DNA of 63,746 bases, filler included, from Reticulomyxa filosa (taxonomy: Eukaryota > Protista > Foraminifera): the NCBI GenBank assembly GCA_000512085.1. It is 25 parts of 25 records of this genome, joined end to end, with 100 filler letters (N's around TTAATTAATTAA, not from the genome) between each part and the next. Parts side by side here need not be neighbours in the genome. Positions count along the whole stretch, not along the records: positions 47,759 to 55,815 come from ASPP01005985.1; 24 more parts are not named here. The stretch is one strand, 5' to 3'. Shown in pieces: positions 1 to 63,746 of this stretch (position 1 is its first letter; every line of letters starts with the position of its first letter). A program made the translations under genes and the position numbers. A model generated the notes under the pieces. It made no database searches and had not been told where the DNA came from. It was given only the letters and a program-made list of their open reading frames with translations.

Positions 1-139
1 AATGAGAGGTTTCGCAAGTTCGCAAGTCGTTGTTTTTTTTTATTATTATTATTATTATTAAAAATTTCATAACATCTCCCTTCCTTCTTCCTAAAACAAA
101 CAAAAAAAACAAGTCTCGTCAATCATTATTACTCGTGCG

Positions 140-1195
140 TAACCTGATGATGTTAATATTTGTGCGAACGCATCGTGTGTATGACATAACGCATGACACC
201 GTAATGGAAATGCTGTCGAAAATTTGCAGTTCTCGACAAGGAGAAGGTTTGGCGGACTTGTCTGTGCAAGTGGTATTGACAATGATGGATTTGTTGGAAA
301 ATGAAGTAGTAACAAAAGAGGACAATGTAAATGCCAGTGTTAATGTTAAGACAATAGAACTAGAAAAAAATTGGGTGCAAACGTGGCAAAAAGAAAGCAA
401 GTATCGTAATGAGCTTTGGAAGGAAGCAAGCAAGTTAATCCCCAAGCAACTCACGTCACTGAAAATGCTTACTCCTAGTCAGACACGACTACTGTTGCGT
501 CTGTATTATCAAGACCAATCTCAATCCCATGTCTCCCACACAGACCACTCTAAGCAAAACCTGTCCGATTGCATCGACCCTTCACATCATACTGTTCATT
601 CGTTGCAGACCAATATTGAGTCGGCTTCGACTTTACTATCTGTTACGTTTGTCCTTAAAGCTTTTTGTTCATTTATAATATGTTTGTGTGTATATATGGG
701 GGGGGGGGGGGGGGTCGGTCATGTGATATTAGGACTATGTAAAACAGTTCACCGTAGATGAACATCGCGTACTCACCAGTGTCATCGGCGACAAAAAAAT
801 GTGGCTGGCTTTCTTGGACTTGTATTGCCGCTCCACTCCAGAAGCGCGCTTTTTGCAATATGCAAAACTCGTTTTCCGTTTCGCACTTTATCACAACATA
901 CACATATACATATATATATATATATATTTATAATAATAATAAAATATTCCAACAGGGTTTGTAAATTATTACTTGGCAAAACCACTGTGCTTGCCACAGT
1001 TGGTCACAGTAATTGAAGTCTTTCTGTCTTTTTCAATCGCTTCCAACTTTAATCCTGACCTTGTGCTTCCCATTGTCTTTACCACCTCCACTGCAGCCAT
1101 TATCGCCAAAGCGATCAACACTTCCGATCAATCACCCGAATCGACTTCCTATTTCGATCAATCCAAACAGTCCGACAATTGTCGCCATTTGGTAC
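140..1195 (+). CDS. Internal multi-exon fragment of an unknown, probably helical protein
   Basis: Three GC-richer coding-like blocks (~140-645, ~758-870, ~956-1192) separated by GT..AG introns with TA microsatellites. No recognisable motif; boundaries approximate. Confidence 0.5.
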
Positions 1196-1349
1196 GGTTG
1201 TAACACATGGCCAACATTTCTTAATAAATGAATGAATAAATAAAGAAATAAATACATATATACATATATATACATATATATATGTATATATACATATACA
1301 TTTACATACATACAAATACAACATGCAAATGCAAGTATAAATATAAATA

Positions 1350-1449
1350 NNNNNNNNNNNNNNNNNNNNNNNNNNNNNNNNNNNNNNNNNNNNTTAATTA
1401 ATTAANNNNNNNNNNNNNNNNNNNNNNNNNNNNNNNNNNNNNNNNNNNN
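1350..1449. other. Artificial contig-joining spacer (first of 24)
   Basis: 44 N + TTAATTAATTAA (stops in six frames) + 44 N. Identical 100-bp spacers start at 3203, 5104, 12790, 13890, 16268, 19992, 21330, 24398, 25917, 27851, 29866, 31812, 32994, 34145, 38667, 40273, 43628, 46493, 47659, 55816, 56928, 60128 and 61853. Confidence 0.98.
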
Positions 1450-1961
1450 TTCATAATGGGACAATATTTATTTTTAAAAAATTTCAAAATATCCTAATCA
1501 ACATTTGAACAATTTAAAGGACTAAAATGCTTTATTAGTTTTTTTCTGTGCAAATGATGAATCCAAAATTGAAATCTTACAAATTTCAATAGGAAAGTAT
1601 ATTTCCTTAAAGGCACAGCAACTGTTCTATATAACTGCATAAAAGGGCTTTTGATCTTCCATGTGTTCAAAATTAACCTTAATTAGGATTAAACAATTAA
1701 GAACGAGAAAACAAATTGTGTCAGTATAGCATTCTTGGAACGTTTTCATCAGAGTTTTTACGTTTACCAAACAATTCTATAGATACAAGTCACAATACTG
1801 TTTACTTCAACAAAATAATTTTTAAATCAAAAATTAAGAATCTTGTACTAAACTTGAAGTCTTTGTTACGTTTTTGACCCGTACGTACAGCTTAAAAAAA
1901 AATAAAACCCGTTTTCTCTTCAATCTGTTCCTATTATTTATTGTTAAAATTTGCCACAAAA

Positions 1962-2707
1962 ATGTCAACAAAATCTCCCAAAAAGCGACCTTTAGAAGAG
2001 ACAAACATTTATAATAATGGTCCAAAGGCCAAAAAGCAAAAAGTCCAGACCTTTCCTAAACCATATTCGGGCAACATGATAAAAAAATGGTACAGTTGGC
2101 CTCCTGTGCTTTATGTTCAAAAGTTTAGTTTCCTTTAATGCTTGCTGGCTGGTTTGTGCAATATTAAAAAAAAAAAATATAAGGCTGAGTGAAGACGCAC
2201 ACACGCCAACCAAAGGCAGCAAAATGGCAGCTGGCTATGATTTGTTCAGTGCCAAAGAGGAAACAGTCGCCGCACATGGCAAAGCACTCATCAAGACAGA
2301 CATAGCTATTCAATTACCAGAGGGGTGCTATGGTCGTATCGGTATGCTTCATAAAGAAAATGTGAATTTTTTTTCTGCTGAGTCAGCCATCATTCATCAC
2401 ACAAAAAAAAAAAAAAAAATTAGCTCCCCGAAGCGGACTGGCATGGAAAGATCATATTGCTACTGGCGGTGGAGTTATTGATGGCGATTATCGTGGAAAT
2501 GTTGGGGTAATATTGTTCAATCATAGTGATGAGCCATTTAAAGTTGTCAAAGGAATGCGTATCGCACAGTTGATTTTGGAAAGGTATGTCCACGACAGCG
2601 TCGTGGAAGTTGTTGACAGTTTGGATGAGTCAGCCCGTGGAGAAAATGGATTTGGAAGCACAGGTACCGACGCTACTATTACTTTCCATAATAACAAACG
2701 TGAATAA
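1962..2707 (+). CDS. DUT: dUTP pyrophosphatase (trimeric dUTPase), 3 exons, N-terminal basic NLS-like segment
   Basis: Spliced product has all five motifs: AGYDL, GRIAPRSG, GGVIDGDYRG, RIAQL, RGENGFGSTG. Introns ~2122-2182 and ~2342-2423. N-terminus contains PKKRP...KAKKQK. Confidence 0.95.
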
Positions 2708-4140
2708 AAATCACTTGTTTTTCAATTTTAATGTTTATAACATTTTAATTTAACAATGAAAGGTATAAAATTTTACTACAACTTTCACTACAGAACATGT
2801 CACAACTTTTTTTGCAAAAAAAGTTGATTTTTATTGTGTAAAACCTTGTCGAAACTGCCACCGCATTGTCGAATTGACAATCGTACTTCATACAAATTGA
2901 CGGGAAAAATATATCGTGAAGATTAATTCAGCAACACTTCTATTCTTATTCCGTATAGCAGTCAATTTGCTTGTTAAAGTTTGAAATACATCTTTGGTTA
3001 ATTTTCTTAAGATATTTTTTTGCATTTATAAATACAAGTCGTCGTAGTTTGGATTGGAGGACGAACGAAAAACTTAGGGGCAACTTTAGTTGAGGTATAT
3101 TTTTTTAGAGTGGCCTTTGAATTCTCTATATCTTTGGCATTGTTTTTCACGTGGAGAAGAAAATGTCGGATATGTGTCCAGCAGTAATTCCGTTGTATGT
3201 TCNNNNNNNNNNNNNNNNNNNNNNNNNNNNNNNNNNNNNNNNNNNNTTAATTAATTAANNNNNNNNNNNNNNNNNNNNNNNNNNNNNNNNNNNNNNNNNN
3301 NNTCACAATCACAACCACAGCCACAATCACAACCACAATCCAACCAAAGAGCCGAAAATAAATTTGATGAAGAAGACCTCCGTAAACGAGCAATAATTGA
3401 ACAAGAAACCTTTTAAATTAATACCACCAAATTTGCATTGTGTTTTTTTTTTGAAGAAAAATCTTTGCAGGAGATTTTGATTATTTTATTTATGTCTTGC
3501 CTTATTTTATTGCTGTCAGATAAAAAGCATCATAGTCCGAAAAATTTCACCACTACAGTTTTCTTATTCACTATTAACGAAACCTTGAAGCTATAAGGAA
3601 CGTTTAAACTGTGAGTGCATTATATGGTAAGATTATGCAGTAATTATATGCTTGTTTTTAATAAAAATTTTGAAGAATAAGAAAAATTGTAATACTTTAC
3701 CAAAGCTTGTGAATAAACACTCTACAATTACTTTAGTGAAAGTCCAAGTTCAATTTTAGTTTAAGCAGATAGTATTTTGAGCTGATTGTTACAAAAAGCC
3801 AATTTTGTTTGATGGTTCAAGTTCTTACACAGATAATAAACATATTGATGAAAAAACCTTAATTTTACAATTGTTTTCTTGACTTTAGCAAAGTAATACT
3901 TAGTGGGAGCAAAAATTTAATTTGAAAAAATTTCTGCATTTAATGGAAAATAATTTAGACATCAATGAAATTAGTAACAATAAGGGATAAAGCTGTAGTC
4001 AAAACATTTCTTTTGACGGCTATACATCAGTGATATTTCCAAGAAATGATATTCATTAAGTGTTCGACAACTATGCTACAACTACTTTGTCAAAGTGATA
4101 AGTAACATTGATTATCTTGTGTATTTGAAAACTACAAAAA

Positions 4141-4334
4141 CATAATGAGACTGTCGAGCATTTCATGATGTAATGTTTGAAGTAAAGTGAATTAAGTCGA
4201 AATTGGTAGACAAATGTATAAGAATTGCTTCAAGATATCAATGCATTGGGGATCGATCGCGGAAACAAGATGTCAGGATCAAAGTTGTAAAAGCAGCAGC
4301 CAAGTTCGCTATCGATGCTAAGAGAAGGATTTGA
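4141..4334 (+). mobile_element. Degenerate 3' end of a non-LTR retrotransposon ORF2 (CCHC knuckle region)
   Basis: ETVEHFMM*C resembles the ETxxHxxxxC half of the ORF2 zinc knuckle, followed after a frameshift by RIKVVKAAAKFAIDAKRRI*. Confidence 0.55.
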
Positions 4335-4652
4335 ATAATTATCAAGTTTTCTCAAGTAAATCTAAATTTAAATTGAAATAACTTTATTGTTTTTCTTTTG
4401 ATTATTTTGCATGGGCCTTTTTGGTCGTTGTAAGATTTTGTGTGTCTTTCTTTTGTTTTTGTGTTTCTTTTTTGAAACTGTTCTATTTCTTAGAACGAGG
4501 TAATATTTTAACTAGAAAGACCTAAATTTGTGCATGTAGATAGGGCAAAAAGAAGTTAGAGTTGATGATGAAGCGATAGAGTAGTCCAATACTTGACATA
4601 TCCAACTGCAACTAATCTAAAAAAAAATAATTAGAATGAGTGATATCATTAG

Positions 4653-4979
4653 AATAATATCAAAAGAAGTGATTGAGGCTATGAGACATTTGTCTACATA
4701 CAAAGTTCAAGGTCCTGATAACATCTACAATCAAATGTTAAAGAATGGTGGCAATGCAGTGGTTGAATCATTGGTATCCCTATTTTGATGGGACATATGC
4801 CTATTGCATGGAAAAAGGCAAACATTGTGACTATTCCTAAGCCTGACAGAGTACAGTCAGTGCAAAAGTCTAGACCGATTGCATTATCAAGTGTTTGTAA
4901 ATTGATGGAAAGAATAATCACAAAGAGATTAATGTGGTTGAATGATAAGCAATTATTACATCAAAACAAGCAGGATTAA
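4653..4979 (+). mobile_element. Non-LTR (LINE, Jockey/I-like) reverse transcriptase fragment, disrupted
   Basis: EVIEAMRHLSTYKVQGPDNIYNQMLK, then a frameshift to GHMPIAWKKANIVTIPKPD..RPIALSSVCKLMERII..LLHQN, matching RT subdomains 0-2. Confidence 0.88.
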
Positions 4980-6993
4980 AAATTTTGAAAATAAAGTTCA
5001 AGTATTTTCAACGATTTTCGTCGCAGAAAATTTCTCAAGATTGTCAAGATAGAAAATTTTTTTAACTAGTAAAAAATCTTTTATAGTGATATAAAGTTTT
5101 TTTNNNNNNNNNNNNNNNNNNNNNNNNNNNNNNNNNNNNNNNNNNNNTTAATTAATTAANNNNNNNNNNNNNNNNNNNNNNNNNNNNNNNNNNNNNNNNN
5201 NNNTCATTCCATCAATTTCCAGAAAATAAAAAACTATTCTTGAAAATAGTTTAAATATCGCCAATATCGAATTTAGCCTTTGTCCAAGGATTCAGTGCAT
5301 TGATTCAGAAAATGATTGATTTGTGATGTGTTTATGTTCTATCAAGAATGTAGGAAAAAGTGATTTAGGAATGGGCACAATGAATGAGATGTCAAAGTTC
5401 ATTATATTATTTTATACTTTTTATATTCTCAGGATTGCAACAAAAAGAAATGTGAAAGATGATTGCTAACACAACAATTGTTCGAATCAACCAAAATTGG
5501 ACGATATTGCCATCTATAATATATTGATATTATTTGCAATTCATCAATTGATCCAAAAATTCATCAATAAATACACTTATCAAGAAACTATATGGATTTA
5601 TTTGCATCGACGATAAGAATTTATCTGATCTGCCTATTCTCAAACACATTAACGGCAAAACAATAACAACAACTATTTCGACGTGGAAGGGGCTCATTCA
5701 AGAATTTGGGCATAATGAAAAGAAAATGAAAATGGCAACGATGATCTCGCTACCATAAGACAAAAAGAACCAACATCGAAGTCACCACAATAATAAAAGT
5801 GCTGGTCTCGACAAAGAAGACACCATAGTCGAGGTATAACAGTAATCAACTGAAATCCTTGACTGGCGTAACTTGGTTCTCTAATCTTCTGTTCCAGAAT
5901 TATGTAATCGTATTTGGTTCATCGCTTGAAAAAGTTTATTTATATAATTAATAATACTAAACATCTAACATACATAATATATTTATAAGTATATTGTTTG
6001 TATATGTGTTGTTTAAAATATTTGAATAGATATTCGAAAGTGTGCAAAGATTGGAATGGAGATTCTTTGTTGAATTGCACAATTCGATATTTGCATTGTC
6101 TGTGGTGCACTTGGAAGCAGATGAGAATTATATTGTTATTTCTGTTATTATTGATGCTGTAGTGAATTCCCAGCGATAATTGTAACAGCAACGTCAATAT
6201 CAGTGATAATGGTACAAGAACGTTGAAGATGTGGCAATTCTCAAGTCAAATTTTCAACAAAATTAAATTTTATGAAGCCACAACCACAAGTAAATGCGCC
6301 TATCATTCTCCATAAAGATATTTGTGATTTGTACAATTATGATCAAATCAATGTTATTGAATTGCGAGTATCAAGTGGAGAATCGGTTTGAGTAAAATCG
6401 AAGCCAATAAGATAATTTATATATATATATATAATTGTCTCCATTTATATGATATTTTATAAAATACTTTGAACCCAAGTTGATGTTTTTGTTTGATAGA
6501 CCTTCAAAAAATCGTATCGAACAAGTGTAGAAGTTGAAGTGAATGTATTAATATCGATGGCTGAAGTTCAAGATTGTTTTCGTGTTCAAAAATGTATTGT
6601 TATTGTTTCAAATTGTTTTGTTTTTTTTAGTGTAATTAAATAATGAAGATGTTTGATGTGCAATTTGCACTGACTGTTTTATTTTTGTTTTATTTTTTTG
6701 ATTTATCTTATTTGAAAAAAAAGTGGACAACACAAGTCCGATCAGCATCACATAATCTCATCAATATCCACAAAGATTTTAACTTATTATAATTTTTTAT
6801 CTTTTTTTGCTAAAGAGTGTCGAACTCAACAATTTTGTTTCATTCAAAAATAAAAAAGTCAAAATAAAAAAAACAAGATCATCAAGAAAATGGTTCTACT
6901 GAACATTAAGAATAATAAAAATATGTACTTATTTTTTAGGATTTGAGATACTAAAAAGAATTTAGTTGACAACCATGTGAAGGCGAGAAAAAG

Positions 6994-7960
6994 CTAAATT
7001 CTGAAAAGCTTTTTTAGCATCAATGGAATCAAGGATTGAATAATAGCCATTGCTTTTGTTTCAGGTAATAAAATATTTCCTAATTGACCATATTTACTAA
7101 ATAATTGTTGCAAATCTTGAATTTGAATATCAAATGGAATATTTTTTACCAAAATAACATTACGACTGCGCAAACAAGTTTTACGATTTCCTTGAAAGGC
7201 ATCAATACAAACACCATGTTCTTGTAAAAAATCTTTAGTTTGTTGAATAATAGCTGTTTCAGCAAGAGAAGCCATAACAGAAGGATGAATTTTATTCAAT
7301 TTAGATGATAATGATGATAATGAATCATTAAATAAATCTGATTTTTGAATATTTAATTGTTTAGCTGTATGTGTATAAGCATTTATCAGGACGAATAAAT
7401 AAACTATTCCATGATAAATCATTATATACACTGTTATATTTTTTTCTTAAATCACGAATTAATTTGTAAGGTAATTTACTCAATGTTTCATCATCTAATT
7501 CATCAACATCAATAAGTGGTAATTTAGAATAATTTGATGATGGAAATGTTGTTGTGTTTGCATTTTCTTTATTTAACCATAAAGATTTCCATTGTTCCCA
7601 TTGCTGTTTTTCAATTTCATTGAAATTATTTTTTGTTGAAGGTAATATTTGTATTAATCGACCATTAAATGTCATTTCTATCATTTTGTCTGATTTGTCA
7701 TTACCATTAATTGATGAAAATATTTGATCCACACTTTGTGAAGAAGTAAATTCGACAATTGCAAATCCCTTATTTTTAGCAAATTGATCTTTTGGTAACA
7801 TAATTTCAGAAATATCTCCAAACTTATTAAAAAATTCCCAAATTTGTTCTTCTGATATTACAAATGGTTTTGATTATACAAATTTTCCTTTTTTTGTAGT
7901 TTTTTCTTCTTTCTTTTTTATTTCTTCTTCATTTTCATTTTTCATCTCTTTCATTATCAT
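6994..7960 (-). pseudogene. MRD1: RBM19/MRD1-like multi-RRM protein, intronless and disrupted
   Basis: RRM with KGFAIVEF, then SWNSLF...LAETAIIQQTKDFLQEHGV.IDAF...RSRNVILVKNIPF, the MRD1/RBM19 linker before RRM3. In-frame stop ~7875, frameshift ~7380, truncated. Confidence 0.75.
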
Positions 7961-8416
7961 TTGAGACTGTAATTTGTCCTTTGAAATATCCTCTAGTTTG
8001 AACATTATCACCACTGGCTGGAGTCATAAGTTTGGCAGATCGTGAGCGATACACAAACATATAGAGCACAGAAGTCCATACTGCTAATACGATCACATGT
8101 TAATAATGAATATCTCTTCTTGCAATAGAGTATTTTGGATTCTCTTTGATAATAGGGTTTAACTTGAAACATTTACGTTCTAAAAAAGATGTTTATCTAA
8201 AAAAGATTGTTTTTTTTTTTAGATGCACCAATTCCAACTTTTCAGGATTTGACAATTTGAATAATTCTAACTGATTGGCCTTGTGACACAACTTTAAAAT
8301 TTAAACACAGAAAACTTTTTATCTCAATAAATGATATAATAGTCCATCAATTTTTGTCATTGATCTTGTTTGACACCCATTACAATGACTTTTTTTTTTT
8401 CTCAATAAAAAAAAAA

Positions 8417-10487
8417 TTAAAACCATCTGTAGTTTTCATCAGGTAAACTTTTGAATACACGATCAAACTCAATTAGAATATCATTAACAATTTCTTGACT
8501 TTGTTTACTTGTCATAGTATTGATATCAGTGGCCAAAGAAACATTCATATTTCCTGCAAAGCTTGCAATACCACAGGTTAAAGGAGAAAATGTTGGATTT
8601 GTAGCACAACAAAATCTCCACATAAGACCATCAGTGCCAATAGCTAGTGGCAACACAGGCCCTTTCAAATTGGATAATAAAGCAACACATTTACTTGATG
8701 CTTTTTCAAGAACTTTTGCAACATAACTTGCTCCACCCCATGCATAAAATATTCGAGTTAACCAAATCGAAAGTTTCACCGAAGAGCCCTTTTTTGATTC
8801 ATTTAAAATCTTTTTTACAATTTTCAATCTCGATTCAAAACTCATGTCACCTAAAGGGAATTTGATAGGGAGCATGCCAAGATCATTTTCTTCCGCATCT
8901 TCTGCTTTTGAACCAGGTTTTCGAAGATTGAACACCGTAATAAAGCGAACAACAATATCATCGCCATACAGTTGCTTCCATTTCGCCAATTCACTTTTAT
9001 CGGCATTTTTGTGTAAGTATTTCGACAATGAGTTTAGCCACTTGTAGATCATCAAATCGTTTACCGTGCAACTGAAATGATGACACAAGATTTTCACATT
9101 TCCCATGTTTATCGATTTGCTCACGCTTAGTTCATACTCTCGTTTCAGATCAGCTTTGTGAAATACTGTCTTAAGAGGAACAATAGGCTCCTTGTACAAC
9201 AGCGAGTAAAAGTCCTTCACAATGCCTGGAAACTCTTTTCGAATGTCGGCGAAAGAAAGATCCTTTACAACTCTCGAATTTTCTCTCAAATCAACTGTTG
9301 TCAACACGGACGCTCGATTTTGTTTTTTTGTGGCCTCCTATAATTGTTCATCCCCACATATTTAGTTTTGTTTTTTTTTTTTTTTATTTTTATTTTTATT
9401 ACAATATAATCAATTTGGTAATGCCTTTTCCAGTCGATAGTATTTTTATGTATTTGTTTATTTTAACAAACCTTTTCCAAGTCAGTTCCAATGTCCGCCC
9501 GGCGCCCACTCTCGATGATTTTTTTAGCAAATCCGTGTAATTTGTTATCCTCGCCTGGCCACAACTTCTCATAAATTCCAAAGATTGACTTCATCAATAT
9601 TACACCATCTCCAATTGCGTGGTGGCATCGCAAGTAACCTTTGTTGTATTATTATTTTGATTATAATAATTTTTTTTACCCTTTTTTTTTTTTTCCTCCC
9701 TCCCTCTTTGTTGTTTGTTTATCTATACAATAACATACCAAATACCCGGTTTTCACGTCCTTTCAACGAGGCATAAATGACGTCCCAATGTGGTCTCTCG
9801 CTATCAAACTGACGGTTAAGTTGCTTTTCGGTCAACAAGGCCGCTATTTTTTGCACATGTCGATCAGCTTCCTCTGCTTCATTGACTTCCGATTTTTCTT
9901 CACTACTCCAGTCTAATTCCAATTTTGTAATGTGTTTCTTCAGATCGATTTTGGACAATTCCAGCTCTTTCCAGTACCATGCACCTGTTTTGTTTTTGGT
10001 TGTGCAAGTGTGTCTTTCCGAAAAAAAAAAAAAAAAAAAAAACAACCAAACTTTTTTTCGCACAATTTGAGTGCCAACAACAAAATACATGGAAGGACAT
10101 TACCGTTATGCTTTAGTGGGACACTTCTGAAATTTGGATATTGTCGGCATACTTCTTCCCAAAATTCAAAGTGGTCTCTCTTTGCTGGATCAAATCCGTA
10201 TAATGCACAGTGAATGTTTGGAGACTGCTTTGACAAATACAAGTGATGCCACATCTCGCTTAACAAACCCATTCGCCGTAATTTGCTGCCATCTTTTCAT
10301 TTTCAATTAGTTGTGCGTTTTTTTTTTTGTTGCTGTTTGAAAAAGCAAACATTTTCCAACCTTTGAGAGTCAGCACCTTGTTTTCCTTTCCAACGTTTTG
10401 AACCTTCTTGAAAAACCAAAAACCAGTAAGAAACACCAAAAGTATCGAAGCTAATAATAATCCAAAGATAATTAAAATGATGTTCAT
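8417..10487 (-). CDS. Wax ester synthase / diacylglycerol acyltransferase (WS/DGAT) with N-terminal transmembrane anchor, 5 exons
   Basis: Catalytic HHAIGDG motif (HHxxxDG) at 9624-9604 in an exon missed by the ORF track. Also YPNFRS, FDSERPHW and C-terminal LSNLKGP motifs; hydrophobic N-terminus. Confidence 0.88.
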
Positions 10488-11137
10488 GTTTCAAAATAGC
10501 AATTTTAAAGTAGGAAGGAAAAAACCAACTTTGTCTACAAAAACTGTTCGCCAAGGTAAAACACGAGGTCCGGTTGTTGAAATATTTTGATTATTTTGTT
10601 CATTAGCACATTTTCGCTTTATGTTGAAAACTGGCCAAATTACGCCATTTTATATTATGCCCCACAACATGTCTATTAATAAATATAAAATTTTGATTGG
10701 ATAATATCATTTATTGGTCATCTTACTTTACCAAAACTAGTTTTATTTTTGAACTTTTAAAAAATAATTCAATCTTTGTTTCGTCATCACGTTATGCTTC
10801 TTGCAGGAACAGCCAACTATAAAACGAAAGAAGATTCACTTCAATCAAAGTTTCAAAAAACAAAATAACTTAAATACGAGAATAATCATCAAAACAAGAA
10901 AGTGTTAGTAAGCAAAAAAGAAATAGTTTCCAGAACAAAGATTGCCCCTTTTGAAATTATTTTGCATTGTAGAGCAAACGACTTTTGATTATTTTTCATT
11001 TTCAGAAAATGTAATATTATGAAAGTAATGGAAATATTGGCTGTAAGAAGCAATAGTATCGTTTTTTAGATTTATTTTAAGTTGCCTAATATACCAAAAA
11101 TAAAAAAAAGAAAAATTATGAAGTTTTGTCTGATCGT

Positions 11138-11987
<850 letters not shown>

Positions 11988-12230
11988 TCAAAGGCACACT
12001 TATCTTAAAAAAGTTTTCAGGGGACTTTCGGAGTTTCCTTTAACCTGCTGCTAAAGTACTGTATTGCTATTTTGAAAAGAATCACAGAAAAATATTAACT
12101 TGCCTTTTAGATTAGATATAATCGATCAAACACTAAAAACAAGTATTATTCAAGATACTATAAAAAAGTTCGTTTTTTAGTAAGGGGCACTACATTTTGG
12201 TCGGCAAAATAAAATAGAACAAATAGCTCC

Positions 12231-12789
12231 ATGTTAAATCCAAAAACACAACAAGAAAGCATCCCCAACAGACGTGATGGGATTGACCCTTCTTTGCAAG
12301 AGATGACAAATGATAAGAAGATGGATGTAGAAAGTAACGAGAAAGACGATAAGAACAAGAAAGACAATGAGAACAATGACACAAAAGAGGTAATGAATGA
12401 AGAGAAGGACGGCAACATGGAGATGAATGATAATGGTAATGAAGAAGGAGTCAACAGTGCCTCTCCGTTACAAAGATCAATGGGATCACGACCAGGCGGA
12501 GAAGAAAATCGAGACAAACTGGTGATGCGGATCACCCAAGAATACATTGCTAAGCAATGGAATTTGGATCGAGTTCCACAATGTCGAAACTAAACAAAAA
12601 CTACATTAACACTCTGCGATTCTGCGTATCCCATTATTTGATTTTTGCTGTTGTTGTTGTTGTTTTGTCCCCATTTTAATAGATCAAATTGATGAAAAAG
12701 GATATATTAATTTTGAAAAAGGACTTTTAGTTAACGACAGATGTCAGTTTTGTTTTGTTCTTTCCGTCCCCTTTTTTTTTTTTTTTTTA
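12231..12789 (+). CDS. 5' part of a hypothetical protein with an acidic/Asn-rich disordered N-terminus
   Basis: ATG ORF divergent from the kinase, with a probable intron after ~12570. Truncated at contig end. Confidence 0.5.
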
Positions 12790-13121
12790 NNNNNNNNNNN
12801 NNNNNNNNNNNNNNNNNNNNNNNNNNNNNNNNNTTAATTAATTAANNNNNNNNNNNNNNNNNNNNNNNNNNNNNNNNNNNNNNNNNNNNAAAAAATTTTG
12901 ATTATAACTTTTTTTGCCAACGTCAAAGAACGAATCTTCCCCCCTATCAATTCAACTTCAAAAAACTTGAAGGACAAGTTTGTTGCAATGTCATCCAAAC
13001 AAAAGGAACTATATAACAAAACAAAAGTAATAATGTATTTTCATTTGTAAGACTTCAAAAAAAATAAGAAGCATACAACTAAAACTGGTCGGCTTAGGGA
13101 GAGCATTGGTGGCCAATATAT

Positions 13122-13889
13122 TTGACAAGAAAGAGTGAATTGCCAAGCAAAGAAGAGAGTCTTACACAACCACCGCTCAAGAAAAGTGATGAGAAAGGAG
13201 TAAAAGAAAGGCGAAAGAATCTTCCAGAGTGCTTAGAACAAGAGTTAGTCGATTGGAATCCAAAAAAAGAGACGGAATCGAATGACAAAGAAACAGCAAT
13301 AACAATAACTGAAGATGGAGACCGAAAAGCGTCGAGGAACGACAAAACAAAACACAAAGAAACAATGAGCCAAACGAAGGAATTGGAAAGCGAAATAAAA
13401 AAATTGCAAAACGAAAACAAGAAAATTTTGGATGAGTCAATGTCTCGATACTCCCAATCAAGCAACTAGAAGAAAGCTTGCAAGCTTTAAGTGACGCTTC
13501 CCGCGAAGTGGCCAAGACGGTAATGAAGCAGGAGCAGCAATTGATTCAATTTAAGCAAATGCTCGATTTGAAAATTAAACAATTACATTTTTACCGACAA
13601 ACCGCTAAGCCAAATGCTTTTCATCGCTCAGTTCCCCAAAAATTCTTTCAAAAGTACTTTTAAAAAAATATATTTGTTCTTTTTTTTTGTTAGTCTTGAC
13701 ATTTCACTTGCAATCAAACTTGAGAGAATTTTTGGAAAAAGTGTTGACGGCGGAATGTTGCTACATCACCCAGACCTTGCAACACTTTGTCCAGACACTC
13801 GATGAGAGGCTATTGTCCAAAGAGGTCTCCAAGCAATGCTTGTTTGCTGAACTCACTGAAATGACTGAACCTAATATTAAATGGTTTTT
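13122..13889 (+). CDS. Hypothetical coiled-coil protein fragment (one frameshift)
   Basis: Charged heptad-like ORF continuing in another frame as KQLEESLQALSDASREV, with a later exon at ~13710-13885. Confidence 0.4.
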
Positions 13890-13989
13890 NNNNNNNNNNN
13901 NNNNNNNNNNNNNNNNNNNNNNNNNNNNNNNNNTTAATTAATTAANNNNNNNNNNNNNNNNNNNNNNNNNNNNNNNNNNNNNNNNNNNN

Positions 13990-14359
13990 TTTTTTTTTTT
14001 TGTTTATTTTTAAATTGACCTGGTTTTTTTTTGATTGAAAAAAAAAGCTTGTGGGTCATTATTTTCCAAAGAATACGCACAAACAACAAAGAATATGTCC
14101 CCTCTGAACCTTTGATAGTTTCGGCCAGTTGCTTTACCAACCCATTAAAGTAGTCTTCGTTTTTGGATAATTGAATCAAATTAAACACTTTTGGTCCTTT
14201 CATTTCTTCCAATATTTGCATCAGTTTCATTCCTTTGTGCCCTCCACTCAATGGATTTATTAATACTATTACTGGCAGATTTGTCGACAGACCAGCTTTT
14301 TCTCCTCTAGGAGATGTAACGTCGGATTCCGACATTATGGATGAAAGCACTGACTTCAT
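13990..14359 (-). CDS. Diacylglycerol-kinase-family (DAGKc) protein, 5' fragment
   Basis: PVIVLINPLSGGHKG matches the DAGKc NPxSGG motif, followed by VFNL. Runs into an intron and the gap. Confidence 0.75.
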
Positions 14360-14816
14360 GAGAACACAAAGATCTTACGTTTTGTATCTCACAAGTACTT
14401 CAATTGGTTATGTTTTTTTTTTTGGTTTGTCTTTTTTGAACCATTTTTTTGGATAGAAAGCGTTTAAGAAAGACTTGCAAGATGTATAAAGTAATCACTA
14501 ATTTGCTTCGAAAACGAGGCAGCATGCCTTATCGCGACAGAAATGCATGTAATTGAGCTCGTTTCGATTGCAACTATTTCTCAAATTCGTTTTCAATAAG
14601 ATTTGGAAAATTGGTATCTTTTGTAATAGTTTCAAGGTTTGCAAGTTTTTTGGAGTGCGAAATTGTTTCAAAAAAAGTTCAGTTAAAAAAAATCCTCGTT
14701 AACTATAATAATAAACAAATCGATGCAATATAGACCAAGCGCGTCAACTGGTTGTTTTGGAGCATATTACATAAAGCCTCATTCAGTTTAACATGTTTTT
14801 TCCCTTTCAGTTTCTC

Positions 14817-15553
14817 ATGAGAAAAGTTCAGAGTGAAAAGTAAAAAAAGCAAAACAAAATACAACAATAGCAAAAGCAAGAGATTATTTATCGTCCAAGC
14901 GCTTCCAGTGGAATTTTCGGCTCTTTTGTTGTGAAAGTTGAGGTATTCCACTCCAATACCATATGCACATATGTACTCACCTATAAAATTTGATACATGC
15001 AAATTGCACGAAAATATGAACGACTCAGAAGCATGAAAGCGGAAAGAATAATAAATCCGTCGTGGTGATTCGTCCCTCAAGTCGCCGTCCAGTCGTTGAT
15101 ACAAGACACCCCCCAGTAGTATATCATCCGAGTGCGAGCTCTGGTGTATTTGGCTCTTACATTCTAAAAGTTTTGGAGGGAGCAAAAAAAAAAAAAAAAA
15201 AAGTACTTTATTACTTCCCTCCTTTTTTTTTTTTTTTTTTTTGCGTGTGTATGTCATATTTGCCTCCGTATAAATAGAGAGATATTCCAATATATCGACC
15301 AAGTGCCTACAGCGGCGTGTTTGGAAGCTATCAATTGCATAACCAAACTCTCAGCAGCGTGGCGACGAGACCCCAGGCGACAATGTTGAATCGCTTCATA
15401 CAAACCAAGACACGGGCTCACATGTATTCTGGCATTAGTCCTCCAAAAGGGCTCGGTGTTCAAATAATAGCGCTGTGGGATGTCCAGCTGCAATTGCCCA
15501 ATCTTCAAAGAAAGACTGTACGTATATCGATTGCCTCAGGTTTAAAAAGTACT

Positions 15554-15588
<35 letters not shown>

Positions 15589-16150
15589 GTTTATTTTCCA
15601 ATATAGCTTTGGGTATCTTCTCACTATAAATATGTATGTACATATATGTATACATAAATAAGGAAGTGTGGCGGAATTTAGTGGCGATTGCATAGTGAAT
15701 GCAGCGAATGAGGGGATGTTAGGTGGTGGTGGGGTCGATGGAGCCATAAGCAACTCTGGAGGGGACATCTTGTACAGCTTGCGAAAGAAAGTTCCATTGG
15801 AGCCAGGGTCGCGTTATGTTCGTTGTCGTATAGGCGATGCCAAACTTACTCCGAGTGGGTATCCCATGAATCGATTGAAATGTCGCTATGTCATACATGC
15901 TGTCGGACCTGATTACTCGGTCATGACGAGTGGAAAAAAGAGCTTGAGCTTCGAACAAGTGGACGACTACCTGTACGACGCCTACTACAGAGCCATGGAA
16001 GTTGCTCATTATCACAATGAACAACTCAAGGTCTCGTCCAAAGACTTTCTCAATGTTTTTTATGAAGGAAGACACGCCCTTCCGGAACCCACTGCAATCT
16101 CTTCGATCGCTTTTAGTTTGTTGAGCTCAGGAATATTCCGTGGCCGACAA
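14817..16150 (+). CDS. Macrodomain (MacroD/YmdB-like ADP-ribosylhydrolase) protein with N-terminal triple repeat, 3' truncated
   Basis: DCIVNAANEGMLGGGGVDGAI, YVIHAVGP and SIAFSLLSSGIF. Upstream exons at ~14881-14942, 15029-15169 and 15278-15539 splice in frame; start uncertain. Confidence 0.85.
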
Positions 16151-16233
16151 GTTTGAACAACAAAAAAATACGTATACACGCACATACATACATATAGACA
16201 TTTATGTGCATGTGCACTCTTATTCTGTCCATA

Positions 16234-16267
<34 letters not shown>

Positions 16268-16757
16268 NNNNNNNNNNNNNNNNNNNNNNNNNNNNNNNNN
16301 NNNNNNNNNNNTTAATTAATTAANNNNNNNNNNNNNNNNNNNNNNNNNNNNNNNNNNNNNNNNNNNNGCAACATACTGTATTAACTTATGATGTCATACT
16401 AAAAACGTATAATACACCAACATTATAATACATCAGCTACTATGTGAAGAAAACTAATGTAGACTATAAATTATAATATATTTATTACATTGTCGCCATT
16501 TAGTATTTGCTTTTATATTTTAGTGTTGCTGGATCATAAGGTGTCAACAACTACACATTTTTTTAGAAACTAAAATTTTTGTTTTCATACAGAAATAATT
16601 AAAGTATCAAAATAGAGCTGTTGAATTGTGAGTTCAAAACTGTACAACATTATGTTAAGTATTTTCATTTCAAAAAGCTACAAACTTTTTTTGCGTTCAG
16701 TCTAAAATAAGAGAGTAAAAAACCCTAAAGAATATTGTCGTCAAAAAATTTTTGGTA

Positions 16758-17469
16758 ATGTCACGACACAATTTTTTGCTTCAAGAAGAAGACTCTGGTG
16801 GCCACGGAAATGTAGAAATAGATGATGAAAATGAGAACGAAAATGATCCCACGTCGAATAATAACAACGAAAAGCCAAAAGCAAAGTCGAGTCGCAACCG
16901 GAATAAAAACGAGACAATGCTAACAGCAGAAGAAAAAACAGCAATACTGGATAAATGCAAAATAGCACTAGTCTCTCAAGTGTCTGCAATATGCAAAGAT
17001 AAAATTGATACATATAATAAAGATTTGAGGGAGCAACGAGATCCTGCAGATAAGCCAGATCAACTCGATGAAGAAAATAAAGAGTTGGTACCTTTGAAAG
17101 TGTCCAACCAATTTATTTTATCTTTGACCGAGTTTATCTTTGATACTGCATTAGTATTGAGCAAAGATATCCAAACATTTAAAGCACATCGAAATAAGAA
17201 AACTGCAAGCGTCGAGGACGTCTTATTATTTGTGCGGAGGAACTCGGACTTAGTTTCAACTCTTTTTTTTATTTCTAATGCTTAGTTGTACATTTAGATT
17301 AATTTATTATATCTTTCTAACCTATAAGTACTTGGCACAAATGCAATAGAAAGAACAGTTGGAATTTTACGCTGAAACTTTGGTACATAAAAAGAACAAA
17401 AGTGGCACTAAAAACAAAAAAGACAAACCAAAAAATGATGATCCTCAACCCAATGATTCTGGTGATTAA
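16758..17469 (+). CDS. CENPS: CENP-S/MHF1 histone-fold protein, 2 exons
   Basis: VSNQFILSLTEFIF...LSKDIQTFKAHRNKKTASVEDVLLFVRRNSDL matches the CENP-S pattern (xKDLExFAxHAKRxTIxxEDVxLxxRR). Last exon ~17350-17469. Confidence 0.8.
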
Positions 17470-17799
17470 TCTATTTTTTTACACTTTTCGGCAATTAAAC
17501 GCTAACATTTTTAAAAATAGCTTATTACAGTTTCTTCTCTGAAAAAAACAAAGTTAAGCATCAGGTTATGTCAAATTTAAAAAATATAATTTATTTCATT
17601 TTTCAAAATTTGAGAAAGATAACTGTTACCTGCTTTTGTCCACGTAAAACATATTTAAAATATTGACACTCTTGAGACATTTCTATGTGATTAAAATGTT
17701 CTCGACTAGTTAGTTTTCTGCTACAGCCAGGGGTCCCAAAGTAAAAAAAAAAATTTCTTTTCAAAATATACAAAAATTGCATATCGTCTTCGTCGTTTA

Positions 17800-19897
17800 A
17801 TGTCCGGTGAACCAATAGTGGAAGCGGATTGGGTATGGCTGATATTGGGCTTGTTTTCATTGAGTGGGATAATATATTCGTCAATAAATATAACGCTTCA
17901 TCTGTTGCACTGGCACAAACCGCTGTATCAGCTGTGGATCGTAAGGGTGTTGTTGGTGATTCCGTTCTACGCATTCATATCTTGGATAAGTATAAAGTTT
18001 GCATTGCTGGGGCTATATTTGGAGATATTACGAGATGTGTACGAAGCGTTTGTGGTGTATTGTTTTTTAATATGGATATTGAACGTGATAGGAGGGGTGG
18101 CACAGTGTGAAAAGGCGATCAATAATCAAATGTATATGGTGCATCCATGGCCATTTTGTTTCCTTCCTCACGTGCGGCTCAATGAATCCTTTGTACTAAC
18201 CATGAAAAAATTTGCATTGCAATTTGTGGTATTAAAGCCGATTATGGCCTTTATTTCGTTTGTGTTGTTATTAAAAGGAGGTAATATTTCTGATGTGTGT
18301 ATACCATATGTGTACGTGTGTACGTTTGTGTATGTATACGTATACATACAGTCAAACAATAATAATAATAACAATAATAATAACAATAATAATTAATAAT
18401 TAATAATCGCGATGGATGTTTAACCAAACAAAGGTTTGGATTTGTACAACAACGAGTATTGGCAGACGATAATGTTGATACTTTATAATGTTAGTTATAC
18501 GGTGGCATTGTATGGACTGTTTTATTTTTACGTAGCGTGCAAAGGTATCATATCCAAACACTCTCCCGTCAAAAAATTTTTGGCCGTCAAGGCGGTCATC
18601 TTTATGACCTATTGGCAATCGTTGTTTGTTCCTCTCTTGTTCGGCAGCGAATACGCTGATAAATGGAATGATGCCATTTTATGCGTGGAAATGATGATTT
18701 TTGCGCATTTGCATTACAAAGTTTTTTTTTATTTTATTTTGTTTTAATGTTTCTTTCCTCTTGTTTTGTTTATCAACTGGAATACCAAAAAAAAAAAAAA
18801 AATATGTGTACATACATGTACATGTATAAATGTACATATATGTATATATGATACAATATATGGATAGGCCTTCCCATGGTATGAATTTCGCTATGAAGAA
18901 ACAAATTTTGAACGCACCATTGATGCAGTGGGCACGCAAGAGTATGCGACGATATCCTATTTAAGGTCGTGGCATGAAAAAGAAGAAGAGGATAGCAGCA
19001 GTGGCGGCCACGGCAGTGATCCCCATCCACCAGTGGCAGCCAGCGTCACTGTGACAGAAGACAAAAACACACGTCTTACTACTTCGGAGTCTGTCACCAC
19101 TTCTAAGCCGCTTGATACAAAGACTGCGTCTGAAAAAGATGCTGTGTCTGTCCAAACTAGTTGATTCACTTCATATATGCATATGTATTATTTGTTTGGA
19201 GTGATTGAAATTGATGCAACAAATAAACAAATAAACAAATAAACAAATAAACAATAAAAAAATAGAAGAGTTGAAAGATACAATTGCAAGTGAGTATTGC
19301 AGCTATGGAGACATTCGACGAAGTGATGTGAATAACAAAGCTTCGTATTGCACGGCCTTGTGGCAAGTGGTAAATGTGCTGGACATCTTTAGTGACGCGT
19401 ATCATAGCTTTAAACCCAATCAAAACCATTTGCAACAACACCTGCATCGTCTGAAGCAACAGACAATGGACAAAATCAATCGCAAGAAACTGTTCCAATT
19501 GGAGGATTGCAACTCTGTAAATCAACCCGATCATCAGTTGCCATTGATGGTTGACAATTATGACAAGCAACTTAACCATGACTTTGCCACTGTCACCGAC
19601 GATTTGACTGCCATTTTGGCAATGGACCAACCCAGTGATATCGAAGTCACATCCATTCGAAATGACTTTGTCCCTCCCAATTTTCAGTTCGATGAGCACG
19701 AACACGAACACGAGCAAATGGCCCCTCCTCTGCCGGCCACTGCTGCTACATCTGGCAGTCTTTTGAATGTATTGGCCAACAAAACTAAACACATGGACTT
19801 GAGGACAAGTGATATCACCTTTGATTCTGTTAAATCACTCAAATCACAGTCGATTGAAAATGCGCGTGATAAAGAAGAGCACTTAAATCAATCTTAA
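17800..19897 (+). CDS. TMEM184: TMEM184 / organic solute transporter alpha family (LAZ1-like), 4 exons
   Basis: HLLHWHKPLYQLWIVRVLLVIPFYA, RDVYEAFVVYCF, LQFVVLKP, PVKKFLAVKAVIFMTYWQ and ILCVEM; introns phase-compatible. Confidence 0.92.
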
Positions 19898-20151
19898 CTA
19901 TTTTTTTTTTCCCACAATTATTTTTACTCAATTTGTTTTTTTTTTTTTGCTTTTGCCTTGTTCGTTGTCATTTTCATAAATTTCCAATTAANNNNNNNNN
20001 NNNNNNNNNNNNNNNNNNNNNNNNNNNNNNNNNNNTTAATTAATTAANNNNNNNNNNNNNNNNNNNNNNNNNNNNNNNNNNNNNNNNNNNNATAAAATTA
20101 AATTGAGGGAGACGGGGAAGAAAAAAAAAAAGTAGAGAAAAAAAAAAGGGA

Positions 20152-21301
20152 CTACAAGCTTTTTGTCAAAAAATTCAGTATTTCTTTTGCAGTGTCAAGT
20201 TCATCAGCGTAAATTTTTTTGGTTAATTCCCATGCGTCTTGTCCTTCCTTCAAAAATCAAAGAAAAAAAAAAATTCTCTTTTGAATGAATATGATGTTGA
20301 TGAAAAATTACACAAGACATGTACGTACATATATGTACATAAATAATAAATTTAAAACAAATGTCGCATGTCTTAACAGCGTTTTTGTTCTGCAAAAGTT
20401 CCAACCAATGATCACGCTGCATATGTGATTTCAATGTGGTCAATCGTTGCAAACACTCTGGTCGCTTATTCAGTATCGCAATTTGTATCAACGAGTTGCG
20501 GTTCTTTTTTTATTATTTTTTTTTTTTTTAAAAAAAACAGAGTCAATCAAGAAAATAAATTTAAAAAAAAAAAAAAAAGTAAGTTTGAAAAGGAAGATCT
20601 CAACTTGGTCTTTGCCTCGCCAAAAAGAAGCATCGCTATCACGTTCGGAAGAAATCAATAATCGCATCAACTCGTTGTCGACTCTCTCTTGGAAATAAAA
20701 GGCGTACAAAAGTGGCTTTCGTTCTTGCTGTTTGATGTGTGTGTATATCGGTTGATGACAGTTCCAGAGCGACAAGCAATATGAAAAAGCAAAATATAAA
20801 CGGACACAATATGGAGTGGCACAAAACAATGAGTTTTTGAAAGGACTCTTCCGGCATATAGCGTTTGAGTGTTTTCAGCCTTACAGCACAATGAGACTTT
20901 GGATTCCATATTGCAAACAGCAATAAAGATCCACCCCGTTGGTCTTTTGTTTCCCAAAACGTTGGGTCGTTTCTTGATTGCTCTGGAATCAATAAATCCA
21001 TCATTTCATCGCTCACAATTTCTTTCACGTGAAACGCATACATCAATGGCCCGCAGCCCTCCTTGAATAGATACATCATAACATTTATATATGTATTATA
21101 TATATATATATATATATATTGTTATAATTTGTTTTCTTTTTTTCAAAAAAAAAAAAAACAAAACAATTGCATTACCTCATCTTTTGCAGACACCAGTTTT
21201 TGGTACGACTTTGGCGGCATATGCCGACGTAGTGTTTGTAGTCTTTGTGCACAGTTTGGCTGTTCACTGTGGATTGCCAATAATATCATTGAGTTGCCAC
21301 T
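20152..21301 (-). CDS. 3' part of a divergent ankyrin-like tandem-repeat protein
   Basis: Alternating units GxSxxxxAI...C..RLxTLKxxM and xGxxPLxYAF...L(M)xLLI...FW.xKDQ. Final exon EGQDAWELTKK...LTKSL*. Confidence 0.65.
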
Positions 21302-21429
21302 CTTTTTTTTTTTTTTTTTTTTTTTTTTTNNNNNNNNNNNNNNNNNNNNNNNNNNNNNNNNNNNNNNNNNNNNTTAATTAATTAANNNNNNNNNNNNNNN
21401 NNNNNNNNNNNNNNNNNNNNNNNNNNNNN

Positions 21430-21553
21430 CTTTGACTCAGTCGTAAGAGAAAATATTCTTATAAAAAAAAAAAACAAAGTCAACAATAAAATCAATAGGT
21501 TTACGCTGTTTCGAACAAACGGCAAATTTTTTTCCCAGTAAATGCCTGTGAAA
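21430..21553. repeat. Repeat block with inverted and direct copies at 24215-24384
   Basis: ctttgactcagtcgtaagagaaa (21430-21452) has an inverted copy at 24215-24236 (1 indel, 1 mismatch). ~80 bp at 21474-21553 has a direct copy at 24304-24384 with the exact core tacgctgtttcgaacaaac. Confidence 0.8.
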
Positions 21554-21860
21554 GCTTCACTTGCTTTAAATACTAGCCTAAAAAAAAATTTAACTAGTCA
21601 AGAAAGAGTTGGCTGGTCACGAAAAATTTTTAATAAACAAAAAGCTTTTTTCCAACGAATAGATCCCGATATTTTGCTGGAAAAAATACTCCATTTGATA
21701 ATAGTGGAGAAAGAAAACTCGCAAAAACATCATGCTCAGCCAAATCGAATAAGCATATTCATTGCTTGTTAAATAATAAAAATATTCCTCTTTTGATGAA
21801 AACGGCCCATAATATGCTAGAATTGTTTATAATATTTTGCACGCTTAAAATACTTGTGCA

Positions 21861-22058
21861 ATGAATAAATCACCAAAGGGAATATATAATGACGGACACA
21901 TTAGCAAAGAGGATTTATTCAAAATGTTTTCGTCTTCCTCAATGCTAAAAATTGATGACACAATGAAAAAATTAATCAAACGTCACAAAGAAGATTTATG
22001 TGAGTTGTTTAGAAGAACCATGGGTCGTGATTTTGCTAACTCTTTGTTGTCTGTTTAA
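21861..22058 (+). pseudogene. EF-hand (calcineurin-B/NCS-like) gene remnant
   Basis: NDGHISKEDLFKMF resembles an EF-hand loop plus helix, but the first Asp is absent and no partner exons are seen. Confidence 0.4.
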
Positions 22059-22779
22059 TTTTCATCAAATATTTTCACAAATTAATACAAACGAGGAGGA
22101 AGCAAGAGAGAAAGAAAAAAACTTTACTATATTGTGTTGGTTGCAGTGCCCACCACTCATTTTTTTAATTTTGGTAAATCACATTAATGTAAACGCATTT
22201 ACATAACTTTTTCATTAAGAATCATTTTTATTTGACAAACTGAAACAATAATTGAAAATACTTTGATAATATTACATAAATCTTAGTTTTATTTAAAAAT
22301 ACGTGAATTATTGCAACAATTTTGATAATACATGGATCTTCTGCGCCTACAATTAAATGTTCAAAATAATTCAATTTTTAATTGCCAAAGATCATTGACA
22401 CAGTAAAAATCATTGTTTTTTCTTTTTGGTTATGCGTATACATATCCAATATGTCAATTGTGTTTGGGTAACACCAAACTCAATCGTTATTAAAATAAAA
22501 AAGAACTTTATTTATTACAATACAAAGTTCATTCAAAAAATTACAATACAAATTTCGATATTAGAAAAAGCAACACAAAAACAATCTTAGATTGCAACAG
22601 CATTAAAAAAAAAGAAATACACAATATATTGAGAACAAAATACAAATGTTTGTATTTTTTTCTTTCACTTGGGCTAAAGTGAACAAAACAAATTTTTTAA
22701 AAAATTAATTTTTGATTGGAAATCACATCTGTAAAAGAATGTTTTACAAAAAATATTACTTTTTTCTTTTTTTAGATAG

Positions 22780-23570
22780 TCTTGGTCCCTTTCAATTCTT
22801 GAACAAAAGCAGGTTGCATCACACTTCTGCTTTCTGCAAAACTCACGCATGAATAATAAGCATACTTATGCTGAATGTGGGTCATACGTCGTACTTGGTC
22901 AAGGTTTCATCATACTGTGGGTGGCAGGACAGACCTGCCTTACGTGAAGCTTCAAAATCCCAGTATCCGCACTACAAGCACAATTGCTATCAATTTGCAA
23001 GGAAGTATTCTATGTTCATGAAAGTTGCGAATGCAAGATAGTACTACTCAACGCCACTTACTTCTAGAAGAAAAAGAATAAAAAAGTGATGTTAATAATG
23101 GTAGTGCGATAACTAATAGGCTTGCTCTTCCAAAGGCATTTTGCGAATGCAATCGCCAATGCGTATTTTTGCTGTGTTGTACTATACATTGGTGTTTGCT
23201 ATTGCAACTATGTGTGTGTGCGAGTTTACAGGGAATGGATGTGACAATAATAGATCCTTGACTTCATTTTTAACATGTTTGTAAAAAAAATATTTTTAAT
23301 CAATAAATAATAATTTTATTTAAATAAAACAATCATTTAATACAGAAGCGTTCTTGCTTAATTCCCCAGGCACAATTGGTGGTGTTGTTGTAATTGAAGT
23401 GATTGGGATAATAATATTTATTTTGCTCTGTCCAGTACAACACTGGGCCAGATATAGTCCATCTCAGAGAAACCAAAGACAGCAACTTTGGTGTCAAAGC
23501 CCATGCAAATAATGATTGTTCCAACAGATATTGCTGGTGTTATCATTCACACGGAAGGACTAGCCATAAA
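22780..23570 (-). pseudogene. Amino-acid transporter (Aa_trans/SLC38-like) remnant
   Basis: Hydrophobic segments ISVGTIIIC, GSIIVTSIP and RASLLVIALP...SGVE*YYLAF, with many stops and frameshifts. Confidence 0.4.
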
Positions 23571-24214
23571 ACTCACTAGATATAATGTCAGATTATGTTG
23601 CAACTTTTTTTTTTCAGTCGTTCTTTATTTTTTGTGTATTGTCGCTTCTTAAGCGATTTGTGGTACAAGTTAAAAAGCCACTGTGAATTTTAAATATGAG
23701 TTTATAAATTCACTCTCCTTCACGAAAACCTACATTAACAATTTTTCTTTTCTTTTTCTTGGAAAAAATGATCTATCTTGCAATCGTTGAAGATGCTTTA
23801 TTGTTACTTTTTTATTTTTATTTTTTTTAATTGGTGTCTTGTGGTAGAAGTTTTTTTTTTCCTTGTAACTTAAAACTGATCTTCAATTCGATGAATTCTA
23901 ATAATTTGAAATAATTTGAAACATTAATTTTCGAAATCAATGAGTTTCTATTATAAAAAAACGCTTTGATCAAAAAATTTGTTTATGTGAACAAGTTAAC
24001 CCCTTGTTTGAGTTTTTCTTCAACAACAAAAACTGTTTTGTTCGTTTCTTTTTTTGTTAAATGTTTAACTGTTTTTGTTTGTTTTTTGTTAGAGCAAGTT
24101 GGTTTGATAAGGACAGCCAGTATCCTAGGCATATGTTTTTAAATAATTAGTTTTTGCGGAAATGCGAGTGAAACTGATGTAGCGTTAAATTTTTTTTTTC
24201 TTTGATGAACACAC

Positions 24215-24384
24215 TTTCCCTTACGACGAGTCAAAGTGATAGATTATTTTGTTCTGGCTCAATTGAAAAGCGATTTTTTAAATAACTTTTTTTTCACAAA
24301 ATTACAAAGTAAATAACAAAAATGAATAGGCCTACGCTGTTTCGAACAAACAACAAATTTTTTGCACATCAAACGTCTGTGAAA
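24215..24384. repeat. Partner copy of the 21430-21553 repeat block
   Basis: Inverted 22-bp match at 24215-24236 and direct ~80-bp match at 24304-24384. Confidence 0.8.
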
Positions 24385-24509
24385 ACATATTGTATGANNN
24401 NNNNNNNNNNNNNNNNNNNNNNNNNNNNNNNNNNNNNNNNNTTAATTAATTAANNNNNNNNNNNNNNNNNNNNNNNNNNNNNNNNNNNNNNNNNNNNAAA
24501 AAAAAAAAA

Positions 24510-25805
24510 GGGAAAAAAATTTTTTGAACCCGCATTGATGGGCATTCTAAACTGCATGGGAAGCAAATCCAAACGAGTTCAGCGCAGTGCATGCGGGTCC
24601 TTGGCGGAGCTGGCCAATTGTTTCCAAAATAGAAAGTTCCATCGCATGTCCGACTACGTGCAGCCCATTGTCTCCACCTTTGTCAAAGGTTTGGCTTTAT
24701 ACAGAGTTAAATCATCTTTTGTCATTTGACATATACTATACACATGTCCAATTTTTTTTTGGACAAATAATGAATAAATAAATACAGATACATACATATA
24801 TATATGTATATATATATATATATATATAATGTATATATGTATGTAACAAAAAAAATGGTATGTGCTTTTGATAATAACAGCTGCTCAACTTTAATCACTT
24901 GGTAGATGTGATATCATCAGTATGTCGTGTGTGGTCGTTGGAAGATGAAAGCAAGGTTGTGACGAACCCAAAGCTGATGGACGCTTTGATTCCACCGTTG
25001 CTGAAGCGCTGGATCGCGTTTTCCGAGTCGAGCACGTGCATGTTTCCAGTGATGGAGTGCTTGACACGTTTCACCTCGTTCATGGGTCCCATCCCGCACT
25101 TTCAACAAACTTATGCGCCCTCAATGTTCCAACAGGCTTTCCAACTGGCCTGTCGCATCAAACAAGAAAAGGCGGAATATGTTATGTTTGTTCTCTTTTG
25201 TTGGTCCAAGCCAAGTGCAAATTGAGAGTTGTAAGAAAAATAAGAAAGAAAGAGAGAAAAATGATGATGAACAACAACCTTTTCTGTCAGTGTTGTAATA
25301 ACAATAATAATAATAATAATAAGATAATAAATGTATATTTATTTATTTTTTTGTAATTGTTTGAAATAGAATGAAAAACTAAAGGCACTTCAAGAACAAT
25401 TAGGAGATATAGACGATGAGAGAGTCGGACAACACGTGCGAATGGATGTGCCCAACTTAGAATACTGGGTATCTGCGATGGACATGCTCTCGGCGATATG
25501 TGAGACGACGCAGCCAGCGTTTGCCAAGCTAGCCTTTGGCGTCCCAGCGACGGAGAACAAGTTAATGGAAATGTTGTATTGCGCAATCCTTGAAAAGCAT
25601 CTTGCCGTCCGAAGAAACGGGCTGGCTTTGTTGGGGGATCTCATTCTGTTTTGCAGCGACCAAGTCGGGCCTCACATTGGCAAATTCATGCCGCTGTGTA
25701 TTGAAAACTTGCAACCCGAGCTCTATCTCATTTGCACAAATTCCAGTTGGTGCATTGGCGTGGGTTTGGAAAAGTACGGCATCAAAATGAATATTTACTT
25801 CAAAG
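24510..25805 (+). CDS. TNPO1: Transportin-1 (importin beta-2) internal fragment, 3 exons
   Basis: KRVQRSAC, LIPPLLKRW...MFPVMECL, SAMDMLSAICE and VRRNGLALLGDL...FMPLCIENLQPE...CTNSSWCIG parallel the transportin HEAT repeats. Confidence 0.85.
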
Positions 25806-25875
25806 TTTTGTGTTTATGTATGGTTCCATAAGAGGAAAAGGGTACATTATGTACGTATACATGTGTATATAGATG

Positions 25876-25916
<41 letters not shown>

Positions 25917-26016
25917 NNNNNNNNNNNNNNNNNNNNNNNNNNNNNNNNNNNNNNNNNNNNTTAATTAATTAANNNNNNNNNNNNNNNNNNNNNNNNNNNN
26001 NNNNNNNNNNNNNNNN

Positions 26017-26195
26017 CAATTCGATTTTGGGATATTCGATCAAATAAGAAGGAATTATATGTGATCACAAGAGGTGATGATGATGGAATAGTATGTCTTA
26101 AATTTCTACAATTACATGAAAATAATAATGATAGTGGCTGTGATATTAATCTATGTTATGGTTCAGGCAATGGCCCAATTCATATTTGGGGATAA
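26017..26195 (+). CDS. 3' end of a WD40-repeat gene
   Basis: IRFWDIRSNK...LCYGSGNGPIHIWG*. Confidence 0.75.
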
Positions 26196-26991
26196 CTCAT
26201 TTTTCTAATAAATAAATTTTTTAGTGAGTTGGTTCTTTTTGAGTGCGCTAAATGAACAATTTGCTTCCACTAATTTGTAACATTAAACATTCAATTTGTA
26301 ATTGTTTTTAAATTATTATCAAGAGTCTTGAATTTTGTGAAAATAAAAACTTTTTTGTAAGTTTAATTTATTTTTGATGATTTCTTGAATCTAACAAAAG
26401 GACTTGTTCTTTTGTAGATGCACAGCTCAATGATTTAAATTTGTTTGGGTTTATTGCAGTGTATCTACGTTAATTGTTTTGTCCAACAATATATTTTGCT
26501 TCTTTTGAATTGCACATAAACAGCAAAATAGAAGAAGTAATGCCAATGTTTTTGAATGACAAATGAGCATGTATCTTACTATCTTTGATAAAGAGATTAC
26601 CATCATTGCAAAAAGTTTTTTTGATAATGAAGGCATTTTCAGAAGTGGACAGCTCCTCGTTTATTTAAATAATTCAGTTTAAGGTAATAAATACAATGAA
26701 AATGAAAACAAAAATGTATAACAATACATTTTTGTGCATATTTATGTTTTATACAATTAAAAGGTAAAATTACTTGAGGAGAAGAAGCAAACTATTGTGC
26801 AGCTTTTGATGCCGTGTGGTTCAACAGTAATGAAAGCAATTTTAATTTCCAGTGCTTATTTCTTTATTTTAGCACTAAAGAGAAATCATATGACATAACA
26901 AAGTTTAATTCGCAGTTGTCAAGGCAGTTTAACAAACTCCCTTATGGATAAAAAAAGCTCAAAGTTTAAAGCCTACATCATCAGCGAAAAA

Positions 26992-27850
26992 ATGGGAAAT
27001 TCTGTCAACAAAAAAGATTCATTAACACAATCAGTGGTACATTTCGTTTCAAACAGTCCTTCAGAAAGATGTTGTCTTTTGAGATTTGATTGATTTTGAT
27101 TTCAGATAGATCTATCAGAAGAAGAAATCAAATTAATTATTAAATACTGGATTAGAATATTAAACATTAAATTAGGATGGATACAAGATTTTGACAGACT
27201 TGTCATCAAATTCGTTACGTTTATTTGCCTTTGTTTTATTTAATGACAAATATTTATTTGTCACCTTTATTCATGTTCACAATAAATACAGGCAGCTAAC
27301 CTTTTTATGTTTGATTTGTTCTGTTCATCATCCAAACTACTTAAGAATTTTATTGGACACACTGACACTGTGCGAAGCATTGATTATTCAACACTTAATG
27401 GCGATAAACTACTCTGTTCTGGATCAAATGATAAAACAGTTCGTGTATGGGATGTAGACACCAATCAACAAATTCAATCATTCAAAGGACATTTAAGTTA
27501 TATAATGTGTGTAAAATTTTCACCATATCACCACTATAATAATCGTCGCAGTGTTGTTTGCTCTGCGTCATTTGACAAAACCATTCGTTTTTGGGACATC
27601 AAACATAATCGACAATTGCGTGTATTTAACGAAGACACAAATTCGATTTGTTGTATTGAATTTTCACCATTTAATGGTGGTAGATATTTGTGTTCTGGAT
27701 CGCGTAGCAATACTATTCATTTATTTGATGTCAAAACATCCAAATTGTTACATATTTTTAATAGACATGAAGATATTGTTTGGTGTATTGATATTTCACC
27801 ATTGCAAAGCAATAGCAATAATAAGGATAATAAAAGTAATAATATTGGTG
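26992..27850 (+). CDS. WD40-repeat protein (lineage-expanded family), 5' part, tandem to the previous copy
   Basis: Start MGNSVNKK, exon EEEIKLIIKYWIRILNIKLGWIQDFD, then GH...WD repeats (LCSGSNDKTVRVWD, SASFDKTIRFWD). Confidence 0.88.
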
Positions 27851-27950
27851 NNNNNNNNNNNNNNNNNNNNNNNNNNNNNNNNNNNNNNNNNNNNTTAATT
27901 AATTAANNNNNNNNNNNNNNNNNNNNNNNNNNNNNNNNNNNNNNNNNNNN

Positions 27951-28883
27951 AACTTGCAAGACTCTTCAAATTCAAGTATTTTTCTCCATTCTATATCGAC
28001 AGATCAAAGCTTCCCCTTTGATAGTACATATACGAACACACAAATAAGATGCACAATACTGACTTGCTTTTGGAGTTCTTTGTTTTCGAGACTTCTTCTG
28101 TCAACAACATGCTTTGGCCTGTTTGTAAGTCAAACTTTTTTTTTTTTTGAATAAAAAATAAAAAAAATAAAATAAAAATATAACTTTTTCCTCGAATTGC
28201 TGCTTTTTTTTTTTTTAGCCCCTCTCCTTTTCCTATAACAAGTGCTCCTCCTCCTCTCATATTTTTTCCAATCGTTCAATTTCATTCATGAGCACTTCAT
28301 TCTATTGTAATAAACAAACAAACAAATGAATAAATGAATGAATGAATAAATGAAAATAAATAAATAAAGAACTTACCTTTTCTTGCAATTTGAGATAATC
28401 TTTGGAGACTTTATGAAAAGTCATTTTCCAACTGAGTTTGTTCTTTTTGGAGTGTGTCAATTGATTTATTTGTTTTTATTTCTTATTGTATACTGTAGTT
28501 CTTCTCTCTATGTCCATTTTTTTTTTTTTTTTTAATGAGACTTGTAATTCGTGTAGTTTAAGCTGTTTACAACATTGAAAATATTCTTGCTTCCAATGGG
28601 TGAGATCAACCAAGGAAGACGTCGATGTATGGAATGAGTTGGCATGCAAGTGAATCCATGGAAAAATGGTGTCTTGCAAGATTTGTAATTGCAATTTGAC
28701 AACACGACTGTTCCATCGCGCAATGGACTGTTGGAAGTCGTGTGAATGGAGGTCACAAACACTGTGGCCATCGTCCATTCGAAACAGGGGCACGACATTG
28801 TCTTCTTTCATTTGTGCAAACAGCATCTCCATTTCCTTCAATTTTTTCGAATAGTTGATCCTCTTTTCCATTGTCATGTTCAC
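27951..28883 (-). CDS. Hypothetical multi-exon protein with coiled coil, 3' truncated
   Basis: Exons ~28883-28541, ~28443-28378, ~28301-28220 and ~28130-28065 with GT-AG borders. No motif recognised. Confidence 0.45.
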
Positions 28884-29039
28884 AAAGGTGAATCCTCTTT
28901 TTCCAAAAAAAATATTATATTTTTGATCAGGCTCAGACTGTAAGAATTATTTCAATATAGGAAAAAAGTAAGGAAAAGAAAAAAAGTACAGTTTTAAATT
29001 AAAAAAGAAATGTGAAAAGTTGAGAGTGCAAAATGCAAT

Positions 29040-29620
29040 AGATAAAGTATTTCACTTGGAAGAGAGAAATCTGATAATGACAAGCCGACAAACCATCTAG
29101 TCTTCATTCCCATTGGGAATGCCATAGTAAAAATAAATGTGTCATCGATCTACCTGTCTTTATCATAGTACCAATTGATGGTTGTTGTTGCTTGATTTTT
29201 TCATCTGTTTTTATATGTTCAATTTTATTTTCATCTTTTTTTTTTTTTTTTTAAATTGATGACAAATTTTACCTAATGGCTTAGCTTCTGCGTGTAGCTT
29301 CTTTATTTCACGTTTAACTTTGGCACATTTACTGAACGTATGAAGTGTGTTAAGTGTACGGGCTATACTTTTTAATTTTTCTATATCTTTTTGTAAAGAG
29401 TTGAGTTGCTTTTGTTCAGATGTCTCAGGTTTTACTTTTTTTTTGAGATGAAAAATATTTCCTTTGTTGCTTGTTTTGTACAAAGACATTTTCTCATAAA
29501 CTTTTAGGAAAGTAAAGCATTTCAATACAATATTTTCTACCAACCCCTTTACGCGTGTCAATAAACGACAGTAAAAAGAGTATTATCAACCACACTGAAA
29601 AAAATGATTCAAATGATATG
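29040..29620 (-). CDS. GET1/WRB-like tail-anchored protein insertase subunit (possibly disrupted)
   Basis: Hydrophobic N-terminus, then QLNSLQKDIEKLK...TFSKCAKVKREIKKL resembling the GET1/WRB coiled coil (FAKxAKLxRxIxKL). Flanking exons show frame breaks. Confidence 0.5.
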
Positions 29621-31062
29621 ATTAAAATTTTTTTTAGTTGTCATACTTAAAGGTTGGACACTTTTTTAAGCGTTGACAAGTTCAAATTTTTTGCTAAACT
29701 ATTATTATAGTGTTTAGTAATTGTTAACGCATTAGAGAATAGGATAACATTTCAAAACACTTTAAAGAAACACTCACCAAGCACCTCACAAAAAAAAAAA
29801 AAATCTTTTCCCTCCTTGTACTCGACATCTGAGATGTTCCAATCAGGAAAGTTTTATGGATCTGANNNNNNNNNNNNNNNNNNNNNNNNNNNNNNNNNNN
29901 NNNNNNNNNTTAATTAATTAANNNNNNNNNNNNNNNNNNNNNNNNNNNNNNNNNNNNNNNNNNNNATCTCATCTTTTTTTTTTTCAATAATTTTAAGTTG
30001 CTGTTTTTTTGAGGTAAAATACTCTTTTTAAAAATTGCGATAATCTTGTTATATGTTTGGGCTAATTGTGCCATTGTAAACAAACTAACACAATGTCAGC
30101 CTTATAATTCATTTCCTTTTTCAAACCTTATCAAAACAAATCAGTCTGACAAAACAACTATTGAAGATATTGAGAAATATAATTGAATGAATAAAAATAT
30201 TGCAGAAATTTATGAAATATTTTCAAATTTCCTAAAGATGGTTATCTGTTTGATTCAATCGCATTTTTTAGTACAAACAAACAAGAAGGAAAACAATACA
30301 ACAAATTCCAATTAGAAGAGAGGTTGCAGATTTATTGTCTTTCTTTTCATTCACATTCGCTGAAATAGAGGGTGGTTGAGTTTTGCACTGCTTCCGTTTT
30401 TTGAAAGCTTTGTAAATCACATTGATGGATTTACTGTCGCTGGGAGACTTCATTCTTCTGGTTAATGATGACTTTTCATGCTCTGACTCAGTTTCTTTTT
30501 CTTCTTGGCCTTATTCCCCCTTGTTCAACATTCACCCCGAAAAAAATTTTGTTTTAAGAATATGGAGAATACGTAGTTTTAATAACTTTGAAGTTAAAAA
30601 GTAAACAAATGTTCATGAAAAGGAATGAATTCTTTTGAAACACTAACCCTAAGAACGATCTTTTACTTGAGCACAATACAAATAGAAAGTTGTCCCATAC
30701 CTTCAAATTCGATTCAAAAATGTGGAATGTTGTTCAAGTCAAAAAATATGAAACAAAAAATGACCAAAAAAAAAATTGAAATTAACAATGGAAACACTCA
30801 CAAATCACAACAAAAAAAAAAAGATTGAACCAGTTTCATCGTCTCTTTATCATTCATTATTGCTAGTCAATACTTGGAAGAAAGGAAGAGGAAACAGTCA
30901 ATAAACAAGAATGTGAACATGTGCAATATTTTATTGTTCAACAACTCTGACTTGAATCTGCATTATTGAACAATAAAATAACAGTTGAGACTTGCAGCGT
31001 ATGAGAATGAAACAAAAGGCTTTGTGTAGAGAGCATAGTAAGGAAAATAGTAGAGTTGGAGG

Positions 31063-31661
31063 TTATGATTCGTCATCGTCATAAAAAGCACTGGCAATTT
31101 GACAGATGAGCTCTTGTTGCAAAAATAGAACCTGAGCTAAATCGTACAATTCAAAGTCAAATTTTTGATATTTGCGTATAAAACGTTCTGTTTCTTTGGA
31201 ATAGTTACTGCTGTATTGAACGATAGGTTTATATATATTGGAGGAATGTGAGATTTTTTTATGTCGAAGTTTGACGGTCATTCGATTTCTAGCCCTTCTC
31301 ACACGTGAGAGAAAATAGACCTTTTTTGAGCTTTGAGCATTGGATACATACATTCTGGCTCTTCCCAATCCCCACACACATTTCAAATGTTCCAACGATT
31401 GTCGGTACTGTTCCACGATCCCAACCCAGCCAAACGACAGCAAATTTTCTCTGGCTATGTGATAGTACGTATCATTTAGCATGAACGGGACAATATTCTC
31501 TTTCCAAAGTTTTAGTTTGATCTTATGTGTGTCTGAGGCGTTCCATTCCGGCATCTGTTCCAAATCGGATAATTTCCACCACGGCCATTGACGTAGCCCA
31601 TGTCTCTCTCTCAAGTAATCCTTGTTGTAGTATCCGTCATGCCATGCCCCGGACAACATAC
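31063..31661 (-). CDS. C-terminal exon of a Golgi-type sulfotransferase (HS6ST/Gal3ST-like)
   Basis: ARENLLSFGWVGIVEQYRQSL and FIRKYQKFDFELYDLAQVLF match the AxxNLxxFxxVGxxE and DxxLYxxAxxxF motifs. Confidence 0.7.
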
Positions 31662-31662
31662 C

Positions 31663-31699
<37 letters not shown>

Positions 31700-33095
31700 G
31701 TATATATATATGTGTACATATATAATTAAAACTTATTATTATTATTTTTTTTTTTTTAATGCTCAAATGGATATACGTATAAACATTTACAGTAATGAAA
31801 AAAGGAGATTANNNNNNNNNNNNNNNNNNNNNNNNNNNNNNNNNNNNNNNNNNNNTTAATTAATTAANNNNNNNNNNNNNNNNNNNNNNNNNNNNNNNNN
31901 NNNNNNNNNNNCTACTTCCTCTTTTTCTTTCTAGTCTTTTGTTCCTTTCTCTTGTACGTATTCTTCACAACAAAAAGATACTACCCGAGATCTTTTTTGC
32001 CAGGAATAGTGGCAAGAATTAATTCCTATTTTGTACAATCGACGCTTACGCGTGGCTCTTTTAGCACTATTCTTTTTTTCTTGCCACTAAATCTAAGCAA
32101 TATTAAGAGTCTATTGCATATCATCGCAATTAATTCAATTATCAGTTTTTTCAAAGACACAAGTGAAAATGAAAATATGCAGATATTCGATTTGAACTTT
32201 TTTTTAGATTTAAGATATTAATTCAGAAATTTTTTATAACGAATATGATTTGATGCGAAAGAATTATGTGATCTGGAGACATTGATGTTATTTTTAAAAA
32301 AAAAATCAAAAGGAATTACAATTGGACAAACAAACAATATTTGATGCAAGTATCAATACTTGCAATCGGATATACCAAAACTTGGTATTATTTGACTTCA
32401 CCCTTACTTGCTGCACTGCAACTACCACTTTCCAATGTTCGATGGGCATATGTAGTGTTCGTTGAAACCTATGTTGTATACGTGTGTATCCATCATATAT
32501 ATTTTAAGTTTTTTCCAATCACATTACAAAAAAATATTATAACTTGAAATACAGGTTGCACAGCTCACCCTTTCAATCATTCATGATCCATTACACGGTA
32601 TGGACCTTTACTTTTTTTTTTCCCAAATTATACGTTATTCAAAGAATAACACAATGATCCATAACCAATGCACCGTTGCTATTAGCATAACCATTTTTGC
32701 TGGGGATTCACTTCAGCACCAATGACAATATTAACAGCAACTTGCTCACTTCCATTTGCACGTCTTTAAAGATCTATTCAAAAAGTTCAAGCAACACATA
32801 CCACACATATAAATAAAAATAAATATACGTTATAACGATGTTTTATGTTAAATATGTACACATAAAACAAAAACTTTTTTAGGCAATGGATCCAATCACG
32901 AATTATAGCGTCAGGTAACGGAAAGAGACAGGCGCACAAATGAACAACGAAATATCTTGAAGTCTTGTGTTGGAATGCGCGCGCTGGTTTCAANNNNNNN
33001 NNNNNNNNNNNNNNNNNNNNNNNNNNNNNNNNNNNNNTTAATTAATTAANNNNNNNNNNNNNNNNNNNNNNNNNNNNNNNNNNNNNNNNNNNNCT

Positions 33096-34070
33096 TTGTT
33101 TTCCTTTGTTTTTATTTTCACTTATTCCTATTATTCATCATTTAAAACGCAGGCTAAATATTTCAAATTGTTACAAGTTCTTGAAGGGCATAGTAGGGCA
33201 ATAAGAAGTTTACAATTTTCACCTGACGGTCGAAATATTGTTTCAGCTTCAGAAGATGGAACAATTCGAGTATGGAATGTTGCATCCGGAAAACTAATTC
33301 AAAATTGTATAGGACACACCAGTTATGTTTGTGGTGCAAAATTTTCACCAGATGGGAGGACTATTATTTCGTGTTCATACGACAAGACAATTCGATTATG
33401 GAATGTAGAATCAGGAAAAGAGTTAATGAAATTGGAAGGATGTTTGTGTTTGGTATTTAATGTAAGTTTTTCTCCAGATGGCAAAAATATTGTGTCAGGT
33501 TCATCTGACAACATCATACGGATATGGAGCGTGGATTCTGGAAAACCTGTCCAAACATTAGCAGGCCATTCAAGTGGAATATTGGATGTGCACTTTTCAT
33601 CAGATGGCCAAATGATTGTATCAACATCCACAGACAATACAGTTTGTATATGAAATGTAAAATCAGGTGAAAGATTGAAAGAATTGAAAGGGCATTTAGG
33701 CTCTATACAATGTGCAATATTTTCTCCAAATGATCAATTTGTTGTTTCATGTTCATGGGATAAAACAATTCGAATATGGAATGTGGAATCAGGAAAACAA
33801 GTAGGAATATTGGATGGACACTCCGGTGTTATGAATGCTGTAAAATATTTTTCAGATGGCCACACGATTGTGTCAGCTTCGGCTGATAAGACAATTCGAC
33901 TATGGGATATAAAATCAATGAGTGTAATACAAGAATTAGAAGGTCATACCTCATATGCGTATTGTGTGGATGTTTCACCTGACGGAAGTACAATTGCAGC
34001 AGGTTTCGTTAATAAGACCATATGTATTTGGGGGATAATGACATTTCACAATTTTTTATTATTTCATTAA
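33096..34070 (+). pseudogene. 7-bladed WD40 propeller with one premature stop
   Basis: Seven GH/FSPDG/WD-type repeats in one frame. TGA at 33651-33653 replaces the Trp of a WN motif and the frame continues. Confidence 0.85.
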
Positions 34071-34244
34071 AGTTGATATTGTAACTATTTTTATTTTTAT
34101 TTTTGCTTTTTGAACAATATCTTTTAGAGTGGTTTTTTTTTTTTNNNNNNNNNNNNNNNNNNNNNNNNNNNNNNNNNNNNNNNNNNNNTTAATTAATTAA
34201 NNNNNNNNNNNNNNNNNNNNNNNNNNNNNNNNNNNNNNNNNNNN

Positions 34245-34841
34245 CAAAACCTCCTTTGTCGGCAGAATAACGCTGCAATACGTACTTCACATCAATGTCG
34301 TGGAGCAGCTCCGAACATGCGCTCGAAAAACATTGAAACGGGTATTTGTTTATATTTTTTAAGTCGGTCTCCAAATACTTACACAAACACTCGCAACATA
34401 CAATGTGCTCGCAATTCAGCAGTTTTATCATGTCCACCTCGTTCACAAAACATATTGGACATGTGTGATCACTACACTTTTCCAAAATCGTCACTGTTAG
34501 TGGATTCTCTTTCTCTTCTTCTTTTTTACTTGCTCCCTTTGATCTCCTGTGTTTCTTTCTATTGCCTCGTTCAATTTGCCCATGTCCACTTCCTCGTCGC
34601 TTCCAATGTCCAACGCCATATTTGGATCGACTTCAAACTTTTGCTCTGACTTTTGCTCGGACTTTTGCTCAATACTTTGCTCCACTACCTCGTTTTCTAT
34701 TTGCTCATTCAGCAAGTCTCCTAGCATCTGGTAAAACAATACTTGCCTCCATTCATCATCTAGTATAGCTCTAATGTCAGCTAATTCATCATTTTCATGT
34801 AACAATCCTCCAAAATCCTCATTTTCGAATGTTTCAGACAT
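34245..34841 (-). CDS. RBR/Ariadne-like E3 ligase, 5' part (acidic N-terminus + RING1)
   Basis: CPIC...CEHIVCCECLCKYL...CFSSAC. One missing A in the run at 34522-34527 joins the two ORFs. Confidence 0.7.
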
Positions 34842-35929
34842 TTTGTTGATTGACAGTATCTCGCCTTAAAAAAAGAAGGTATCACAAAGTGTGAAAACCA
34901 CGACATAAAACTGCATTGCTTTTTAAAATTGGTCATCAATTACAGCTACTTAACTAATCACATATTTTATCTTTAAAGATGATTTTTTTTTTTGGATTTC
35001 CAATATATAATGTCTTTACTTTTACTATCAAATAATATAATTCTTTAATATCTATAATCAACACAATTTTATTTGAATAGCAGTCTTTTTTTATGACAGC
35101 CTTACAACTGATAATTCTGTAATTACAAGTCAATCGTAATATGCAATCAATATTAATATAACTATTGTTGTTCGTTCTTTTTTACTACTCTATCCATTCC
35201 ACGCCATTTTTATTCTAATTTTCATCATTCACTTAATCATTCACTCACTCTTATTTTTAAGTATGCTGTTTTTATTCAATATGCAACACATCACATACAA
35301 TGATGAAATTGAAAAGTATCACTTGTCACTAAATATTTCCTTCATTTTCGTGTATTGATTATGTTTTTCTTTATTTTCAATTGCCAACGAATATAATACA
35401 GTAGTTTGCAAAAAAATAGGACACCTAAAATACTACTTTGTTAAGATTTTTTGGGTTTATTTTATTAAATTTTACATTATAAAATTTTTTTTTACCAATA
35501 TTGAATATCTTCAATTTCATTGTTTGATAAAGAGATTGTGATGACACACTAATACAATTAAATTGAAGTAGATTTGTCTGAGAAAATTCAAAGGGAATAG
35601 TCGAAAACGTAGTACACAAACTAATCTTTTACTATGAAAAAAAACTGACACTTAATAGTTATCTTTTGAAGAGTTTTTTTGAGTGAAATTATACAGAAAA
35701 AGTGTAATGAATTGAAAAAGAATAAGACTTTACGCAAATTCTTTCAATTGAAATATAATGTCAAAGTAGGGTATCTTCAATTTGCACACAATACTATTCA
35801 CCATCATTAGTTTCTCGGATATCTTGCTGAGCAACTTTCATCATTTAATACAATGAATAAGTAATTCTACATTGACGTAATTATTTTTTTCATGCACACA
35901 CTAAAAAACGAATAATTGGTAAATTTGTA

Positions 35930-37130
35930 TCATTTTGCTTTTACTTTTAAAGTATTTGCTCGGGCTTGCTATTGCCGTATCCAAACGAGGAGGAATGAGT
36001 ACTAGCGCCATACGATGTTTTTTGGAGTAGATGCTGTTTCTTCTTTGCATGGAAAGACACTTGGCCGATTTCTCGTAATCTTTTATCGTCCCATCTTTCG
36101 TACCAGGGAATTAAATGAACATCCACCTTTGCAGCGTTTGGTGTTCCTTTTTCCCAATATAGTGAATATATCCATCATACAACTTGTCTTGAGTATCCTT
36201 TGTCACTAAATTAATACGTATATACTAATTTATCTATTATTTCAACCAAATAAAAAACAAAGCAAAGAGAAATAAACTGGCTTTCAAACATACCTTAATA
36301 TCCAAGATATCTCCCAGTTGCAAGTTCTTCCACTTGTCTGGGTCATTCACCAATGACCACAAGAACTCTTGCTTTTCGCTATCATCACTTTTTTTTTTCG
36401 ACCAAAATGATGACGTTTTTGGATAGCACAACTCGTACAAACTGTAGTTTAATCGGTTATCCGGAATTTCGATGTACAATATTGGATCTTCACCATTCAA
36501 ATCTTTCAAAGATCGCATTTCTAGTGGCTTCTCAATCAAATAGATTCGTTTGGTATATCCAAATTGCACACATGCATGAATAATCGATATTGTGTTATCT
36601 TCAACACACAATACAATGTCAAAAGCTTTGCTGCGGAAACACATGTACAGTCCACTTGCTGTCGTAGTAGATTTCGTTTGAATTTACATAAGCAAACCGC
36701 AAAATATTTGCATTTGTATTTTTATCTAAGCATTTTATAATCATTATCATTAAAATTCATCCAGAACTTCAAATCTTTTAAAAATTTTTTTTTTAATATA
36801 CGTATAAAAACGTTTTCGTTTGCACGCGCCCAAAAAAAAAAAGAAAAAAAACTTGAAATCAGTCTTCGAATGCATTGTATGTTTTTTTTTATCTGTTGTT
36901 GCTCAAGCAACTGACTGGTTCCTCGGAATTCGACCGATATGTCAGTACTACAACTTGTTTGTAACGACAAAATCTTAATCTTTGTCGATTCTGCATTTGC
37001 ATGATTCGATAGCATCAACGTAAACTTCCAGCCAAAGGTACAATTCCCAACAAATTTTCTTTCGCAACGTCCAGCATCTTATGTAACTTGTTTAGTCGCA
37101 GTACATTGTGCTGGATACATACAAACCATC
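35930..37130 (-). pseudogene. Disrupted gene with a Tudor-knot/Agenet-like barrel
   Basis: WKNLQLGDILDIK|DTQDKLYDGYI, then a frameshift to VDVHLIPWYERWDD (cf. VHYxGWxxKWDE). Upstream exons have stops. Confidence 0.4.
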
Positions 37131-38229
37131 AAGAGGGTTTCGTTATTACTTTTTTTTCAAATCGTACTTGATGTTAGTACTTATTTCTAACTGTGTCAAA
37201 GAAATAACGTCCAAATATTACTTCATGTTCGAAATCATGAATTGATAACGTATTGATATCCTTTGATTTATGCAAAGAGATCTAAAAATTTACGACAAAC
37301 TCAGTATCCATCATTACACAAAGGGGGCTATTCATATATCAAAAATATTTAGGTGAACGAACACTTCAATTTTTGCAATAACTAAGTAAAAAAATATCGA
37401 TTAGCTGAATTACAAAAAAATTGTAGAAGTGGTTTATTTGACTTTAAATTGTATTTATGACAACTTTTAATTGTTTTTAATTTTTTCAACAGTTGTTCCA
37501 AAGAGCTAAAAAAAAAACGAACATGATGAAATGAAAAATCTTTTCAAAGATGTGTAGTTCACAATATTTGACCCATAAATCATCAGTATAACAATGCTTC
37601 TAGAATTATTTTTATCATAAATAATTTTTTTTTGAACTTTGTGCTAAGTAAGAAAGTCTTCTAAGATAAGTTTTTGATAAAAGAAAGAAACGATGAACTC
37701 TTTACTACAAAGTTCAGAGAAACATAATCATTTTACATATACAAGCAAGTATTCGTCGAATAAACAAATTATGAAATATAACAGATTGGTTGTATTTTCT
37801 TCAGACACTGTCTTATTTAAAAAGGTAAGAACAAGATATCAAATTATGGTTCAGGCAATAGTCATATTTGTGTTTGGGGACAGTGTTGTTTTTCTAACAA
37901 AAAAAATTTTGGCGTAAATATTAAGTATGTCTTTTTTAGTTGGTCCTTGGCGTGAGTGCAAAACTTAAAAAAAAGAGTAGCTTGTGTTCGACTTTATTAA
38001 CAATACAAAGAATTATTATCTCAAGCAGATATATTATCTATGATTGATAGTTGAAAATATTTATCATACAAACAAATGTATCTTGGTTCAGACGCTTGTG
38101 GGGTGTCTACTGTAGAGAGCTACACTAAATGTAATACGAAAAGGTTTTACTCAAATTGAGAGTGGCTTTCAGTAAAACAAGGTAACCAAAATGAATAACT
38201 CAATAAGTAAGAAGAAAGACAAAAACAAG

Positions 38230-38666
38230 AAGTGAAGAAAGTTTGGTGGAGAAGTTTAACCCAACGGGAGCTCCTCAGTTCCAATTTCTTTCTATTGTTT
38301 TAACGAGAATACAAAATGAAACTTGTTGCAACAGAGAAATCCAGTTACGAAGGATTATGAATATCCCATTCAAGACTGTTCAATAGATATAAAGGAAAAG
38401 AGAGTTATACATTTTTTACTACTAAGACAAAAGCTATTTTCCATATTTGTAAATTCATCAATATGCTACGTTTACCAAGCATAGACTTAGAACAAATATT
38501 TGTAGGTATGGAAAAACTTCTGCAACATTTCGGATTCAGAAAAGGGAATGATGATAATTGGTATTATCAATATGATGAAATTCAATTGTTACATTTGTGG
38601 AAATGCTATCAATCAGTGATCGATAATCAAATTATGTATTATGTTTTTTTTGTTATTTTAATAAAA
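38230..38666 (+). pseudogene. Lineage-specific PUB-like family fragment
   Basis: MEKLLQHFGFRKGNDDNWYY resembles the LxxxGF end of PUB domains; upstream is frameshifted. Confidence 0.35.
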
Positions 38667-39685
38667 NNNNNNNNNNNNNNNNNNNNNNNNNNNNNNNNNN
38701 NNNNNNNNNNTTAATTAATTAANNNNNNNNNNNNNNNNNNNNNNNNNNNNNNNNNNNNNNNNNNNNTACACTTTTAAAAAGACTTAATGCCATTCCTTTT
38801 TTTTAACATAACTTTCGTGAGAAATATCTTGTTTTTGCTATTGGAAACAAGATAAAGAAGAAGAAAAATCTCATGAACATATGCATACACAAGTCCTTTT
38901 CTAAGCATCTTCAGCCTTCACGTATATATGTATATATTTTATCAAAAGCTAACTATAAATTATAAACTGTATTGAAAAGAAGATCGCCTTTTAGGCTTTC
39001 CATGATTTGTTTCAGTTAACTTTCCTCATTACAACTTATAAGACAAACTGATTCCATATTTGATAAAAAAAAAGGTCAGATATTATGGACTATTTGTCGC
39101 TCTATGGTGGTAGACAGAAGCAAAAGATATATGTGCAAGGGATGGACAGATTTGATGAAATTGCAAATAAATTGAATTCAAAATTGATTGCATATGATTT
39201 ACTTCAAATTGCTCCAATATTTAATATGTTTGATTGTTTGCATGAGAAGGACTTGAGTATATAGAGATAATGATATCGTTGAAGATGAAGATTTTTATTG
39301 CTCATCTGCAAGGTTAATTGCGACAATTTCAATGAAATTGAATAAAAGTCAATTTTGCAAACTTTTTCAAAATCAGTTTATTAAAAATTAATGTATTAAC
39401 AAAAAAAATGCTTAAAAATGATAAAATAACATCAATACCATATTTAAAGATAGCATGAATACTAACCCACACGAAAACGAAAGTGAGTGTATGTGATGCT
39501 TCACAGTTGGTAATGATTTGTTTATTTATAATTTATTTTGACCAAACACAAATAAATTATATTGAATGTGATGAATAGTCAAAAAAGAAATAAGATATGT
39601 TATTGAACATTGGGTTCGAATTTTAAAGATAAAATTAGGATGGCAAAAAAATCTCAAAATAACAATTTTTCATATGAAAAAAAAC

Positions 39686-40272
39686 TCAAAAAGTTCCACC
39701 ATATTGTTCAATAACAGGCATCTGCAAAAGAGTTATACCTTTTGCGTCTTTCCAAATACTGCCCTTCAATGACAAACCAGTACTTTGAACACCGCCTTGC
39801 CAAATGCATTTCCACAAAGGCTTTTTATCTTGCAAATATGATAGACATTTTCTGTCATCCGTAGAAAAAATTGAATTACTCAAAACATCAGATATGCCTG
39901 CAACGCGAGCGGAAGACGAATCATGCAATCGAATGGTTTTATCATCTGAACCAGATAAAATTCTGTTACCACCAGATGAAAATTGAACTGAAGTAGCATT
40001 ACGTGAATGCCCTTCGAAAGATTGAGTTTGTTTTTCAGATGATACTTCCCACAATCGAATGGTTTTATCTCCTGAACCAGATACAATTCTGTTACCATTA
40101 GGTGAAAATTGAACAGAAGTAACATTACATAAATGACCTTCAAAAGATTGAATTTGTTTTCCAGATGATATATCCCATAATCGAATAGTGCTATCCAATG
40201 AACCAGATACAATTCTATTACCATCAGGTGAAAATTGGACAGAATTAACACGAAATGAATGACCTTCTAAAG
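39686..40272 (-). CDS. C-terminus of a WD40 protein with highly similar 42-aa repeats and a NACHT-WD40-type tail
   Basis: Three near-identical EGH..V.SVQFSP.GNRI.SGS.D.TIRLW units; ends LSLKGSIWKDAKGITLLQMPVIEQYGGTF*. Confidence 0.85.
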
Positions 40273-40372
40273 NNNNNNNNNNNNNNNNNNNNNNNNNNNN
40301 NNNNNNNNNNNNNNNNTTAATTAATTAANNNNNNNNNNNNNNNNNNNNNNNNNNNNNNNNNNNNNNNNNNNN

Positions 40373-40790
40373 ATTGACTGTATTGAACATGCATATGATG
40401 TGTATACGTACTTTTTCCCCTTTCCAATGTATGTGTATACCCCTCCCCTCTTCTCTCTCTCTCTCTCTTTCCTCCAGCTACGACAAACCGCCTTACTTCA
40501 GAATCAAAAAAGAAGAGATGCCGACCAAACAGTACTTGGAAAAATTTATCAGAGAATATCTTGGCCATGTTTTAGATGGCAACAAAAAATTAGACTGTAC
40601 CATTGACGAGGTTTTGCTTGCTGTGTGGTGTGGATGTATCATGTCTCATTTTTGCTGGGGCATTTGGGGGATCAAGCAATCCACAAGAAAAGGTACCAAG
40701 TGGAACTACTGGGAATATGGAATCCAAAGATTTCAGGAATGTATTAGAATGAAGGAATTGTTTGAAAAAAGAGAAGCGAAATTCCTGTAG
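40373..40790 (+). CDS. Choline/ethanolamine kinase, last exon(s)
   Basis: YDKPPYF...PTKQYLEKFIREYL...SHFCWGIWGIKQ...YWEYGIQRF is the typical C-terminal region. Confidence 0.82.
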
Positions 40791-41799
40791 CTTTGTTTTG
40801 GGTTTATTTGATTTGGGATTTTCACATGCTTGTGGTGATAACGTAGAAGCAAAAATTATGTGTAGCCGCGTTGATTGAGACTATAACTTTAACTCGTTTA
40901 CATTTTTATTAACATTGAACCATTTAAAAAATTTTGACTTGAGATATATTGCAAACTTTGCCAATATAAACTTCATTTACTCACTTTAGAAATCTGTATT
41001 GGCTTAAATCAATATTTTTGACAACTAATGTGGAGAAAATATAACAACACATGTAACAAGAATTAATTGCGAAAAAAGGTATTTTTCTTTGCAACTTTCA
41101 AAAAAGAAAATGAAATAAAATTGGTCAGGTTCTAGCATGTTATAAGAATTTTTATACATGTACTATTTTTATGGGTACATACAATTGACAGCAAAAAAAA
41201 GGTCCACCTAAAATGAACCCCTATTACATTTATAAGCTATTCATGATAAATCAATTATCCAAATAATATCCAGAAAAAAACAAAATAAAATGCAAATGCT
41301 TATAATCATTCATTTTAGGTGGATTTTGTATCGGTTGTATGTATAATAAAAATCATTCAAAAATGTCCCCATTGTATACTTACTTTGAAATTGCATCAGA
41401 AATTGTTTAAAAATACGCGTGTTTTAATACATTGATACAATATGTACATACATATACGAACTATAAGTATGTACAGTAAAACATTAGCAAGTCAAAACAT
41501 TTTTTCCATGTTCAGTGTAAATGCGTAAATATTGAATTACAAAAAGAAAAATGGACAGTACAATGTTAAAAGTGAAGGCAATTGATTTACATTACTTTTC
41601 TTTTCTGTGTACTGAAATTTTTGTAAATTTCTAATATTTTTGATTAGTGAAAAAAATGTTGCTGTGACAAAGAAGGAAGAAGGGGAATTGCAGATTAATT
41701 AGCAAATGACTATTGGTTCAAAACATCTTTATTTCCTTTTTCCTTTCCAACACACAAAATCATGGTCAAAAAAGTTATCATTTCTGCAAACAAATTAAT

Positions 41800-43558
41800 T
41801 TATGAAGTGTCGTTATCGTTTTGAGTGCCTGTATTATCATTGTTATCATTTCCGCTGTTATTGTTTCTTGATTGTGAGGACTGGTTTTGAGATTGGGATT
41901 GATTGCTCGGTGCCGTTGTACGAGGCAAATCAAAAGCGGATGCGCCAAGAGAGTTTTCTACCAAGTAACTGGCCGCCAATTCCTCGTTTTTATCACACAC
42001 CATGTAAGCTTCCGCTGCTTGTGCTTCAGAACATCCCACTAATGCTCTTAACTGTAAGTTTTTAAATTTACAACCAATTGTTGTTTATTGTTGACATTTA
42101 AAGTGTACATGTGTGGATGGGGTGTTTCTGGACACACAAAAAAAAAATAAATAAATAACGAAACTCTATCAATTGCTTGTTTTTCTGCCGAAGTGACTTG
42201 GATTACTCCAGCCGGTGGGTTGACTCCTCCCAAAGGATTGGCATCACCACTGCCGTCGTCCTCATATCCATCTTCTTCATCGCCACCACCTCCTTGTTGC
42301 AATTGCTGCAACAGCATCATTCCCATTAGTTGTTGCATACTAAACCCCATTCAAACAACAAAAACATACAATCAATTGTCAAGTTGTGAAATTGTGAGAT
42401 AATTTACGAGTCTGATTTGTGTGTTGGCGTATTTTTGTATATGTGTGAGTGTTGCATGCAAACATTTGAGGATCGTTCAAGACTTGTTGTAAAGCTTGAG
42501 GATTTTGTTGAATTGCCTGCAATAACTGTACTCAACAATCAATCAAACAACAAAATTCCTTTCATTCAACGTTTTGTCCTTGCTCTATCCCTCCCTCTTT
42601 TCCGTTTCGTTCTTGTTGTCTGACAAACAAATATTTGTTTTGCAAACATACTTCAGGATTTTGCTGTGCCAATTGCGCAATCATCCCTGCAAGCAATTGT
42701 GGATTGCCTTGGATAACTTGTTGTAATTGTGCCACTATTTCACCAAACAATTGTAAAAAACGCGCACATACACATAAGAAAAGTGTTTTTTCCCCCTCTT
42801 TTTCTCTCCTCCCCCCCCAAAAAAAAAAAGGGAGGAGGGGAAAGGAAATTTCATGAAAAAAATGGTGCAAAGAAAAAACCAAACGATTTTGGCCACCTCC
42901 ACCACCTTGAGCTTGAGATGATTGGCTGGATTGGCTGGATTGAGTGGATTGAGTGGATTGGGTGGACTGAGGTTGTGTCGATGTTGTTCGTGGCGCTTGG
43001 CGTGCTTGACCCAAGCTCGCGGTTCGTGTGTTGGCTGGAGGTTCGCTTGGCGGTTCTGATGGTTGTGGTTCGCTGGGAATTCCCTACAGTTACATAATAG
43101 GAGGGGGTATCAAAAAAAAAAAAAAAAAAAAAGAGGAGAAGAAAGGTCGCAATTAAAAGACGCCATCATAAAAGTTCAAGTATACACACAAACAAACACA
43201 AAAAAAAAAAAACTTAACATTGATTAAATACTCCACAGCTCTATCAGGATTATTGTAGGCAGCACGTAAGGCTTGCATAACCTTTTTTTTATTAAACAAA
43301 AAAATCGGCATTCGATTCCAACACACAAAAAGGAATTTATTTTTTTTTTTTGCAGGAATAATGAACCTCTGTGAAAAGAGGGGAGGGGCAGAAGCAAAAA
43401 AAAAAAAAAAAAGTTCATGAAGATAAGAGCAGCTGAGGCTAAACTTGTTCTCGATCGAAGCCCATGTTCATCAAGTTTTGCACTGTTGATTGCAACTCTG
43501 CACCAGTCACTAACGTGGAAGAAGCGGATTGCTCAGAGGCTTGAGTGGGGTTAGTTGC

Positions 43559-43560
<2 letters not shown>
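41800..43560 (-). CDS. RAD23: RAD23 ubiquitin receptor (UBA1, XPC-binding/STI1, UBA2), 5' truncated
   Basis: LVTG...MGFDREQV, ALRAAYNNPDRAVEYL, QVIQGNPQLL, IQVTSAEKQAIDRL and AYMVCDKNEELAASYL across ~7 exons. Confidence 0.93.
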
Positions 43561-43593
<33 letters not shown>

Positions 43594-44959
43594 TTCCCCC
43601 TTTTTTTTTTTTTTTTTTTTTTTTTTTNNNNNNNNNNNNNNNNNNNNNNNNNNNNNNNNNNNNNNNNNNNNTTAATTAATTAANNNNNNNNNNNNNNNNN
43701 NNNNNNNNNNNNNNNNNNNNNNNNNNNAAAAGGGCAAGTCGATCACGAGCAAGACGACAATGACAATTGGTACCTCAAACATTTTTTAACATACGTATAT
43801 ATTTGCACACTTTTTGTTTTGAAATAAATGTAAAAAAAACAATTTATGATTTTTTTTGAACGTATAAAAAATAACATAGGACGATGACGCGAGAACAACA
43901 CAACAACGACGAGAAAAAATGGGGTGAATCCAACCCTATCTCCAAAAGGAGCAAAAAAGGTTTGATATATCTTTTTTTTTATAATAAAAATATCAATGTG
44001 ATATTTGCTTGTGTATAGGAATCCCCTGTCCACACAAAACCGTTACATGTTTGCCCCTTCCATCCACATACAAAAAAAAAATGGGGTCGAAGACCACCAG
44101 GTTTCCGATAAAAAAAAAAGCGGTGTGTTGTGTTTATATATTTATAATTTTCTTTTATCAAAATAATGTGATTGTGTATTTGTGTAGTACATAGGAATTC
44201 CCCCTCACAAAGAAAAAAAATTATATATATTTTTGTTGTCCAATCCCTACATACATAAACAAAAAAAGTTTGAGTTTGTCCACAGGAGAAAAAAATTTGG
44301 AATGGGAGCTTGAACTCCACATAACATGTATGCCCTTTTTTTGTTGATCTTAAAAATTTTTACAACATTTTTTTGTGTGTGTTTATACAGATGAACAAGG
44401 ATCCAAAGATTTTTTTAAGAAGAAATTGGAGAATGGGGAAAAAAAGGGGGAAGATGGATAAAAAATATTATGGAAAAAAAAAAAGAAAATAAGTGGAAAA
44501 AAAATATGAATAAAAAAGAGGGGAAGTAAGAATAAAAAGGGGAAAAGAAAAAAAGAGAAAGAAATAAGAATTAAAAAAAACTGGTTGAAAAAAAGAAGAA
44601 AAGAAGAAAAAAAAAAAAGAAAAAAAAAAAGAAACTTTTTTTACATATGGAGCTATGACTCCAAAATTATTAGATCTGATGATCTCAACAATAAAAAGTT
44701 AAGTAAAATAAATTAATTTTTTTTTTTTCAAATTACTTGTTTAAAATAAAAATAGGAATTGAAAGCGAAGACAGCGGCAGAATATCAACAAGGTCAGTGT
44801 ACAAAAAAATCATATCACATTCTACTTTTTTCTCATTCCCATACTACTCCAGTGTGTTTCCCCAATTTCTTTTTTGTAACAATAAAATACGTATTTTTTT
44901 ACATATATGCGCAAACAAAAAAAGTACATTTGATGCCCTTGTGAAAGTTTAGTGCGATG

Positions 44960-46100
44960 CAATCAAGAGATTTGCTATCATCAAATGGGTATATGTGGAG
45001 GCGCTGTAAGAAATTTTGACGAACAGTTCGACTGTCCCGGCCAGTTGAATCATATCCAGATAGAAGCCTTCAAATTGCGCGAAAATCATTTTGCTGGGAG
45101 GAATGAGCGCGATGGAATGTAGTGATGCAAAGGATCATTTGTTGTGGGCTGGGTTTTGAGAATACATGTACAGTGGATAACGACTATTCGTTGCATCTGC
45201 GCCAGTCGATCTGGGCTTCAGCACGCCACTCAGATTGATATCCTATGCAACGACCTACACGGTCTTTTTCACATGGATATACTCAACCATCAAACCAATA
45301 TTCGTGCTATCCACCGACATAGGCCCCAAATATTTCTACATACCCATTTTGTTGTGATGCCGACTTTGGACCGATTTATCCATCGTGCTAGTATCCAAGT
45401 ATATTCGATCATCAGTTTTTTTCCGATGTGTATGCGATAATCAAAAATATCGTGGAAAATATGTTATATATTATAACAATCGCTGTTCGTTCGTTGCGTT
45501 TTATCGCGTCATCATATTCAATCATGTCCAGGCATGTACATCCAAGCCATAAGAGGCAGAAAAGATTTTTGTTTTTGGTTTGCAGTTATTACTGATATTG
45601 CGCTAATTCGATTAGTCCAGCGTACGAGCGTTAGTGCGACGTGGAATTATCGAATGTTGTTCCTGCGACAGCTCTTCATATGCCTGCAACCTTCATATCC
45701 TCCTCGACACGAGATCAAACGGTAACTCTATCGGTATTCTCAACAACACATTATACAATATCTTTCCACGCCTTTGTACTATAGTTGTGAACACAGTGCG
45801 TGTTGCGAGCTGTCAATGTGTCCTGGCGATTATGGTTGTTGAAAACTCGTTTTGGAGTGTGCCAGTTCGTCGTGTTTTTTCAATTACATTAATTAATTAT
45901 ATTGAGAGTAGAGAACAAGAACGGGCCTGTCTCACAAATAGCGTTAAATACTGAACAAAATGGTAAAGCAGCAAAGACCCCGAGCTGCCAGGCAAATGGA
46001 GCATCATCAAACCGGTACGACAAGTGGCAAAGATAAACCCATTGCGAATTGAAATGCATGATATCTAAATGTCATCGCAAAATCAAGGTACGGAGTTGTG
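44960..46100 (-). mobile_element. Highly decayed non-LTR retrotransposon RT region
   Basis: GC-richer block with no long ORF. Minus-strand remnants occur in RT order across frames: PFAW..RPV..LLS, LKKHDELAHSKTSFQ, RGKILYNVLLRIPIELPFDLV, KYLG..VDS and TGAD...LY. Confidence 0.5.
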
Positions 46101-47151
46101 AAACAGTAATTACAGTGCGCATATCCGTTAACAGTCGCAAGTGGTGCAAAATTATCAAAGATGAATCACGACGACAAATTGTGACAATTTCTCAAGCGTG
46201 AAGAAGGAGGATGATCTTTATTGTCAATGCATAGACGTGCGAGTCTTTGTCTAACAAGAATCGGCACATTACGTTTTGCAGTACCAATTGTGGCAGTCTC
46301 TAGTGTGGATTATTTTTTGTTGATATTTGCATTGGAATATAACAAAGGTAGTGAATTCAACCTGTGGATACAACGAATGATGTGACAACACAGAGTTGAT
46401 GTGTGGAAATATTATTAGTAGGATCATATCCGGATGGAAGATGCGAATATATTTAGCCATTTATTTAATTGCGAGTACGGAACGATACAATGNNNNNNNN
46501 NNNNNNNNNNNNNNNNNNNNNNNNNNNNNNNNNNNNTTAATTAATTAANNNNNNNNNNNNNNNNNNNNNNNNNNNNNNNNNNNNNNNNNNNNGCAAAGAA
46601 AGACTTCGCTGCGAAAAGCAAGACGGATGCCTGACTAGTCTTGGAAAACAAAAAAAATACATTGACTAGATCAAGATTGTGAGATTTTATATCTTTTTGT
46701 TGTTTGGATTTTTTTAGTCCAATAATTTGTTTTTGATAATCATAACATAGATTTTTAAGAATATTACAATTTTGATTCTCACTGATCTTCAACTGCCTCT
46801 TGCTTTTTTGTGGCTGGGTGGGTAGCTTAAAAATTAATATATCAGCTGATGAAGCAATTTACTAGCAACAATACTCGGTTGAGCAATTAGTCCAATTTTG
46901 TTTATAATTTTTCCTTTTACCTTTGAAAAAAAGGTAGACGACTATTCTAAACTTCACCAGCACATTCATTCACAAAAACACAGCTTAAAAAAAAAAGAAA
47001 ATAAAATTGAGTACTACTTTTGAGTCTGAAAGCATTTTCTAAAACTTTTTTTGTTTTTATTTGACGTCTTTTCGTTTCAGAGTGCCCTGTAAGAGAGGGG
47101 GCAAACGCAAAAGAAAAGACTGTTGGAGGACTTAGTTGTTTTAGCAGCAAA

Positions 47152-47622
47152 ATGAAACCATCGTTAGTGTTTGAAATTATATTGATGGCGCTGCACGTGT
47201 TAAATGCATTTCACGTGGTGTTAAGTGCAAGTAACGTGGCCAGGGACAACTCAAGTGAAAACGGCCAAAAATATTCGAATGATCAAGACGATATGTGTAT
47301 ATCGATAACACCATGGAATACGTTGGCCAAACATTCTATCAGTCAAATGTGGATATCAAAAACGTGGGAATGTGTGCAATGTCCAAGTGGTCATAACAAC
47401 GTAACAATGGTGTCGTTGGTGCAAATTTTCAACAATGGTCCGCTGCAATTAAAAAACGAAAGTATACGTCTTCTCAAAAGAAGCAATCAAACGCAGTCCA
47501 AGAAAAATATTTATGTCAAGACGATTGCAATGAACACTTCTCCATACATTTCGGAAATATCATCGTTATCGTACGTATCAATATTCAAAGCATTATCACA
47601 CAGGTACATAACATTGATATAA
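47152..47622 (+). CDS. Putative secreted/membrane glycoprotein, first exon
   Basis: ATG, signal-peptide-like hydrophobic stretch, several NxS/T sequons, probable donor at ~47604. Confidence 0.55.
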   Translation: MKPSLVFEIILMALHVLNAFHVVLSASNVARDNSSENGQKYSNDQDDMCISITPWNTLAKHSISQMWISKTWECVQCPSGHNNVTMVSLVQIFNNGPLQLKNESIRLLKRSNQTQSKKNIYVKTIAMNTSPYISEISSLSYVSIFKALSHRYITLI

Positions 47623-47781
47623 AGACCTAATAAAAAAAAATGTCACAAAAAAAAAAGGNNNNNNNNNNNNNNNNNNNNNNNNNNNNNNNNNNNNNNNNNN
47701 NNTTAATTAATTAANNNNNNNNNNNNNNNNNNNNNNNNNNNNNNNNNNNNNNNNNNNNTGTTATTATTATTGGGTCTTTCT

Positions 47782-49554
47782 TTATTGTTTTACCTTTGGC
47801 TTTGGTTTGAGGTTTTTGTTCTTTTTGTCATTTGGTTTTGAGAAGCTACGCTCTTTTTTGTTTGCAGTGACGTCATGCGCCTGATTTGTTTTAGCGTTGC
47901 TTTTCTGTGGATTGTGATCGCGGTAGCCGGGGTAGCCGCCACGCAAGTTGGATAAGCGGCGATTGGAGTGAGCAGGTTGGTTCGAGTTGACAAACGACGA
48001 GTGTTGGGTGTCGCGTTGAGAGTTGAGCGAATGGCTTGGGATGACTTTCAATGAGATGGATTTTTGCAATGGCGGATTGAAATGGATATTCGCAAAAGCT
48101 GTGCGTACAGTGCGATTTGCGGAATAAACCCGTCCATTTGATTCATCGTCAGTATCATTATTATTATCATTATTATTATCATTATCATCATCATCATCGT
48201 CGTCGTCGTCAGCACGACGATGGTTTTTACGATGCGTGGGAGGTGTGGCACCGGCAACAACGTGTGGGATTGGTGCCGTAGTAGACAGTACTGTTGGCAA
48301 GACAAGAGGTGGTGCGGGTGGTAATGGCTTTGCGAGCTCATTGGCATTAGCACTTGCTTTGAGCTTTTTTGAGTTGCCGCTTTGGATAATTCGATGATCA
48401 AACGAGGTACCTTGCAATTGCAATGGATGACGATTCGTTGATTTGTTCGTGGTATATTTGTCACTTTGTGGTGCTTTTGGATTGTTTTTGGCAAAGGGGC
48501 CAATTGCATTGTCATCAAAACTTGGCTGTTGTTGTTGTTGTTGTTGTTGCTGAAGTAGTGTTCTATCTTCCACGTGTTCGACATATCCCTCCTCTTCTTC
48601 ATCTGGCCTGGCAGTCATTGGACCATCTCCCTTTTCACTCATGTCGTCATAAGCAATGTCACTGCCACTCTCGCTGTCGCTTTGATGGTCCTTCTTCATC
48701 ACCACATTCACTGTGCCATGTACGCTACTTCTGCTCTCGTTGCTTGAGTGTCCATTGTTTCCAGTACTTTTCTCATTGTTCATTTGCTTTTTGATCGTCT
48801 TGCGATTGTCATTGTGTGAAGTGTTTGTTGGCTTTGACTTGGGCCCCGATTTTTGTCTTTGTGTTTGTTGATTGGTTGCATTTTTTGATTGCTCTGTGCG
48901 ATCATTCGCTTGAAATGTACGGCCACTTTCCAACCCAGACGATACGTCCTGGCGGATTGACTGACGAGTTTTTTCATTACCTTTGCTCTTATTACTCTTG
49001 TTCACGTTTGATTGATTGCTCTGATTCACTTGTGGATTGCTGGGCATATGCCCGTTCCTTACTTTCATCGATGCGCTTGGATACATTGGCTGTCGCATTT
49101 CTTCGTCGTCGCTGCTTTTATTGTTCCTTTTTTTTTTGCGCACGCTACCTGCTTCAAGAGCGTCGCTTTCATTTACTATACTACCCAGCTGTTGTGTTCT
49201 TTTCAAACTTTCCCCTCTTATTACTATCCCTGGTCGCTTTGGACTCCCATCATTATTTTCAAAGTACACAACATTGCCATCTCCTGGTGGCGTGCTGAAA
49301 TGGTACAATGGTGACGACGGTTGCGGGGCCTGTGTGTAACTCTGACTATCCAGAACTGCTATTGTCATGCTCGTTTCCAGTGATGTCGTCATACTCGAGT
49401 TGGAATACGATGCGTTCACCTTCTTGTTTCGCACGGACTGAGACTTGCTCAGTCCAAACTCCACGCCCGAGTCTTTCGGCATCATCGAATTTGATTGCTG
49501 AGAAATTTGCATATCAGAAGTCAAAACACTTTTTGGCTTTTCTGTGTAAAACAT
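47782..49554 (-). CDS. Large intrinsically disordered S/N/Q/D/K-rich protein fragment
   Basis: 590-codon open frame with polyQ, polyD/N and a Pro-rich patch. No domain; continues past the contig end. Confidence 0.7.
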   Translation of the reverse strand: MFYTEKPKSVLTSDMQISQQSNSMMPKDSGVEFGLSKSQSVRNKKVNASYSNSSMTTSLETSMTIAVLDSQSYTQAPQPSSPLYHFSTPPGDGNVVYFENNDGSPKRPGIVIRGESLKRTQQLGSIVNESDALEAGSVRKKKRNNKSSDDEEMRQPMYPSASMKVRNGHMPSNPQVNQSNQSNVNKSNKSKGNEKTRQSIRQDVSSGLESGRTFQANDRTEQSKNATNQQTQRQKSGPKSKPTNTSHNDNRKTIKKQMNNEKSTGNNGHSSNESRSSVHGTVNVVMKKDHQSDSESGSDIAYDDMSEKGDGPMTARPDEEEEGYVEHVEDRTLLQQQQQQQQQPSFDDNAIGPFAKNNPKAPQSDKYTTNKSTNRHPLQLQGTSFDHRIIQSGNSKKLKASANANELAKPLPPAPPLVLPTVLSTTAPIPHVVAGATPPTHRKNHRRADDDDDDDDDNDNNNDNNNDTDDESNGRVYSANRTVRTAFANIHFNPPLQKSISLKVIPSHSLNSQRDTQHSSFVNSNQPAHSNRRLSNLRGGYPGYRDHNPQKSNAKTNQAHDVTANKKERSFSKPNDKKNKNLKPKPKVKQ

Positions 49555-49981
49555 TTTCCTATGTACAGGATCATTCTACAAAAAAAACTTTTCTTTGCCA
49601 GTCTCCAACGTTGGCCTGTTGCATTTCTTGTTTTTCCATACTATTTTTGAATAATGTTCAACCCTTTAAGCCGTCTGTCATTTGTCAAGAGAAGAAGTGT
49701 TATAAGCAAGGTCTTCATAGATAGAAGAGTTCGTAAATTGATTGAAAATGTTGCTTAAGGCAAAAACGATGTTGATGTTTTTTTTCCACTTTGAGGAGAC
49801 TTTTGATTGTTGTTTTTTTTCCATCCAAGAAAACAAAACTAAGTTATAACTAAACACACACAATAACCCAGAGTTTGCGTCTTAAACTAGGACATCAAAC
49901 ACTCTCACACCCAAAAATGGATCATCAAAAAAAAAAGGTAAAAAATAATAATCGTGTGTGTCATAAAAAAAAATTGTACAC

Positions 49982-50751
49982 TTACGCGTACACCATTTCA
50001 TACCATTGGTCTTTGCCATGTTGTACATTAGATTTGCCTTCTAAAACAAAACCCACTTTTTGATAAAGTGGAACCAAATGCTTTTTGGCCATGAGTCGAA
50101 TGGCATGAATTTCTTTCCTTTCGAGCTTTGGAGCCAATATCTGCAAGTATTTCTTCATAAGAAGTGTTGCCAACTTGTTACGGCGATAGTGCTTGTCAAC
50201 CACCACAGAATGCACGCACAATGTTTTTCCGGACTCAACATGCGCCAATATGCTCTCTTCGGTTAATTTATCTGTTCAAACAGTGTATGGGAGGGGATTA
50301 GTGTAATATATATATTTTTTTCTCTCTCAAACCTATAACACCAATTAAAAAAACAAACAAAACTAGAATTAGCAAGCGTGCCACATACAAAGCCCACAAT
50401 TTGATTGCAATAAGTCAAAACCTTGAAATAGTCGGACGCGTATATGAATCGGTAATAAAGCCTTTCCGGAGGTGCTGCTTCGTCAGGTGGATAGCTTTCA
50501 GTTTCAAGTTCACATATTCTGGGCAGATCTGCTTTCCTCACGGCCCGAACACTTGCGAGTTGCAAATCAATGTGACTTTTTGGGGAAGGGTCCTTTGACA
50601 CGACCTTCACACAATCTTTAGTCTTTACAAAAGCGTTCATAGTTGGGAGTTTCACTAAACAATGGGTGGCTTCCGACTGCAATAACTCACCTAATCCAAA
50701 CGGGGTCTTGATGAGTTGCACAGTCGTATGTGCAGTAGACGAGTCACTTTT
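49982..50751 (-). CDS. GNAT N-acetyltransferase, AANAT/yeast Paa1 (arylalkylamine/polyamine) type; apparently C-terminal exons of the AMP deaminase gene
   Basis: ELETESYPPDEAA, IVGFVCGT, LTEESILAHVESGKTLCVHSVVVDKHYRRNKLATLLM and LVPLYQKVGF..G...HG...WYEM. One intron ~50272-50363. Confidence 0.9.
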
Positions 50752-52123
50752 CTTTTTTTCCCCCCCATTTAAAAAAAAAAAAAAGATTTCATTTGTTGAG
50801 GAGATTCACATGCGTGTATTCAATATAAGTAATTTAATTCATACCTTTGTTGGAGGAGTGACTGATTCTGACTTCTTTTCATCTTCTTGAACATGATCTT
50901 CCATTTCATCTATGAATGAAAGTAATCCTTCGACCATTTCCAAGACACTTTTTTTTTTCGTGTCTTCTCCTTCTTTCGGCTCTTTTTCATGTTTGTCTCC
51001 TTTCCGGTCCCGGACTGTCTTATCTCTACTTCGTCGTTCGTCACGTTCTGGCACTGTTCTCTCATCCGTCGTCAATTCTTTTTTATGTTGGTGTTCTTTT
51101 TGCTCTTTTCGGGGCCGTGGAGAAAGACTACGCGGTGTATGAATTCGTGGTATCCCAACATAATCGCCATTTTCTTTTCCCGTTTTCGTGTCATCAAAGC
51201 TCACATGTTTTTCTTTGGAGTTATCAGAAAGCGATTGTCCTGCGTCTTCTTTTGTCTCCGAGCTTGGGGAATTGGTGCGACTACCGCCTTGAGGGGTCAT
51301 TTGTAACGTTTTCAAAATGCTTGGAGGACGTGATATATTGGCATTTTGAATAAACTTTGGTTTGGGTGAAGGACTTTGTCCTAAGCCAGTCTTTAATATA
51401 TTATGTGTGTATATGTATATGTATATAATGTATGTGTACATATATGAATAAGTATGTTGACGCTTTAATAATACAATAGCTAACACTATGTTTTCTGACA
51501 ACCTTTTGCAAGTTTTGGACTGCTTGTTCTCTTTGTTTCTCTCTTTCTTGTTCTTTCATAAATTCAAAATCAATAGGCAAAAGCGGTCCTTTGTTTGTGG
51601 GGTCGACAGCAGATGTTTTGGCGATGGCAGGAGTCATGGTGTCCAACTTCACCAAGTCATTGGGGAATTCTTCATACGACAGTTTGCGTTTTCTTTCCTC
51701 CAAGTTTTCATCCAACACTTGTCCTGTCTTTTCGTTATATTCACCACGACTGCCCACCTGAGCTCTCTCTTCACGTGCACCTCGAGTGTCATGTTCTTCA
51801 CGAGTACGCTTGCCTTTTGACTGAGTTCCTTGAGCACGGGCAGGATGGTCCTTTCGACTCTTTTTGCCCGAGTGAATGTCCTTGTGATTGTTTATTCGCA
51901 TTGCAAAGACAGAGATCAATCAACATAGTTTGCGTAATCAAAAAGAAAAGAAAGAAAGTAACTGCAGAAGGGGTACTGTTGGCACTGGAGCTGGTGCTCG
52001 AACTGGTGGCTGAAGTTGGAGTCTTTTGCATCTTGGGCGATTTGACAATGGGTTTCACAATGCCGATAATGGGAAGGTCATTCAAACTGACAGGCGTACT
52101 ACACGCGGGCTCAGTTGCAGTGA

Positions 52124-55100
52124 CTACAACACCAGTTGCCACTCCGTCATTATCGCCGCCTTTCGAAGGTTGCACCTCCACTTGTTGAAGTGATTTTGGA
52201 TTGAACTTGATATCATCGCTTTGCTTTTCACTTTTTCCAATTTCTTCAAGTATCTCTTCTTCATCATCACCTCGACCCCGATCTCGATCTTTACTTCCAT
52301 TTTTTTGTAGTTTTCTTGTTCTTCTTCGTCTTCTTCTTCATCCTGGAATTCTTCATATTCAAGTATTTCTTCTTCTGCTTCCTCTTCAATGTCCAAATCG
52401 CTTGCGTGTCGGTCGAGATGCACTTTGGATAAGTCCAAGTTCCCGATTATGGTTGGCTTTGTCCCCTTTTCCATTTTCACAAAATAGTGGGGATAACCTT
52501 CCATTCGAATAAAGTTTTCCTCGTCGCGTAACATCAAATCTCGATAGTCGAGACGCGTATTGGGTACGCTCGTGCGATAAATGTCGTTGCTGTTACTGCC
52601 GCGTAGACCGCAATTTTTTCCTATCCATGACCTCTGTTGAACACAACCACGCGAGTTCGTGACGATTACGCCAACTTTTTTTGTTTTTTTTTTTTTTTTC
52701 GCTTTTTTTTTTTAAAAAAAAAAAAAGACAAATAAAAATAACAAAAATATAAACATTCAAATAACTTTGGTTTCTTCATCCCAATTGGACTGCAACACTG
52801 AGTTTCTGGCAATTTCGCACAAATCAATGGAAGACAGATTAAACACTTGGGCACATATGGAATACTCTTCCAACAATGCGTCTTTGGTGTAGCTATTCCA
52901 ATCATGTGCAAAAAGTGTTTGCATTAACTATGAGAACACACAAAGTTATGTAAAAAAAAAAAAAAAAAACAAAACGAAACTGAATCAACAATGGGTCGTC
53001 GGTTGACAACGCCACATTCAAACCTCTTTTGAAAAAGCTTGGAAATGGGTTTTTGTTGTATTCACAAACTAATATATTGTTTGATAGTGGTGACACGGAA
53101 ACACCAATCTAGTTATTGTGATATTACTTTATGGTTTTTTTGTTTTCTTTTCAAGTTTAGTTCCCCCCTCCCTCCCTCCTTTTTCTCTTCAAGTTGTCAT
53201 ATTATGTTCTGACTGATGCATACACTTGAAAATACCTGATCTAAATAGTATAGATACTGCAACACAGGCGATCTTTTCAACAATATGCCATGGCTGACAG
53301 AATGGGCTTTTGTTTTATTTTGTTTATATTCCCCTCTTTCTCTGTCCAACATTGATATGAATATAATATTTATGCGATATGTTTGTCGGAGAAAAATTTT
53401 TTTAATAAAAAAAAAAAAACAAGTACCCAAAAGATAAGCTGAAGCGAGATGATCAATACTTCCCGCCTCACCACTATGTGGTCGGAATGCAAATGTATTC
53501 ATTCCTCGTTCTTCCCTCAATTTATTCAATTTCACAACGTTTGCCCACAAATAGTACTGATACATACTATGTTCGTCACACAAACACAACCAAAGCACTT
53601 TCATGTTTTATTGGTTTGTTTCCCTTTTCTTGTTGCAACGTAACATATATGGAGGATTCGATTCGTTGGTCCAATCGTCAGGGTCATAACGCTTGCCGAT
53701 TCGTGAATCGTGCACTGATTCATCATCTACACTATCAAACCCGACTACCGTTTGCAAAAATTGATGCAACTATTTGCACGCATAATACCACATTATATAT
53801 TTATTTTTCTCATTATTAATCATTATTATTATTATGGGAAAAAAAAAAAAACAAACTGCAGGATTCGAACTCGGATCAATAGTGACTTGAAACAAAGGCA
53901 AAAAGATGTTTTCCAACATTTGACCAAAAGATTGCAATAACCCACGAGAACGATAGACGTGATATAATCGTGGTATTTGGATGACCCATCGTACATGTTC
54001 GGATTGTAATTTGTATTGGCAAATCCATTCTGCCAACATTTGCCATTCTTCTGACTTTGTTCCGTAAATGGACAAACGACTCTCCAGTTTGGTATACTTG
54101 CTCCAATCCAAGTCCGCAAACACTTCTTGCGTTAACTCTGCAAAATAACGTCCCTTTATCACATTGTCCACTTCCAAAAAGATCTGTCGAAATTCAGATA
54201 GTCCCACGGGGTTGTATTTTAAGCTGAATTTATCAAACCTCTCGAATGTGCTTCGTTCCGCATGTCTTTGTGTGTGTGTTTGTTTATGTATTAGAATAGA
54301 GAAATTGCAAGGATATAACAAAAAAGGGGAAGCAACATTTCAAAAAAAAGACTCTTGTGTAACACTTTGGAAGGAAAAAAAAAAAACTTAGATTTTGTTT
54401 AATTTGTGCGTATTCTGTTTTGTGTCGTGTATTTTTCTCTCCACTCAACACGTCCAACAAAGTAATGGATAAATCATCCGGACTAATGCCAATATTGTCA
54501 AATACCTCTTTCAAAGTATGACTCTTGCCATTTTCATCCTTTGTCACAACTGTGTCTGGCTCTTTCCTTAATTTGTCACGCATGAATGACAGCAAATGTT
54601 TCTGATTGTCCAGTATAGATTGTGTAAATACATATATTTGTGTCTTATATCTACTTTACTTCCAAAAAAAAAATAAATAAATAAATAAATTTGATTGACA
54701 CAAATAAATCAAAGTTGGTCCAAAAGTATAAAGAGCAAGTGGCGTCGATCTACACAAAACTTGATGCATACACGCGGAATGATGAACATGATTATCGACT
54801 TTTCGAATGTTATACAAGTCCCTGTAAGGTACCTGTCGACATTCCTTCAATTCGATTTCGTCGTTTAGTAGCAAGTGCATATCAAACCGCGCTTCTAGCA
54901 TTTGCAATCGCCGATAGCCTTTCATTTCACCCATCAAAAGCAAAGAGATCCATTTTTTAAAAAGTAATATATAAATAAAGCACTTTTTAATGTGGGGCGT
55001 AGAGTGTGGAGTGTGCAATGTGTATGTGTGTTGTACGTATGTATGTGTCCAGTGTGTGGACTTGATTGATTACAGAAAAAAAAAAAGGAGAAGACATAGA

Positions 55101-55680
55101 TAAAGAGAAGAAAGAAGAAGAAGAAGAAAAAAAAAAAAATCACATACACAGCGTCTTGGCAGGACCAAAAGTGGTCAAGGACATTACATCGTTGACATCT
55201 TGTAAAAACTCGGAAAAAGTGGGAATTTCTTCAAATTTCAGTTCTGGCTCTTGCGTGGCCATATTCAGCACATGTGCGGTGCCATGTTTGAATTTGGCAG
55301 TCCATTCGTGCAACAGACTTTCCGGCAGGTTTTCGGTCACTTCGTCCAATTGGACATCGCTTTTCAAAGCACCTTTCATTTTAATGTCCATGTTTGCATG
55401 TGTTTGTTTGTAACCCTCGCGTAGGCAACATCACTCACTCCCTTTTTGTCATCTCCTCCCTCTTTTGCCCCCTCTTCAAATAGACATGTGTTTATATGCG
55501 TGGGCCCCCCCCCCATGGGTGGGGTCCAAGCCAACCGACTGACAAAAAAAAAAAAAAGATAGAATCAATTGCATACCAACATGTCCTCGATATATCTCTT
55601 TCATTGGTCTGTAGACATACTTGCAACGCAATCGACGGCAATGATCAATTTTCTTACAAGCTTCCACGCGATTGAGGTTC
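52124..55680 (-). CDS. AMPD: AMP deaminase, multi-exon, 5' truncated, with long C-terminal extension
   Basis: [10 protein letters not shown] (Zn HxH), [71 protein letters not shown] and [11 protein letters not shown]. Confidence 0.96.
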
Positions 55681-55783
55681 CTTTTTTTTTTGGTTTGTTT
55701 TGAGTGCACAAAGGGGGACAGATAGGACATAAAAAAAAAAATAAAAAAAAGATGTTGTTCAATTCGGTGGCCAAGATAAACGA

Positions 55784-55815
<32 letters not shown>

Positions 55816-55915
55816 NNNNNNNNNNNNNNNNNNNNNNNNNNNNNNNNNNNNNNNNNNNNTTAATTAATTAANNNNNNNNNNNNNNNNNNNNNNNNNNNNN
55901 NNNNNNNNNNNNNNN

Positions 55916-56900
55916 TTGTACCCCTTTGAAACGGACAAAACCGTATTACAACTTCAAGCCGAATGTTTAAGAGATGGCAGATTAGGACGACATACATTCT
56001 TATATTGTGTTGCGTTGGTACATTGTAGTTCTGTTGAACTGGTCAACCAAACGAGCGAAAAAACATCACGTGTGATATGGTCAGATTGGCACAATGGAGA
56101 TGAACGTGAACAACAGGCATTTAAAGATTTAAAACGATGCAACAAAAATTTGAATAAAATTATTACTTATGCAAAAAATTACACAAAAACAGGAAATTCT
56201 AAACATAATATAAAATAGAAAATGTCAAAAATTTAATACGATTTTTAGAAATTGATGATTAATCGAATAAACAGCACAATTTAACTCGTGCCATGAAAAA
56301 AGATAAAACAAACGAATCCATCAAACGAAAACTTTTTATTACAAAACTGTATTTTAACAAAAACTAAGTGTTTTCACTAAAATACCTACATTTTTAATAT
56401 TCCAAGTAATTGTATGATCTGAATGTTTTGTTGCTTAATTCAAGCATTGCAGATTCAAACATATCGAGATACTATACTAACCCAAACCATGATCAAAAAC
56501 TTAGAAAGCCTGTCTGATAAGCAATGCCAACAAATGTTTGGACCAGATTTGTTTAGAGTTTTTCCAAGTTTTCTGGAGCCCGTCGCAACTGGTATAACAT
56601 CACATAATAATATATATAATAATACATACAAACACAAGCAAACTTCTCTGTAGGTAACAAGTGTTTATTTGAACGAAATATGATTTGTTTGATGGACTTC
56701 CAAATACTTATAAACAGCAATTAACAACCCAAGCTCGAAAATTTGCTCAAAAAATACATGCTCCATTGGTGTATTGCTCGTCTGCTAAATCAATAAATAT
56801 TGCTACAATTTTTCAAGTAATTATCATCAACGTGTTTAATATGGCCACTAAAGTTAAATAGTTCCACAATGAATTAACTGAACCTATTTTGGAATACAAT
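55916..56900 (+). pseudogene. Fragmentary unknown gene remnants
   Basis: Short coding-like ORFs (55916-56218, 56423-56653) broken by stops; no motif recognised. Confidence 0.25.
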
Positions 56901-57791
56901 CCTCAAGTGATATTAATTTTTTTTTTTNNNNNNNNNNNNNNNNNNNNNNNNNNNNNNNNNNNNNNNNNNNNTTAATTAATTAANNNNNNNNNNNNNNNNN
57001 NNNNNNNNNNNNNNNNNNNNNNNNNNNAATAATAATAATAATAAGAGCAGTAGTAATGGCAACAAGTATAGCAATTCTAATACATTCTCTTTGTAGTTAA
57101 ACCAGAAACATTGCAAGTATTGAGCCACACAAAGTATCGTTTAGCTGGTTGTCCCTCTATTGTGATGGACCGCCATTTCCAACGTCATTTTGGACCAAAG
57201 ATCTGAAACTGTAGCTTTCCTCAAAAGACGAAAGAAAGGAGGAGTATGTACTCGATTAACAAAAAGTCTGTTTTATTTGTTTGAGGAAAGCAAAGACCTG
57301 TTGGTTGCAATTGTAATTTGTTGTGTTTTTAGCTCGATATTAGCTGAAAATTATTTGTTTAAATTTTTTTTATTCAACTGACAATATTTTTAGTCGCCTA
57401 AAAAGATTTGCACAATATGTTGTGATAGTTTCCAATCATATATTTTGAGCACCAACCAATTCAGCATTGGAAACATTGTATTTTCTGTTACAAGAAAGCT
57501 CCATTGCTGAAATTAATATTTTGACCATTTCATGGCCATTGGATCTAAACAACCTCTTCCTAGCATAGACCCTGGTTTCATGATAAATATTGTTTTTGCT
57601 GTCGATTTCTTTCACAAGTGACACCCAAAACTTTAAAAAGGCTATTGGTATACAGCGTGGTCTCATGACCAAAAATTCAACTAGTGTTTTTTCTTGTTGT
57701 TTCTGTGACCTGACGGGGAGTGAAGAAGAACAAAGAAAAAAAGGAAAAGTTTGTCACCAAAAAAACTAAAAAATAGCAAAAAATATAAAAA

Positions 57792-59271
57792 ATGGCAGGA
57801 AGACGATTGCAAAGTGTATTCTTTCAAGCAAAGTCATTTAGCAGACGAGCACAGCTGGGCCTATTGCAAGGACATCATAGCCGAAAGAATGCAAGTTGGT
57901 TGGTGTCAACGCGACCGAAATTTCAGAATAAAGTGATGACATGGTCAGTGCGCCATATAAAAGTGACGAAAGTGCCGAACATGGGCGATTCGATAAGCGA
58001 GGGCACATTGGTGGAGTGGACAAAGAAGGTAGGCGACTACTGCAAAGTGGACGACGTCGTGGCAGTGATCGAAACGGATAAAGTGTCGATCGACGTACGA
58101 ACAGACGTGGCGGGCGTGATTACCGAGCATTTAGCAGCAGTGGACGATACATTGGAAGTGGGCGCGCCATTATTTAAAATCGACCCCGCTGCAAAAGCGC
58201 CCGAAGGCCAAGCAGCACAGCCAAGCGCATCAGGCGCCAAGTCCAAAGACCAGGCACCCGCAGCGGCAACAGCATCCAGTGGAAGTGGTGATAAGAAAGG
58301 AGGTGTGGCCACAGCCAAATCAGAATCGAAACCCGAGCCCAAGGCAGAATCGAAACCAGATGCCAAAGCAGCTCCTGCAAAACCATCACCGTCGTCCTCA
58401 TCATCATCGTCGTTGTCATCAGGCGGAAAGAGCCGTGAGGAAAGACGTGAGTCAATGTCTCGGATGAGACAAAGGATAGCACAGCGATTAAAGGAATCGC
58501 AGACGAGGGCAGCGTCATTGACCACGTTCAATGAAATTGACATGAGTGCATTGACAGCAATGCGCGCCAAGCACAAGGACATATTCTTGGAAAAGCACGG
58601 CGTGAAATTGGGATTTATGTCCGCATTCGTAAAGGCCAGTGTGAGTGCGCTGAGGGAACAGCCTTCCATCAATGCCTATTTTGACGACGAACGCAAAGAA
58701 ATTGTCTACCACGACTACTGCGATGTCAGCGTTGCCGTCGCTTCGCCCACTGGACTGGTCGTTCCTGTTATTCGAAATGCCGAGATTTTGTCCTTTGCTG
58801 GCGTTGAAAACAGATCCAAGAATATGCCAACAAAGCCAAAAAAAATACTCTGTCTTTGGAGGAAATGTCCGGAGGCACGTTCACCATTTCCAACGGAGGC
58901 GTCTTTGGCTCGCTCATGGGCACGCCCATTTTGAATCCTCCTCAATCGGCTATTCTTGGAATGCATGGAGTCTTTGAGAGACCTGTGGCCATTGATGGAA
59001 AAGTGGAAATTCGACCAATGGTATTTTTTTTTCATATATGTGCTCCATTTTCTTGCTATTATTTTATATAGCAAAGACCATATCTAGTCGCAATCTTATA
59101 TTTTGTATATAATATATATGTGTATGCAATTTTTTTTTTGTTGGCTTTGAATAGATGTTTGTTGCGTTGACTTATGATCATCGCATTGTGGATGGCAGAG
59201 AAGCTGTTCTCTTTTTAAGAAGAGTCAAAGACACCATTGAAGATCCTCACCGCTTACTTTTGGATTGTTGA
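57792..59271 (+). CDS. DLST: Mitochondrial 2-oxoglutarate dehydrogenase E2 (dihydrolipoamide succinyltransferase), 2 exons
   Basis: Arg/Ser-rich targeting peptide, lipoyl motif [37 protein letters not shown] and, after the intron, [14 protein letters not shown]. One missing A at 58807-58810. Confidence 0.96.
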
Positions 59272-59879
59272 TTTATTCACCTCTTTCCCATTTACTTTGG
59301 TTCAACTAAACGTTTTTTGTTTTTTTTTTGTTCGTACCAGTTGAACAAAAAAAATAAATGAATAAAAAAATCTTTTTAATGGATAATTAGAGTGACAGAA
59401 ATTGAAAATGATCCATTGCCAAATAAATTGGCAAAGCAAAATTTAGGTGACTACCAAAGCTTGTACTTTTGTTTATTTTTTTGCCCTTTTTGTTGTTTTG
59501 TTGCACTTTTGACAAAAAATATTAAATCGTCATGTGCATCCTTGCGTAAAAATAATTCTCCTTTTGGCAGCTCAAATTGTTTTATGGTATAACAAAGGGT
59601 ATGTCCTTTTTTTTTAGCAGCGAGGTATACGATAATGGCTCATTTGTTTTTAACAAATTGACAAAAAAAAGATTCACTTTTGAAATTGATTTTCAATTGG
59701 ATCGGCCTCTCTTTTTGTTTGACGAATACTTATGTATTTGATTTCGCTATTAGTAACAAACAGTTGTGGAGTTGCAATAAAAACCTCATCAAAAAAAGAA
59801 AATAGAATGCACTAATAGTTGCATGGTTAATATGTGTTTATAGACACCGAGAGGAAGGAAGAAAAAAATAAGCAAAAAG

Positions 59880-60127
59880 CTATTCAATCAAATATTGTTT
59901 TTTTTCAGAAAAGTCTTCCATTCCAATTTTTAAAGCATGCCGAACTCTAGAGTCAATACCAACATCGTTGGACTTGTCGAAGGGCATTTCCCCTTCTTTG
60001 TTTCGAATGAATGGATTGGCATTGTGAATAAGTAAGCTCTCCACTTTAGATTTTTTGTCTTCATCATTCAGCATCCAGCCAGTCAAGCAACGGTGCAATA
60101 CGCTTTCTCCATTTTCTGAAAAAATAT
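59880..60127 (-). CDS. Ankyrin-repeat protein, last exon
   Basis: NGESVLH...VESLLIHNANPFIRNKEGEMPFD. Confidence 0.7.
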
Positions 60128-61077
60128 NNNNNNNNNNNNNNNNNNNNNNNNNNNNNNNNNNNNNNNNNNNNTTAATTAATTAANNNNNNNNNNNNNNNNN
60201 NNNNNNNNNNNNNNNNNNNNNNNNNNNTATTATTATTATTAGTTATTTGTTATTATGTTATTGTTATTATAATTATATTGTTAAGTTTTTTTTTATTTTA
60301 TTTTTATTTATATAAATGGCGGCGCAAGTATAGTAATTGATAGTAAGTTAAGTTATATATACACTTTATATTGTTTGTTTTTTTTAAAATATAACTATTT
60401 TCATTAGAATAAGAGAAAAAAAAAAGAATATTTGAAGGAATAGTGCAATGTGCTTGGCCTTGATTGCTGCTTTGAGGACAAGATCGGATCCAGATTGCAT
60501 CCCCAGTTTTAGAGTTGCGTAAGTAAGTTCTTGTGTCCAATTTCTTCTTTTCAAAAAACAGAACAAAAAAAAAAAAAAATAGAGTTGGTGTAAAGCAAAC
60601 GGCTTTGGAGAGTATATCGATTCATTATGTGCCCAATGAATTAAATCAGAAGACCAATTAAGTGCATTGGAAACAACAAAAATAGCGGCGTTATCATGAC
60701 TATTGAAGTCAGCAAGAAATTTGAAGCAGCTGTTGAATATTTATCTGAAGGAAAAGCTAAATCAAATGTTTCGTGTTTTTTTTGCGATCATGTGTGGAGG
60801 AGGAGGAAAAAAAACAGATACGAGCAACAACAACTCCAAATTCACAGAATGTTATTGATCGTGAGTATAAACAAGATCCAATGTTATCAAATAGAGATAT
60901 ATCAGGGTATGCACAGAGTAAACGTGGTCGATATATACAATCACCGAAAGTTATGTCTTTAGAGCCGTTTCACAATCTTACCTAATAAAACAGCAACAAC
61001 AAAATGTGGTATGTTGTTTGTTTAAAAAAAAAAGTAGAATCCCCGAATTAAAACAGATGATGACAAAAAAAAAAAAG

Positions 61078-61852
61078 GTGAAAGCAATTGTAATTGGAGT
61101 AACATGAGCAGGCAAGACAATTTTTGATCAATTTGTTTTATGTCTGGTCCAAGGGGCTTCAAAGAATGCAAGATATTGACAAAAGTGTTGATTCCTACAA
61201 GATATCTTCCTAGAATAGCAAAATCCCACACAGAAATGGATTCCAAATGTCAAAACAAGAGCCAAACCCAAGGATACACCATGTACGAATTTGACCTTTG
61301 CGTACGAGTCGACATTGTACAATTTGAAATTTATGGACACTCCAGGTTTGGGTGATGTGGAGGGGATTGAAAAAGATGACGAACATGTTCAAAACATTTT
61401 AGATACAATTTCGAAGACTCCAGAGTTAAACTCCATCGTCGTAATGATCAATGGCGCAACGATACAAGAGTAAGTTGTCGTTTGACGTATGTGATAACCA
61501 AACCTAATTGGAATGATTCCAAACATTTGTCAACAAAATTTGATTGTATCCGGCCAAATTTAGATATAAAAATCCTTTTTAGCACTTCGATACCTGCCGA
61601 ACATGTATTTTACATGAACAATGAGATATTTTCAATCGACCCAAAAAACAGCAATGAACGAGATCAATTTCCTGTACAAGACTCTGAAAAAAAAAAATGA
61701 AAAATTTCTTGGATACATCAAGCGACATGAAGATCATGGACACTAGCGAATTTAGAAAACCCAAGGAAAAAAAGGTACAGCTTCAAAAATCAATTGATGC
61801 TTTTGCAAAAAAAAAATGTAACGAGCTCACAGAAGAAAAGCTAAGAATATCC
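61078..61852 (+). pseudogene. TRAFAC (AIG1/septin-like) P-loop GTPase pseudogene
   Basis: G1 AIVIGVT*AGKT (stop in P-loop), G2-like SQTQ, G3 FMDTPGLGD; multiple frameshifts. Confidence 0.7.
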
Positions 61853-61952
61853 NNNNNNNNNNNNNNNNNNNNNNNNNNNNNNNNNNNNNNNNNNNNTTAA
61901 TTAATTAANNNNNNNNNNNNNNNNNNNNNNNNNNNNNNNNNNNNNNNNNNNN

Positions 61953-63746
61953 AGAATAATAAGAACTTCCTAAACTATCATATAAAGCAGCAACATTAGG
62001 ATGACTATTTCCAAAAATACTCAAATAAATTTGTAATGCTTTTTCAAAATATTCAATTGCATTATCATGTTGCTTATTTTGCTTATAGAAATATCCTAAC
62101 ATTTCATATGCTTGAGAAATATCTTCTTGATCTTTTTTAAAATTGCTTAATCTAATTGTTAATAATTTTTTACTGTATTGTATAGCTTTAATATATTGTC
62201 GTTTACTACTATTCACAACTGCTAAATACACATTTATATTATCCACCCAAATATGATTTATTCCAAAAATATCCAAACTTATTTTTAATGCCATTTCAAA
62301 ACATTCAATTGCTTCACTGTATTTTTGCTTATCATTATAAATAAACCCTAACAAATTATATATAATAACATTAAAAGGATGAATAAGCCCAAATATATTA
62401 ATAAACAATTGTAAATTTTCTTGAAAATAATTAATTGTATCATCAAATAGTTTTGTTTTAAAACATTGTTGTTCATTTTGAAGATGTTGAAGTAAAACTA
62501 TAATTCCATGATGTATTTTTGTTTCCCATTGAATTGGCATAATGTATTGTTTTATATTTGTATTAATTTTTGTTTTGTTTGTAATATAAAATTGTGTTGA
62601 AATATTCACTTTTCCATTACATTGAATTTCACAATCGATAGCATATACATTTCCATCAATATTTATATTATCATCTAATATTATCAATTTTCTTTTTATT
62701 ACATATATCGTATATTCTCCAATTTGTCGTTTTTCAATATTATCATCATTATTTATCAACATAAGAAATGAACTATCGAAAGTATTTTTAGCTACAATAA
62801 TTAAACCATGTCCAAAATTATGGAGTAATTTTTTTACTATTTTTGCTGCTTTTGCATTTGATTTTATCCAATCTTCATTACTATGTTTTGTAAAATCTAA
62901 AGTATTTATATTATTTTCTTTTACGTGTAATAATTTTTCTTGTTGATGATTTTTTTTTATTTGTTCATTTTGTCTTTTATTCGACCATATTTCTAATTTT
63001 GTTTTCTTATGTGTCATTACAATATCCTTTTTATCATTTTTACCTCCGATAATATGTATATATGTGTTATCATTATTTAATAATGCAATACAACCATATA
63101 ACGGAATAGGCAATGTATGTTTTAATTTTATCCATTTTTTTTCATTTAACAAATATTTATATACATTATTTGAAACAATTTCCTTTGAATCAATACAAGT
63201 CTTTAATCCACCAAAAAATAAAATAGAATTACTGACACATAAACACGAATATTCATTAAAAGATAAAATATCATCAAAAGGAGATATTTTATGAAATTTA
63301 AATGTATTTGTACCTTCATTATAATCAATGATTAGACCTATGTGTTTATAAAATAAATACATTCTATCTTTATAATATATATTTGATATAAAAGAGTGAT
63401 ATAATATCCAATCATAATTTGTTGGTAAGACATTGTGATTAATATATCGATATGAATTTAAATTATATACATCAATATTCCATGGATAATAAGTGATGAA
63501 TAATAAATGATTATTACTTCCACCAATTACTGCACGTACTCCTTCATAACTATCTGCATCTCTACCAATAATGATTGTGTTATTTTCATAATCAGTAAAG
63601 GGAATCCATTCATTATACTGTTTTGTATTGTCATTTTTAATTCTATTTGTATCATTCCAAACGCTTATATAATTCATAATTAATGTATGTTTTGAATATC
63701 CACCAAAAGATAACAAAGTAATTTCATTATTATTATTATTATTATT
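61953..63746 (-). CDS. Kelch-like propeller + TPR-repeat protein fragment (intronless, very AT-rich)
   Basis: GG-containing Kelch-like blades (LLSFGG, AVIGGS, LFFGG, HIIGG), then 42-aa kinesin-light-chain-type TPRs (AIEYFEKALQIYLSIFGNSHPNVAALYDSLG). Open at both contig ends. Confidence 0.85.

Follow-up and report, generated by a model that had tools for sequence, protein, structure and literature searches.

A gene of Reticulomyxa filosa and other foraminifera joins AMP deaminase to a predicted AANAT/Paa1-type acetyltransferase

Introduction

AMP deaminase (AMPD) turns AMP into IMP and ammonia and buffers the adenylate energy charge, usually as a single-enzyme chain. Contig ASPP01005985.1 of the foraminifer Reticulomyxa filosa raises the question of whether such a deaminase can run on, within one polypeptide, into an acetyltransferase (GNAT). 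An earlier note, made from the sequence alone, had proposed one gene in which AMPD is followed by a disordered linker of about 500 residues and an acetyltransferase resembling yeast Paa1 and AANAT. The window is the whole stretch of DNA analysed (63,746 nucleotides), and positions are counted along it.

Results

Gene structure on the contig

The minus strand of the window carries, within this contig, a gene of 15 exons, all with GT-AG boundaries, that encodes AMPD, a linker, a small SH3-like barrel and a GNAT domain, and that the NCBI annotation cuts into four models. Its 5' end lies beyond the contig edge, the start codon and the earlier exon or exons being absent from ASPP01005985.1. We searched the spliced model exon by exon; the one multi-exon entry was the NCBI model P0009, from which intron-derived stretches had been removed. 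With single exons as Pfam queries, PF19326 was matched over profile positions 91-625 of 630; GNAT families were matched above cut-off by the final exon. Rfam gave no match in the piece analysed, and the repeats found there are of low complexity only. The features, all on the minus strand, are as follows.

55577-55680, minus: first exon on the contig, part of the N-terminal region of AMPD (phases; helix and GH motif as in foraminiferal AMPDs, by eye)
55148-55372, minus: AMPD exon 2 (PF19326 91-146; phases)
54761-54918, minus: AMPD exon 3, with the zinc-binding HxH motif DNHVH at about 54796-54782 (motif, phases)
54450-54601, minus: AMPD exon 4 (phases; alignment to AMPDs)
53857-54265, minus: AMPD exon 5, core, with KFSLKY and FLEVDN (PF19326 248-389, E 6e-61)
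53645-53769, minus: AMPD exon 6, GFDSVDDES (motif, phases)
53427-53566, minus: AMPD exon 7, RPHSGEAG, with zinc His and catalytic Glu (Pfam, motif)
53236-53306, minus: AMPD exon 8, VSHGI (phases, motif)
52981-53108, minus: AMPD exon 9, STDDPLL, with zinc Asp (Pfam, motif)
52766-52892, minus: AMPD exon 10 (Pfam, phases)
51963-52633, minus: exon 11, whose first ~43 codons complete the AMPD domain, followed by an acidic tract and Ser/Thr/Pro-rich linker (PF19326 584-625; 671 nt)
52300-52337, minus: interval with the one-base frame break (candidate runs: A7 at 52306-52300, A4 at 52314-52311)
51881-51962, minus: linker intron 1, phase 0, 82 nt (GT-AG; phase-0 counterpart in paralog, L002:2182-2306)
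51503-51880, minus: exon 12, charged linker with basic cluster RKRKLS (conserved in paralog L002)
51391-51502, minus: linker intron 2, phase 0, 112 nt (GT-AG; same position in paralog, L002:2679-2763)
50845-51390, minus: exon 13, Ser-Pro/Arg-rich, then charged linker (67/122 identical to paralog)
50752-50844, minus: linker intron 3, phase 0, 93 nt (GT-AG; paralog intron in this region is phase 1)
50584-50727, minus: SH3-like five-stranded barrel, TPFGxG module (KOW/Tudor/SH3 fold)
50364-50559, minus: N-terminal half of the GNAT, YPPDEAA motif, within exon 14 (50751-50364) (alignment)
49982-50271, minus: exon 15, C-terminal half of the GNAT (CVHSVVV, motif A, HGKDQWYEM) and stop (GNAT Pfam match; stop position as in paralog)

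The exons and the three linker introns proposed earlier (51962-51881, 51502-51391 and 50844-50752) were reproduced in coordinates, GT-AG ends and phase 0. These introns are 68-76% AT and have GTT or GTA donors, a composition within the limits of the 11 introns that homology fixes; exons 51880-51503, 51390-50845 and 50751-50364 are stop-free.

A frame break in exon 11

Exon phases are consistent across the 15 exons with one exception, exon 11 (52633-51963), which at 671 nt is one base short. The earlier note had placed the loss in the A7 run at 52306-52300. The missing base stands, but its assignment does not, since the A4 run at 52314-52311 fits equally well within 52337-52300. Past the break, the shifted frame is open for 179 codons, with codon log-odds of +11.1 vs -5.7 and a GC content of 52% vs 31% downstream of the GNAT stop, and it carries a GSKD motif that is also present in a second R. 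filosa copy (L002), whose equivalent of exon 11 (L002:1708-2181) is a single open frame. We consider the break to be probably a sequencing (homopolymer) error, and there is a good chance that the contig copy is read full-length.

Taken at face value, however, the contig sequence would mean that this copy, in an otherwise fused family, lacks the fusion: the base would truly be missing, and the AMPD would end at 52124 or belong to a weakening duplicate. Ribosomes would then seldom get as far as the GNAT half, by slipping back on the A-run or through a cryptic intron, or would never do so. The copy-specific N>S and K>E changes near the AMP site, the second, intact-looking copy and the GT-AG pairs able to restore the frame (for example 52294-52224 and 52294-52206) all fit such a loss. 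Yet the open, coding-like shifted frame with the paralog's GSKD motif speaks against it, as do the later exons, which are stop-free with low dN. Real introns here have 19-53% T and 10-28% G; the two named intron candidates (GTAAAG donor), with 18% T and 31-34% G, do not fit these ranges and would delete the conserved GSKD stretch, and we reject them. That the base is really missing thus appears unlikely, and so, to the same degree, does a GNAT half that is seldom or never translated.

The fusion in a paralog and in other foraminifera

The layout of L002 is identical to that of the contig copy, and two of its linker introns lie at matching phase-0 positions. It has no in-frame ATG at the point where NCBI begins the GNAT model, and its own NCBI model, split elsewhere, joins the C-terminal part of AMPD to linker and barrel. 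Comparison of the two copies reveals purifying selection throughout the linker and GNAT exons, strong in exon 12, where 92 of 122 residues are identical, with dN 0.149 and dS 1.6, against dN 0.162 in the AMPD core.

Outside Reticulomyxa, transcript-derived chains carrying both AMPD and GNAT were found in Nonionella stella (P0161 and P0132) and in Ammonia (P0085/P0160; L003 is a single intronless ORF). In a plankton genomic contig (L008), a single exon encodes the last AMPD helix together with the GNAT, in one frame. The earlier proposal of one AMPD-linker-GNAT gene is therefore borne out by the open exon of the paralog, by the Nonionella and Ammonia fusions and by the genomic single-exon junction, and we are close to certain that the fused architecture is real. 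Two adjacent genes as annotated by NCBI, one for an AMPD and one for a GNAT protein of 540 aa that begins at ATG 51901, would agree with the NCBI models, with that in-frame ATG 21 nt 5' of exon 12 and with one stand-alone member of the fused-GNAT clade from a compact genome (L004), but this arrangement is very improbable given a paralog that lacks the ATG and whose model links the AMPD C-terminal part to linker and barrel, a coding-like shifted frame that stays stop-free to within 62 nt of ATG 51901, and the transcript and single-exon fusions of other foraminifera. An assembly chimera is rejected, since the same fusion occurs in two contigs, two transcriptomes and one environmental exon; none of the contigs resembled human DNA. 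Nor does the GNAT run on into the 590-aa ORF downstream: its stop is conserved in the paralog, whose neighbour differs.

The fused GNATs form a single clade (SH-aLRT 93/95). When placement was summed over exons, the preferred position of the contig AMPD was the stem of the fused rotaliid AMPD clade (ahead by 12.3 lnL), with exons 5 and 6 placing elsewhere when taken singly. A quick tree with the partial model P0009 instead put the R. filosa AMPDs outside that clade, on a long branch and from less than half of the columns. We give more weight to the exon-wise placement, which draws on a larger share of the domain and agrees with shared derived motifs visible in the alignment ([20 protein letters not shown]). 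The fusion would then have arisen once, ahead of the split between Reticulomyxa and the rotaliids. No AMPD-GNAT fusion from outside the foraminifera occurred among 234 AMPD-like proteins fetched, none of 80 GNAT loci in a metagenome scan had an AMPD or a barrel nearby, and exon 14 alone found no match in a length-limited homolog search. The earlier note knew of no described fusion of this kind, and neither did our literature search find one, most subscription journals being outside its reach.

The deaminase domain

The AMPD catalytic barrel is covered end to end, by the exon-wise PF19326 matches and by alignment of the other exons to AMPDs. With eukaryotic AMPDs (EC 3.5.4.6; PF19326, TIGR01429; Arabidopsis FAC1, PDB 2A3L; human AMPD2) it shares HxH, RPHxGExG, SHG and STDDP, and the zinc ligands (HxH, the His of RPH, the Asp of STDD) and catalytic Glu and His are all present ([27 protein letters not shown]). 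Known AMPDs differ chiefly at the N-terminus, whereas the foraminiferal protein has a long C-terminal extension with the SH3-like barrel and a second enzyme. The motifs had been described as intact; the zinc and catalytic residues bear this out, but two conserved positions in their neighbourhood differ. At the phosphate/ribose site (KFxxKY, FLK), KFSLKY in the contig copy retains both Lys and the Tyr, the paralog reading KFNLKY. In FLEVDN of exon 5, unlike in known AMPDs, Glu stands at a nearly invariant Lys (FLK to FLE), and the paralog retains FLK. The site corresponds to that of ice-worm K188E, a change predicted to reduce activity (PMC3042610). The Nonionella ortholog P0161 scores 765 over its whole protein against a cut-off of 726 for the equivalog family TIGR01429, and the Nonionella ortholog matches 2A3L with E 1.6e-190. 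A Plasmodium AMPD with GFP at its C-terminus still complements yeast (10.1101/447789).

The acetyltransferase domain

The resemblance to Paa1 and AANAT noted earlier is supported by sequence and by fold: the best five PDB matches of exon 15 in phmmer are all AANAT, and for the predicted structure of an ortholog's GNAT, AANAT ranks first (Z 24.6 vs 20.2 for the next). The family motifs YPxDEAA, CxHSV (with a single His) and HGxDxW are present in the alignment. Motif A (R/QxxGxG/A) reads RRNKLA in the contig copy and RRHKFG in the paralog, Lys replacing the first Gly, as it also does in the stand-alone relatives P0298 and P0306. Vertebrate AANAT (PDB 1CJW/1KUV) shares the fold, with Z 24.6 and an rmsd of 2.4 across 163 residues that are 18% identical when aligned by structure, but of its neighbouring catalytic His pair the foraminiferal GNAT keeps only the second (CVHSV vs AHLHAL). 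That pair defines vertebrate AANAT, and non-vertebrate members have a single His, as here (PMC2897805). YPxDEAA, GFVCGT, CxHSV, motif A and HGxDxWxEM are common to this non-vertebrate AANAT/Paa1 group and its stand-alone protist and bacterial relatives; the relatives found are ~160-290 aa long, the only size range that the search returned, whereas the foraminiferal clade is AMPD-fused and bears an RFI(F/Y)A signature. Cut-offs of the SpeG/PaiA/SSAT-type and RimI NCBIfam models were not reached (PaiA 17 vs 250; RimI 26 vs 86). Sequence and modelled fold thus support assignment to a non-vertebrate AANAT/Paa1-type acetyltransferase.

The linker and the SH3-like barrel

The linker had been called disordered over ~500 residues. 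It is indeed long and of low complexity, but exon 12 is conserved like the AMPD core, and an SH3-like barrel lies at 50727-50584. Exon 12 matched no known family, Pfam and Atlas being uninformative. Among the fusions the linker spans ~25 to ~550 aa (Reticulomyxa ~500-550 aa), and similarity between the Reticulomyxa and Nonionella linkers is not significant, so we do not treat them as homologous. The barrel recurs in Nonionella (two copies) and in an environmental contig. It shares its five strands with the small KOW/Tudor/SH3 barrels (Spt5 KOW, PHF19 Tudor, integrase CTD; Z 5-6.4; Atlas TM ~0.7-0.78), but many folds tie, and neither Pfam nor PDB profiles gave a significant match to Tudor/KOW or another family. 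Atlas features link it to Tudor/Agenet at 0.76, as a lead only.

Fusions degenerate in one domain

In P0161 both sites are intact by sequence. In Nonionella P0132 the AMPD zinc and catalytic residues are lost (DNNIH, RPQCGESG, INYGI, SSDNP) and GNAT motif A is kept; in Ammonia P0085 all AMPD motifs are kept, motif A is shortened and the DEAA and HSV motifs are gone. Both have short linkers. Of the three distinct full-length fusions from rotaliids, two have thus lost key residues in one domain, and it follows that two active sites are not required.

Discussion

What might such a chain do? The N-terminal AMPD would turn AMP into IMP and ammonia and so buffer the energy charge, and the flexible tether with its barrel would link it to a GNAT that would pass acetyl from acetyl-CoA to amines, most likely polyamines or arylalkylamines, which are the substrates of Paa1 (PMC10220653). 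A thermospermine synthase of R. filosa is functional (PMC12803844), and putrescine is common to three intertidal foraminifera (PMC12605782). Since the two enzymes have no common metabolite and the tether varies from ~25 to ~550 residues, the two active sites would most likely be independent, yet made, placed and degraded together; the absent shared metabolite and the 20-fold linker variation also lead us to reject substrate channelling. An AMPD oligomer, if formed, would display several GNATs, and any cross-regulation would be local and loose. It is somewhat probable that both sites are active under loose co-regulation, and the full account of a two-enzyme chain with loosely tethered, independent sites is the one to which we lean, by a little less.

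Alternatively, the chain could be a sensor-effector, in which AMP deamination responds to polyamines or acyl-CoA that the GNAT binds or consumes, and acetylation responds to AMP or ATP held in the AMPD barrel, a doubtful proposal in our view. ATP, GTP and phosphate are allosteric on AMPD, and the yeast and mammalian enzymes are activated by polyamines and inhibited by fatty acyl-CoA, which would favour it; polyamine effects, however, go unmentioned in the AMPD literature surveyed, and the ~550-residue Reticulomyxa linker speaks against a fixed interface. Reciprocal degeneration with the domain retained (AMPD in P0132, GNAT in P0085), under short linkers in both, would also suit specialised sensors or regulatory subunits in mixed oligomers, again a tentative idea. 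Only with similar reserve can the chain be pictured as a metabolic switch through which the breakdown of adenylates would follow the state of polyamines and acetyl-CoA, with paralogs in which one domain is a catalytically dead sensor; if true, it would be a direct protein-level link from energy-charge control to polyamine acetylation in organisms noted for their survival of anoxia.

Under the favoured reading of loosely tethered, independent enzymes, too, polyamine acetylation might be coupled to adenylate control. Retention of the fusion in both naked freshwater and calcareous marine species suggests that purine catabolism and amine acetylation are functionally linked. P0161, with both sites intact, and the half-degenerate P0132 and P0085 offer a natural test system, and the fusion is a candidate foraminiferal marker. 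One gene spread over four models shows how multi-domain genes are concealed in the annotation of R. filosa.

An AMP deaminase and a GNAT acetyltransferase in one gene

The DNA that bears the gene is the entire contig ASPP01005985.1 (assembly GCA_000512085.1), on which one annotated protein is named RFI_07558 (Reticulomyxa filosa). We mapped 15 exons (55680 to 49982, minus strand) that are separated by GT-AG introns in every case and are consistent in phase, the sole exception being exon 11, whose 671 nt lack one base. The visible part amounts to about 1,304 codons; the start codon lies past the contig end. Searches and tree placements were made exon by exon, not with a joined spliced model; the AMP deaminase (AMPD) Pfam profile was matched as far as position 625 of 630, and the last exon led to GNAT families. 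The end of the gene and its surroundings comprise:

52633-51963, minus strand: exon 11
51880-51503, minus strand: exon 12
51390-50845, minus strand: exon 13
50751-50364, minus strand: exon 14, with an SH3-like barrel (TPxG module) at 50727-50584
50271-49982, minus strand: exon 15
49985-49980, minus strand: perfect GTAAGT donor overlapping the GNAT stop codon, with T-rich sequence after it
47782-49554, minus strand: NCBI-annotated 590-aa low-complexity ORF with Ser, Asn, Gln and Asp tracts

NCBI annotates four products here: two AMPD fragments (420 aa and 234 aa), an ORF of 136 aa and a protein of 540 aa that starts at 51901 and ends with the GNAT. Thus, the last four exons proposed in the earlier note were already joined in the annotation, but AMPD was not joined to them. 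The three linker introns are indeed phase 0, as proposed there, and resemble the 11 homology-fixed introns in length, AT content and splice sites. Splicing past the GNAT stop at the GTAAGT donor seems unlikely, because the R. filosa paralog stops at the same codon. The 590-aa ORF has no Pfam match and possibly an earlier exon, from an ATG near 49639.

The frame break in exon 11 lies within 52337-52300. A single base is missing, as the earlier note had seen, but an A4 run in the same interval is as possible a place for it as the A7 run (52306-52300) named there. From the break onward no stop interrupts the shifted frame for 179 codons, and its coding score is +11.1, versus -5.7 without the shift. 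With AMPD ending at 52124, the stretch of 52% GC that follows would be intergenic; past the GNAT stop GC is 31%. The break in the window copy is probably a sequencing error.

A second R. filosa copy has the same layout

Domain by domain, the nearest AMPD match is another R. filosa protein (79% identity), and contig L002, which bears the second copy, carries AMPD, linker, barrel and GNAT in the window's order. Its last AMPD exon (1708-2181) is a single open frame, in which RGSKDKD aligns with NGSKDRD of the window's shifted frame. Linker introns 1 and 2 are phase 0 at matching positions, intron 3 is phase 1, and the in-frame ATG at the start of NCBI's GNAT model in the window is absent from L002. 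This comparison places the layout before the R. filosa duplication. Synonymous change is close to saturation (pS 0.66-0.81) and amino-acid change is low, with dN of 0.162 in the AMPD core, 0.149 in exon 12, 0.36 in exon 13, and 0.27 and 0.25 in the GNAT exons; the linker is therefore coding sequence under selection.

Exon 12 (L002:2307-2678), charged and low-complexity in appearance, is conserved as well as the AMPD core, and no family assignment was found for it in either copy. Its basic cluster RKRKLS may serve for nuclear localisation or as a kinase site; the linker of P0161, a Nonionella protein, also has a basic cluster. Downstream of the paralog the other strand carries an ankyrin-repeat gene (L002:4880-5838, minus strand), so synteny is not kept outside the fusion gene.

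The fusion occurs in other foraminifera

Among the AMPD matches, P0085 and P0132 also match both GNAT exons, and a profile built from them retrieved P0160 and P0161. EukProt labels P0161 and P0132 as Nonionella stella and P0160 as Ammonia sp., species labels that are soft given cross-contamination and chimeric isoforms in the Nonionella and Bolivina sets. P0085, located in one intronless ORF, is the same Ammonia protein as P0160 minus assembly duplications, and therefore not an independent species. P0161 runs from AMPD through an acidic linker of about 160 aa and two TPxG barrels to a full GNAT. Beside these transcriptome sets, the fusion is present in genomic DNA: on the Tara Oceans contig L008 some 50 codons separate the last helix of AMPD (FRYLLLSEERHFVES) from the GNAT, both in the same frame, and L005 and L006 have barrel and GNAT within one exon, all three being environmental contigs assigned to Foraminifera by similarity alone.

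Together with the L002 paralog, the P0161, P0132, P0160 and P0085 chains and the single frame of L008 bear out the AMPD-GNAT fusion that had been proposed. It is a real domain fusion between two known enzyme families, and no description of it was found in the searchable literature.

The transcriptome sets also contain artefacts (among P0160, P0164, P0166, P0275 and P0278): P0160 has internal duplications, and Bolivina isoforms are built from halves of two different AMPD paralogs. A poly-Lys run closes the Bolivina c-type, whose sequence is probably cut off ahead of its GNAT.

Domain residues and folds

The window AMPD retains the zinc ligands and catalytic residues, which upholds the intact motifs of the earlier note in that respect; two nearby positions, KFSLKY and FLEVDN, differ from the paralog. 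Counted from the KFxxKY motif, the Glu of FLEVDN occupies the position of ice-worm K188E, predicted to lower activity (PMC3042610). The proposed likeness of the GNAT to Paa1/AANAT is supported by non-vertebrate AANAT/Paa1 family motifs in the alignment, by AANAT as top PDB sequence match and by the fold of the Nonionella domain, whose predicted model (pLDDT 82) matches AANAT best. Like non-vertebrate AANAT members, it has one His (PMC2897805). The TPxG module, predicted to fold as an SH3-like barrel, received no family assignment. Of two rotaliid paralogs, P0132 has lost the AMPD zinc and catalytic residues and kept GNAT motif A, whereas P0085 has kept AMPD and has an eroded GNAT; judged by sequence, they have decayed in opposite directions.

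Proposed mode of action

In several foraminifera the two enzymes share a single reading frame. AMPD, which forms a dimer or tetramer, removes the amino group from AMP and keeps the energy charge stable (PMC6164516), enzymes of the Paa1 type transfer acetyl groups to polyamines and arylalkylamines (PMC10220653), and Plasmodium AMPD tolerates a C-terminal fusion (10.1101/447789). The thermospermine synthase of R. filosa is functional (PMC12803844) and putrescine is present in intertidal foraminifera (PMC12605782), which makes polyamines plausible GNAT substrates. The two sites would most likely act independently, co-expressed and co-located, with several GNATs borne by one AMPD oligomer. That each domain instead senses the other's ligand agrees with the reciprocal decay of P0132 and P0085 and with the activation of AMPD by polyamines, but we consider it rather unlikely. 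Substrate channelling is unlikely because the enzymes share no metabolite and the tether varies about 20-fold in length.

Distribution and origin

Only four of the 234 AMPD-like proteins fetched carry a GNAT (P0085, P0132, P0160 and P0161), and AMPD is absent from the neighbourhood of all 80 metagenomic GNAT loci; both samples are biased toward the query, so that absence elsewhere does not follow. Within them, the fusion has so far been found in foraminifera only. Foraminifera also keep unfused AMPDs, with a hydrophobic C-terminal segment (P0176, P0173) or other tails (P0167, Bolivina b-type); the C-terminal modules of AMPD seem to vary in this group. P0167 (L089:2-3442), of foraminiferal type, has a different C-terminal beta-rich region without a Pfam match and a CaaX-like CLIM at its end. 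The amoebozoan proteins P0005, P0162, P0165 and P0013 (Soliformovum, Acanthamoeba, Physarum and Pelomyxa; 1,240-1,350 aa) apparently contain two tandem AMPD domains, with two matched stretches in P0005, P0013 and P0162.

In trees of each GNAT exon all fused GNATs cluster (SH-aLRT 93 and 95) together with P0292, a stand-alone GNAT from a compact genome and the group's only unfused member. In a quick AMPD tree with the NCBI partial model the R. filosa pair sat on a long branch, apart from the rotaliid clade. When nine AMPD exons were placed singly on a backbone, the foraminiferal b/c group took most of the weight for seven; the summed placement was best on the fused-clade stem, 12.3 lnL above the next branch and 16-19 above unfused b-type. 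Reticulomyxa and rotaliids are distant lineages within Foraminifera; a single fusion origin before their divergence is the simplest reading, supported though not proven. The stand-alone member of the fused-GNAT clade (L004:1680-2240) is flanked by a Gemin7 gene and by another ORF on a gene-dense eukaryote contig, and represents the state before fusion or else a fission; part of the GNAT recurs at the end of this contig.
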